In this document: one piece after another, positions 1-64,000 of the stretch
Numbering within the stretch: position 1 is the first letter of the stretch
Layout of the letters: every line of letters starts with the position of its first letter
NCBI GenBank assembly: GCA_964035575.1
Contig: OZ037839.1
Location: 1,922,001-1,986,000, forward strand
From: Rhynchopus sp. YZ270_cl-10
Taxonomy: Eukaryota
DNA length: 64,000 nt
Direction: 5' to 3'
Made by a program: the position numbers and the translations under genes
Notes under the pieces: generated by a model
Database searches by the model: none
What the model was told of the DNA's origin: nothing
What the model saw: the letters and a program-made list of their open reading frames with translations, nothing else

Positions 1-566
1 TTGTGCACCCAGGTACCCAGACCCATGAGGTGTCACGTGACCTCAATGTGAATGACCCACACATGAGGGAATGTGACACCGCAAAATTTAACGGCCGTTT
101 TCAACGCCGCAGGCAGGCCAAATAGCGTTTGACTCGGAGGAATGCCTGTGCAGGTATCAAACATGAGAACCAACTCCCAGCAACAAGGGGCGCCTTTTGG
201 CTGTTGAGACTGTTTGGGGTGCAAAGTTTTCCACACTGTTGCAGTAACAGTTCACATCTTTGAGAATTGTGAGGATGATGTATTGACATGAGAAGCGCGA
301 ATATGATCCCTGGTGAATACACCGCCAATAAAAATAAAGTTGCGCTCGCTTCGCTCGCGGAAAAACACCCCAAAAATTTTCCCCCGCTCGCTTCGCGAGC
401 GGGAAAACGCCCCCAAAAAAATTCTCCCCACCACCAATACACAAAACCGGTGTATAAGTCGGCCTGTGCATAAGTCCGATCCTGAGCCCAAATCTGCCCG
501 GACTTATACACGGGTCATCGGACTTATGCACGGGTCATGGGGGTCGGACTTATGCACGGGGGGGGG
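1..566. mobile_element. MITE family A, copy 1 (left end outside window)
   Basis: Colinear with 26513-27091; ends GACTTATGCAC-G9; subterminal (C)GGACTTAT(G/A)CAC repeats. Confidence 0.85.
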
Positions 567-578
567 TCCCCCCCCCTA

Positions 579-1431
579 GGCATACTGTGCGGGCGAGTAA
601 AAAAAACTCGCCTACTCGCCAAAAACTCGCCTAAAACTCGCCCATTTTTGGGGGGCGAGTTTTGGCGAGTTTTTTTTTTTTGGTAGGGATTTTACCTTGG
701 GAAAAGTGTATACACGAAAATATGAGGGAAATTTGAGTTTTGAAGGGAAAATTTTTTTCGTTCCACTTGAACAAGACCTCTACAGTTTGCTTTGTAGGCT
801 TCCACAACCAGTATCACCAGTCCAGCTGTAGCTTCTGCGGATCCATGAAGCTTGCACAGATGGGTGCGATGTAGTCGTGGGGGAGTACCGCCAAGGGGTG
901 GCCTGCAGGGTTGCCATTTACCGGCATGGCGAGGACATTGTTGTATAGCGAGTGTAGCCCCGGCTCATGTCTTCGTCATCCTCCGGATTGTAGCACGTCT
1001 TGTCCCGGGATCTATGGCACGCTTGGATCTTCCCCTGGAGCAAATGTTTACATACATGCCTGTCAGCCACTGCCGTGACATGGTTGCCTTTAGACGTACA
1101 AGTGACACAATTTCAATTTTTTTGTGTGTTTTCGAGTGGCATGTTGTCATCAGTCACCCCCGCCCTCCATTTTCACATCCTGGTGCACATTTTCACCCCC
1201 AAGGTGCGTATGTGCACCAGGATTTGCACCCAAATTGGGGCGAGTTTAGGCGAGTTTAGGCGAGTTTAGGCGAGTTTTTGGCGAGTTTAGGCGAGTTTTG
1301 GCGAGTTTTTGGCGAGTTTTGGCGAGTAATAGGCGAGTAATGGGCGAGTAGGGCGAGTTTTTGGCGAGTTTTTCCTGAAAATCAGGAAAACGAAAAACTC
1401 GCCTAAAAACGGCTCGCCTGCACAGTATGCC
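579..1431. mobile_element. MITE family C, copy 1
   Basis: TIR GGCATACTGTGC...GCACAGTATGCC, TA on both sides (577-578, 1432-1433), many GGCGAGTTT(T) subterminal repeats; second copy inverted at 48890-49735. Confidence 0.9.
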
Positions 1432-1433
1432 TA

Positions 1434-2618
1434 GGGGGTATCAAACCCCACGTATAAGGTGTCATAAAACACGTATTTTTTTCTTTTTGACAAAAATGCA
1501 TTTCAAAGTGATTTTGACCATATATTCCCACCCACACCACCCAAAAAATACCCCCTCGCCCTGTTTTGACCCCAACCGACCCTTTTTTGGCCCCAAAACG
1601 GGCAAACTGAAAAAGTGGCAAGGACTTGGTACCTTGGGAGGGTACTAGGACCTGGTACCTTTTTTGAAACATGGTTCTAAGTTCCACGAAGTCCCTCTAA
1701 ACACCCCGAAACCGCCTGGGTACCCCTCGGGATAGGTTCTGGGGTGAAAGTATGTGGCTTTTAGGGCTTTTCTGGCCCCAAAATGAGTAAAAGCGGTCCA
1801 AACAGCAGGTGGTGCAGATGAAGGCCACAGTGGAGAGAACCACACGCTGCTTTTTGCACCGCTTTTACCCATTCTGAGGCCAAGAAAACCCTCAAAGCCA
1901 CATATTTTCACCCCAGAACCTATCCTGAGGGGTGCCCAGGCGGTTTCGGGGTGTTCATCCACCTTAGTACGCACGCTTTTTTCTTGATTTTTTGATTTTT
2001 CTTGAAAATCTCGGTTTTCCTGTAGGTGTGATATTTCTATTGGCACTCTATTGGCACTCGGGTTGGGAGGGGAACAGTGATGGGACACAACGCATTTTTG
2101 ACCCAAAAAACAGGGTACTCCACCTATTTTGAGGTTGGGGAATCAATTCCGTGGTGATTTTTGGACATTAGAGACGTTCTGGCGGTCTTATTGGGGGTGT
2201 TGGTGCTCATGACAAGGCAAAAAGCAAGCGTCTTTAAATAAACAATGGAGCGTTGGGTGTGTCAAATATCTCTGAGACGCCTCTGGGGACTAGAAAAGCC
2301 CCCAAAGCCACATACTTTCACCCCAGAACCTATCCCGAGGGGTACCCAGGCGGTTTCGGGGTGTTTAGAGGGACTGGTGAAACTTAGAACCATGTTTTAA
2401 AAAGGGTACCAGGTCCTAGTACCCTCCCAAGGTACCAAGTCCTTGCCACTTTTTCAGTTTGCCTGTTGTGGGGCCAAAAAAGGGTCGGTTGGGGTCAAAA
2501 CAGGGCGAGGGGGTATTTTTTGGGTGGTGTGGGTGGGAATATATGGTCAAAATCACTTTGAAATGCATTTTTGTCAAAAAGAAAAAAACACGTGATTATG
2601 ACAGCTTTTGATACCCCC
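1434..2618. mobile_element. Long-TIR fold-back MITE (family E)
   Basis: GGGGGTATCAAA...TTTGATACCCCC, TA flanks, ~330-bp inverted arms (about 1434-1775 vs 2290-2618). Confidence 0.88.
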
Positions 2619-3652
2619 TACCGGGGGGGGGGGGTAGGTATAAAAAATATTTTCCTCTCCTTTTTGTTTTCCACACGCGCTGGTTTTTTGTTCTTCGCTC
2701 GTTTTTATCAAAAAGCTTTCCCTCCCTCCGCTCCCTGCTTTCTTCTTCAAAAATTATGCCTTATTGGCTTGCTTGCTTGGTCAGTACACAGTCGTTGAGC
2801 TGTTACATGAATATAATGAATTTGTGCTTGGTGGTCCTGCTTGGGTAGAGTTCTTGGTTGAGCCCTGGTGATGAGACTGAGTGCCGTATGGGCTCGTCTT
2901 TCATGGGTGAGAGTTCTTGTGGTCTCTTTGCTTGGTTTGAGTATTTGATGCTCGGATGTGTTTTTATGCTCTCGGTGCTGTTTGCACCCTGTTTTGCCAT
3001 CTTCTTCGCTGCATGAAGCCAAATGGGTCTGTACCTGAACTTATGTTAAGATCTTAGTTGATCTCGTGGATTGGACAGAGCACTTATGGGCTCGCCTGTC
3101 CAGGGAAAGCTTGTGGTCTCTCGCAGGACAGAGTCGGGATGCTCGGGTGTCCTTCTTTCTCGGTGCCGTGTGCACCCTTCGCTCCCTCTGCATGAATGTT
3201 TGTGTGTTTTCTCTTACGTAGTGCTCTTGTAGTCTCTTAGTGGATTGAGTGCTGGATGCTTAACATTTCGTGTGACTTTCTTACGATTTTTCTGCTACGC
3301 TCGACGTGGCGTTTTTCTTATGACGTTCTGATCCCTCCCTCTGGATGCTTCTTTTTGCTCTGTCGGCACATAGCCAATCGACGTGTTGCTCTTACGTATC
3401 TCTTGTTCTTTCCCATAAAATTAGAAAAATATGCGAATGCAGCAAATTCAAAAACCCATGCACCTGTGTTGTCATTATTTCCCTAGTTTCGAGTGCGAAA
3501 CGTTTCTCCATGTATTGCACGGGAAACAATATGACAAACAGGTGCAGGGTGGTTCCGTGCATATCAAATAGCCTCTGTGTCTCCCAAAAACCAAAAGCGT
3601 TGTGCGTGTAGTTTTGAAGGAAGGAAAAAAAGAAAATAATAAAAAAAAAAAT

Positions 3653-3708
3653 GCCTTCGGGCGACATTGAGTACAGATCCTGCACTAGCAGGTGATTGTC
3701 GACATAAC
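3653..3708 (+). repeat. Short A-tailed dispersed repeat (GCCTTCGGGCGACATTG family)
   Basis: Near-identical copy at 60867-60922, minus-strand relatives at 58724-58776 and 58501-58552; AAAAAAAT on both sides. Confidence 0.8.
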
Positions 3709-3848
3709 AAAAAAATAAATCAGCCTTTTCGAATACTTTTCTTCTTTGCGAAGTGAAATGAATAAGAAAGCTATTTTGTTGTATCTTGCCTCCCTCCTCC
3801 TCCTTCTCAACACTTACCCCACAACAGAGCAACACTTCACTCGAAACA

Positions 3849-6041
3849 ATGGAACTGTGTGTGCAGGGATATGATGATGACACCAAATTCGTGATTGAGG
3901 TGGGTGAGAACGACACAACGGAGACGATGCGGCAGAAGGTGGCGTCTGTAACAGGGTTGTCTGAAGACAGCTTCCACATGGGCTTCGGAGGGAAGGAGGA
4001 AGGAGAGGACATCACAGAACTGAGTGCTGGAGACACAGTCGTGTTGACGAAGGTGACGAAGTACGAATCTGTTGAAGCACTTCGTGACTTGGGTGAGACA
4101 GACATTTCCGAAGCGAGGTTGGCGACTGTGGAGGATCCTGAGGTGGCTTCTCTGCTTCTTCAGGCGGAGGTTGCGACTGTTATTCCTGGCGGGTTCTTGC
4201 GCGGAGCATCGTTTACGAGACTTGATCTCTCTGCTGTGTCTGGAGTTACACGGATTGAGTATGCCTTCCTCTCCGGGTGTGCGTCGGTGGAAACGGTTGA
4301 CTTGTCGGGATTGTGCAACGTTACGCACATTTCGACTGACTTTCTCTTGGGCTCCACATCGTTGAGAAGCCTTGACCTGTCAGGGTTCGCTGGTGTGACG
4401 TCGATAGGGAACTCCTTCCTCCAAGGAAGTGGCGTCACAGAGCTTGACTTATCCGCGATGACGAGTATGACGACGTTTGGTCCATTCTTCCTGTACCACT
4501 GCAGGTCGTTGGAAAGTCTTGACATCTCAGGATGGCGCAGAGTCACGCACATTGAGAACAACTTCCTCACGAACTGCACCTCGTTGGCAAGCATTGATTT
4601 GTCAGCTTTTTGCAGTGTCACGAAGATCGGCTTCGAATTTCTCATCAACTGCACGTCGTTAACCACCATCAGCTTTTCAGGGATGACCAATGTGACGGAC
4701 ATTGGGAACAGCTTTTGTAAGAACTGCACCTCGTTGTCAAGCATTGATTTGTCAGCTTTTTGCAGTGTCACGAAGATCGGCTCCGAATTTCTCATCAACT
4801 GCACGACGTTGGCCACCATCAGCTTTTCAGGGATGACCAATGTGACAGACATTGGGAACAGCTTTTGTGCGGACTGCATCTCGTTGGCAACGATGGATTT
4901 GTCAGCGTTTCGCGGTGTCACGAAGATCGGCTCCGACTTTCTCTCCAACTGCAGGTCGTTGGCCACCATCAGCTTTTCAGGGATGACGAATGTGACGGAC
5001 ATTGAGCACAGCTTTTGTAGGGCCTGCACCTCGTTGGAAACGATTGACTTATCAGCACTGCACAGGGTTGTGAAGGTAGGTTACAACTTTCTTGAGAGGT
5101 GCACCTCGCTGGCAAGTATCGACCTCTCAGCTTTTGGCAGTACCAGAAACATTCGGACAGGCTTTCTCAAGCACTGTTCATCACTGAAAACAGTTGATTT
5201 ATCAGTGTTGCGCAGCATCACACACATTGAGCAAAGCTGGCTGCTAGGGTGCTTCTCGTTGACAACAGCACACTTAGCAGGACTAAGCAATCCTGGGCAG
5301 GTTAATGATTATTTCCTGCAAGGGTGCTACGCGTTGACAACAGCAGACTTATCAGGACTGAGCGATCTTCAGCAGATTGGTCAACATTTTCTGGCTGAAT
5401 GCACATCCTTGACCACGCTGGACATGTCGGGTATAGGCTGTGACACAAAGATCAATGTGCCTTCCACCTTCCTGCGCAACTGCAACGCACTCACAACCTT
5501 TGTCTTGCCAGGCAACATCGACATTGAAGCAACTATGTCTCTAACTAAGCAGCACCGCATCATGCTGCAGCACGACACCTATGCACCCTTCCTTGTGTGT
5601 GTGGGTGTCATGTACGTAAGGTTTGTAAAACAGTACGGTTTATGTGTGCGGGTAGAACGCTTTAACGCACCACGACAAGACGTGTCTGGAGATGCAAGAC
5701 AATGTATTGCATTGAAAGCAGGACAAGACGGCGAAGTGTTTGATGCAAGCACACGAGGACGACTGCAGATAAGGAGAGGATTCAGAGGGTTTGGTTCAGG
5801 ACAGACAGGAGCAACACAAGCAGGAGGGTTTGGAGGGTTTGGGGCAGGACAAACAGGAGCAACACAAGCAGGAGGGTTTGGAGGGTTTGGACAAGCAGGA
5901 GTGACACAAGCAAGAGGATTTGGGGGGTTTGGAGCAACACAAGCAGGAGCAACACAAGCAGGAGGATTTGGAGGGTTTGGTAATTTATGTGAAAAAGACT
6001 TTGGTGAAGATATCGAACTTCATTTTTGGATACACCTGTGA
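3849..6041 (+). CDS. Ubiquitin-like domain + BspA/TpLRR-type leucine-rich repeat protein with C-terminal GGFG repeats
   Basis: First ATG at 3849 in a 751-codon ORF; N-terminal beta-grasp-like pattern; 24-26 aa repeats FLxxCxxLxxIDLSxxxxVTxIG; paralogues at 6809 and 62596. Confidence 0.88.
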   Translation: MELCVQGYDDDTKFVIEVGENDTTETMRQKVASVTGLSEDSFHMGFGGKEEGEDITELSAGDTVVLTKVTKYESVEALRDLGETDISEARLATVEDPEVASLLLQAEVATVIPGGFLRGASFTRLDLSAVSGVTRIEYAFLSGCASVETVDLSGLCNVTHISTDFLLGSTSLRSLDLSGFAGVTSIGNSFLQGSGVTELDLSAMTSMTTFGPFFLYHCRSLESLDISGWRRVTHIENNFLTNCTSLASIDLSAFCSVTKIGFEFLINCTSLTTISFSGMTNVTDIGNSFCKNCTSLSSIDLSAFCSVTKIGSEFLINCTTLATISFSGMTNVTDIGNSFCADCISLATMDLSAFRGVTKIGSDFLSNCRSLATISFSGMTNVTDIEHSFCRACTSLETIDLSALHRVVKVGYNFLERCTSLASIDLSAFGSTRNIRTGFLKHCSSLKTVDLSVLRSITHIEQSWLLGCFSLTTAHLAGLSNPGQVNDYFLQGCYALTTADLSGLSDLQQIGQHFLAECTSLTTLDMSGIGCDTKINVPSTFLRNCNALTTFVLPGNIDIEATMSLTKQHRIMLQHDTYAPFLVCVGVMYVRFVKQYGLCVRVERFNAPRQDVSGDARQCIALKAGQDGEVFDASTRGRLQIRRGFRGFGSGQTGATQAGGFGGFGAGQTGATQAGGFGGFGQAGVTQARGFGGFGATQAGATQAGGFGGFGNLCEKDFGEDIELHFWIHL

Positions 6042-6808
6042 GCTCTTTTTGGGTAGGGAATCACAGCAACGCGCATGACGTGGGTCCGTACAAACTAAAG
6101 AATAGACAAACGGGATTTTTATTGTTTCTCTCTTTGTGAGAAGGCTGCAAAACTAACAAAAATAGTTTTTTCAGCCTTGTCAATCGATTTTGTTTGTTTG
6201 CGTGAATGGTGTGGCTCGTTGAGCAACTTTTTGTTTTCATTTGAACTACATACGAACTACATAAAAGTGAAGATTCAAAGATGTGATCGACACCTTTGGT
6301 GTGTCTCAACGAAAACTAAAACTAGCAACACTCCATCCCAGATTTTTGTCCACACATACGATAAAGTGATAGTTACTCCACTAAACAAATCGAGCAAAAA
6401 TATGGTGAACTCAGAGGAGCCCGGTTTAAAGGTTTTTGAAAAGAGAGAGTTTTGAAGGAAAAAGAAATGGCTCGATAGTGAATGTTTTGTGAAGGCTTTG
6501 TGAATTTGTGTGAACCACAGGTGAATATTCCGGAACAAGAAAGACCCTAAATCACCCATTTTACATCAAAGTGTTGTAGAGAAGTGGAACCGCATTTCGT
6601 CCACAATGGGGCTTGTCAAGTGGAGCATGTTTCGCCCCTGTTGTTTCCATAGTCATGCAGCATGACATGTGCCTGTCAGTTCTTGTTCATATGTGAAGAG
6701 TACCTGGATAAGTGAAAAAACAAAAAAAAGCTATTTTGTTGTATCTTGCCTCCCTCCTCCTCCTTCTCAACACTTACCCCAAAACAGAGCAACACTTCAC
6801 TCGAAACA

Positions 6809-8048
6809 ATGGAACTGTGTGTGCAGGGATATGATGATGACACCAAATTCGTGATTGAGGTGGGTGAGAACGACACAACGGAGACGATGCGGCAGAAGGT
6901 GGCGTCTGCAACAGGGTTGTGCGAAGACAGCTTCCGCATGGGCTTCGGAGGGAAGGAGGAAGGAGAGGACATCACAGAACTGAGTGCTGGAGACACAGTC
7001 GTGTTGACGAAAACTACTAAGTACCAATCTGTTGAGGAACTTCGTGCCTTGGGTGAGACAGACATTTCCGAAGCGAGGTTGCGGACTGTGAAGGATCCTG
7101 AGGTGGCTTCTCTGCTTCTTCAGGCGGAGGTTGCGACTGTTATCCCTGCCGGGTTCTTGTGCAGAGCATCGTTTACGAGACTTGATCTCTCTGCTGTGTC
7201 TGTTGTGACACGGATTGGGCATGCCTTCCTAAACGGGTGTGCGTCGGTGGAAACGGTTGACTTGTCGGGATTGTGCAACGTTACGCACATTTCGACTGAC
7301 TTTCTCTCTTACTGTACATCGTTGAGAAGCCTTGACGTGTCAGGGTTCACAGGTGTGACGTCGATAGGGAACTCGTTCCTCCAAGGAAGTGGCGTCACAG
7401 AGCTTGACTTATCCGCGATGACGAGTATGACGACGGTTGGTCCATACTTCCTGTACCACTGCAGGTCGTTGGAAAGTCTTGACATCTCAGGATGGCACAG
7501 AGTCACGCACATTGAGAACAACTTCCTCTGGAACTGCACCTCGTTGGCAACGATTGATTTGTCAGCTTTTTGCAGTGTCACGAAGATCGGCTCCGAATTT
7601 CTCATGAACTGCACGTCGTTAACCACCATCAGCTTTTCAGGGATGACGAATGTGACGGATATTGAAGACAGCTTTTGTGCGGACTGCACCTCGTTGGCAA
7701 CGATTGATTTGTCAGCACTGCACAGGGTTGTGAAGGTAGGTTCCGACTTTCTTACGAGCTGCACCTCGCTGGGAAGTATCGACCTCTCAGCTTTTGGCAG
7801 CACCACAGACGTTGGGGGCGGCTTTCTCAGTCACTGCTCATCACTGAAAACAGTTGATTTATCAGTGTTGCGCAGCATCACACACATTGAGCAAAGCTGG
7901 CTGAAAGGGTGCTCCGCGTTGACAACAGCAGACTATCAGGACTGAGCAACGTTCAGCAGATTGGTCAACATTTTCTGGCTGAATGCACATCCTTGACCAC
8001 GCTGGACATGTCAGGTGTAGGCAGTGACACAAAGATCAATGCGCCTTC
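6809..8048 (+). pseudogene. Tandem duplicate of the Ubl-LRR gene, frameshifted (ORF 6809-7945) or C-terminally truncated
   Basis: Highly similar to 3849-5465; 1-bp deletion near 7934 (GACTATCAGG vs GACTTATCAGG) gives a stop at 7945, and homology continues in another frame to ~8048. Confidence 0.78.
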
Positions 8049-8534
8049 ATCGTCCGTTTCTTCCCATCGCAGCTCTTTGACGATGAGGCCTTCGTGCGAG
8101 ACGTGGTCCTCCCAGCACCCGGCATCGTCCTCAAGCTTCTTCCCCGCCCCGCAACAGATCGGATACACCCTTCAGTCAGGCGTGACGCCGTCGCGCTTCT
8201 GATTGCAGCCACGGGAACACCCCACCATTACATCACAACCAACAGCAAGCAAACACGCACAAAGCTGAAGTGGAGTGTCATCGAGGGTTTGGTACGGAGT
8301 GTCTTTTGCAATTTTTTTTTTCAATTTAGTCAATATCACAGCAAAGGTTATGAATAGCGAGCATCATAGAAACAACCGTTCTCTCCCTTTTGACATCCTT
8401 CGAGGCCCTTTGATCACATCTGCATGATTTGAAGCAAACAACACATCCCAGACCCACACCACATACACACTTTACACCTGCACAACCTTCTTCTTTCCTT
8501 CCCCATCTTTCATTTACTCCTTTCAAACCCTTAC

Positions 8535-9665
8535 ATGGAGGTGGCGGCCGTAGACTCCGCAACAGGCGAGTCGTGTGTGGTGTGCGTGCGGGAGGATGAA
8601 ACAGTTGGGAGTCTGCAGGCGTCGCTTGCCACAGCGCTCTTCGGCAGCAGCGTCGGTCCAAATGCTCTTGCGCTCTCCCTCGACGGCACGTACCTGGGTG
8701 GTGCGGCGACACGCATTGCGGCGACACCACTGCAGTCGCACAGCACGCTCGACGTGGCACACACAGGCCCGAACGTGGTGGCTCCACATGAATACTCTGT
8801 CGAGTGTGAGAGCCTCGCAGTGTCGCCCTGCGGCACACATCTTGCGCTGGGATGCGAAGGGAACAACCTTGCAATGTACTGCACGGAGAGCGGCGCGCTT
8901 GAGTGGCAGAGCAGCACACCTCTGACGGGCACATGGACAGTGCAGGTACGCTTTTCGCGCAACGGCGCACGCATTGCCTCGGCACACGACGCGTCTGCGC
9001 ACATATGGGACGCACACAGCGGCACGCTGCTGCGCTCCTTTGCGCACACCGAGGACGTCTCCGCAATAGCGTTGTCGCCGTGCACACAACACCTCTTCGT
9101 CGCAGGCGAGACCGGCACACTCCTCAGGACCAATGACCAAAGAAGCAGCCTCACGTACTCCGGACATACGGCGTGGGTCTCCGACGTCGTGTGCATGGGC
9201 ACGCAGGTCGTGTCTGCCTCGCAGGACGGCACGGTGCGTGTCTGGGTGCAGGACACTGCAGAGTGCGAACGTGTGCTGCGTGTATGCGACAGCGGGACGC
9301 TGCTCTGTTCCATGGCAGTGTCCGATTGCGGTGCGTACGTGGCCACGGCAGAAGGGCGTACAGGGCATGTGAACGTCTGGTCGCTCGCAACAGGAGAATG
9401 CAGGCACTCCCTCAAAGGGAAGGGCCACGTCATCCTCTCTACAGGCCGCGTCATCACCAGAGCGCCGCACGACACAGACACGGATGCGGACCTGGACGAA
9501 TCACAGCTTCTCGTGTACAGCCTTGAGTCGGGGGCACGCATACACATGCAGGACGAAACGGACGCCCAAGGCTCTTGCTTTGGGTTAGCAGCAACGAAGT
9601 GCGGACGCTACCTCTTCCAAATCTTGGACGGCACAGTGCGCACGATGAAGCTGGAGGAGGATTAA
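8535..9665 (+). CDS. Ubiquitin-like domain + WD40 repeat protein
   Basis: 376-aa GC-rich ORF; WD motifs IASAHDASAHIWD, GHTAWVSDV...SASQDGTVRVW; Ubl-like N-terminus (EDETVGSLQ...STLDV). Confidence 0.9.
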   Translation: MEVAAVDSATGESCVVCVREDETVGSLQASLATALFGSSVGPNALALSLDGTYLGGAATRIAATPLQSHSTLDVAHTGPNVVAPHEYSVECESLAVSPCGTHLALGCEGNNLAMYCTESGALEWQSSTPLTGTWTVQVRFSRNGARIASAHDASAHIWDAHSGTLLRSFAHTEDVSAIALSPCTQHLFVAGETGTLLRTNDQRSSLTYSGHTAWVSDVVCMGTQVVSASQDGTVRVWVQDTAECERVLRVCDSGTLLCSMAVSDCGAYVATAEGRTGHVNVWSLATGECRHSLKGKGHVILSTGRVITRAPHDTDTDADLDESQLLVYSLESGARIHMQDETDAQGSCFGLAATKCGRYLFQILDGTVRTMKLEED

Positions 9666-10750
9666 GACGTGAGACATTACATAGTGCTGTTCACGGAGAC
9701 TAAAAGTGTTGTTGCGGGCAAGTTTTGCGGTTTGAGGAGCGAGTTTTTCCCTTGATGCTTTCTTCAATCACAACACCAGAGTGGTTTCCCCCCTCATGCT
9801 TTCTTTGTGAAGCATATTTTTGATCATCCATTTCCCCTCTTTTTGTGTGTTTTTTTTTCTTCTGTTTGCAGGTTTTTGTTTTTTGGTCAATTATTTTTGA
9901 AAAGTACGACGTAACGTAAGAGAGTCACATTTTATCGTCATCATTTCATGCAACTTTTTTTTTTGTTTTGCCTTTTTTCCCCCCCGTTGGAACTACATCC
10001 CTCCAGGTCAGCCATAGCTGCGCCCCCTCTCTCGCCCTTTCCCCCCCCTCATTTTACAACCGAAATGCGTTTTTTTTACGTCTTCGAAACACTCTACCCA
10101 GACTGCTGTTGTTTTTTTTTCCCGCACACCCAACTCTTTCAAGGCGGGAATCAAACCCCCACAGCAAAGCCTTTGTAGACGACAATACAATTCTGGGAAG
10201 GGAAAAAATAAAATACATCATGATCGCATATGTTCATTCAACTAAGCGAGCCTCAGGATCCATCTTGTCACCAACTTTTTTCTTCTTTGGGTTCACATGC
10301 TTTCTGTTCTCCTGGAGACTGAAAGTATTATATGAATCTAATTTATTCGTGATTTGCCCTTTTTACATAGGTCATTCGGAGGTACCTGCATCAATAACTA
10401 CCATTTTTCGGTGGGGAAAGTGTGCCTGCTTACAGTTACCCTGTAAACAACTCCCAAATGCAACACCCCGCGGGGTTTGATAACCCGCGGAGTGTGAAGT
10501 GCCTCAGGCGCTCTCAGAGGCGTTTTGCACTATCAAATTTTCACCTTCTTTTCTTTTATATTTCGCAAATTTCGAATAATACCCCCCTTGTCCTCTTTCC
10601 TTTTCTGAACGGTTCCCCCTTTTTTTTTAAATACGAAACAAAGGAGTCTGAGCTCTTCCTCATAACACATGTATTTTGCTGCGTAGCTCATTCTCAGAAG
10701 TGCCCTCCTGTTTATTTTTCTGATATTTTTTTTTTTTTTGATCAAAAAGT

Positions 10751-11334
10751 CAGTAATGTATATAGGGGTGGTGGTGGTGCAGTAAAGGGGGAAATATGTG
10801 GGAAACCCCCTTTTTCTTGGTTTTTCGCGTGGTTGTGTGCAGGGTTTTATATAGCCAGCACCCACCAAAACGGTGGTTTTGTGTGAGGCAGTCATTGTTT
10901 TTGTGTGTGGGAAACTAGTGTCTTGTCTGGGAATCCAGATTTCAAGATCGGGGTCAGCTGCCCAAAAATTCAGCACTGCTGACAAGGGAAGACACTGGGA
11001 ACTATATTTTTTTTTGCGGAGCAAAAAAAACAATATAAGATGGCGCCGCAGGCGGAAAAAAATTCATGGTACGGTGTAAAAATCTAGCTTTTTACACCAC
11101 GAGTCACTCAGAGAACCCCTTTTTGCGGAATCCCGACTCGTTTTTTAGGATTCTTGACGACCGTGCTCTTCATGGTGGGGTCGCGTTGCTCTGTAGTCCC
11201 TTCGGGACCCCTCTTAGAGCCCTGTAAGGTAAGGTAAAAATTGCAAAAAATCCCGAAGTTCTATAGTTTTTTTTTTTTTTTTTCGATTTTTTGTGGGATT
11301 TGGTCCCACATAAATACCCCTATATACATCACTG
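10751..11334. mobile_element. hAT-like non-autonomous element (family O), copy 1
   Basis: TIR CAGT(A/G)ATGTATATAGGGG; perfect 8-bp TSD CAAAAAGT. Confidence 0.92.
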
Positions 11335-12253
11335 CAAAAAGTCGGTGACCCTCGGATAGAACGTCTTTGACTCTGATCTTTCAAAAGTGGTGATGATTGA
11401 CACAACCGAGGTAACTACAAACACTCAAATTTGATCAAAGAAAAAGGAAAAAGGGAAAATCAGCAGGGAGGGAAAAGGGTTGGTCACCCAGCTAAAGGTT
11501 GAGACATTTTGTCCTGCGTTGCATTTTGCACAAAAGGAGACTTCTGAGCATTGGTGCTTCCGCTGAATTTTTGTGTGAATCGTAATACATCAAGGTCCCC
11601 TCCATCGTTCAGGTACTTGCTCATCATCAAATAATTATCAATCTCTTGGTGCTTTCGGAAGTCGGTCAACGACCTGTCAATATCGACCCCTCCCGGAGCA
11701 CCAATCTTGCTCTGTTTTTTTTTGCTTCAACTGACAACAGCCATCGCGACAGTAGTCTAAATATCTTTGGTGTTCAAAAAAAGGCGTCTAAATGACCCCC
11801 CAAATCTGCCTGATTTGGACGCCAAGTTTCTTGGACTACTGCTAATAGTATTCAAACGCGGGGTTTTATTTTATTTTCTTTTTCTTTCTTCGCGCGCGCC
11901 CGAAAAACGCTCTAATAGAAACGAGAAACGCGCGTTTGAAGTCCTATGACTGTACAGTAATAGAAAAAGTGGAGATTTGCATAACAACTGTGGCAACACA
12001 ACCGAGGCAACTGCACTTCAACAATTTATCAAAAAATAAAATCATACAGTGCGGTTCTTTATACACCCTATGCCATGTGGACCTTCTAGTTAGTTTTTTT
12101 TTTTCTTTCCGGGGGTTTTTTACTCGATTTTTCGAGAAGAAAAAAATTCAGGGGGGTGCTATCCCAATGAAAAGCACCAAAACACATATCAGAAGGAAAC
12201 TTGAAGCGGGTCACATTCTCGGGTAACATACAAAAGAAAACCAATCTTCAAAT

Positions 12254-12888
12254 CAGGGTATTAGGGTGGTTAAAAAAACTGGTTTTCAAAACCAGTTTTT
12301 CCAAAAACTGGTTTTCAAAAAAAAAAAAAAAACAGAGAAATCTGGAGGGGAAAAAAAAACCGACACTTTTCACCAGGCCTTTCTGTAAATGTCCTCCCCA
12401 GATTAGGGCGGACTCGATTTTTTCCCCCGCATTTTTTCCCCGCCTGGTAGAACCGTGGTTGAACCACGGGAGTGCCTTTGGGAAATGGCTGTTCCTTGAA
12501 TTTTTTTTGCCTGCGGCGCCATTTTTCATTTTTTGCTCCGTAAAAAGGGTTCGTTTGAGTGGCTCTGTGGTGTAAAAAGCTAGATTTTTACACCGTACCC
12601 TCAAAAAATTTTCGCCTGCGGCGCCATTTTATATTATTTTTTTGCTCCGCAAAAAAAAATGCAGTCCCTATGTTACCAATGTCTACCCTGGGTCAGCAGC
12701 GCCGAAAAATATTTTGAAATCGGATTCCTGGATAAGACACTGACCCCACCCTCGAAAAACTCGAAAGGGGTGACTGTGTCCGTCAACGGTGGAGGTTTTC
12801 GCCAGAAACACTAGTTTTTGCCGCCCAGGAGAGAAAACCAGAAAAACCAGTTTTTTCCGGGATTTTGGATTTTCACCCTAATACCCTG
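12254..12888. mobile_element. hAT-like non-autonomous element (family P)
   Basis: TIR CAGGGTATTAGGGTG; perfect 8-bp TSD CTTCAAAT. Confidence 0.92.
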
Positions 12889-13244
12889 CTTCAAATTATT
12901 AAAAAAAAAAAAATTGTTGTTTTTTCTGGATTTTTCCCTTCCCCCTTTCCTCATCATTTCTTTCAAAAAAATAAAAAATGATCGCATTCGTTTTACTCGT
13001 TATTTCCGTGCCTGCCAGCCTTCGGCGGTGGTAGCTTTTTCACTAAAAGAGCGAACGTATAAAGAACACCCATAATTTATTTTGTGACCAGTCATCTGTA
13101 TTCTTCAGGGGACTCGGGATGGATTACAAAGAAATTATCGTGTTCAGCACCGTAGTCGGAAAAATTGTCGACCGTAAAAATGTTCGGCCTTTTGAGGATT
13201 ATTTTTCTGGAAGTTCGATTTTTTTTTTTTTTACGGTACATTAT

Positions 13245-13830
13245 CAGTAATGTATATAGGGGTGGTGGGGGTACAGTAAAGGGGGAAATATGTGGGAAAC
13301 CCCCTTTTTTGGATTTTCGCGTGGTTGTGTGCAGGGTTTTATATAGCTAGCACCCACCAAAACGGTAGTTTTGTGTGAGGCAGTCATTGTTTTTGTGTGT
13401 GGAAAACTAGTGTCTTATCCAGGAATCCAGATTTCAAGATCGGGATCAGCTTGTTTTTTGCCCAAAAATTCAGCACTGCTGACAAGGGAAGACACTGGGA
13501 ACAATACTTTTTTTTGCGAAGCAAAAAAAATAATATAAAATGGCGCCGCAGGCGAAAAAAATTCATGGTACGGTGTAAAAATCTAGCTTTTTACACCACG
13601 AGTCACTCAGAGAACCCCTTTTTGCGGAATCCCGACTCGTTTTTTAGGCTTCTTGACGACCGTGCTCTTCATGGTGGGGTCGCGTTGCTCTGGAGTCCCT
13701 TCGGGAGCCCTCTTAGAGTCCTGTAAGGTAAGGTAAAAATTGCAAAAAATCCCGAAATTCTATAGTTTTTTTTTTTTTTCGATTTTTTGTGGGATTTGGT
13801 CCCACATACAGATACCTATATACATCACTG
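13245..13830. mobile_element. hAT-like non-autonomous element (family O), copy 2
   Basis: Colinear with 10751-11334; perfect 8-bp TSD TACATTAT. Confidence 0.92.
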
Positions 13831-14054
13831 TACATTATTCCGATTGCGGTACTTAAAACGCGTTTTGAAAAGAGTGGTCATTCTCGTGGGGAAAAAAAAA
13901 ATGTGGTAATTGAGGATGCATCATTGATGTATGACAACCTCTGTACTCTACACGCTGATCTCTTATCTGTTGTTGAGTCGACAATCATTCATGCGAAAAG
14001 TGGATGAAAGACGCGATCCAACCATATAAAAAAAGAGGGGGAAAAAAAAAAACA

Positions 14055-14112
14055 GTGGAGATTGCACAACTGTGGCAACACAACCGAGGCAACTACACTT
14101 CAACAATTTATC
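14055..14112 (+). mobile_element. Hairpin micro-retroposon family 2 (GTGGAGATTGC...GCAACTACACT-CAACAATTTATC-An)
   Basis: 12-bp TSD A10CA; other copies at 11969-12030, 18337-18408, 26249-26308, 41500-41556, diverged 11386-11436. Confidence 0.78.
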
Positions 14113-14755
14113 AAAAAAAAAACAAGTAATTGCTATCGGAAAAAAAACGGCGTGTGCTGTGGAACTCCACCCTGTAGAAGTAACCTACAACACACCCAGC
14201 ACTCTGCTCTTCTGCAGGTATGATAACGCTCTTCGTACGCTGCCAGACCCACTGGGACGCCTGCATCTGAAACGTTCAAGAAGGGGGGCTGTCCTCTTCA
14301 TCCAGCACCATCTGATCGATAGCGTTGTTGGACGTAGTCTCGGCAGGCTCGGCGTGTTCCAGATCGTTTTTGTCCACAGGGTCCCACGCAGTGTCGTCGT
14401 CGTTGGAGCAGTGCGGAAGAAGCACAGAATGCACAGACGACAACACGTCGAGCACACCAGGCACATCAGCACCTCCAGCAAATCGCTAGGATGCTACGGT
14501 GGTTTCGAAAACCACGCGGGGTTTTCCACAGCACACCCCGTTTTTTCCTTAGCAATTAGTTGTTCTTGTTGTTATTGTAATTTTCAACCACCTTCCTTCA
14601 ACCCTTGTAGGATCAGTTCTAATTTTTTTTCGCGAAAACTTGAAATGACACATTTCAAGAGAACAAATTAAAAAGGGTCCTTATTTGCATTTTTGGGCTC
14701 TGCCCGTGCAGTGGTGGGGTCAATCTCGAAAATTGGACAATTTTTTGACCACTTA

Positions 14756-16182
14756 CTGGGGGGGGCCGAATAGTGGACCCCCCCTGAATAGTAGACCCCC
14801 CTTGAATAGTAGACCCCCCCTGGGAATTCTGGGTTTTTTTAAATTTTTTTTCCTTTGAATAGTGGACCCCCCCTGAGAAATTCCGGGGAAATTTTTTTTT
14901 TCCGTTGAATAGTGGACCCCCCCCCAGGTTTTCGTTTTTTTTGACTTTTTGCGGAAGTCACGGAAAAATTTTAGAGGGGATCAACTACAAATTTCAAATT
15001 GATTTTTCTTTCTTTGGATAGATTTTGTGACAAATCTTTCCAAAGAAGCAAAAATCAGTATATTTTGACACACCCTATCAGCCTCATCGACAGGAGGGGT
15101 TTAGTAGAAATACAGGAAAAAAATTTTGGGGGGGTCTACTATTTAGGGGGGGTCTACTATTCCATCCTTGGACCGCCCGAAATATATTTCGGGCATTTCG
15201 GGCGAATTAGGGGCGGATTTCGGGCGATTTTTTGCGCCCGAATTCGCCCGAAAACGCCCGAAGTCGCCCGAAATGCAGATTTCGGGCGAATTCGGGCGCT
15301 TTTTCCTTAGTGAAAACCGACTAGGTAGGGTTCTACTCATTTTCGCAAAAAACTTTTTATATTTGGAAATATTTGATGTCAAATCTGTCAAAATAAGCAA
15401 TAATCGAAAACTTTTGTACACCTGAGTGCACTTTGGAGGCCCGTGAGAATCACCACCAAATCACGGGTTTTCTGACTATCATTTGCTTATTCCCACCCAA
15501 AACACACTGTGAACCGGGTTTTCACTATTTTTTCGTATTTCAGGGTGAATTTTTGTGAATTTTCGGGTCACAGGGTGGTTCTGACCCATTCTGGGGGGTG
15601 TTTCGGGCCTGTAGTTGCTCAGGAGATGCCCAAAAACGTGAAAAATCGCCATTTTACGTTTTTAGTAGTATTTTAGTGTAAATTGTTAGGGAAATCGGTT
15701 TTATACGTGGCTGCTAACAGAGCTGCACTCATATAAGTTGGGTTCTACTAGGAATTTTTGCTCAATTTTTTTTTCTTTGAACAAATTTTGTGCCAATCTT
15801 TCAAATAAAGCGTTAGATTTTTACACTGGTGGCATGCTTCCCAGCACACATAAGATACTGGTTGTGCGCCCGAATTCGCCCGAATCTGCCCGAAATCGCC
15901 CGAATTCGCCCGAAATGTGCCCAAATTCGCCCGAAATGCGCCCGAATTCGCCCGAATTACGTATAAATCCCCCTTAAAACGCCCGAAATATATTTCGGGC
16001 ACATTTCGGGCGCTCGGGATCCGCGCCCGAAAAATTCGCCCGAATTCGCCCGAAATATATTTCGGGCGGTCCAAGTATGCTATTCAACTTGGGAAAAAAA
16101 ATTTTTTTTTCTGAGACCCCCGATTTATACCCGTCGGTTCGCCTAATAGTGGACCCGGGGTCTACTATTCGGCCCCCCCCAG
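14756..16182. mobile_element. TA-flanked MITE with CTG-Gn ends (family G1)
   Basis: TA-CTGGGGGGGGCCGAATAGT...ACTATTCGGCCCCCCCCAG-TA; GAATAGT(G/A)GACCCC subterminal repeats. Confidence 0.88.
15163..16079. mobile_element. TIR element nested in G1, 6-bp TSD
   Basis: TIR CAT(C/A)CTTGGACCGCCCGAAATATATTTCGGGC; direct repeat CTATTC at 15157-15162 and 16080-16085; GCCCGAA(A/T) repeats. Confidence 0.85.
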
Positions 16183-16575
16183 TAAATTTTGAGAAATATG
16201 AGCCCGGTTGCTTATACGTGGGGCACATTTTCGGCTAAAATTTTCCTCAAAATCTGGTTTTGTAAAATTGACCCTTTACTCCCCCCCCACATCGATTTCA
16301 ATACTATACCTTACTTCACCTACGGTTACCCTTACAGGGGGGTGAAGGAAGGTATGTTGAAAAAAGAGAAAAAAGATACATCGAGAATTGGTGAAAAAAG
16401 CAGCGATTCTACACATGATCCAAACATCTGAGGTGAAACCCCTTTTTGTGTATAGGCGTTGCAAAGACCAAAAGTCCAGCTTTAGTTTTTTTTTCAACTC
16501 CTACGTTTTTACCCCACCTCTGTTTTTGGATCACTGTAAGAACAAAAAGGACAAAACTTTTTTAAAAAACAAGCA

Positions 16576-16778
16576 ACGGGTTGTTACCTACGATCATAGA
16601 TCAAATGATTGATTTGTTATTTGTTGTACCTAATGTGTCCTGTTATATGCACACCTCACAAATTTTTTTTTGAACGGTACTTTCAAATGCTAATTCGCTC
16701 TGTCATTTGGCTGGGGACCTGGGTACTTGGGGACCTGGGCCTCTGAGCTACGATCAACTATGATCGTAGGTAACCCGT
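16576..16778. mobile_element. Small degenerate MITE
   Basis: Inverted ends ACGGGTT(GTT)ACCTACGATCATAG; no TSD seen. Confidence 0.45.
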
Positions 16779-18243
16779 GAAAATATGCTCATAATTGGTG
16801 TTCTTGATTTCCCCCCCAAAAAGCACCTTAAAGGGCAACGATAGCAGAGGGTCGGGAACACCATCAGATGCATATGGCGGATGCCAGCTCGTTTGCCCCC
16901 ACCGGAAGTCCACAATCATCATCATACAATCCCTTCTACCAATTCTCAAACTAAAACGCAATATACAGTAAGACAACAAACATCGGGGGTAAAAACCCTC
17001 CTTAGAGTTTTGAAATTCCAAAATTCACAGTTTTAACCCCCCACCGGTGTTTGTTGCCTTACTGTATTTTTCTCCAGCCGGGACCTACATCACACAAGCC
17101 TGACTCTGTGTCTCCAATGCTCCCCGTTCTTCTGTTCAGAAGCGGGTTGAGTTGGCATATCAGATGTAAATCACGAAACGATTGTAAAGAGCATTGTTTT
17201 TCGAGTCTATCCTCCCCGGTTCGGTACCAACGGTACATTGACGCGAGGGGGGGCTTTAGATTTCAAAAAACCCATGTTTTTTTTGAACGAAAAAAAAAAA
17301 AAAAAAAAGAAGAAAAAAAAACCAGAAGTTAAATCGTCCAAAACCATACATCAACACCAATCCTTATCATACCCCTTAGAAGGTGACGAAGCAAGGCTTG
17401 GTTCATCTTGTCAACTTTTCTTTTTCTTTCTCCTTGTCAGCAACCCCCAAGCAACTTCGTGGGTTTGATAAACCCGCGGAGTGTCAGTGACTGTTAGGTG
17501 TCACGTCGTTCACTCACCCCAACCGTGCTCCGCAACACCACTCTGCAGGTGTGAGTGTGGAAGCGTCAACGCATCAAACAAGAAATACAGGGCGATCGGG
17601 GGAACGAAGTGACACTTTTATGTGTGTATTATGAAAACGAAACAAACAAATAAAACAAAACGTAGTGCAGCACATCCCCGCAAAGATTCCCTCCCAAGTT
17701 TTTTTTAAAGAATAGGTGACGGCTGCGTGGAGTTCAGGTGGTGTCAATACGTGGTCACTTAGTCAAAGAAAGAAAGAATAAATTGGAAAGCTCTGTGAAC
17801 ATATCTGCAAAACGCAAACCCGGGTTTGCTGTCATAGTGAAAGACTGTTTATAATATTGTGGCAGCTACACTAATCCAATAAATTCAGGCACTCCGCTAG
17901 GTACTAAAGTTCTGTTGATTGTCAACAGAACTTTTTGAAAATGGGGAAAAAAAGAAGAAAAAAAAAAGTTCTGCTAAGTGGTTCAGACCCGTTCTACCTG
18001 TCAAAAAAGCTCAGGAGAAGAAGATATGGAGAGGTGAGTGCTCAAACGTCCCAAAAAAGTCAAAATCGGGCGTTGGTAAAAAAAAAAGTTGCGTACCGTG
18101 CGCCTGCGGCGCAAGCATGTACCCCACCAACGTGGACCATCAACAGAATATTTTCAAAATCGGAAATCCTAGCGGAGAGCCTGAATAAATTATCAAAAAA
18201 AAAAAAAAGAAGATTCGTTTGAAGAACAATAATAAAAAACATT

Positions 18244-18320
18244 GCGTCCGTGAGGACAGCCGTGACTGATACTTTCTGTATTAGCACACGATGCACTTAG
18301 GCACGTAGCTACCTGAGTAC
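18244..18320 (+). repeat. ~80-bp A-tailed dispersed repeat
   Basis: Reverse-complement copy at 30700-30782 next to a T19 tract; both end CCTGAGTAC followed by an A-rich tail. Confidence 0.75.
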
Positions 18321-18523
18321 AACAAAAACAGTGGACAGTGGAGATTGCACAACTGTGGCAACACAACCGAGGCAACTACACTACTCCAACAATTTTTCAA
18401 AAAATTAGGAAAAGCACAATCCTGTCCATCTGGGTCTACATGAATACATTCCAACCACTTACTTCATCCCTTTCTCGTGTCACGTTTTTTTCTTCTTTTT
18501 CTTTTTTTTTTTTTTAAATTTTC

Positions 18524-21500
18524 CAGTGTTTCCCAGCATCTCACCTAACTCTGAAAATAGGTGAGATTTTGCGGTTTTGCGGGTTTTTGTATAGGTGTGG
18601 CGAGCCCGGGCGCGCTTCGCGCGCCCGGGTCCCCACCTTAGCTCAAGTTGGGGGCCTCCGGCGGAATGTGAGAATTTCTCGGAGTTCGGCACTTCATTTA
18701 TATTGATATTTGCACCAGTACATTTACAAAATAAACGGCAGTCATGGCAGGCATGACACCCAAGCGAAGCCACGGTACGCATCATTTCTAAAAATTGTTG
18801 ACATAAATGTCACTGTCGTTGGAAGATTGGGGGGTCAGCTTGTTTTTGTGCCCAAAATTTCTCAGCGCTGCTGACCAGGGACATTGGGAACATAGGGATT
18901 TTTGCGGAGCAAAAAAAAAATCAAACAAATGGCGCCGCAGGCGAAAAAAAAATTAGGGTACAGTGTAAAAATCTATCTTTTTTACAGCACATAGTCACAC
19001 ACCTATTATGGTCCTAACCCTTTTTTGCGGAGCAAAAAAGGGAAAATGGCGCCGCAGGCAAAAAAAAATTGAGGTACAGCCTGGATGGTGCGGTCAGCAA
19101 CCCAGTTCCCCATGGTACTCCCGTGGTTCAACCATGATTTTTTTTTTTTTTTTTCTTCCCTGCAGGTGAGATTTCTCACCTCACTTTTTTTTTTTTTTTT
19201 TTTTGTGAGATTCAGAGGTTTTTTTTGGGACCGGTTTTTTTGACCTTAGGGGGGGTGAGGTGTTTTTCGGGTTGCAAAATTTTTCGCGCGCTTCGCGCGC
19301 GAAGCCCCTGGAGAAGCTGGTTCGTGGGGGATTTTTGGAATCCGTCCGCGCTGTGGTGGGGTCAATTTGACGAAATGGACAAGTTCTTGGCTTTTGGTCA
19401 ACATCAGTGTAAGGGCCAAGTGATCCTGCCGACTGAACAAGAAAAGGGGGAAACTGGGTCAAGGGCTGCCGCGCCGCAGGCGGAAATTTTTAGATACCGT
19501 CCACTTTTTTGAGTTAAGTACCATGTCATACAATTTACAGTAAGCTTGCGCCGCAGGCGCACGGTACGCTACTTTTATGATTTCGCCCTATCCTTTTTTC
19601 TCATTCCTCGTTGGGTTCTACGAGCTCCGTCCGTCAAATTCTAGGAAAACACGCCCACCCTCTAACTCCCTTAGATGGTTCTTGGGGCGCGAGAAAGGTA
19701 TCGGGGGGAGAGTAAGAGAACACCATCAAGATTTTTTTTTTATTTTCCAAAAAAAAATTTTATTTTCACCCCCCCAAACAGGGCGCGCGCTAAATCCACA
19801 CCCTCACACCCGGTTTTTTCGAGGTTTTTTCGCGGTACAAAAATTTTTTGATTACACGATTTCCTTAAGAAAATCAGAGAATCCCATATTGTACAGTAAG
19901 GGCACTTCAGATAGTTTTTGGACACACATGTGACCCCACCGTGGAGAGCAATCGGCTCGCGCAATCAAAAGAAAGCAGAGAAAAGGGGAAAAAAAAACGA
20001 AAAAGTTGGGTACCGTGCGCCTGCGGCGCTACCTGTTCCCTACCTCCCCATGATGTACTTATGTATATTCCACCTGATTTTGACCATGTTTGCCAGTGTT
20101 TTCCGGTGTTGGCCGGTGAAGTCACGGTACTGTGTACTGTGTACTGTGCACTGGCTGTCCGAAAGACCTGAAAATGACCCTTGTTTACGAGTATGGGTTC
20201 ATATTTTGTGAAAATTTAAGTCACCAAAATTTTGTCCATTTTTCCGTATATCCCCCACCACAGCCCGGGATTTTCTCGGAAATGTAACATGACCCTGATT
20301 TTTCTGCCCCCCTTCACATACTTCCTGTAGGTACATTTTTTTGGACCCGATATCCATTTTTTCGGGAAATTTCCGAAAAGTTAGCGCGCGCCCTGCCCCC
20401 AAAAGCCGGGAAAAAAATCGTGGGGGGGGGGTTAGGGGAGGGTCACTGGGTGAACAAAATCCATTTTTTCGAAATTTAAATTTAGACCGTTCTAAGTACA
20501 AAAAAACCATACATTCGGACCCTGGGGGTGTGGGAAATGAATTTCCGCCCGGTTTTGACCCACTATATACCCCAGAGATTACTTTTTTGAGCTTCTTGAA
20601 AAAATGAGACAGAACTTGTACCTACCCACCGAGACGGAACTTGAACCTTTTCACCCCTCCATTCATCGAACCTAAATGCGGTCTATCTCCGGTGTAAAAT
20701 CACTCAAAACCCCCCAAAAAATGCCACGGGGTGTGAAAAATCCCCAGAACGCGCATGAGACTGCGGCTAAGTTTGTTGCGAGGCCTTCTATTTGGAAGCT
20801 GCCTATGTGTCAGGTGCCTTTGGATAAGGTACAGAGCGTGTGGGGAGCCAGTTGTGGGGTCTTGTTTGGCACGATGTTGCAGGGAGCTGGAGGACTGTGA
20901 CTCTTGCTCAAACTTGCTGGGACTGGGACTCTTGCTCGTACAGTGACTCCCGCTTGTGACTCTCACTTCATCCTCTCTGTCCCGACTCTCTCTCTCCACT
21001 CACGCCCCACTGCTCACGGTGCCCCCGGCACTACCCCAACCCCATCGGGGTACTATAAATTATAAATCTAGCGACAAGTGCACCAAACTTGAGGGGGAAG
21101 AAGTACAAGGACATATCCGACCTCTCCAGGATCGGCAAGAAGAAGGTGAACCGCGCAGTGCCCTCACAGCAGAACGTGCCCCTTCTGGATATACAATTGT
21201 AGTAATGGGACGTTCCCACTGGGATCACCCATGCAGGATGCTTCGTCAGGGAGTCAATTTGGAAGTGATGTCAAAGCAACAAGGGCTCGAAGTCGACAGA
21301 ATTAGTGTTCCAGACTTGCGACACAGTGTTTTTTGGGGCACTGAGCGCTGTTGTCGACCCTTTGCGCTCCAGCAATGAGGAGGAAAGCGAATGACCATAT
21401 TGACAAGGGTATCAAAGGGGGGCTCAGGTACAAGTTCTGTCTCACCACATTGAAAAACCTAAATTAGGTATTTTCTGGTGCTCAAAAGTCGCCAAAACCG

Positions 21501-22378
21501 GGCGGAAAGTCATTTTTGGGGGGTTATGGTACCGAATAAGTGCAAAAAATACGGTTTTCAACAATTTCGAGAAAAATGAGTTTGTATACACGGCGTACGA
21601 AAGCGCTTCGAGGAGTTTTTTGAGAAATTTTCAAAAAAAAAAGCGCTTGAATTTTTAGGAAAAAGCGCTTTTTTTTCCTGAAGGGGTTTGTTAAGGGGGT
21701 TTAAGTCCACACTACAAGTGACCCAAACCAAATTTATCGAGTAGCCGATTTCCCGCTGTGGGCATTTTTCTGACAAAAATTACGAACGCGGTGCCATTTT
21801 ATGGCAACATTTTTTAGAAATGTTGCGTACCGTGGCTTCGCCAGGAACCTTTGGGTGCCATGACTGCTGTTTACTGATAAGAAGGCTGACATCCACTGCG
21901 GCTTGTGCACGGCCACCTGCACCGGCCACGGAAGAGTACAATGTACATGCCTCCTGCACAACAGCCCGGTAGGAAGTGAGAAGTCGCTGATTCGGAGGAA
22001 CTCTGACTGTGCTTGGGTAATATTCGTCTCTCTGCCGGAGGCTACGATTGAAGGGGGTTTTTTTTGGGACCATCAACAGAAGTTTTTCAAAACTCAAAAA
22101 TCCTGGCGGCGGGGCTGACCCCAACGCAAAAAAACAACCAAAATATCAAAAAAAACATGAGAACAGGTACGCCTTACCAAAAACCCCACACAAAAAAAAA
22201 AGCGCTTTTTTTTTTTCATCAAGCGAAAAGTGCTTTTTTTTTCCCCCGAAAAAAAAAAACGCTTCAAGCGCTTTCGTACGCCGTGTGTATACACAAATTT
22301 GGTAACATGCAGTGACCCCCCCGTAAAAAAACCTCTGGTGAGATTTCTCACCCCAAAATCTCACCGTGGGAAACACTG
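18524..22378. mobile_element. Large composite hAT-like non-autonomous element (family R)
   Basis: TIR CAGTGTTTCCCA...TGGGAAACACTG; 8-bp TSD AAATTTTC/TAATTTTC (1 mismatch); TCTCACC subterminal motifs; interior is a patchwork of other repeat modules. Confidence 0.75.
20605..21444. mobile_element. TG...CA element with 19-bp TIR, solo-LTR-like
   Basis: TGAGACAGAACTTGTACCT...AGGTACAAGTTCTGTCTCA; internal TATA-like TATAAATTATAAA and CT-rich tract; no TSD visible. Confidence 0.6.
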
Positions 22379-22702
22379 TAATTTTCCCTTTTTTTTGCTT
22401 CGCCTTTTATGTGATGATCTCTCTCCTCTTTTTCTTTTCTTCGACGATTCCCCTTGTTTTCAACTTCTGATTTTACTGAATTTTCACAAATAAAGAAAGA
22501 ATGGTCTGGCTGAAGGGGGGATTCGCACTTTTTCTGCACTTTTTGCGCCCCCCCATTCAGCTGTACCATCTAAGAAGATTTTTTTTTAATCGGGATTTTC
22601 TCAAATCCATTTTAGCAGAGTGCGTTTTGCCTGTTAAATCGAATCATTTATGTATAACCCATAGAGTGTGCAGTGCTGCTGCGTCCGCGTTAGCACTATA
22701 TC

Positions 22703-22854
22703 TGGTGCTCCTGAAAACCCCATTTTGCGTACTTGTTGCGCACTTTGTGCACGAAAAAAAAAATAATAATACAGGAATACCCTATATTGCGTACTTGTTA
22801 CGTATTTAGTGCGTAGTTGTTGCATACTTGGTATTTTTTATTTCAGGAGCACCA
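22703..22854. mobile_element. 152-bp TG...CA mini-element with 5-bp TSD
   Basis: TIR TGGTGCTCCTGAAA; TSD ATATC at 22698-22702 and 22855-22859. Confidence 0.8.
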
Positions 22855-23673
22855 ATATCAACCTCACTTTATGTCCCGTCTCCTTTGCTTTCCTTCTCTT
22901 TTTCTCTTGTCTCGCAAATGGCGATAAATAGAAATGAGTGAGCAGGAAGGTGGGCTACCGTCAATAAGAAACCATCTTACCCTCCCCTTTTTTTCTCCCC
23001 ACTTCTTTTTTGTTTTCCCCAACTCTTTTCTTTTTACATAAATTTATAAAGACATAAAAGCTCTCTTATTAAAAGCAAAACAACACAACAAAGTCACAAA
23101 AATGTCAAAATTTTCATAAAACCCCATCCGAACCCCTTTTTTTTTGGCTGTTGCTGTTTTTTCTTTCGCACACCATAAAAACTTTCACAGGCGGGGGAAA
23201 AGAACAACAACAACCTGCATACCCATAAAACCCTTTTTACAACTCAAAAAAAAAAAAAAACGACAATTTGGTGATTCTTTTTGAAGACTCAAAGAAGTGT
23301 TGTGTTGGGAATCATCGTCAACAGTTTGCTCTGCTGTTAAAAAGGAGACATGAGCACCCTTTTTTTCACAAAAAAATTTCCAACAATAAAAACAACAACA
23401 ATATTTTTTGAAAGATTGTTGCCAACAGTATATTGAATGTCACACCCTCCACTCCCCCACACCTTCCCAGGACCCACCTGCTTATACTATATTTCATTTA
23501 AACGATTGAGGCCCAACCAAAATGCCTTGTGTGAATCCTCTCACCTCATTTTTTCCTGAAATTTTGGTGGAGTTTTGGAGGAGTTGGTGGGGATTTGAAT
23601 ACCACCAAAATACCTCCAAATTTCAGGGCAAAAATCAGGTCAGGGCTCTATATAATCAATTAGGTTCTTTTTT

Positions 23674-23741
23674 GTGCTTTCATCCTGATGGCTGGCATCG
23701 TACAGTGGGTCAGTCGGAGGTGCCTGCATTAATAACTTCAC
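23674..23741 (-). repeat. ~70-bp dispersed repeat, family 4 (ends GGATGAAAGCAC-An on the minus strand)
   Basis: Copies at 35902-35972, 43764-43825, 46526-46574, partial 46762-46800 and 10370-10400; T-rich flanks. Confidence 0.8.
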
Positions 23742-23822
23742 TTTTTTTTGTTCAAACTGAGTACCCGACTTTACTTCCTTTTTTTCCTTATCTCGCTCAC
23801 AAGATAAGAAAAAACAGGTAGC

Positions 23823-23868
23823 AGTGAAGCACACTCTAGGGTGGCTACACTAATACAACCAAGTTTTC
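23823..23868 (+). mobile_element. Hairpin micro-retroposon family 1 (TAGTGGAGC...GCTACACTA-ATACAACCAAGTTTTC-An)
   Basis: 14-bp imperfect TSD AAAAAACAGGTAGC/AAAAAAAAGGAAGC; other copies at 26334, 32266, 35070, 39310, 40720, 47146, 50601, 58670-58715 (-), 60409 (internally deleted). Confidence 0.8.
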
Positions 23869-24246
23869 AAAAAAAAGGAAGCAACGAGGTTGGGGAATAG
23901 TTTCAAAAATTTTTCGAACCCCTAAAAAAGGCTCATCACAAATTCAGAAGAAATAATAAAAAAAAACCCCTTTCATCTTTTGTTTAGTAGGTACTCTACC
24001 CACGTCATACGCATCGAAAACATTCATTTGCATTTCATCATAACTGCGCTTCGTTTTTCTTTTACCATATGCTATGGTAGTGTGTGTGTTGCTGGAAGCG
24101 AATGAATCACAAGTTTATGTATTTCTCCCCCGCCCCATTTTCAGGTAGGGAAAGAGGTCGGGTTGGGTTCAAAACAAACAAACACTTACAGACAGCATAA
24201 GTCATGGATCAAATCGTCATCTCAAAAAGTAACGTACCATGTCTTA

Positions 24247-24668
24247 CTGGGGGGGGGGGGGGGGGGCTAATACAAGAGGTACCTCTTCTATTAGGCGTAA
24301 GAATTTACGCCTAAAAAAATTTTTTTTAGGTGGAAGTCTAATACAAGAGGTACCTCTTGTATTAGCTTTTTTTTTCTGGATTTTTGCTAAATTTTTTTCT
24401 GGATTTTTACTCTCGCCAACCAGTAACACGGGAAAATTTTCAACTTTTTGATCGTACCTGGCCGCAATTGAAAGATTTTGAGCAAACCTTTCATTTGACA
24501 CCATCGATTTATTTTTTTGAAAAAAAGTGATCAAGTCAAATAAAGGAAAGAATAAAGTACCTCTTGTATTAGCCGGTAAAAAATCGTGAAAATCCCGATT
24601 TCAAAGTACCTCTTGTATTAGGCATACCTCTTGTATTAGCAGTACCTCTTGTATTAGCCCCCCCCCAG
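24247..24668. mobile_element. TA-flanked MITE (family G2)
   Basis: TA-CTG-Gn-CTAATACAAGAGGTAC ends; inverted near-identical copy at 24979-25392. Confidence 0.9.
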
Positions 24669-24697
24669 TAACGACCCTTGGTCATGCTGCGAAAGTA

Positions 24698-24976
24698 AAG
24701 GGGGGGGAGGGATAATTGTAGTGGGGGATAACTGTAGAATGGCGGATAAAATAAAAAATATCGCCAGTTTTTTCTTCTCAAAAAATGGGGGATAGTTGTA
24801 GTGGGGGATAAAAAAAAAATATCTCTCTTTTTTCCCACCTGAATATCCCCATCCCCAAGGAAAATCCACACCAAAAACGCGGTGTGGGAAGTGGGGGATA
24901 ACTGTAGTGGGGGATAAAATAAAATAAAATGGGGGAGAAAAAACGGGGGATAATTGTTTTATCCCCCACCCCCCTT
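24698..24976. mobile_element. TA-flanked MITE (family H)
   Basis: TA-AAGGGGGG...GGGATA / TATCCC...CCCCCTT-TA; GTAGTGGGGGATAA repeats. Confidence 0.7.
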
Positions 24977-24978
24977 TA

Positions 24979-25392
24979 CTGGGGGGGGGCTAATACAAGA
25001 GGTACTGCTAATACAAGAGGTATGCCTAATACAAGAGGTACTTTGAAATCGGGATTTTCACGATTTTTTACCGGCTAATACAAGAGGTACTTTATTCTTT
25101 CCTTTATTTGACTTGATCACTTTTTTTCAAAAAAATAAATCGATGGTGTCAAATGAAAGGTTTGCTCAAAATCTTTCAATTGCGGCCAGGTACGATCAAA
25201 AAGTTGAAAATTTTCCCGTGTTACTGGTTGGCGAGAGTAAAAATCCAGAAAAAAATTTAGCAAAAATCCAGAAAAAAAAAGCTAATACAAGCGGTACCTC
25301 TTGTATTAGACTTCCACCTAAAAAAAAAATTTTTAGGCGTAAATTCTTACGCCTAATAGAAGAGGTACCTCTTGTATTAGCCCCCCCCCCAG
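24979..25392. mobile_element. TA-flanked MITE (family G2), second copy, inverted
   Basis: Reverse complement of 24247-24668; shares the TA at 24977-24978 with element H. Confidence 0.9.
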
Positions 25393-26397
25393 TAAACAAC
25401 AACAAAACAAAAAAGAACAAAATAAAGTAGCAAAAACAAAACAAAACTAACTTTTCAAAGCCCCCTTTTCAAGTAGGGAAAGAGGTCGGGTTGGGACTGC
25501 AGAATGTTTTATGAGGATTCCCTCTGCCGAAGCAGTTGTGGCTGGCGTTGTCATGTTTATCATCATATCTGGAGCATACAAGAAGAGCAAGAGGGTCTCC
25601 TTTTTGTTTTTGTCATTTCTTTTCTTTATCAGACGTAAACCACGAAATGGATGCCAAAGGACTGCATCCCACCAAAGGTAGAGTACTTTGGATCAACTCA
25701 CATTATACAAAATATTTTTTTGCTCAATTTTTTTTTTTTTTTGAACTAAACAAAGGGTACATTAGTTACGATTGGAATTCGGTTTTAAAACAAAAACAAA
25801 ACAAAAGTTGCAAAAAATATTTTTTTTTTTTTTTGCATTGGCTCTCGCAGGTAACGAAGTGTCAGGTCCTTTTTTTTTCTTCTTTTTTTTTCCTTTTTAT
25901 ATTTCCCACCATCTCCCCAATCCCCTTTGCCTCCCACATTTCATTTCAAAAAGTATAAAAGACACTACACTCTTTTCTACGCTGTGTGTTCAATGGGTGT
26001 GGCGGTAGCAGCCTTCCCCCCCTCTTGCTGAATATTCTCTTGTTTAGTTGGCGAGGTGACTCAAGGGGAGGGGATCGCGACATCATTTTAGCATCCACCT
26101 TTTTAGTAAATTTACGTCATCAACAATTCACTTTTATCAACTGTCCTTTCTGTTCTCCCCTTTTCCTGGATGTTGTTGCCCGTTCAGACTACTCCGATTG
26201 GGCCTTTGGAAAAAAAAAACCCAAGAAATTTAGAATTTAAAAAAAGAAAGTGGAGAGTTGCACAACTGCGCAAACACAACCGATGCAACTACACTCCAAC
26301 AATTTATCAAAAACAAAAAGCAAAAAAAAAACCTAGTGGAGCACTCTGGGGGTGGTTGCACTGTTGTCAAAAAAAATAATAATAAAAACTATACCTA

Positions 26398-27091
26398 CCC
26401 CCCCCCGTGCATAAGTCTGCGTATAAGTCCGATTTTTGGGGGGGCTGAGGGCCTCCGGACTTATACACGGGGTTTCGGACTTATGCACGGGTATCGGACT
26501 TATACACCGGTTTTGTGCACCCAGGTACCCAGACCCATGCAGTCTCACATGACCTCAGTGTGAGTGACCCACATGTGACACCGCAAAATTTACCCTGTCT
26601 TCGTGCACCTTCGGTACAACGCCGCAAGCAGGCCAAACAGCGTTGGACTCGAGGAATGCCTGCTGTGCAGGTATCAAACATGAGAACCAACTCCCAACAA
26701 GGGGCACCTTTTGGCTGTTGAGACTGTTTGGGGTGCAAAGTTTTCCACAATGTTGCAGTAACAGGTTCACATCTTTGAGAATTGTGTGGATGATGTTTTG
26801 ACATGAGAAGCGTGAAGATGATCCCTGGTGAATACACCACCAATAAAAATAAAGTTACGCTCGCTTCGCTCGCGGAAAAACACCTCAATTTTTTTCTCCC
26901 GCTCGCTTCGCGAGCGGGAAAACGCCCCAAAAAAATTTCCCCCCACCACCAGCACAAAACCAGTGTATAAGTCGGCCTGTGCATAAGTCCGATCCTGAGC
27001 CCAAATCTTCCCGGACTTATACACGGGTCATCGGACTTATGCACGGGTCATGGGGGTCGGACTTATGCACGGGGGGGGGGGGGGGGGGGGG
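26398..27091. mobile_element. MITE family A, copy 2 (complete)
   Basis: TA-C9-GTGCATAAGTC...GACTTATGCAC-G21; matches 1-566. Confidence 0.88.
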
Positions 27092-27094
27092 TTA

Positions 27095-28282
27095 GGGGAT
27101 ACGACTCCAGCCATTTTGGCTGGGACCAAACGCACGGAAAATTCATTTGGCATTATCTGGCCATCTCCAAGGCAACTGCGGGTGAAAAACACCCTCAGAG
27201 TGGGTCACAGGGGGCCTGTGGGTCGAAAAACGACCCAGAAGCCACCCCAGAATACAAAAAAATGGAAAAAAATAGTGAAAAAACGGCTTTTTTCACGTTT
27301 TGGCCACTTTGGGCAAAATAGCGATTTTTCGAGAAAAAAATCAAAAACCGGGATATTTTTTGACATCACAAAGCCTCCTTTGGCACAAATATACCCCAAA
27401 AGTGGCCTGTGAGTCCATTCCAACCTGTTTTGGACATATTTGACACTTTTGGAAGTGTTTTTTTGGTGTTTTTAGGTCAAAAAAATGCCCAAGACGTCCC
27501 CAAGACATCCCCAAGACACTTTGCACACCCCCTGTTACGGTCATATTTTTTTCGTTTTTTTGCCTGAAACCCCCAAAATACCCCTCCCGGACCCCACATA
27601 GTCCCGAATATCCATCACACACCCACTCAGAGTGAGTAGAAGCACCCCAAAAAAAATATTTTTTAAAGCCCTTCAACTTCAACATGGATGCTGCCGAAAC
27701 TGAAGCACAATTTTAGGGCTTTAAAAAATATTTTTTTTGGGGTGCTTCTACTCACTCTGAGTGGGTGTGTGATGGATATTCGGGACTATGTGGGGTCCGG
27801 GAGGGGTATTTTGGGGGTTTCAGGCAAAAAAACGAAAAAAATATGACCGTAACAGGGGGTGTGCAAAGTGTCTTGGGGATGTCTTGGGGACGTCTTGGGC
27901 ATTTTTTTGACCTAAAAACACCAAAAAAACACTTCCAAAAGTGTCAAATATGTCCAAAACAGGTTGGAATGGACTCACAGGCCACTTTTGGGGTATATTT
28001 GTGCCAAAGGAGGCTTTGTGATGTCAAAAAATATCCCGGTTTTTGATTTTTTTCTCGAAAAATCGCTATTTTGCCCAAAGTGGCCAAAACGTGAAAAAAG
28101 CCGTTTTTTCACTATTTTTTTCCATTTTTTTGTATTCTGGGGTGGCTTCTGGGTCGTTTTTCGACCCACAGGCCCCCTGTGACCCACTCTGAGGGTGTTT
28201 TTCACCCGCAGTTGCCTTGGAGATGACCAGATAATGCCAAATGAATTTTCCGTGCGCAAAAAATGGCTGGAGTCGTACCCCC
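27095..28282. mobile_element. Palindromic fold-back element (family B)
   Basis: ~575-bp near-perfect inverted arms around a 42-bp spacer (27673-27714); GGGG...CCCC ends, TA flanks. Confidence 0.92.
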
Positions 28283-28679
28283 TAGGGGGGGGGGGGGTAG
28301 GTACCTTCCATACAGACTTTCTAAATCTGCCAAAATGCGGATTTGAGTTTCAGAAATTTGCACCCTTTTTTTTTTACCCTTTGTTTTTTGGCAGCCGTAC
28401 TGCCTCTTTGTTTTGTTGTGTTGTTGTGCTGCATATGCGGGGTTCCACACTGCGACTGGACAGGGGGGATAGTTCCCTTTTCCTCGTGGGGACACAGCCC
28501 GCGCACCTCCCCCCCCAATATCAGAGCCTCGTGGCTCTGGGCTGAGACCAGGGGACGTTTGTGTGTGTTTATACTTTTTTATTTATTTTTATGAATAATT
28601 TTTTGGTGTACATGGTCCACATGCACAAAGGGTCACACCCTGGTCATTTTACCATGTCACACCCTAGGGTCGCACAGTG

Positions 28680-28811
28680 CACGATGTTGAAGTAAATGAG
28701 TTGACGTGTGGTTTTACTTGTGTTATTTTTGTTTCACTGTTGGATAACAACGGTGAAACCACAACAACAACAAGTAAAACCACAAGGCAGGTGATTTACT
28801 TCACCATGGTG
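28680..28811. repeat. Degenerate ~130-bp hairpin (old MITE-like)
   Basis: TGAAGTAAAT/ATTTACTTCA and TGTGGTTTTACTTG/CAAGTAAAACCACA arms. Confidence 0.6.
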
Positions 28812-29590
28812 TGTTGCCGTGTACCATTCCCATCTCCAAGGGTGACCTAGCGAAGAAGCTTCGCTCCCCACCACCTTTATCTTCTACCCCTACAATATTT
28901 TTTCTAAAAAAAAAAAAAACAATGCGTCAAACCGACCATTTATTGCACTTTTTTACAGCCTTTACTTTTGAGGTAATTGTGCACAATCCCTCCACCCCAC
29001 TCTTTGCGAATATCTGAAGCTTTTGTTCTTGGCTTTTTTTTTTTTTTTTTTTTTACAGTGCCCCTGCATCGGGCCGATGCATGGTGAGGCGTTTGCATTT
29101 TCAACTTCTCTTTTTTTATGTACTTTCTCTTCCTTGATTTGACAGCACATAAAATTTTATGTCCTTTTTTTTTTTGTGGTTTGTTTTGCCTTTTACCTTC
29201 TCTCGAGCTGAGGTGTGTATATATTTCTTTGGGGGTACTTTTGTGCTTTCATAGAATGGCATCTGACGTGGTGTACTTTTTTTTTGTTGTTTGTTCTATT
29301 TTTCTGATCAAGGTGGCTGTGTCAACGGGAGGCCTCCATGCGTTCTGTTGTCAGGGGTGGGGAATTCTCAAGAATTTATTTTTAGCCACGTTTTTCAGGT
29401 GTGTTTGATAGATAATAACGAATGCAGCATTTTGTTATGAATAGAACAGGTGATACGAATCCAAAAAAAATGACTAAAAAAAAAGACCCCACCCCCCGAG
29501 TGATTTTAAGTGCGCTTTATATCACCAGATAAAGGGGTCTTTTGGCTCGCAAGCTCGAGCTTGTCTTGTCGGTACCGTTAAAAACGGACA

Positions 29591-31143
29591 CTGTTGGGGT
29601 GGCGACAAGGGGGGTCGGAACTGGGCAGTCACGAAAAATCACGAAAAATCACAAAGAATCATTTTTCTTCTTTGTGATTCTTTGCGACAGGTCGTGATTT
29701 TTTGTGATTTTTTTGCGATTTTTTGCGATTTTTTGTGATACTTTGTGATACTTTGTGATTTTTTGTGATTTTTTGTGATCGACATATTTTGAGATGAGCT
29801 TTTTTTTTGTCCCACTCTGGTAGTGTAGTGTACTGTACTCCCAATCCCCTGTGTATACTGTGTATACTGTGTATACTGTGTATACTGTGTATACTGTGTA
29901 TACTGTGTATACTGTGTATACTGTGTATACTGTGTATACTGTGTATACTGTGTATACTGTGTATACTGTGTATACTGTGTATACTGTGTATACTGTGTAT
30001 ACTGTGTATACTGTGTATACTGTGTATACTGTGTATACTGTGTATACTGTGTATACTGTGTATACTGTGTATACTGTGTATACTGTGTATACTGTGTATA
30101 CTGTGTATACTGTGTATACTGTGTATACTGTGTATACTGTGTATACTGTGTATACTGTGTATACTGTGTATACTGTGTATACTGTGTATACTGTGTATAC
30201 TGTGTATACTGTGTATACTGTGTATACTGTGTATACTGTGTATACTGTGTATACTGTGTATACTGTGTATACTGCGGAAATTGACCAAAAACGAGAACTT
30301 GTCCATTTCGGCAAATTGACCCCACCACTGGTCGGACGGATTCCGGAAATGCAAATACCGCCGTTTAAAAGCTTCACCAACGAAAACAAAAAAAAAATTT
30401 TTCCAACACATGAATGCCCCAAAACGGCATGACAACTGGTAGAAACACGGTAGGGAATCGGTTATGCAGCCACGCCGAAAAAGTTCAATTTTAAGCGAAA
30501 CTTACACACTTACGTACAACTGAGCACAACTGAGCATTACTGAGCACAATTACACCACAATTACAGCACAATTACAGCGGCCCAAAACGGTACACTTTTG
30601 TGATTTTTTGTGATTTTTCGTGATTTTTTGTGATTATTTGTGAATTTTTGTGAATTTTTGTGATCGACAGAATTTGAAAATATTTTTTTTTTTTTTTTTG
30701 TACTCAGGTAGCTACGTAGCCTTCAGGGAGGCAATCGTGTGCTAATACAGAAAGTATCAGTCAAGGCTGTCCTTACAGACGCATGCCAAAGCGGCCGCCA
30801 CATGGGTGTGGACTTTAGATTGAAGTTTCATCATTGTACTAGCCCAGGGAGGGTTCCCGGCTACCGGCGAGGTCTCTTCCAATCCGTTCCCTAGTTTCCT
30901 AGGGGGGCCTCCTTGGCTTCACTGGCTAGGGCTCTGCAGGTCCCTCCACACATGTTGTGTGCCTGCCTTCAGCACCCAGGGTAGCATACCCAGCACCTTT
31001 TACCCTCAGGTCAGACCTTCATAGAGTTTCAGGAGGAGTGCCACAAAAGGGCCCCCGGATGCAATTTAACGTCCAGCCCAGGACGAGTGAGATATTTTTT
31101 GTGAATATTTTTTTCCACACCCCCCCTGTCGCCACCCCAACTG
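29591..31143. mobile_element. Composite TIR element (family Z) containing the 9-mer satellite
   Basis: Inverted ends C(T/A)GTTGGGGTGGCGACA(A/G)GGGGGG; internal TTTTTGTGAT arrays. Confidence 0.6.
29851..30273. repeat. Perfect minisatellite (GTGTATACT)47
   Basis: 423 bp, 9-bp period, no variant units seen. Confidence 0.98.
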
Positions 31144-32410
31144 TGTTTTATATCACCAGATAATTACTTTTTTCGAAACTTGGCAAAATTATAGCAACAG
31201 CAGTAGTATATCCACTGCGCTCCCACCCTCGCCAGCTTTCTTCCGTTGCACGGTCTATGTGATGTCACTTTCAACCCTTGTTTTTACCTCCGACACTCTC
31301 AGTTTTATGGGTAAAATGTCCTGGTGCAGTGCTTTTCTCGTTACTCTTCATTTCTCAAAAAATAAACAACAACCCACAGGTCACCAGGGCCACGTTACCT
31401 TCATATCTCATCCACGGCAGACTAGCCAGGGGGACTGCTAGTAGTGCTACTGTGGTCCACATGGCTAGTTGGTGGTATTTACGACATAGTATTTGCCACC
31501 GTTGTCCGTGAAAAAAACCCCCCTCCCTGTAGGAGGTATCAAAAGCGCCCGCGAACAGCGTGTGGGTGAAGCTGCCCAATGTACACACTCTCCATTTCCA
31601 ACCAAACCCGCACGTTTGCGGGTTTGTGTTTTTGTGTGTTGCCTTTGCATTCTTATAAAACACCACTATTCTGCCTCAATACAGGACCAACCGTCACCTA
31701 CAATGACGTTTACCATGGTGCACTAGCTTTTGATACCCCCATTTCCCCCTTACTTACTTATTATCATATCCTGAAGTCAGTTTCGATTCTTTGTTGTTGA
31801 GAATTCTATGTTATATTTTTTTTTGTGTTGTTCTTTTTTGCTAAATCGTTCGCATTATGTGCAGGTGGTCCACCTGCGCAAGACGCTATTCCAGTCAAAA
31901 CGCGCACATCATAGGCATCTCCATCACTGTATCCAGGGCCTTATATAGTTGTGTTTTGTGCACGAGAGGCATTTTGCTTTTCAAAAAATATTTACTTTTT
32001 TTTTTTTCTTCTTTTCTTATTCTCTGGGATGTAACATCTCAGTGTTGTTGAGGAGCTCCACAAAGGTGACTGGCGTGGGCTTAGGTTCATCTCGCCAACG
32101 TTTCTATTCTATTCTTTTGTGAATTAGAAACGTACATGAATCATATGCTTTTGCACGTCAGTCCCTAAATTGGATGTCCATTTTTGGCTTTTCAACATAA
32201 GAAAACTGCGCTCAACAACTATATAAATCTGTCAGTTTTTGTCGCCTAAGGGGCAAAAAGAAAAGTATAGTGGAGCTCATCCTTCGGGTGTCAGTAGTGC
32301 AACCAAAGTTTTCAAAGAAAGAAAAAACGAATATTTTTTTTTTTGACACAACTTCACTTCCCGCCCGCCCCCTCCCCACACTCCATTCATCACAGAACCA
32401 ATAACGAATT

Positions 32411-33574
32411 ATGGACATCACCGTCACCCTCCGAACCACCGGCCACAGTACGGTTGTCACTGTCTGCACCGAAGGCACGGTGCATGACCTGCGATTGGCT
32501 GCGTGGCAGGCACTGGCCGACTCCACTACTTCCACCCCCACCACCGTCCCACACACCATGCAGCTCTTCCTCGACCACGGTGCGCGATCGGGAGACGTGC
32601 TAGGTGTGGATGAAGACCTGCTCAGCAGCACCGGGCTGGTAGAGGGGGCGTGCTTGGTGATGGCGGAGCAGCACCCCACGCTGTGTCCGTTCCGTTGCCA
32701 CAGCAAGGTGGAGGTCAGCGGCGTGTGTCTCTCTGTGTGTGGCAGGTACGGCGCGTTTGTGTCCGACACTACCATTCTGCTGTACGACCTGCAGACCGGA
32801 ACTGCTTTGAAGAGCATCACCCACCACCGCAGCAGCGGGACCAGACAGGAGACACCTAGCGTCACCTTTGCGACACACCGCAGCGCACCGTGCATAGCAG
32901 CGTACTTTGCCACGCGGATCACGATCTTCGACATCTACGGAGACACCGTGACAACCATCCCTACGGCACCCCTGGCACACATTGCTTGCCTTGCAGCGAA
33001 CCGCGTTGTGGGCATGCAGAAGGACGGTGTGCTTCGTGTGTGGGGGACGGAGTACGGTACAGAGCTGCTAGAGGTGGCGTTGGGGACAGTTGTGTGGACC
33101 TTTGCAGTGTCTGCGTGTGAGGAGCATGTGGCGGTGGTGAAGCCAGCAGAGGGCTACCGGGTGTATCTGTACGGTGGGGGTGGAGGTGGGCTGGCCAACA
33201 CGACGTTCGCCCGTACACTGTGCACCGAGGTGGATGTAGGCAGCCTGCACAGCGCCTGCTTCTCGCCGTGCTCCACATTCGTCGTGGCAGGGAACTACTC
33301 CGGGCAGGTCTTCATGTGGGAGCTCAGCGGTTCCTGCCTGCGCACAGTGTGCACAGCAGGCGCAGTCACCTCCTTGACGGTCTCCCGCTGTGCCCGTCTC
33401 GTCCTTGCTGCCGGCCAGTCGCTTGCCCTCTGGGAACCACACAGCGAGCGCCTGCACGAGTCTGCAGGGGCAGTGGTGGGGTTGGCACTGTCGCACTGCT
33501 CGCGTTGGATGCTCAAGACAGACGCGACCACGATGGAGCTGGTGTCCCTCGAGGACTGGGAGGCGGGGAGGTAG
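32411..33574 (+). CDS. Ubiquitin-like domain + divergent WD40 repeat protein
   Basis: 387-aa ORF; Ubl-like N-terminus (MDITVTL...TVHDLR...LSSTGLVEGACLVM); blades such as CFSPCSTFVVAGNYSGQVFMWE, DGVLRVWG. Confidence 0.87.
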   Translation: MDITVTLRTTGHSTVVTVCTEGTVHDLRLAAWQALADSTTSTPTTVPHTMQLFLDHGARSGDVLGVDEDLLSSTGLVEGACLVMAEQHPTLCPFRCHSKVEVSGVCLSVCGRYGAFVSDTTILLYDLQTGTALKSITHHRSSGTRQETPSVTFATHRSAPCIAAYFATRITIFDIYGDTVTTIPTAPLAHIACLAANRVVGMQKDGVLRVWGTEYGTELLEVALGTVVWTFAVSACEEHVAVVKPAEGYRVYLYGGGGGGLANTTFARTLCTEVDVGSLHSACFSPCSTFVVAGNYSGQVFMWELSGSCLRTVCTAGAVTSLTVSRCARLVLAAGQSLALWEPHSERLHESAGAVVGLALSHCSRWMLKTDATTMELVSLEDWEAGR

Positions 33575-33987
33575 TGGATGGGCGTTTCCTAGGTGGGTGA
33601 TGTGTTTAATACCCTCTGCGGTTCGATCGAGGTGCACAGTGCATGCGACTCAGAGATGTTTTACCCTTTTTTTTTCAAATTTCATTTGCTCTCGTTTGTT
33701 ATTGTGCGAAAGACACATGATGCAAACAACTTCATTATTCCTCTCTCTCTCTCTTGCCTATTTGTTGCTTCGCCATATCTTATTGTCACGCTTCAATCAA
33801 GAGTACGTTCTAGGTGCTTTTCGGTTTCCCATCAATCGTACGTGAATCTAAAATCTAAAGAAAAAAAAAACGCACATTCTTACAACACTACACACTTCCC
33901 CTCACATACCACACACCCTCTCCACACCCCCCACAGTAAACTTCTCTCTCCTTTTTACCTTCTTCATCCCCAACACAACATACCACA

Positions 33988-35058
33988 ATGTGCCACGGAA
34001 ACGCACCCCGTATCCACGCACTTGCCCGCAGGGGCGACACTGCTGCACTCATCGTCGCCATCACTAACGGAGCCGATGTACAGGAGCCTGCGAACAACGT
34101 CACAACCTCCCCGACCGCTCTGCACCAGGCGGCCGAGGGTGGCCACAGCAGCACAGCGCTGGCCCTTCTCGCGCACGGTGCTAAGGTGAACGCCGCCGGC
34201 GAGACCGGGTGGACACCGCTGCACGCAGCCTCCAGGGCAGACGCAGCAACGACGTCTGTCCTCATCGAGCACGGCGCCATCGTCAACAAGAAGGACAACA
34301 CCGGATGGTCGCCTCTGTACACCGCCGCCGTCCAAGGCAACACCGCTGCATTAGGTGTCCTCCTGGCCAATGGTGCATGCCCCGAGACGCGCACCGACGA
34401 AGGCAGCACCGCACTGCACGGATGCGATGAGGATGGTGCCGAGGTGCTGCTGGCATACGGTGCGCTCATTGACGCAGCTGACTCAGACGGTCTCACGGCA
34501 CTGCACTGTGCGGCCATGCGAGGCCAGCGGCGCAAGGTGGCGGTGCTGCTCAATGCTGGCGCGAACCTTCATGCACTAAGCGCGTCGCAGGAGACGCCAC
34601 TCCACTTTGCAGTCTGTTGGGACCACGTCTCCGCGAAGATGGTCTCTCTACTGTTGTCGCACGGCGCAAACGTTGCGGCAGCGGATGTCAATGCGCGTAC
34701 CCCACTCCACCACGTCGCGGTCACGCAGGGTGTCGAGAAGGCACGTCTGCTTCTCAGGCACGGTGCTGACGTCAACACGGCAGACAACTTTGGTGCCACC
34801 GCACTGCACAGAGGCGCAACCTCAGGTTCGCTTGAGATGGCGGAGCTTCTCCTGCACTACGGTGCCGATATGGAGCTGCGTGACACTGAGGGACGCGTGC
34901 CTCTCCACCACGCAGCAGCAGCACAACGTACCGGAGCCCTCGCCCTCCTCCTCGAGATGGGAGCAGGAGTAGACGAAGAAGACGCAGGTGGCCGCACTCC
35001 CACAGCCTACGCTCAAGGCAACGCAGATGCGACACAGGTCCTGAGTGATTACATTTAA
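33988..35058 (+). CDS. Ankyrin repeat protein
   Basis: 356-aa ORF with about 10 ankyrin repeats (GWTPLHAA, GLTALHCAA, ETPLHFAV, LLxHGADVN). Confidence 0.95.
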   Translation: MCHGNAPRIHALARRGDTAALIVAITNGADVQEPANNVTTSPTALHQAAEGGHSSTALALLAHGAKVNAAGETGWTPLHAASRADAATTSVLIEHGAIVNKKDNTGWSPLYTAAVQGNTAALGVLLANGACPETRTDEGSTALHGCDEDGAEVLLAYGALIDAADSDGLTALHCAAMRGQRRKVAVLLNAGANLHALSASQETPLHFAVCWDHVSAKMVSLLLSHGANVAAADVNARTPLHHVAVTQGVEKARLLLRHGADVNTADNFGATALHRGATSGSLEMAELLLHYGADMELRDTEGRVPLHHAAAAQRTGALALLLEMGAGVDEEDAGGRTPTAYAQGNADATQVLSDYI

Positions 35059-36243
35059 AATAAAAAAAGATAGTGTACCACACTCTAGGGTGGCTACACT
35101 AATACAAAACCAAGTTTTCAAAAAAAAGCAAGTCTTTGTTTTGTGTGCTCAAAACCGAAAAAAATCTACCGTTACCTTCTGCAGTTCTTAGGCTCCCGGC
35201 CGAGGTTGGGTGACACATGTTTACCTAGTTTCGGTGTAAAGTGCGACAGAAAGAAAAGAAGAAAAAGAAAAAGAAAACGCTCCTCAACAAAATGAGGGGA
35301 ATATACCTTTTCACGGGGGTGATTGTCGATATAGCAAAACGGTGTTGTACTCCTGTACAGCGATTTTTTTTTGTCGACACAAACGAGTAAAAAAGTTACG
35401 CCCCCTAGAAAAAACTGTTTTTTTTGCACTTTCAACTTTTCTTTGTAACAGAACCCCACCTCTTTATTCGAACGTTTGCAGAAGATGACAAAGGTAGATC
35501 CAAATGACACCTTCACGGGTATTATTTTTTCAAAAAATGATTTTTTTTTTTGGGCAGGGGCAGGAGGGAGGGGGGATTTTTTGTATTTATATCTTGAGAG
35601 TGTTCTTGTGTGTTGTGTGTCTCAGAAAGCAAAAGTGTTTTTACGCCTATAGCACAAAGAAGAAGAATAGAAGAAGACCTCTGTTCTTTTGTTGTGGGTG
35701 TGTCGTCTCTTGCTGTAAGATTCGTGACATGGTTTCGTTTCTGAACCTTTTTTTTTTAAATTTTTTTTATTCTTTTTTTTTATTGATATTTCAGATCATT
35801 CGTTGCTCTGTAGCGTACATAGCGGATTGGTGTTTATGATGTTTTGAGTGTTTTTTTAATGTTTTCCTTTTACATCTTCTGTTGTTGGCCGCAGGGAACT
35901 TGTGCTTTTTTTCATCCGGCTGGCTGGCATCGTACGTGGGTCAGTCGGAGTTGCCTGCACTAAAAGCTTCACTTTTTCCCCGCTTAGGCGGTATTCACTA
36001 GGGTATGTGAAGATCAATCTAGTCAGCCCTGACACAGAAGCACACCCAACAGAGGCGTGAGTGAGAGTCACACCTCTGGTGTGGGTGTCTTGAGAAACAC
36101 CTAGAGAGTACAAGAACAAAACATCCCCAAAGAAAAAAACAAACACAACAAGAGCACAAAGAGTTACAGCACTTTCAAGCCTTCTCCGTTTATTTATTTT
36201 TTCCCCTTCTTTATTTTTCTCGTTTTTACGCACACTACTTTGT

Positions 36244-36387
36244 GAGCGTCAGGTGTCACGTCGTTCACTCACCCAACCGTGCTCCGCAACACCACCACCC
36301 CAACAGGTGAGAGATAGTATGTGTGGAAGCGTCAACGCATCAAAACAACTACAAGAAATAGGGGGTGAGAGGGGAACGAAGTGACAC
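36244..36387. repeat. ~120-145 bp structured dispersed repeat, family 3
   Basis: Closing stem GTGTCAC-GTCGTTC-ACTCACCC / GGGTGAG..GAACGA-GTGACAC followed by TTTT; copies at 17497-17615, 38543-38673, 46829-46972. Confidence 0.88.
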
Positions 36388-36435
36388 TTTTGTTTTTTTT
36401 TTTTTTTATTTATTTTGGGTTGACTTCTCTACATC

Positions 36436-36522
36436 CTCAACTCCCTAAAATACCCGTTCTCGGGAATGAACCCATTTTCAAAAAATGGGTCTTAACGACA
36501 TATGGGAATTTAGGGAGTTGAG
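36436..36522. repeat. Small inverted-repeat element
   Basis: CTCAACTCCCTAAA...TTTAGGGAGTTGAG. Confidence 0.5.
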
Positions 36523-37674
36523 CGGGGTTTTCTCCATTTTTTTCTCTCTCTTTTTTTGTTCAAGGTGACTAAGCACGAGAGGCTTAGGGTCATCTTATAA
36601 ACTTTTTTTTTTCTCTCTTTTTTTTTTCTTTCCTTTTTGACATATTGTCGAATATTCGTTGGGAGGTTTTTTTTTTTTGAGTGAGAGTTTTTGCTCAAAG
36701 AAAGAGGATACAGAGAAAGAGAAAAAAAAACATTTTTTTTTTCCGTGTCATCTTTTTTGAGCTTTTTTTTTGCTCTCACTTCCTTCCAGGGAGTATGCCT
36801 GCTGTCTCTGAGGCTTTTCACTATTTTAAGAAAAGTATTTTTTTTTATTCCTCTTCTTTTTCTTTTTCTTTTACTCTTATTTTTTTTTTACGTTTTGCAA
36901 AACATGTGGCATAAAAGGAAAGATGGGATCATTTTTGTTGATCCCTATACCTATGCTATCAATTTCATTGATTGCATATGATGAAATACTTCTTCTTTTT
37001 TTTTTTGGCCAAGTGCCTGTATCCGACGATGTACGGTGAGGCGTTTGCACTTTCCAACTTCTCTTTTTTTTTTCTTTTTTTTCTTTTTTCTTTTTTCTTT
37101 TTCCTTCTTTTTTTTCTTCTCTCCCCAACACCTTTTATTGCCTTTACTTCATCTTCTTTTTAAATCTTGGTCTTATATTTTATATTTTGCTTTTTTATAC
37201 TATTCACTAATCATCCCCATTCCTGAAAAAAAAAAAAACATTGCTGTTTATTTGCCTTTTGTCTTTACATTTTCACCTTTTTCTTATCCTTCTTTCGTTC
37301 ATTTTTTCTTTTCATTTTATTTATTCATATTTTTCTTGTCTTTTCACACTTTACCCCCCTTTTTTATTCCCCTTTCTTTTGCCCTTTCCATCCTCCTTTT
37401 TACTCGAAAGATTTAAAATAATGTGCACGAATAAAGGTTCTACCTTTTATCACATCGTTTTTACTTCCGTTTCCCCCCCTTTTTTTCCCCCCCCTTCTCG
37501 GGATTTTATGTTGTTCTGAAAGAAAATAGTTTTCTTCAGAACACCAAAAACCTCCCACTTCATCCCCTATTTTCCCAAAAAAAGGGGGAAAAAAAATCAA
37601 AACAAAAACATACAATAAAAGAGCACAATGCAAAAGTAAAGCACTTCATAAAAAACCCTCCTTCTCTTTTGGTT

Positions 37675-37751
37675 GGGTGTCCACCCCCCAACCACCGGTG
37701 CACCATGTACCAAAGGTACACTGCCGCGAGAGGGCTTTTGTATTTCAAGTC
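37675..37751 (+). repeat. ~75-bp dispersed repeat, family 5 (TGTACCAAAGGTACA hairpin...TATTTCAAGTC-An)
   Basis: Copies at 39758-39838 and 42210-42282. Confidence 0.75.
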
Positions 37752-38419
37752 AAAAAACCCTTTTTTTTTTTTTACGCATGAGCGCAGGGCGTTCGCTATC
37801 GCCATCGTTTTTTCCTGATCGTGGCGAAATGCCAAAAACCCCGAAATTTTCGTTTTTTTACTAGTGCTTAAAATAGGTCAAAAAAATTTTCCCCGCCGGA
37901 GAGAAGTTAGTTCGTGGGGTGAATCCCTGGTACTGAATGGTCAAAAAAAATTTGCGATTTGTGCGTGATCCCTTCCCCAGCACAAGTGATATTACAGCTG
38001 AACTTTCCTGATACTAAAACCAGCAAAACGATGGAGAATTTCATCAATCCCCCCTCACTGAGGGTCTCTTTGTGTTGTTTAATCAAGCAGATGTACAAGA
38101 GAGAGGCATCCGTCATATGAGACTTCATCCTTATTTTGATTATTTTCAACTCTCTGCCATTGAAGATAGAGTTGACACGAGCAGTGACACCTTCTATAAC
38201 AGGGGGTACGGTACACCTTCAGCAGACTGCAGGATTGAGGAGCGAGCGGGAGTGCTGGGGAAACTTCCTCTCACGGCAGGCGGGTTTGCGGATGATTTTG
38301 AGTACAGTGGACACCCCTCTGCGACCCCCCCTCCGGGGGGGTCTACAGGGTGGTGGGGAGAAATCTGTCTCTCTTTTTTTTTTTTTTTTCCCCTTTTTTT
38401 ATTTATTTATTTATTTATA

Positions 38420-38531
38420 CAGGGTTTCGCCCCGGTGGGGCGAAGCCCTGGGGCGAAATAAAACGTCATTTTTTCAGGAAAAGATTTTTTTAACGAAAAA
38501 AAATATTTTTCGCCCCGGGGCGAACGCCCTG
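38420..38531. mobile_element. 112-bp CAG...CTG mini-MITE
   Basis: CAGGGTTTCGCCCCGG...CCGGGGCGAACGCCCTG; no TSD seen. Confidence 0.6.
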
Positions 38532-41500
38532 CATGAGCGGAAAGTGTCACGTCGTTCACTCACCCAACCGTGCTCCGCAACACCACCACCCAACAGGTGA
38601 TTTTTAGTGTGTGTGGAAGCGTCAACGCATCAAACAACTACAAGAAGGGGGGTGAGGGAACGACAAGTGACACTTTTTGTTTGGGTGTACGGCGAACGCA
38701 CAGAAAGGGAATAAGATTTATCTTACAAAACTCTTTTCTTTTTTTTTTATAGTCCTTCCCTCTCCTCCCTCCCTCCTCAATCCTACACGCCTGCACACAT
38801 ACACCCCCCTTCACAAAAGTAGGAGGGGGTAACAAAATAATGAGTGCGCAATACGTGTGTCGCTTTAGGCATTTCACGATTTTAGCCCATTTCAGAGAAA
38901 AGTGCTTCTGAGGAAAATTTTTTAAAAAATACAACAAACAAAAAACAAAAAACAAAAAAAAAAACGACAAAAAACACACCTCTTTGCTTTTGCTCAAGGT
39001 GGATGTGTGCCTTGTTTTTCAAAAAGGCCCTCCTGAATTTTCAGCACACAGAGAGTGTGTGTATGTGCGTTTTTTTTTACCCTCAGAGCTGAGAACATTG
39101 CGATGTTTTGTGTGTTGAAAAAGCAGTTTTTTTTTGGGTACTTTTCGAGGGAAAATTGCCCAAGTGTTTTTTTTTTGTGCTACGTGGTTGCTGTGTGTTA
39201 TTTGTGTTATTCAACAATCATTTTCATGATGTCTTTTGGGGATACTTCACTCATGAGACGCGTGAAGTATCTTTTGCTTATCGTCACCAAAACATAAAAA
39301 GCGTTTTTGTATAGTGGAGCTCATCCTCGGGTGTCTACACTAATACAACCAAATTTTCAAAAAAAAAAATTTAAAAAATGCAATGATAAAAACCCCCCCT
39401 CGAGTGCACGCAAAATGGCGTTTTTCTTGGTGTGTTCTATACGCCCTCCACCATTCTCAATTGATTGCTATTGCTCATGGCAAAACAAAAACAAAAAAAC
39501 AAAAAAACAAAAAAAAAAAATGCCTTTTTCAGCAAAAAATAACATAAAAAACCAGAAGCAAACCATCCTCCCTCTTTTTTACTATCTTTTTTAACTCCCC
39601 CTTTCTCAAATGCTTTTCTGTTCTCCTGAACGTAAGGTATATGAAACATTAATGTTCTTCACTCCTTCACTCCAAACCCAACTCCCAAAAAAAAAAGGGA
39701 AAGACCGTAACCAGGTTCACCAGGTTTTTTCTGCCATGAAATGTGATTTCCAAAGTCGGGGAGTCCACCTGGTGCGGTCATTTTTTTTTGTACCAAAGGT
39801 ACACATGTCACGAGAGGGATTTTTTTGTATTTCAAGTCAAATTTTTTTTTTGTATTGTGCGGACACACAAAAAGCCTTGTTCTCCTCTACCCACACAGAG
39901 GCTGAGTCAAACAGCCTTTTTACTGAAATAAGGAGAGCATACCGGTGTTCAGATTATTTGAAAGAATTTTTTTTTTTTTTTAGCATTTTGCTGCATTTTG
40001 CTTTGTAGCTAGGTAAAGGAGAAGGGGGAGGGAAGGGGCTGTAAGCACCTCCCCCATCTCCAGAACGACCCCTAAAAAAAAAAATCGTTTTTATTTTTTC
40101 CCCGCAAAATATTTTTTTTTGATTGAAGTTAAATCATCCAAAAAGCCATACAACGATACCGATAATCATTTCCCCCCCCATTTTTTTTCTTCTTCTTCTT
40201 CCTTTTTTTTGTTTTTTTGTTCTTTTTTTTAGGTCAGACCAAGGGGGTTTGCCTTGCCACACTCACGGAGAGGATGAAGTGTGCCGTCTGTATTTCCTCA
40301 CGTTGGCCAGAGGGGTATGCGGGACTATTCTGTACTGTCCTCAGGGCGCTAAACGTCCCTGCCCCCTACTAAATGCAAAGTTAAACCCTGTTTAGGGTAT
40401 TTTTAATACCGGTCTGTGCTTCCCCAGGCTGTGAAAGGTGTTTTTTGCACTCAGCATGAAACAGTGACCAACAGAGCCAGACTTTTCTCTGCTGTGTCAA
40501 ACATAAAAGTGTTGATTGAATGAATACTAACAAAATACACACTCTCCATAACAGTGCAGAACACAACTCTATCAGTCTCCATAAAGTGATCACCAAACGA
40601 CCACCAAACGGTCTTGATGCTGAGTAATAAAGGCATCAATCCCGACTTCGCAAGACCCCAGCGTAGTCCACACAGAACAACACAAGCCGCCAAAGGCTTA
40701 GTTAATAACAAAAAAAAGCTATAGTGGAGCACACTCTAGGGTGGCTACACTAATACAACCAAGTTTTCAAAAAAAAAAAAATGCAACCCCCATTTCAAAC
40801 TACCCCCCCTTGAAGGTCCCTTGAAGGTCCCCCCTTCTGTACCCCTTTGTCACGCCTATTGTCAGGTACACCATTCTCTCGAACCCGCCCATAACTCAAC
40901 AGAGCACGACTCCTGTTGCGTCGCAAAGAGAGGGAAGGGAAGGTAACCCTTAGCTGCACTACTTTTTCTTTCCCAGCTAAAAGGTTACAATAGTAGAGAA
41001 TAATTGAGTCACGCCGTGTCTTTTCTTTTTTTTCTGTAGAAAGACCAACCGTTTTTTAAAATGTCACAAATCACAAAAAAAGCTAGAACAAAAAAAAAAC
41101 GTCTCCAAGCCCTTCAGGGAGGCAGACATCAACGAACCCATGATTAGGTTACAGTTTTGTGTAGACCGGTTATGTTGTGCGGGCCTGATGTGGCCTGAAC
41201 TATGACTACTCTCATGTGTTTAGGATTATTCACCCACATCCCCCCGCGGGACCCCCCCTGGCTGGGGCGGTAAATATGTATAATACGCGATACGTATGAT
41301 ACGTGTGGGGGTAGTCACGTATTTGCCAACCCCCCGGGTGGGTTGTTTCGTAAAAAAAGTCGAGACAAAAAAAAAATATCAAAAGTTATCGACACAATAA
41401 GATCCCCCCCCTTTTTAGGTGACTGCAATGTCATGAATAACGTACCTCTCGATTGGGGGGTTTAACCATACAAAATAAAATAAAATAAAACTGACAGACT

Positions 41501-41988
41501 GGAGATTGCACAACTGTGGCAACTACACACTACTCCAACAATTTATAAAAAAAAAAAAAAGAAATCTATAAAAGTCTAGCAACAGCAGCAAAAGACACTA
41601 CAGCATCACCTTTTTTTTCTTCTTTCAGTTCGGAAAACTCCATCTTTCGATTGAAAATAATATCTTAATCATTTTCTTTCAATTTTTTTTTGTGATGCGC
41701 ACTCAGCAGAGAGAGCTTTATATATAGATATGCATCTACGAGAGGCATATTTATCTTTCTCAACTTTTCTTAAATGTCCACCCACCTAACAGCCCAATCT
41801 ATTTCCATCCAACAGCACCCATTATCACCTATTTTTCCTTCCGCACTTTTTTTTTTAAAATTTGCGGAAGGAATGAATGAAGTGAGCCTTTTTTTGTTTT
41901 TTGGCCACTTTCTGAGAGGGTGCATGTGTGTGTGTGTGTGTCTTAACTTCGTGTATTCGCTTGAGGCATATTTCTTTTGTTCCTCCCC

Positions 41989-42056
41989 TGGTGCTCCGGG
42001 AAATCGGTCAACGACCTGTCAGCGCCCTGTCGATATCGACCCCCTCCGGATCATCA
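41989..42056. mobile_element. 68-bp TG...CA mini-element with 5-bp TSD
   Basis: TGGTGCTCCGG...CCGGATCATCA; TSD TCCCC; sister copy at 11647-11703. Confidence 0.7.
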
Positions 42057-42481
42057 TCCCCGTTTTTTTTTTCTCCCCCACTCCGAGCTGCTCTTCCCTC
42101 GCTAGCTTTTTTCCCAGAATTTTTTACATTCTTTCAATGAACCACATTGTTTATTTTGACGATGTGTCCGTACACATTTTTTCAAAAAAAAACGAAATGG
42201 ATGTAGGTTGGGGGTCCACCCACGGTGCACCGGGTCATTGTACCAAAGGTACACTGTTTTATAAGAGGTCGTATTTCAAGTCAAATTTCTTCGAGAGGCA
42301 TCCACATCCTTCTTGTTCCAAGAACGGGGGCGGATGTACGTTACATCCTCTACTTTACCGTTCTCCTTGAAGTGAAGGCGAACGAATTTATTTCGTGAAA
42401 AATTCAAAATGGGAAAAAAAGAATTCAGAAAAACAAAAAACTTGGCTCGAAGTTGTATTACCGACTGCTTCTTGTATATAT

Positions 42482-43529
42482 GGCAGCGTCCGCGAAAGAC
42501 CCCCCCCTAAAGCTAACATCCATGCTTATTGGTATTTCACTAATTAAAATTTTGGTATTTTATAAGATTTTTTTTTAAAATGAACTCAGAGTTAAGTTTC
42601 TGAGTTCATTAAAAAAAAAATCGGTGAAAAATTCCGAGTAGGTATTAATTTAGATAGGAAAAGCTATGTCAACAGCTATGTGTCCCCTTATTTTACCTGT
42701 AAATACTAAGGATATACAAGGAAATCCTCACAAACACCCATATAACCACCCATAGAACAACACAACAGGGGGAAATGTAATCAGCAGCCAAAGCATTCGC
42801 TCAGGAGCTGAAAACCCGGCCTTTCCGAGGCCTAAAAAACTTCGCCGAGCTGCAGGTGTATGCAGGGGTTCACTGGCAGGGGGGCAAAGGGTGGGGCGCG
42901 AGGAGCTGGATGCGCGAGGTGTGTAGCTCGAAGCATATGTCCCTCCATATGCAGAAGACAACCACCAGGAGAAAAGGGGCGTCCGCCGTTTACTACTCCT
43001 GTAGTTGCATCAGCGACACCCTCAGGAGGACAGTGACAGCGAGACGGAGGAGGAAGAGGAGGAACAGGCGGACAATTGTCTGTAACTCTTGGAGAGACTC
43101 ATCACTGAGGTCAATAGGGTCACTCAAAAAAGGGGGTTTTCTGCGAGAAAGTCGACGTCGCCGCAGACGACCCGGAGCGTGAAGCTCTTTCGCGCTCTAT
43201 TTAGAGTGTTCGGAGGGGACGACAAGCCTCCACCCCCCTTTCCTACCCCCTTTTTGATAATGGGTTTAGAGACAGATATTAGTGAATTCCTTCCTATATC
43301 CTTAGTATTTACAGGTAAAATAAGGGGACACATAGCTGTTGACATAGCTTTTCCTATCTAAATTAATACCTACTCGGAATTTTTCACCGATTTTTTTTTT
43401 AATGAACTCAGAAACTTAACTCTGAGTTCATTTAAAAAAAAAATCTTATAAAATACCAAAATTTTAATGAGTGAAATACCAATAAGCATGGATGTTAGCT
43501 TTAGGGGGGGGTCTTTCGCGGACGCTCCC
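42482..43529. mobile_element. Long-TIR internally deleted DNA transposon (family T)
   Basis: ~245-bp TIRs (42482-42727 vs 43285-43529), AT (or TA) duplicated at the ends; GC-richer coding-like interior. Confidence 0.9.
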
Positions 43530-45154
43530 ATATGCCAACATAAAGTGTTTTCCTTTTTTTTAATGTGTCGACAGTAAGGCACATTCATCTCTGCTAGTTT
43601 ACAGTTTTTATGAAGATGTGTATGCAACGTGAAGCATATTTACCTCTTTCAACTTCTCTCCCCTGCCCCCCTTTTTATCAGTCTCTGCGCTGCATTTTGC
43701 AGCAAGAGACTGGTTTCTTAGCATCCATTTTTTAGATTTTATGATTTTATGAGTTTTATCTTTTGTGCTTTCATCCATGACTGGCATCGTATGGTGAGTG
43801 GAGGGAGGTGCCTGCATCAATAACTATTATTTTATGTGTGTTGTGCACAAAGGGCACAGTCATTCTCTACAAGCGTTTTTCACTGCCGCCTGCATCCAAG
43901 AAGGTGTCTCACGCGGCGCCCAAACCCCCCTCCCCCTCTGAAAGTGGACTCAACTCAGCACAGTGCGGCTTCGGTCCCTCATTACAGAAACTTTTGTTCT
44001 TTCCCCCACCACCCCTTCTCCCGTTTTTACGTTTTTTTTTACGTTTTTTTTTTACGTTTTATTTTCCATAAAATGCATCCCCCTTTCTCGTTCTCCTCGA
44101 CGTTCTCCTGGCTCTGCACTTTTTTTTAACCCTTGTTTCATTTCTGCGTTGATTTCCAACAGTGGTGGAAGCGTACAAACTAACAAACTCTCACCTGAAT
44201 AGGCTATTTTGTTTCCCCGTTGTTTCCCCGTTGCTGTGTGGGTGACGATAGCTATTGACGCCGTATTTTTATAACTCTTTGTTTCATTTATGCTTTTAGT
44301 GATGTGTTATATATAGGAGGCCATTTTAGGTGGTGTTATGTGTTGTTGTGATTAAAAAGCAGTTGTGGGGTAGTTTCCCAAGGAGCATTTCCACTACGAC
44401 TGCTTGCGTTGTGTGTTTGACATCAGGTGTGGTTCACCCTTATTCCCCGAGGGGTCGGTCTGGGTGAAATCTGCATGGGGAAATGACAGAGATACACAGA
44501 ACGATGTTCAATGATGCAAGCCCCGCTGTACGTATGCGTGCGTACAGCAAGCAGTCCTCATCTTTTTTTGTTGCGCAAAATTGCGTGTGTGTTTTGAAAA
44601 AGCAAGAGTGGTCCGAAGCATTTTACCACAATTTGCGTGTGTATTGCGCAGCGAAAGGCATATTTCATCGTTTCACGTCTTCCTTAAGGGGTGGGAATGG
44701 CTGCACAGTGCGGTCTGCACACAACGACGGGTTTATACTGTGTAATACATAAGGGGTCGGGTTACCCTGCACGCTTGACAGCATTCAGGGCTCCGGCCTC
44801 TTGCTTTTTCTGTTCTCCTGAAAGTATATGAAATTTATGTTTTCCTTTTTTTCATTTTTCTGAAAGAAGATGTGTGTGTGTGTTTGATAACTAGTAGGGG
44901 TAATTCTTGCTCAGAATATGGCCCCAATGTGTGTGTGTGTGTGTGTGTACAGTTGAGGCAGACATTCTCCAATTTCGTTCTCTTTTTCTTTCATTCTCTT
45001 CTTTCTCTGGAGAGTGTTTTTCGCACACACACGCGCAGCTTTTTTAAAATTTTTTTTTAGATCCTCGTTTTTTCTATTACCCTCCCGATTGTTAGCACTT
45101 TTCAAGATTATTTTATATTCAACTTTACTCTTTTTTTTCGCAATATTTCGTTTC

Positions 45155-45202
45155 GTGCCTGCGTCCGCCGATGTACGGTGAGGCGTTTGCACTTTTCAAC
45201 TT
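45155..45202. repeat. ~50-bp hairpin dispersed repeat (GTGCCTGCGTCCGCCGATGTACGGTGAGGCGTTTGCAC)
   Basis: Copies at 29058-29109, 37013-37062 and, reverse-complemented, 59631-59680; mostly T-tract flanks. Confidence 0.82.
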
Positions 45203-47286
45203 TTTTATAAACTTTTTTTGTTTTTCTTTTTTTGTAACCCTTTTTGAAGCCTTCATCTATGTGGAATACAGGGGATGAGCTTCTTGGGATGCCCTTCTTC
45301 CTCTCTCCCCTTTTCGGGATACAGAGAGGACACGTGCCCCTCTTGGACCGTAACCCATCCTGTGAAGTAGTTTTACTTCAGCCAGGACAAGCTAGAGTCT
45401 AAAAATGGGGTGGGGGGCTTTTTCAGGAAATTTTTTTTTAAAAAAAACCCACATGGAGCCGTGCCTGCGTCCCCCCCCCCTGGGGACTCCCCCCCCAGGG
45501 GTCGCTTTTTGCTCTGTCAACTTTATTTTTTTTTGGGTGCATTCACTGTACACACATAACTACTGAGATGTGTACAGGGCTTAGAACAAAACATAACTAA
45601 ATAAACAAAAAATGAATTTTTTAAAGAAATCGAAAAACTTGTTGGAGTATGTAACAATAGCATTTCCCTTCTCTCTCTCTCCTCCCTTTCTTCATGCATG
45701 CAAACTCCCCGAAAGGTGAACGTACCTTAAGGTAGAAGCATTTTTATTCTTATTTTATTTTTGGATTTTACAGATTCCCCCAAAGGGGACAACGAAGCAT
45801 ATTCTTTTCCAGATTTCCACGAGAGGATTAGGTTCATCTTAAGAAAGAGTTGCCATGGTCTTATCCCTGTGTGATTTCCTTTGTTCTTTCCCCCCCCCTC
45901 TTCGTTTCCTTTTCTTTTATTTTGAAAAACACGAAAAAAGATTCCTGAAGACCAATTGGTCATGGATCCAAAACACAAAAGCAACAACAAAACAAAAAAG
46001 CAAATAGTACATTTTTAAAGACCACCAAAACAAAAAGAGCACAAAGCAAAAACAACAACTTTCTGACAAACCCCCCTCTTCGTTTCTTACTGTTATTCCT
46101 TTCTTGCTGACTCTTTATTTGTTTTCTTTTGTCTCTGAGGACACACTCCCCCCCCAAGAACCTTCCCATTTTTCTTTTTGAAAAGACAGTATGCTTTTAT
46201 AAACAACCTTTTTATTGTTTCACCCCTCTTCCCTTTTTATCGATTTCTGTTGCAATTTTTTTTCATCATCTTTTTTTTTTTGTGTGCCCTACTCACTCTC
46301 TCTCTCTCTCTCTCTCTTCCCAAGGGGAAAAAAACCCCAAAAAAACTGCTCTCCTTAAAAGTTGAAAAGATGTGTGCATCATCTTTTCAACTTACCTTCC
46401 TTCACCCCCCCTGTAAGGGCAACCGTAGGTGAAGTAAGGTATAGTACACCACGACCTAGTATGGGCAATGACAAGGGGGTATGACTAGAAAAGATGTGTG
46501 CATCATCTTTTTTTTATTTTATTTTGGATGGCTGGCATCGTGGGTCAGTCGGAGGTGCCTGCATTAATAACTTCCCTTTATTTTTGAGATGTGTGTACTC
46601 TCCAGGTACGTTCATCTGAATGAAGAACCCCCAACCCCCCTGGACCCCTGTTGTTATGTAAAAATGTATAGTAGGTTGCATTGCATTGCATTGCACTGTG
46701 TCTCACGACTTCTGCACCAGTAGTAAGGGATAGGAAGGACCAGATGCGGGTTTCTTATTGTGTGCTTTCATCCGATACTGGTATCGTCCAGTGGGCACAG
46801 TTCACTCTTTTTATTTTTTTTTGCGCACAGCGTCAGGTGTCACGTCGTTCACTCATCCAACCGTGCTCCGCAACACCACCACCCCAACAGGTGAGAGATA
46901 GTGTGTGTGGAAAGCGTCAACGCATCAAAACAACTACAAGAAATAAGGGGTGAGAGGGGAACGAAGTGACACTTTTGTCTTTTTAATTTTATTTCTACTT
47001 ATGCTGTGGTTTCATCAAAATCGTGTGTGGGTTTCTTTGTTTTCTTTTTTGCGATTCTCTGATCTATGGCTTGAAACAACAGGTACAGTCTGAAAATAAG
47101 CTGAGAAAAAACACCGACTAAAAAAAAAAAAAAAACGTGTACAAAATAGTGGAGCACACTCCAGGTGGTTACACTAAAAACAAAGTTTTCAAAAAACGTA
47201 CATTTGCTTACATTTTTTATGTTCAAACCCCTCCCTCAAAAGTAAAATCGCGCCTGTGCACATGGTGCCGGAAAAATTAATTCTTA

Positions 47287-47566
47287 CTGGGGGGGGGCGA
47301 ATAAGAGATGTGGCATCTCTTATTAGGCGAACGGACGAGCCAGAAATAAAAAAAATTTTTTGGGGGGAAAAAAGCAAAAAGACATTTTCGCCGGAGGCAA
47401 AAAAAATATTTTGACCACTTTTTTGCCAGACCGGGTAGACAGGGTAAAATTTCAAAAAAAAATTTCAAGATAAAACCCTGGCGCATGCAAAAAAAAAAAA
47501 AAAATACCCCCAAAATCTCAACCTGATCTCTTATTCGGCCCTGATCTCTTATTCGCCCCCCCCCAG
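47287..47566. mobile_element. TA-flanked MITE (family G4)
   Basis: TA-CTG-Gn-CGAATAAGAGAT...ATCTCTTATTCG-Cn-AG-TA. Confidence 0.88.
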
Positions 47567-47634
47567 TAACTTTACTTCAAAAAATGAAAACAAAAAAATC
47601 CGGGAAAATGCCCCCCCCCCCCCCCCCCCCCCCC

Positions 47635-48877
47635 CAGTGATGCAGGAATCCAGGGTCCCAAACAAAAAAACCCAAAAAACCCAAAAAAACCAAAAAAACC
47701 CATAAAAACCCAAAAAAACCCAAAAAAACCCACCGCATTATATTTTGCTTTTGGGGCGTGGAGTGTGATTTTTTTTGCTCAAAACATCGCAAATATGAAT
47801 TTTCGGAGCGATCTGAAAAAATTGCGGGGTCGGACATTTTTTTTGGTGGAGTTTAACCACCTAAAATTGACTTCTAAGTCAGACGTTTCTTTTCGGTTTC
47901 TGAAGAATTTTAGTGTCATGAGTTTACGTGTATAAACCTTCTGTTACGTGTGCACCTACAGCTACAACAGGCGTTTTCACCTGGAGTTTCACCTCTTTTG
48001 GTGGGTTTTTTGAGTCCATACCCAGGTAGGGATTCCGGTGTCAGAACCATGGGTGGTTCCACTGCAGTACCACGTAACCCACGTTTAAACCCCAAAAACC
48101 CCCGGTGGCACCATCTTCTCGGTGAGCAATGAGTGTGACCCGCGCGTGCTCCTTTCGTCACGCAAACCAAAAAGCGGTGCAATGTTGTGAATTTTTTTAA
48201 AGATTTTGTGCGTTTTCCTGATTTTCGTACATTTTGTTGCGTTTTGGGTTGTGGTATTGTAGACTTTTGTGTAGATTTCGTGGGTTTTTTCGTTTTTTTC
48301 TTTGTAAATTTGGGTCACCGCCTAAAACACCAAAAATGCAGGTTAGTACCGCAATGAGGCAGAATAGTGGCGATACACATTGTTGTCCTTTACCGTGGGT
48401 GTCCAAAGACACACTCTTTTTTTGGCTGAAAATGGAGGGTGCGTGCTGGGCAGCTTCACTGCCCACATTAATACAGTAAAACTGGCTTGTGCCTATGTAT
48501 GAACTGGTTTTTCAGGTCAAAAATGGCCTGAAAAAGTGGTGTTTTTGGGGTCTGGTACCTGTGTGTGACCATACCACAGGTGGTATGATGAGTGATCTGA
48601 CCATATTCTCCAGGTATAACAAACACCCAAAAAACCAATTGGCGAAGGAATTTTGCACTTTTGACCACCACAGATTGCATGTTTTCCAAGGCATTTTTTC
48701 TATGCACTTGTGTGTGCTGGGAAGCATGCAGCCAGTGTTAAAAATTCACGAATACCCTACCGAAAACCAGAAAGTCAAAAAACCCATAAAAACCCGAAAA
48801 AACTGGTTTTGAAAAAACCCAAAAAAACCCATAAAAACCCAAAAAAACCCAGCAAAAAAACCCACCTTGCATCACTG
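47635..48877. mobile_element. hAT-like non-autonomous element (family F) inserted in a poly-C run
   Basis: CAGTGATGCA...TGCATCACTG; C-runs on both sides compatible with a C8 TSD; AAAAAACCC subterminal arrays. Confidence 0.82.
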
Positions 48878-48889
48878 CCCCCCCCCCTA

Positions 48890-49735
48890 GGCATACTGTG
48901 CAGGCGAGCCGTTTTTAGGCGAGTTTTTCGTTTTCCTGATTTTCAGGAAAAACTCGCCAAAAACTCGCCCTACTCGCCCATTACTCGCCTATTACTCGCC
49001 AAAACTCGCCAAAAACTCGCCAAAACTCGCCTAAACTCGCCAAAAACTCGCCTAAACTCGCCTAAACTCGCCCCAATTTGGGTGCAAATCCTGGTGCACA
49101 TACGCACCTTGGGGGTGAAAATGTGCACCAGGATGTGAAAATGGAGGGCGGGGGTGACTGATGACAACATGCCACTCGAAAACACACAAAAAAAATTGAA
49201 ATTGTGTCACTTGTACGTCTAACGGCAACCATGTCACGGCAGTGGCTGACAGGCATGTATGTAAACATTTGCTCCAGGGGAAGATCCAGGCGTGCCATAG
49301 ATCCCGGGGGACAAGACGTGCTACAATCCGGAGGATGACGAAGACATGAGCCGGGGCTGCACTCGCTATACAACAATGTCCTCGCCATGCCGGTAAATGG
49401 CAACCCTGCAGGCCACCCCTTGGCGGTATTCCCCACGACTACATCGCACCCATCTGTGCAAGCTTCATGGATCCGCAGAAGCTACAGCTGGACTGGTGGT
49501 ACTGGTTGTGGAAGCCTACAAAGCAAACTGTAGAGGTCTTGTTCAAGTGGAACGAAAAAAATTTTCTCTTCAAAACTCAAATTTCCCTCATATTTTCGTG
49601 TGTACACTTTTCCCAAGGTAAAATCCCTACCCAAAAAAAAAAAACTCGCCAAAACTCGCCCCCCAAAAATGGGCGAGTTTTAGGCGAGTTTTTGGCGAGT
49701 AGGCGAGTTTTTTTTACTCGCCCGCACAGTATGCC
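48890..49735. mobile_element. MITE family C, copy 2 (inverted relative to copy 1)
   Basis: Reverse complement of 579-1431; TA flanks. Confidence 0.9.
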
Positions 49736-49981
49736 TAGGGGGGGGCAAAAAGCGGTGTTTAGTGAAATTTTTTGAGTTACGATACCACAGAGGCTCGAAA
49801 CACAAAATCTCTGGCGAATATGGATTTTTTGGGGCTCAGGAGGGGGGTGTGCCTGGTCACAGGCCTCCAAATGCGCCCAGAAACATGAAAAATATGAAAA
49901 ATTGACTGGTTTTTTGGGGTTTTCGCACTTTTCGCACTTTTGGGAAAACAGCGTTTTTTCACTCTTTTTTTGAAAAAAATA

Positions 49982-49995
49982 TCTGTACTTCATTG
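49982..49995 (+). other. Spliced-leader (mini-exon) 3' end relic TCTGTACTTCATTG
   Basis: Matches the conserved euglenozoan SL 3' end TCTGTACT(T/A)(T/C)ATTG (recalled from memory) and lies exactly at the 5' junction of a TSD-flanked insert. Confidence 0.72.
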
Positions 49996-50649
49996 GTCTC
50001 GGCCAGTGGAGTCCCCTACAGGAGGGGAGAGGGCTTTGCCCTCTCCTGTACTACACGTGAATATGTCTTTGTTTTTGCAAAGAAAACATGAAAAGCTGCT
50101 CGCCATGGTGGAGGCCCGTCTGTTGGACGCCGAGACCGAGGAGGAGCTGCACCGTGCACAGGCTTTGGTACGCCTGTTGGAGGAGGCACGGAAGGCCACG
50201 CTGCGCATAGCAGCAGAAGAAGAGGAACCCCCCGTCGTGCAGGAGGAGAAGCAGACGACGGAGGTGACGGCGGCACCACCGCCAGCGAAGGAGACACCCG
50301 GCACCTGCCCAGATGCCACCGCAACGACCCCCCCCACCAGCAGGAGGCTTGGCTCTACTGGTGGGGCAACGACGCCTCACGAGGCGCATACGACGAAGCC
50401 GGCGCCGCCGCCTCCACCCGACGACCGCCTGCACCCACTGACTCGCCCACCCGACGGTGGATGGAAGTGCCCACCCGACCGTGGGTGGCTGTGCTCACCT
50501 GCAAGAACGTGTTCTCTGAAGTGCCCACCCGACCGTGGACGGCTGCGCACCGCAAAGACTATCGCCTGGAGCAATTCGGGCATAACATAGAAGCGTGTAG
50601 TATAGTGGAGTTCATCTTCGGGTGTCTACACTAAAACAACCAAGTTTTC
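49984..50649 (+). mobile_element. Retroposed, SL-bearing insert ending in the family-1 hairpin tail
   Basis: Absent from the sister arm (51737-51762); TSD AAATATC at 49977-49983 and 50650-50656. Confidence 0.85.
50063..50590 (+). CDS. 175-aa hypothetical protein: predicted coiled coil, P/T-rich linker, repeated PPD(R/G)G motifs
   Basis: First ATG after the SL relic; GC-rich; stop 10 bp before the 3' hairpin. Confidence 0.6.
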   Translation: MSLFLQRKHEKLLAMVEARLLDAETEEELHRAQALVRLLEEARKATLRIAAEEEEPPVVQEEKQTTEVTAAPPPAKETPGTCPDATATTPPTSRRLGSTGGATTPHEAHTTKPAPPPPPDDRLHPLTRPPDGGWKCPPDRGWLCSPARTCSLKCPPDRGRLRTAKTIAWSNSGIT

Positions 50650-52075
50650 AAATATCAAAAAACGGACATCAGATAGTGTGCAAATACCCAAAATCACCCC
50701 AAAAGTATCGAATCTTTTCAAATACATCTGTTTTTCACACTTTAGACGCTCTGTTCGGGGCCAAAACCTCATTTTTAGGTCAAAAAATCGTCCCGTTTTC
50801 GTCCCGTTTACCGCGCTCACACCATTCCTCAAACCCGTTGGGCCACTTTCTGGCCACTGCTGGGGGGTCTGACCACCCAGAGCACCCCCATTTACCAACC
50901 TCCTACCACATTTTCACCGAATTTCAGACCCAAAACTCTCTCTGTACCCCCAGAAATGACCCAAAAAAACACAGAAAAAATGACTTTGGCAACAGCAACG
51001 GCTATGATAAGCACCCTTTTTGGGAAAGGTGGGGAAGAGGAAGAGTCCCTGGTGTGAGGTGGGTGCTGAGGAAGTGTCGTGCTTGCATCGCAAGCCCCCT
51101 TGCAGATCCCTGACGGAGATTATGTTCGGGAGGGGCTTTGTGCAGGTGGGGTGCAAGAGGATACAGGTGGGGACAAACATAGTGAGAGTGGCTGCAATGC
51201 AGGCACCACACCTTGCTCGTCTTGTCCCTTGTCCCCACCTGTATCCTCTTGCACCCCACCTGCACAAGGCCCCTCCCGAACATAATCTCCGTCAGGGATC
51301 TGCAAGGGGGCTTGCGATGCAAGCACGACACTTCCTCAGCACCCACCTCACACCAGGGACTCTTCCTCTTCCCCACCTTTCCCAAAAAGGGTGCTTATCA
51401 TAGCCGTTGCTGTTGCCAAAGTCATTTTTTCTGTGTTTTTTTGGGTCATTTCTGGGGGTACAGAGAGAGTTTTGGGTCTGAAATTCGGTGAAAATGTGGT
51501 AGGAGGTTGGTAAATGGGGGTGCTCTGGGTGGTCAGACCCCCCAGCAGTGGCCAGAAAGTGGCCCAACGGGTTTGAGGAATGGTGTGAGCGCGGTAAACG
51601 GGACGAAAACGGGACGATTTTTTGACCTAAAAATGAGGTTTTGGCCCCGAACAGAGCGTCTAAAGTGTGAAAAACAGATGTATTTGAAAAGATTCGATAC
51701 TTTTGGGGTGATTTTGGGTATTTGCACACTATCTGATGTCCGTTTTTTGATATTTTTTTCAAAAAAAGAGTGAAAAAACGCTGTTTTCCCAAAAGTGCGA
51801 AAAGTGCGAAAACCCCAAAAAACCAGTCAATTTTTCATATTTTTCATGTTTCTGGGCGCATTTGGAGGCCTGTGACCAGGCACACCCCCCTCCTGAGCCC
51901 CAAAAAATCCATATTCGCCAGAGATTTTGTGTTTCGAGCCTCTGTGGTATCGTAACTCAAAAAATTTCACTAAAACCGCCTTTTTGCCACCCCCTACCCC
52001 CCCCCCCCCCCCCCCATAATTGAAACCGAGGGAATTAACGACAACTTAATTACCGGCTGGACTGCATGCTGTGTT

Positions 52076-52986
52076 CAGGGGTCCTAAGAGTGGTAACTTT
52101 TACCACTTCTGAAGTGACCTTTTTTATTTTTTTGAAATCCGAAGGTCACTTCGAAGTGACCTTCGAAAAGTGCCCTAAAAAGTGACCTTTTTATTTTTAT
52201 TTTTTGAAATCCGGTGTCACGAAGTGACCTCGGATGCTTAACATACACCGGGAACACGTTGGAGGGTCCGGGAATTTTTTTTCTTTTTTGCCAAGATCAG
52301 GGGTCTGCAGGGCTGCAGGTTGCCACAATTTTAAGCGCATTTTTTTGAAATGTTGCGTACCGTGGCTTCGCCAGAAACTTTCGTTTTAGCAAAATACGTA
52401 AGTAATTTACGGAAACTGACGATAATTACCAACGACAGTGCCATTTTATGTCAACATTTTTTAGAAATGTTGCGTACCGTGGCTTCGCCAGAAACTTTCG
52501 TTTTAGCAAAATACGTAAGTAATTTACGGAAACTGACGATAATTACCAACGACAGTGCCATTTTATGTCAACATTTTTTAGAAATGTTGCGTACCGTGGC
52601 TTCGCCAGGAACCTTTGGGTGACATGACCGCCGTTTCTTTTATTAATGTACTGAGGTTACTGATAAGAAGGCTGACACCCACTAAACATCTGCCAAAACA
52701 TCTGCCTATGGCTGTGTTGTGTTGTTCGTGGTAAGAAGCATAACGGTGGCATCAGACTGCGACACCGCGAAATTGCCTCACAAAAAAAAAATCGTATCTA
52801 GTACTCTGTCCCTATGATACGGCGATAACCAACGTCCGGTGTATGTCCGAGGAATTTGCACCTTTTCGACCTCACTTTTGTTGTTCCTCTGAGGGGGGAA
52901 AGTTTTTTTTTTCCCTCCCCAAAAAACGAGAAGTGACCTTGAAGTTACCATTTTTAATTTTTTTGAGAACAGCGTTAGGACCCCTG
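52076..52986. mobile_element. hAT-like non-autonomous element (family W)
   Basis: TIR CAGGGGTCCTAA; perfect 8-bp TSD GCTGTGTT; AAGTGACCT motifs; internal 118-bp tandem repeat (~52340-52608). Confidence 0.9.
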
Positions 52987-53514
52987 GCTGTGTTACATAT
53001 TTTTATTTTTGTGTCCAAATAAATATTTCCATCATCCATGCTTCCCCCTAGGCATGAAGTACGTGCACCGAATCGGATCCGATAATGTGGTAATTATTGG
53101 GAGCATCTTGGAGGGGGTATTCACACCTATCCACTTTAATTTCTGAGATACTCAAACATTAGAAACAAAAGTCTAAGCAGACGCAGACTCGGGGGACATT
53201 GGCACAACAACAACAAAACAAAAAAAAACTGAACTTTGTCTTTCTCTGCAAGAGAGACACCTTCATCCTCATTGCTTTATTCCCAAAAACAAGAAAACGA
53301 ACCCTCACCCCTCTCCTGATATTTTCAGTCCCACCACTCATCCTCCACTCCTCCAACGTTTGTCACGTGGTTACTTTGTGATTCATGTTTTGTTCCTAGG
53401 CTAGCCTCGTACCATCAGTCATTCACTCACAACGAGATAATATTATCATCAACACAAAATACAAAACAACCCACACCCCGTCTCCTGACAGAGGTCGAGC
53501 AAAAAGACAGAACA

Positions 53515-54630
53515 ATGGATGTGACGTTTGTGCTGGAAGAGTCAGGCGTGACTGCGACAGTGGAGGTGCCGTGCGACGCGGACGTTGCAGCGGCAAAGGA
53601 GGTTGCGTGCACGGCGCTTGCTGTCTCGCCTGCATCTGTCGAGATGCGCATCGGCACGCAGGTACTGGAGGGGACGTGCCGTCTGCAGGACACTGCATTT
53701 GATGCAGGGGTGCAGGTTGTGCTTGCCCGCTTTGCCGACATCAAGTGTCCTGCTGAGTTCAGTGAAAATGTCTCACAATTTTCTCTGTCTCCTTGTGGAA
53801 CGCTGTGCCTCATCTTCATGCGGGTTAACGATGCACTTGTTACCTGCGTCGGCTTCGACACAGGAACCTTTGACACTGCTTTCAAGTTCGACTTCGAATG
53901 TGATAACCTCGGCCAGCCTGCTGTCTCACCGTGCAAGACACGCTGCTACGTGCCGTATGGGGATGACTTACGCGAGGTTGCGCTTCCAGGCGGGGAGGTG
54001 CTCCGCAAAGTCGACTCCCCGTCGAGGTCAGTGTTCGCGTCTGGCAGTGTTGTTGTCTCATCGTGTGACGACTTTGTCTCTGTCTATGGCACAGACCTGA
54101 CGTTCCTCCGCTACCTCTCGCGCCAAGGGAACAAAGGTGTGTCAGTGTCAGACTGTGGTGGGTGGGCGATGACCCGACACGATGATATGAAGGCACGTCT
54201 GTGGGATGTGAGCACAGGTGTTGCTGTGGCATGTGTGCCTGTGAAGGGTGCTGGGTGGCAGTGTGCTACGGCGATTTCACGGTCTGCCTCTATCTTTGCT
54301 GTGGGTCACCCTGAGGAAGTGCACCTCTACGACTGGCGTGGTGCGTCTCTTGGCAGCATTAGAAAGGAGGATCACTACGTCGTTTTCGTGCGCTTCACTC
54401 CCTGTGGGAAGTACGTGGTAGTTGATTTTGTAAATCTTAGCTTGGAAGAAGGTTCACTACACCAGTATGATGTGTCGACTATGTCCTGTGTGCGTGTGAT
54501 ACCAAATTGCATCAGTCCAGTTGCGATATCGCCGACTTCACGTGTGGTTATGTTTTTGTCCGAAGAAAATTCTCAATCTGCATCCGAGAAAAAAAATGCC
54601 CTTCTGACGAGACACCTGTACCCCTACTGA
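53515..54630 (+). CDS. Ubiquitin-like domain + divergent WD40 repeat protein
   Basis: 371-aa ORF; Ubl-like N-terminus (MDVTFVL..TVEV..ADVAAAK..L.V....EMRIG...L....LQDTAF.AG..V); blades KARLWDV, VRFTPCGKYV. Confidence 0.87.
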   Translation: MDVTFVLEESGVTATVEVPCDADVAAAKEVACTALAVSPASVEMRIGTQVLEGTCRLQDTAFDAGVQVVLARFADIKCPAEFSENVSQFSLSPCGTLCLIFMRVNDALVTCVGFDTGTFDTAFKFDFECDNLGQPAVSPCKTRCYVPYGDDLREVALPGGEVLRKVDSPSRSVFASGSVVVSSCDDFVSVYGTDLTFLRYLSRQGNKGVSVSDCGGWAMTRHDDMKARLWDVSTGVAVACVPVKGAGWQCATAISRSASIFAVGHPEEVHLYDWRGASLGSIRKEDHYVVFVRFTPCGKYVVVDFVNLSLEEGSLHQYDVSTMSCVRVIPNCISPVAISPTSRVVMFLSEENSQSASEKKNALLTRHLYPY

Positions 54631-55159
54631 GTATTGCAGTTGGGTCTCCACACCAGAGGCTGAGGCCATAGCGAGAGGAAGAGGATGAGGATGGGGGGAG
54701 AGCACGGAGAGCTCGGAGGGCTCCCGACCCAGAGAAACATCGTTGTCGTTGAAGAGTGGGTGGGTTTATTCTTGTTTTTCGGATCATATCAGTGTGTTAT
54801 GTGGACCGTAAAAAATGTGGAACATTTTCAGTTTTGGGGGGCGTGGGCATTAGTACGGTCGACTATTGTTACGGTTACGGTATTGTTATTCCCTCCATCC
54901 TCATTCCTTCGTTTGTCCAACATCCACACTCACTACAGGTAGGTAAATAAATATTTTGTAAATAAATGTTAATTCGTTTATCGGTTCTCGCTGTTCTTGT
55001 GCAGGTTGATTTGGGTGCCGCCAGCTCATCTCATTAGTGCTTGGGGAGTGCTGACTGTCGCGTGTTCGAGGATGCACTTGGCACATGCACCAACAGTGTC
55101 TGCTTGTGCAGCAGCGACAAGAAGGATTCCTCGGACTACTGCAGTCTTCGTGCCCTGCT

Positions 55160-55326
55160 CTGATTCTTTCGGGTTCATTAACGAGACTTGATCTGAGTGC
55201 TGTGTCGTGTGTGACGGAAGTTGGTGATAGGTTTCTGGACGGCTGTACAACGTTGACAAGCATCGACCTGTCAGGGTTGAGCAATGTGACGCGCATCGGT
55301 AGCTACTTTCTCTACAACTGCAAAGG
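55160..55326 (+). pseudogene. LRR gene relic truncated by a transposon nest
   Basis: LTRLDLSAVSCVTEVGDRFLDGCTTLTSIDLSGLSNVTRIGSYFLYNC matches the local LRR family; homology stops at TTAA 55327. Confidence 0.8.
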
Positions 55327-56787
55327 TTTAAGACCCAATCACAGCACGCAGAGGCTCCGGATCACCGAAATCAAAAATAGCTCCCCTACCGACCAGAAAA
55401 GTCGTTTTCTTGATGAGTGTTTTCTGAGTGCACACTCTGAAATCACGAATCAAGAGAAAACGGCTTTTTGGGAGGTGAAAACAGGGCTTTGTTGAAATTT
55501 TCTGGCTTTGAGGAACTTTCACACACAATTTTAAGGGGTTTTACCTGTGTACCTGTGTATGGCAGGCACCTGGGTACCTGGGCTGAAAATACACCAGTAC
55601 CCAGCCTGGGTGCCCAGACACACCACTGTACCACCCAGAATCTAGTCTCTCACCCAGAAAACCTACTCAGACACCAGAAAAGTGAAAATGGCTACTCGAC
55701 CAGAAAAGTAGCTGGAAAAAGTTCAGAAAAGCCAGAAAATTTCAACAATTTTTTTTTTGGGGAATAATCAGATTTACCCTACCCTATTTTGAAAAAGTTC
55801 AGACTTGCCCGAAAATAAGTTCAGACTTGCCCTAAAAACTTTTTTAGGGCAAGTCTGAACTTATTTTAGGGCAAACACTTTTTTAGGGCAAGTCTGAACT
55901 TATTTTCGGGTAAGTCTGAACTTATTTTAGGGTAAGTCTGAACTTATTTTAGGGCAACAAGTCAGGCCACTTTGGCTGGGGCACTCTTGGGGCCCCACAT
56001 GGTATGACTTGTTATATTGCCCTAAAATGCCTAACTGAGCCGGAGCCCAAAAATGATGCCAGAAACCACCAGCCACCCGGAAAGGGTGAGCAGGCAGTCC
56101 ACGTTGGGCCAGAACCGGTTATAAGGAAGCCGTGTTCTGGGGCAACGTGGGGCGCAAAGTTTTACAATTTTCATGCACGGGTGCTCCACAAATTACCAAG
56201 TATTCCTTCTTTGTTGAATTGAGAGAGAGTCAGTGTTTAGCTACCACGAGGGCGTGCTTAGAATTCCTTCGAGGAAGGCACAATTTTATTTATGTGGTCG
56301 GTTAAGACGAGCCTATGAAGAACAACGAGGTCATCGTTGAAAGGAGCGAACTCCCCTTCCCACAACATCTCTCACACTTCAACTCAGAATTCATACTTGG
56401 TTATTTGCTTTGTCCATACGCAATCAAATTGTCATGCTTTCAAGAGCATGCCTGGCCAAAATGCAACAACGTGGGAAAAATCGTTGTTGTTCCAAAAGGC
56501 AACAAGACCACCCACAAGGGGTGTTGAATTGTGCACTGTCCGGGGGAGCGCAAAGTTTTTTCCCTGTACACAGTGGACACATCTTTATCACTTTGGTCCC
56601 ACGGGGACACATTTGGATACTGCACGCATGCAGAAGTGCCAAACATGTCCGCACGTGGAGTGGAGTGTCCATCATGTTTTCCTGGTTTCCAAAAAGCAGT
56701 TTTCTTTTGCACTTACTATTTGCCCCGGTGTCTGGCAATAGAAGTGGCTAACATTGTAATGAGTAGCATATACATACCGTTGTGATC

Positions 56788-57930
56788 CAGGCCTGACGCT
56801 AACTTTTCGATTTTTGGGAAATCGTGGGATGATGGTCGAATATGGGGGGGGGGAAAGCTAAAAAAAAATTTTTCCGCGCCTGTTTTTTTTGACCTCACGC
56901 AACACTCCACACCATTGACAAAAACACACGATTTTATTTTTTGAAAACTTGGTCAGCCCCGCCGCCAGGATTTTGGGCTTGAAAAAGTTCTGTTGATGGT
57001 CAAAAAATATTTTTCGCGCTTCGCGCGAAAACCCCTGCAAAGCTCCTTCTCGTGGCCTCCGGCGGAGAGACGCATGTTCCCCAAGCCCGGTCAGAGTTCC
57101 TCCGAATCAGCGACATTTGCTCTTTCCCTGTGCATTGTACTCTTCGGTGGCCAGTGCAGGTGGCCGTCCAGAATCCGCATTGGGTGTCAGCCTTCTTATC
57201 GGTAAAGCAGCGGTCATGGTACCCAAAGGTTCCTGGCGAAGCCACGGTACGCAACATTTCTAAAAAATGTTCCCATAAAATGGAACTGCGTTGGTGGGAT
57301 ACATACTTGCGCCGCAGGCGCACGGTACGCAACTTTTTCCATCATGTCATCATGTCATCATGTCATCATGTCATCATGTCATCATGTCATCATGTCATCA
57401 TGTCATCATGTCATCATGTCATCATGTCATCATGTCATCATGTCATCATGTCATCATGTCATCATGTCATCATGTCATCATGTCATCATGTCATCATGTC
57501 ATCATGTCATCATGTCATCATGTCATCATGTCATCATGTCATCATGTCATCATGTCATCATGCCATCATGCCATCATGCCATCATGCCATCATGCCATCA
57601 TGCCATCATGCCATCATGCCATCATGCCATCATGCCATCATGCCATCATGCCATCATGCCATCATGCCATCATGCCATCATGCCATCATGCCATCATGCA
57701 CCCCCCGTGGCATGATGGTGGCATGATGAAGGGGAAAAAAAAATCCCCCAAAAACGTGGGATGAATGGCATGATGGTTAGCAAAAGGCCTGCTAACAACG
57801 CAGAAACAAAATTTTTTTTGAAAAAAAAATGGGTGTTTTGTGGTGGGTTGATGGTGGGATGATGGTTTATGGTCGGGGGGGGGAAAGCCATTTTCCGTGG
57901 GTTGATGGATGATGGTTAGCGTCAGGCCTG
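56788..57930. mobile_element. CAG...CTG element with 9-bp TSD (family L)
   Basis: TIR CAGGCCTGACGCTAAC; TSD GTTGTGATC at 56779-56787 and 57931-57939. Confidence 0.9.
57340..57699. repeat. Biphasic 8-mer satellite (CATCATGT)27(CATCATGC)18
   Basis: 8-bp period with a single T>C switch starting at the unit at 57556. Confidence 0.97.
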
Positions 57931-57949
57931 GTTGTGATCCAAATGAGTA

Positions 57950-58466
57950 CTGGGGGGGGGCTAATAAAGTATACGGTGCTAATAAAGTATACGGTGCGGA
58001 AACCCATTTTGAGCGTGTAAATCTGTGAAATAAAGTATAAGGTTTTTGTGTACATTTTTCTTACTAAAAAAATTTTTCAGCAAGTTTTGCACAAAAAATC
58101 GAAATTTTTTTTTTTTGATTTCGGTGGTCCGGATTCTGTGCGTGCTGTGATGGGGTCACTTTGCGCTGAGAAACGAGTATTTTTGACCTAAAACGCGTGT
58201 ATCAGTTTTTACACGATTGGTGCTGATGGGGTTCAGATTTGTGAAAATTTAAGTCACCAAAAAATTGTTCATTTTTCCACATTGACCCCACCACTGGCTG
58301 GGATTGGCCCAAAAATGCCAATGGTGGTGTTTTCGCGAGGTTTCGGCCACTAGAAACCCCAAAATAACAGTGATTTTTTTTTTTCCCCCCTTTTTCGTTT
58401 TTTGGCCATTTAAGCAGTAATTCCCGCCGAATAAAGTATACGTATACTTTAATAGCTCCCCCCCAG
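57950..58466. mobile_element. TA-flanked MITE (family G5)
   Basis: TA-CTG-Gn-CTAATAAAGTATACG...CGTATACTTTAATAGCT-Cn-AG-TA. Confidence 0.85.
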
Positions 58467-59346
58467 TAAGGCGACCAAAAAAGTCCTCTGGAATTTTTTG
58501 TTGTGTCGACAATCGCCGAGTAATCCCGGAGAATTAGGGTCTGGCCGAAGCCTTTTGTACTACGGTAGCAACCTTTCAGAGCAACTATTAGCAAGAAAAG
58601 AATCAGGTTTTGGAGGTTACAGTCCTCGTTTAAAAAGTTAAAGGTAGAGGTGGGGAAACTGTAGCTATAGAAATCGTTGTTGCAGTAGTGTAGACACCCG
58701 AGGGTGCACCACTATGCTTTCTTTGGTTGTATCGATCACCTACAGAGGTAGGATGTACACAATGTCGCCCGAAGGCTTTGTACTTAATCGGTATTTTTTT
58801 TTGTTACTACTACGTCGTGTACCAGGAGTCGCGTTTGGGTACGTCTTTCTTCTGTTTTCTGTACGGGTCTCGGTTCGCGGTGTAGTGCAGTGCGGCGCGA
58901 AAAGCTGCATACCATAGGTTGCTCATTTCACTACCAGGACTCGAGTCGCGAATAGCAGAATCACAAGAATCGACACAGCAGAAAGTTCTGAAACGCAAAA
59001 ACGACGACCGCCGGGCTCTGTGACCCAAGAGCTCCCAACTTGCCCTAAAAATAAGTTCAGACTTGCCCTAAAAAAAGTGTTTGCCCTAAAAATAAGTTCA
59101 GAATGGAGGTACCCTAACTGTTCGGTCCAATTCGGTGTATTTCGGTCCATTTCGTTTTTTTTTTTTTTTCGCAAAGGGAAATTTCCCCTTGTACCAGAAA
59201 AACCGAAAAAACCGAAATAAAACGAAATGAAAACCGAAAAAAACCGAAATGTTAGGGTACCTTTTTTGGTCCGATCCTCCTTCTAAGGTGCTCGCTCTCC
59301 ATACCTAGACCCTCTAATTTTTTTTTTTTGCCCCTATATAGGGCTA

Positions 59347-60285
59347 CAGTCCCGCCTCTAATTAGTGAATTTCTAATTTATAAATTCGACCAAATCTGAA
59401 AATATTTAATTAGCGACTTTATAAATTAGAACGTCGCTAATTAAGATTTTATAAATTACAGCTTGCCCACCCAAATCCCAGTCTAAATCTCTACCAGACT
59501 CTCTGCATCTTTCTCTCATTTTCGATCATCATGTCTGTCTCCACCACGGAATGAACAAAAAAATGACAGCAGGCTGTCCTCACTGCCCCGGAGATTGTCA
59601 CCATCGCAGACAACGACATGGCGGATGACAGAGAAGTTGAAAGTGCCAGCGCCTCACCGTTCATCGGCGGACGCAGGCACTGATGACAGACCGCACGCTG
59701 ATGTGATGGCGTGGTGGAATGACGCTCACCCAGGACGCCATATTCCTGCTCCCACCATCTCCAAGTACAACACCCACAAAAAGAGAGCGGTTCGTACTTC
59801 ACCCAAGGCTCTTGTGAACCCCGAGGAGCTGAAGAGGTTTCTCAACCTTACGGGAATACCCGCAAGTTCGGCTGGGCCATAACAGCCAATCGATTTGCGT
59901 CGCTTGCGAGGGGGATGGTGGTGAAGACGAGGCGGGACACGCCTCGGTGTAACCGACTCCTGGTGTCCAGGTCTTTTCATCTCGTGGGTGAAATAGACCA
60001 TAAATAGACCATATGGAGGCGAACGGCATGCGCGTACGCACCGTTTTTTACTTCCGTGTATCACTGATTACACACCTCCTTTTCCACATATTCCTCCAAC
60101 AGAACCCACACAAACCCCGTCGTCACTTGTGCAGGCAAAAAAAAATTTCGGCTCCGCCGGGGAAAATAAATTCAATAACTTATTAGTATTCCCCCGAAAA
60201 ATAAATTAATTCACGACTTTATAAATTAGAACGTCACTAATTAGGATTTTATAAAATAAAACGTTATTAATAATAGGCGGGACTG
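59347..60285. mobile_element. pogo/Tigger-like non-autonomous element (family I)
   Basis: TA-CAGTCCCGCCT...AGGCGGGACTG-TA; repeated TTTATAAATTAGAACGTC motif near both ends. Confidence 0.85.
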
Positions 60286-61654
60286 TAATTTCGACGATTT
60301 GAGGCCATTAAAAGGCACTTTTGAGCATCTAGGGGGGTCTAAAACGCGGTTCCGCGAACCCAAAATTTCGTGATTTTTACCACAGACAAGTCGATTTTTG
60401 AAAAAATCATAGTGGAGTTCATCCAAGTTTTCAAAAAAAAAAAAAAATAGGGCAGCAGTCTTCGGACAGGTGCGTAGCGACACCTCCCTTGCGAGCTCAC
60501 AGAAGCTAAGTCGTTCATAATTTTTGTGTTGACAGGTCTAGGTTTTAGTTTTTGAAAAGACAAGTAGAGCGCAAAGACTGTTTGATAATAGCAACAGTGG
60601 TTAAAACTCTTTACATCTCGGAGGGTTTGCACTGACGATGTCCCCCTCTGATACTACCAATGTATGCAGTTAGGACTGAAACATGATGTACTGAATTTCT
60701 AACCAACTACTTTATTTTCTCACGTGACCCCTTTAACCCACCCTATCCCCCAAACTTTGATGATGCAACTTTTGTGTATATTACAGCACTCGAATGCATA
60801 AACAACAAATAAAAGCGACTTTCCAGAGTTGAGGACGACCTCCGTCTATATCTTTTAAGTACAATAGCCTTCGGGCGACATTGAGTACAGATCCTGCATT
60901 AGCAGGTGATTGTCGACACAACAAAAATCCCAATTTTTTTTTTCACAATTTTCACAAGTTTTTGAGGCCTGCTCACTACACCCTAGGTACCCTTCTGGGA
61001 CCAAAAAGTCAAAAAAAGCAAGAATTAGGCGGTTTTGAGCATCTAGAGTTTATTCCCCGGCCATTTTCTGTACCACCAGTGCATTTTGTATGGGCCAGCG
61101 CCTGGTCAAAAAATCGAAAAATCGAAAAAAAAAATTTTTTTTCTTCGGACCCCTGAGTTGGGTTTTTGGGCACCAAAAAGTGCAAAAAAAACGCAAAATT
61201 TTGGTGTTTTGACCCTTCGGAAGCGCCCAAAAACGTACTTTTGTGTACAAAAACACGCATATTAGTAGGTCATAAAATGGCCCAAAGAATCCAAAGAAAA
61301 CCTCAGAAATAGATGTTCGCGAAAAAAATTCGCAAGTCAAACTTCAGCCACAATACGGTCATTTTGTGCATACCCTGTGACTGTGGTGGCTAGAGAACAC
61401 GCACATGCAGACCCGTTCCTTGCAATTTCCAGTGTTGTGTTTATCAATGCATGCATCCAGAGGACCTCTGGTTTACGAAATCGTAGGCACTCCTGTGCAA
61501 AAATGAAGTCGGTTTTTGACCCAAAATCGGGGTGGGTGGGCCATAATTTGCTCCAAATTTGGCCGAAAATTGGGATTTTTCTGAAAATTTCATTGTGCCC
61601 AGCAAAAATCCTTGATTTTTTGAAGAATTTTCCAAAAAATATGCTATACCCCCT

Positions 61655-62161
61655 GGGGCCATAGATGGTAGTCGGGCCGAGTCGGGCCGACTCGGGCCGA
61701 CCACTTTTCGTTATTTTTTTTTTCAAAAATTTTTTTTTCAGAGTCGGCCCGAGTCGAAAAAAGTCGGCCCGACTCAAAAAAAAGTCGGCCCGAGTCGGCC
61801 CGAGTCGAATTTTTTTTTGGTTTTTTTTTTTTGATTTTTTTTTGTTTTGTTTTGTTTTTTTTTTGGTTTTTTTTTTTTTGGAAAAGATTTTACTGTGGGG
61901 GGGGGCCGACGGGACCCGAGTCGGGCCGACTCGGCCCGACTCGGGCTGACTCGGGCTGACTCGGGCCGACTCGGGCCGACTCGGGCCGAGTTTTTTTTTC
62001 GACTCGGGCCGACTTTTTTTTTTTAAAAAATTTTTTTTTCGACTCGGCCCGAGTCGGCCCGACTTTTGAAAAAAAAAAAAAAAAAAAAAAAAAAGTCGGC
62101 CCGAGTCCCAGATTTTCCAAAAACTCGGCCCGACTCGGGCCGACTACCATCTATGACCCCC
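61655..62161. mobile_element. GG-ended MITE (family U)
   Basis: GGGG(C/T)CATAGATGGTAGTCGG TIR; dense GACTCGGGCC/GGCCCGAGTC repeats. Confidence 0.85.
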
Positions 62162-62595
62162 TATGACTGGACCCAACTCCCCTCACTATTTTTTCTCTAA
62201 AAAAGCCCCCAAAATTCCTACCATTTTTACCATTTTTACCATTTTTGACCAATTTAGGGTACCTCCTTTTACCATTTTTACCATTTTTGACCAATTTAGG
62301 GTACCTCCAATTGCCCCAAAAAAGTTCAGACTTGCCCTAAAAGTGTTTTTAGGGCAAGTCTGAACTTATTTGGGGCAAGTCTGAACTTTTTCAAAATAGG
62401 GTAGGGTAAATCTGACTATTCCCCCTTTTTTTTTGATTTTTTGGGGTAAAAATTTCTGATGAAAATTTCTGGCCATAGCAAAGTGCCGCATGTCTGCGTA
62501 CGGTTACAGAGCAACTAGTTGGCGATTCCGTGGGGGGAGTTGGGCTCCCTGTTTCTTCCCTGATCCCACAACCACAAACAGAGAAAGACACAAAA

Positions 62596-63648
62596 ATGGA
62601 TGTGACGATACAGGGGTATGCTGAAACGGAGCATGTGATCGAGGTGGGTGAGGATGACACAACGGAGGCCCTGCGTCGGAAGGTGGCGACAGCAACGGGG
62701 TTGGACAAAGACAGCTTTCACATGGGCTTCGGCGGGAAGGAGGAAGGAGAGGACATCACAGAACTGAGTGCTGGGGACAAAGTAGTACTGACGAAAACGA
62801 CGAAATACGAGGCCATATCAGCACTTCATGCACTGGGTGAGACCGACATCACAGATGAAAGGTTGAAGAAGGTGACCGATCCGAAGGTGGCTTCCTTGCT
62901 TCTGCAGGCAGAAGTTGTGACTGCGATCCCAGATGGCTTCTTCGAGGGAAGTGCAGTAACGTGCATTGGTTCCAGTTGCGTGTCGATTGTGGATGACATT
63001 CGTGACACTTCCCTTCCTCACTGCGACACCATACTGGACCTACCAAGGTTGCCCTTCGTCACCGCGATTGGGCACCGGTTCCTAGCTGGCTGTACAATGT
63101 TGTCGACTGTTGACTTCACAGGCATGCAAGCAGTCACTTCGATCGGGGACGACTTCTTACGTAATTGCACGACGTTGTCGACTGTTGATTTCACAGGCAT
63201 GCAAGCAGTCACTTCGATCGGGAACTGCTTCTTATACAATTGCACGAAGTTGTCGACTGTTGACCTCACAGGCATGCAAGCAGTCACTTTGATCGGGAAC
63301 TGCTTCCTAGATGGTTGCAAGAAGTTGTCGACTGTTGACCTCACAGGCATGCAATCAGTCACTTCGATCGGGAACTGCTTCCTATATGGTTGCACGAAGT
63401 TGTCGACTGTTGACCTCACAGGCATGCAAGCAGTCACTTCGATCGGGGACGACTTCTTACGCAATTGCACGACGTTGTCGACTGTTGATTTCGCAGGTAT
63501 GATAGCAGTCACTTCGATCGGGAGCTACTTTCTAGATGGTTGCACGACGTTGTCGACTGTTGACCTCACAGGCATGAAAGCACTCACTTCGATCGGAAAC
63601 TTTGGGCTGGGGAGCCGACAGCCGCGCCGAGTGCAGCTGCCTAAGTAA
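62596..63648 (+). CDS. Ubiquitin-like domain + BspA/TpLRR-type leucine-rich repeat protein
   Basis: First ATG at 62596; N-terminus homologous to the 3849 gene (SFHMGFGGKEEGEDITELSAGD); ~7 tandem 26-aa (78-bp) LRRs. Confidence 0.9.
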   Translation: MDVTIQGYAETEHVIEVGEDDTTEALRRKVATATGLDKDSFHMGFGGKEEGEDITELSAGDKVVLTKTTKYEAISALHALGETDITDERLKKVTDPKVASLLLQAEVVTAIPDGFFEGSAVTCIGSSCVSIVDDIRDTSLPHCDTILDLPRLPFVTAIGHRFLAGCTMLSTVDFTGMQAVTSIGDDFLRNCTTLSTVDFTGMQAVTSIGNCFLYNCTKLSTVDLTGMQAVTLIGNCFLDGCKKLSTVDLTGMQSVTSIGNCFLYGCTKLSTVDLTGMQAVTSIGDDFLRNCTTLSTVDFAGMIAVTSIGSYFLDGCTTLSTVDLTGMKALTSIGNFGLGSRQPRRVQLPK

Positions 63649-64000
63649 GGGTCCCTTTTCAGCTTTTGAAATAATAAAAGACATAAGATCTTTTGTCTTT
63701 GCCCCTACCAAAAATATGAAACTGGAGATGTTTTTTTATGGCACAGTTTTGCATCCTCGCGCGCGTACACTGATACAACCAAGCATGTTGTTGTTTTGTA
63801 CCAAGTTAAAACAAATGCTTTGCGGGAAATGATTTAATGTCTTTTTGTTTTTCGGGGACATGACACTTGCGACACGTGTTTGTAAGAAATTTTTTTGGTA
63901 TACGCGAAGACTGGCGAATTCTCGTGCTCCTCACTTCTCGCCCTAAGACCGTTTGGTCTGGGAGGGTTTGGGGTTTTTCTTGCTCTCAGTTCACTCTTGA

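Follow-up and report, generated by a model that had tools for sequence, protein, structure and literature searches.

This locus raises the question of how an insert of 659 bp, lying in one arm of a host repeat of Rhynchopus sp. YZ270_cl-10, came to begin with a piece of spliced leader (SL) sequence. The original prediction was that a trans-spliced RNA had been reverse transcribed from a hairpin at its 3′ end and had integrated recently, either as a non-autonomous retroposon or through a gene-retrocopying system. We analyzed the insert within the whole surrounding stretch of 64,000 nucleotides (the window), where an ORF survey found intronless LRR, WD40 and ankyrin genes, all on the plus strand, amid many repeats. 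The gene at 53515-54630 (+) belongs to a very large family of WD40 type (414 matches, with most of the best 120 of the 414 on one 2.7-Mb contig). The insert site comprises the following features:

49736..51996, no strand assigned: host foldback repeat with long inverted arms and TA at both ends, from arm comparison
49977..49983, plus strand: left copy of the target duplication, AAATATC, whose last 2 nt also fit the SL
49982..49997, plus strand: SL 3′ piece (exon nt 27-40 and GT), 16/16 to the SL RNA gene in metagenome locus L014
50650..50656, plus strand: right copy of the target duplication, AAATATC
51749..51755, minus strand: empty site in the right arm, with the 7-mer AAATATC once only

The arms of this foldback repeat, which would be a TA-flanked MITE-like element, align as an outer pair (49736-49983/51749-51996; 248 nt, 98% identity) and an inner pair (50650-51176/51229-51755; 527 nt, 100% identity), and when the insert and the duplicated 7-mer are set aside they differ at three positions at the outer end and one at the inner end. 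The DNA extra to the left arm (49984-50649) is 666 nt long, corresponding to the 659-bp insert plus one copy of the 7-bp duplication. Both the arm alignment and the joints of the empty site, present in three of the four runs (X3, X4 and X5), bear out the prediction that these 666 bp occur in the left arm only and that the right arm is empty. Flanking by AAATATC was likewise borne out, with the refinement that the TC ahead of TGTAC can be assigned to either the duplication or the element, giving a duplication of 5-7 bp. No poly(A) was found at the 3′ end of the insert beyond three A's belonging to the duplication, and neither terminal inverted repeats nor long terminal repeats were present at its ends. 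By contig depth, the foldback arms are multi-copy in all four runs. Other long foldback repeats, with arms 97-100% identical, were observed at 24257-25390, 27131-28256, 42478-43533 and 1456-2607, and the long foldback repeats of the window are likely to be MITE-like DNA elements.

The insert carries an ORF of the predicted length:

50063..50590, plus strand: 175-codon ORF, ATG at 50063 to stop at 50590, of no known family and frameshifted in sister copies
50445-50464 and 50523-50542: short internal direct repeats within the ORF

This ORF has no Pfam domain and no Atlas match. A protein search gave two clusters, both of the insert's own family, with no relatives outside it and none of greater length; beyond the family, the ORF search returned only an unrelated repeat protein (E 2e-4). 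The family comprises five proteins on eight contig records, to which more than one assembly may contribute, and three of the five (P0002, P0004 and P0005) carry frameshifts when compared with the ORF in the window. Given the frameshifted sisters and the absence of any outside relative of the ORF, the ORF does not act like a host gene, and the suggestion of a gene-retrocopying system is left unsupported. In run X1, the contig over 49983-50422 has a depth of 860, the next piece is lower by about 89 and the unique tail contigs range from 64 to 98; taking about 89 as the one-copy step, this run would contain about 10 copies of the insert. Body depths in X3 and X5 are similar. The copies are dispersed, with different flanks and a common 3′ end, the second flank being known from protein P0004 only. 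P0004 lies on another contig; at the protein level its flank is a different one, rich in Lys, after which it begins S-V-L-H-W as in the window. A longer SL in P0004 would place a Val ahead of the Ser, and its start falls at the same place within the codon; from these two copies, the 5′ end of the insert looks fixed.

The start of the insert (49982-49997) matches nt 27-42 of the L014 SL gene, the exon end plus GT, at 16/16 positions, the reference SL being that of a metagenome euglenozoan and not the host's own. An exact match of at least 16 to this gene was reached in 0/200 composition-matched null windows (at least 12 in 58/200), and the insert boundary is set by the empty site, independently of the SL match. 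These results support an SL origin of the 5′ piece. The prediction had described a 14-nt SL match followed by GT; the match proved real, and its extent is 16 nt with the GT included. After the GT, the insert diverges from the SL intron. The possibility that the insert is a permuted SL-gene repeat unit was rejected, the post-GT sequence being unlike the SL introns seen.

The SL genes used for comparison came from a metagenome scan with a gapped motif taken from a tail copy at 58.7 kb (described below), which gave 86 matches at 83 loci. The motif came from the 58.7-kb stretch, and the exact continuation into the 12-mer of the insert did not. Among the 86 matches, 48 go on as TGTACTTTATTG, and two, L014 and L045, go on as TGTACTTCATTG and then GTATGG. 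An RNA-gene scan of 20 of the 83 loci placed U1, U2, U4 and U5 genes next to the SL of L014 and 5S rRNA next to that of L045; we take SLs of the L014 type to be diplonemid. SL genes of D. papillatum likewise lie beside such RNA genes, according to PMC10161547. Neither the body nor the tail of the insert matched any of the 83 loci. In all four runs the summed depth of 49978-50009 clearly exceeds that on either side, and this short stretch is present in further sequences, which may be SL genes or sister elements. SL RNA genes within dense clusters of tRNA, U snRNA, 5S and SRP RNA genes were also observed at L002, L016, L024, L027, L044, L063 and L073, and at a contig end (L026:974-1015) an SL 3′ piece immediately precedes a full SL, forming a tandem SL with an ORF downstream.

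Whole euglenozoan SLs were also observed in DNA directly 5′ of ORFs, in IMG/VR contigs (L084-L092) and in a subset of the metagenome loci L005-L082. An AAAA(A/T)TGA-like or TTTGATTTT motif stands at most 45 nt upstream in 32/45 matches that are not SL genes compared with 0/33 SL-gene matches, mostly 19-20 nt ahead of the SL. The nine SL matches of the viral collection, eight on one 238-kb viral contig and one on a giant-virus MAG contig, all have the motif, which we take to resemble the Mimiviridae early promoter. These observations suggest that giant viruses infecting diplonemid-like hosts bypass trans-splicing by carrying the host SL in their own DNA, in cis; a search of literature listings yielded no description of a virus-encoded host SL.

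As predicted, the insert ends in a hairpin tail of a type that we term family 1, and seven other strong family-1 copies lie in the window. The tail and its relatives are:

50601..50649, plus strand: family-1 tail of the insert, hairpin AGTGGAG...CTACAC and then an end resembling SL nt 1-13, at very high depth in 4/4 runs
40720..40768, plus strand: example of a stand-alone family-1 mini-element of ~50 nt between A runs
23823, 32266, 35070, 39310 and 47146: further stand-alone family-1 mini-elements
26334, 60409 and 63742: weak family-1 copies
14052..14113, plus strand: example of a family-2 mini-element with the same end motifs
11967, 18334, 26248 and 41496, plus strand: further family-2 mini-elements
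58655..58716, minus strand: family-1 hairpin and then the SL 5′ part, stopping where the SL piece of the insert begins

The strong copies number eight for family 1 and five for family 2, about one per 5 kb of the window. Both families have AGTGGAG...CTACAC and, after it, an A/C-rich stretch finishing with TTTC or TATC; family 2 was observed to have a longer inner stem with the same terminal motifs. The tail is ~50 nt long and its summed depth is about three orders above that of the body, a sum inflated by overlapping contigs, and A-rich loose ends flank 50601-50652 on both sides. Strong tail copies lie on the gene strand in 12/13 cases, though T runs (309) exceed A runs (238) on that strand. 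Clear target duplications were found for 4 of the 12 mini-elements tested, one of them doubtful, and the A runs behind the mini-elements may derive from the target. The tails were also considered as fixed 3′ ends of host genes, and this was rejected, with one clear and one degenerate case among seven genes. The duplication and empty site, the dispersed copies and the lack of an RT of its own support the prediction of a non-autonomous retroposon; no RT or autonomous partner was present among the ORFs of the window, and no relative of the insert's ORF is longer. From the duplication, the A-rich target, the shared 3′ end and the absence of terminal repeats, we infer target-primed reverse transcription by an RT acting in trans, and the predicted recent insertion by this route from the hairpin tail is thereby supported.

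SL sequence is also found behind the tail hairpins. In the 58.7-kb copy, 58679-58655 matches L014 nt 4-28 at 24/25 positions, a score reached by 0/40 null windows, such that this copy and the insert start hold two SL pieces that adjoin at nt 27/28. A profile of the hairpin only, built without the 58.7-kb copy, recovers that copy at E 1.4e-4. By eye, 58655-58716 (-) may be surrounded by a 9-bp duplication with one mismatch. Each of the 12 tail ends tested is similar to SL nt 1-14 (empirical p 0.0006-0.04 each), although as related copies they are not independent. The tail end of the insert itself is degenerate relative to the SL (13/16 columns), while the match at its 5′ end is perfect. A further stretch similar to the insert start, at 58856 (+), was rejected, since 30/30 null windows score as high.

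Folding of the insert's RNA predicts two hairpins near the 5′ end:

49982..50022, plus strand: predicted 5′ hairpin formed by the SL piece and 50002-50022, a segment holding the family motif AGTGGAG (z -3.2)
50025..50047, plus strand: second predicted hairpin, 10 bp

Modelled pair probabilities for the first are 0.74-1.0 at 49987-49997 and 0.25-0.46 at 49982-49986, and the predicted hairpin includes five G-U pairs. Pairing of the SL piece with the next 25-30 nt gives -18.1 kcal/mol, matched by 0.08% of 6000 random 30-mers of the window and by 0/3000 shuffles. The 5′ boundary of the insert coincides with the base of this predicted hairpin, just as the 5′ boundary of the mini-elements is the base of their own hairpin. 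The left arm of the tail (AGTGGAG) runs approximately antisense to the 3′ end of the SL, and in 14/16 hairpins this arm is predicted to pair with SL nt 29-40 (p under 0.04). The predicted tail hairpin of the insert is modest (z -1.7). Rfam and ARAGORN searches of the window gave nothing at gathering score, with chance-level matches only near the insert and near 58.7 kb, and searches for HDV-like and hammerhead cores at the insert gave no match with a descriptor run without a positive control.

The occurrence of SL sequence at both ends points to probable descent from an element with SL RNA genes as its target, similar to the CRE/SLACS elements. Our leading explanation, which we regard as evenly poised, is that the insert is a non-autonomous retroposon that gained its SL pieces in cis from such an ancestor, and we infer an RNA intermediate, a CRE/SLACS partner and a master copy in an SL gene. 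Since trans-splicing adds the SL only at RNA 5′ ends, contact in cis with an SL gene is required to place SL 5′ sequence downstream of the tail hairpin. The 58.7-kb tail copy, running into 24/25 nt of the SL 5′ part, speaks for descent in cis, as does the 16/16 match, which spans the exon-intron junction of the SL gene. A master copy in or beside an SL gene would be transcribed with the SL exon end and GT on its 5′ side and the SL start on its 3′ side, and an RT supplied in trans would recognise the 3′ hairpin tail. Priming at a nick in A-rich DNA would then duplicate 5-7 bp of the target without adding poly(A). Copying that ends where the 5′ hairpin of SL piece and element has its base would produce the common 5′ boundary near SL nt 27, while copies stopping at the base of the tail hairpin would account for the abundant ~50-nt mini-elements. 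According to PMC12278014, PMC5814959 and PMC3636483, CRE-clade elements insert in SL genes with duplications, and D. papillatum is listed with 745 SLACS-type RT genes in one orthogroup compared with 110 SL genes (PMC10161547, supplement file 5). Against descent in cis, the described CRE elements have poly(A) and a site at SL nt 11/12, whereas the insert lacks poly(A) and sits in non-SL DNA; the GT is expected by chance about once in 16 (2/45 of the non-gene SL matches have it); and renewal by trans-splicing would likewise account for a perfect 5′ SL piece together with a degenerate SL-like 3′ end. The departure from the SL intron after the GT, the basis of the fixed 5′ boundary in two copies, the small number of clear mini-element duplications and the negative outcome for an RT partner among the window's ORFs and the ORF's relatives count against it as well.

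Under the original prediction, an SL-less source locus would be transcribed, and its RNA, after trans-splicing at AG|GT, would be copied back into DNA from the tail at its 3′ end; copying would halt at the foot of the 5′ hairpin and so keep 14 nt of SL. The 5′ hairpin would explain the fixed stop. All euglenozoan mRNAs carry the SL according to PMC10161547, and dinoflagellate retrogenes commonly bear SL relics according to PMC6050394. Several observations, however, weigh against trans-splicing as the source of the SL. The GT continues the match to the SL gene, P0004 starts at the same codon and not with a different SL length (one example, protein only), and the SL 5′ sequence at the tail ends and in the copy at 58716-58655 is left unexplained. 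For the AG-preceded source that the prediction proposed to seek, a fork would be expected at the acceptor (49995), and none was seen in the X1 contig over 49983-50422, which weighs little because contigs drop rare branches. Moreover, the acceptor is lost in retrocopies, so that all copies would need one or two unseen sources, and a family motif right behind the SL is unlikely in a random host transcript. Because the GT may be due to chance, the missing fork is weak evidence and the perfect 5′ piece with a decayed 3′ end fits renewal by splicing, we keep the trans-spliced retrocopy as a serious possibility, though one that more probably fails than holds.

A single template switch by the RT, from element RNA to SL RNA (exon end and GT) and aided by complementarity, could alternatively have produced a chimeric retropseudogene that then multiplied in the manner of a SINE, with no targeting of SL genes. 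The roughly antisense relation of AGTGGAG to the SL 3′ end would assist such a switch, and thousands of scattered rRNA gene pieces are reported for D. papillatum (PMC10161547). We consider this improbable, since it leaves the SL 5′ sequence at the tail ends to be explained by some further event and does not explain how copies regain the exact 5′ end. That the SL likeness is due to chance, or that the element moves as DNA, is very improbable: the SL matches are short and were compared with SL genes from other organisms, but the null windows (0/200 and 0/40), the absence of terminal inverted repeats and the 3′-anchored family with its variable 5′ extent all stand against it.

In its mode of operation the insert is comparable to a short non-autonomous LINE derivative. 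Sequence derived from the target at the ends of the element RNA is known from R2/NeSL, which have SIDE derivatives, and the insert would be similar in this respect, although target and lineage differ. R2 is co-transcribed with its target, as described in PMC3636483. The insert resembles the CRE clade of trypanosomatids (SLACS, CZAR, CRE1/2) in its non-LTR logic, target duplication and link to the SL RNA gene, and the SL-like end of its tail finishes around SL nt 13, not far from the CZAR and SLACS site at SL nt 11/12 (PMC5814959). Unlike that clade, it has no RT/RLE ORF, no poly(A) and a site in non-SL DNA, and the copy itself carries SL sequence at both ends. It lies in a foldback repeat and not at a fixed site in an SL RNA gene, its SL link being through the carried sequence only. 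Lacking an RT and poly(A), and off target, it was not filed as a CRE member. RIME, NARTc and SIDER, the short derivatives of ingi/L1Tc, are like the insert short and non-autonomous, with a defined 5′ end, a duplication and a high copy number, and their co-orientation with genes is shared by the insert family here. The 5′ end of these derivatives bears a Pr77 signature with an HDV-like ribozyme; at the 5′ end of the insert, Rfam gave no match, and the descriptor noted above gave no HDV-like match. The insert starts with SL sequence, and L1Tc transcripts are described as SL-less. Dinoflagellate SL-relic retrogenes share with it an SL remnant in DNA that marks an RNA intermediate (PMC6050394), and an SL 3′ end does lie at the 5′ boundary of the insert, with SL genes of other organisms as reference. 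Those retrogenes are host genes, whereas the ORF of the insert has no conserved host-gene parent or other host relative, is frameshifted in sisters and is followed by a dedicated 3′ tail.

A broader proposal, which we think unlikely, is that these elements form a retroposon superfamily built from the SL. Unit-length RNA cut at nt 27/28 at both ends would yield a permuted SL, and through a hairpin arm antisense to the SL 3′ end the RNA would hold on to SL sequence. The ~50-nt form would have reached a number on the order of ten thousand gene-co-oriented copies and, by binding either SL RNA or mRNA capped with the SL, could affect trans-splicing or mRNA fate.

We found no description of such an SL-ended retroposon family in the open full-text literature, a search on which older CRE/SLACS papers and subscription papers might bear, and PMC12857005, PMC9566855 and PMC9326685 added nothing decisive on one. 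In existing descriptions, retrotransposons that target the SL stay within SL arrays, and the short retroposons of Euglenozoa derive from ingi. If the reading is true, genome-wide ~50-nt units combining an SL 3′ end at the start, an SL-start at the end and an antisense-SL hairpin would represent a new way in which SINE-like repeats arise out of the trans-splicing apparatus. The family would offer a direct handle on how the ends of CRE-clade RNAs form, and on whether such repeats influence trans-splicing.
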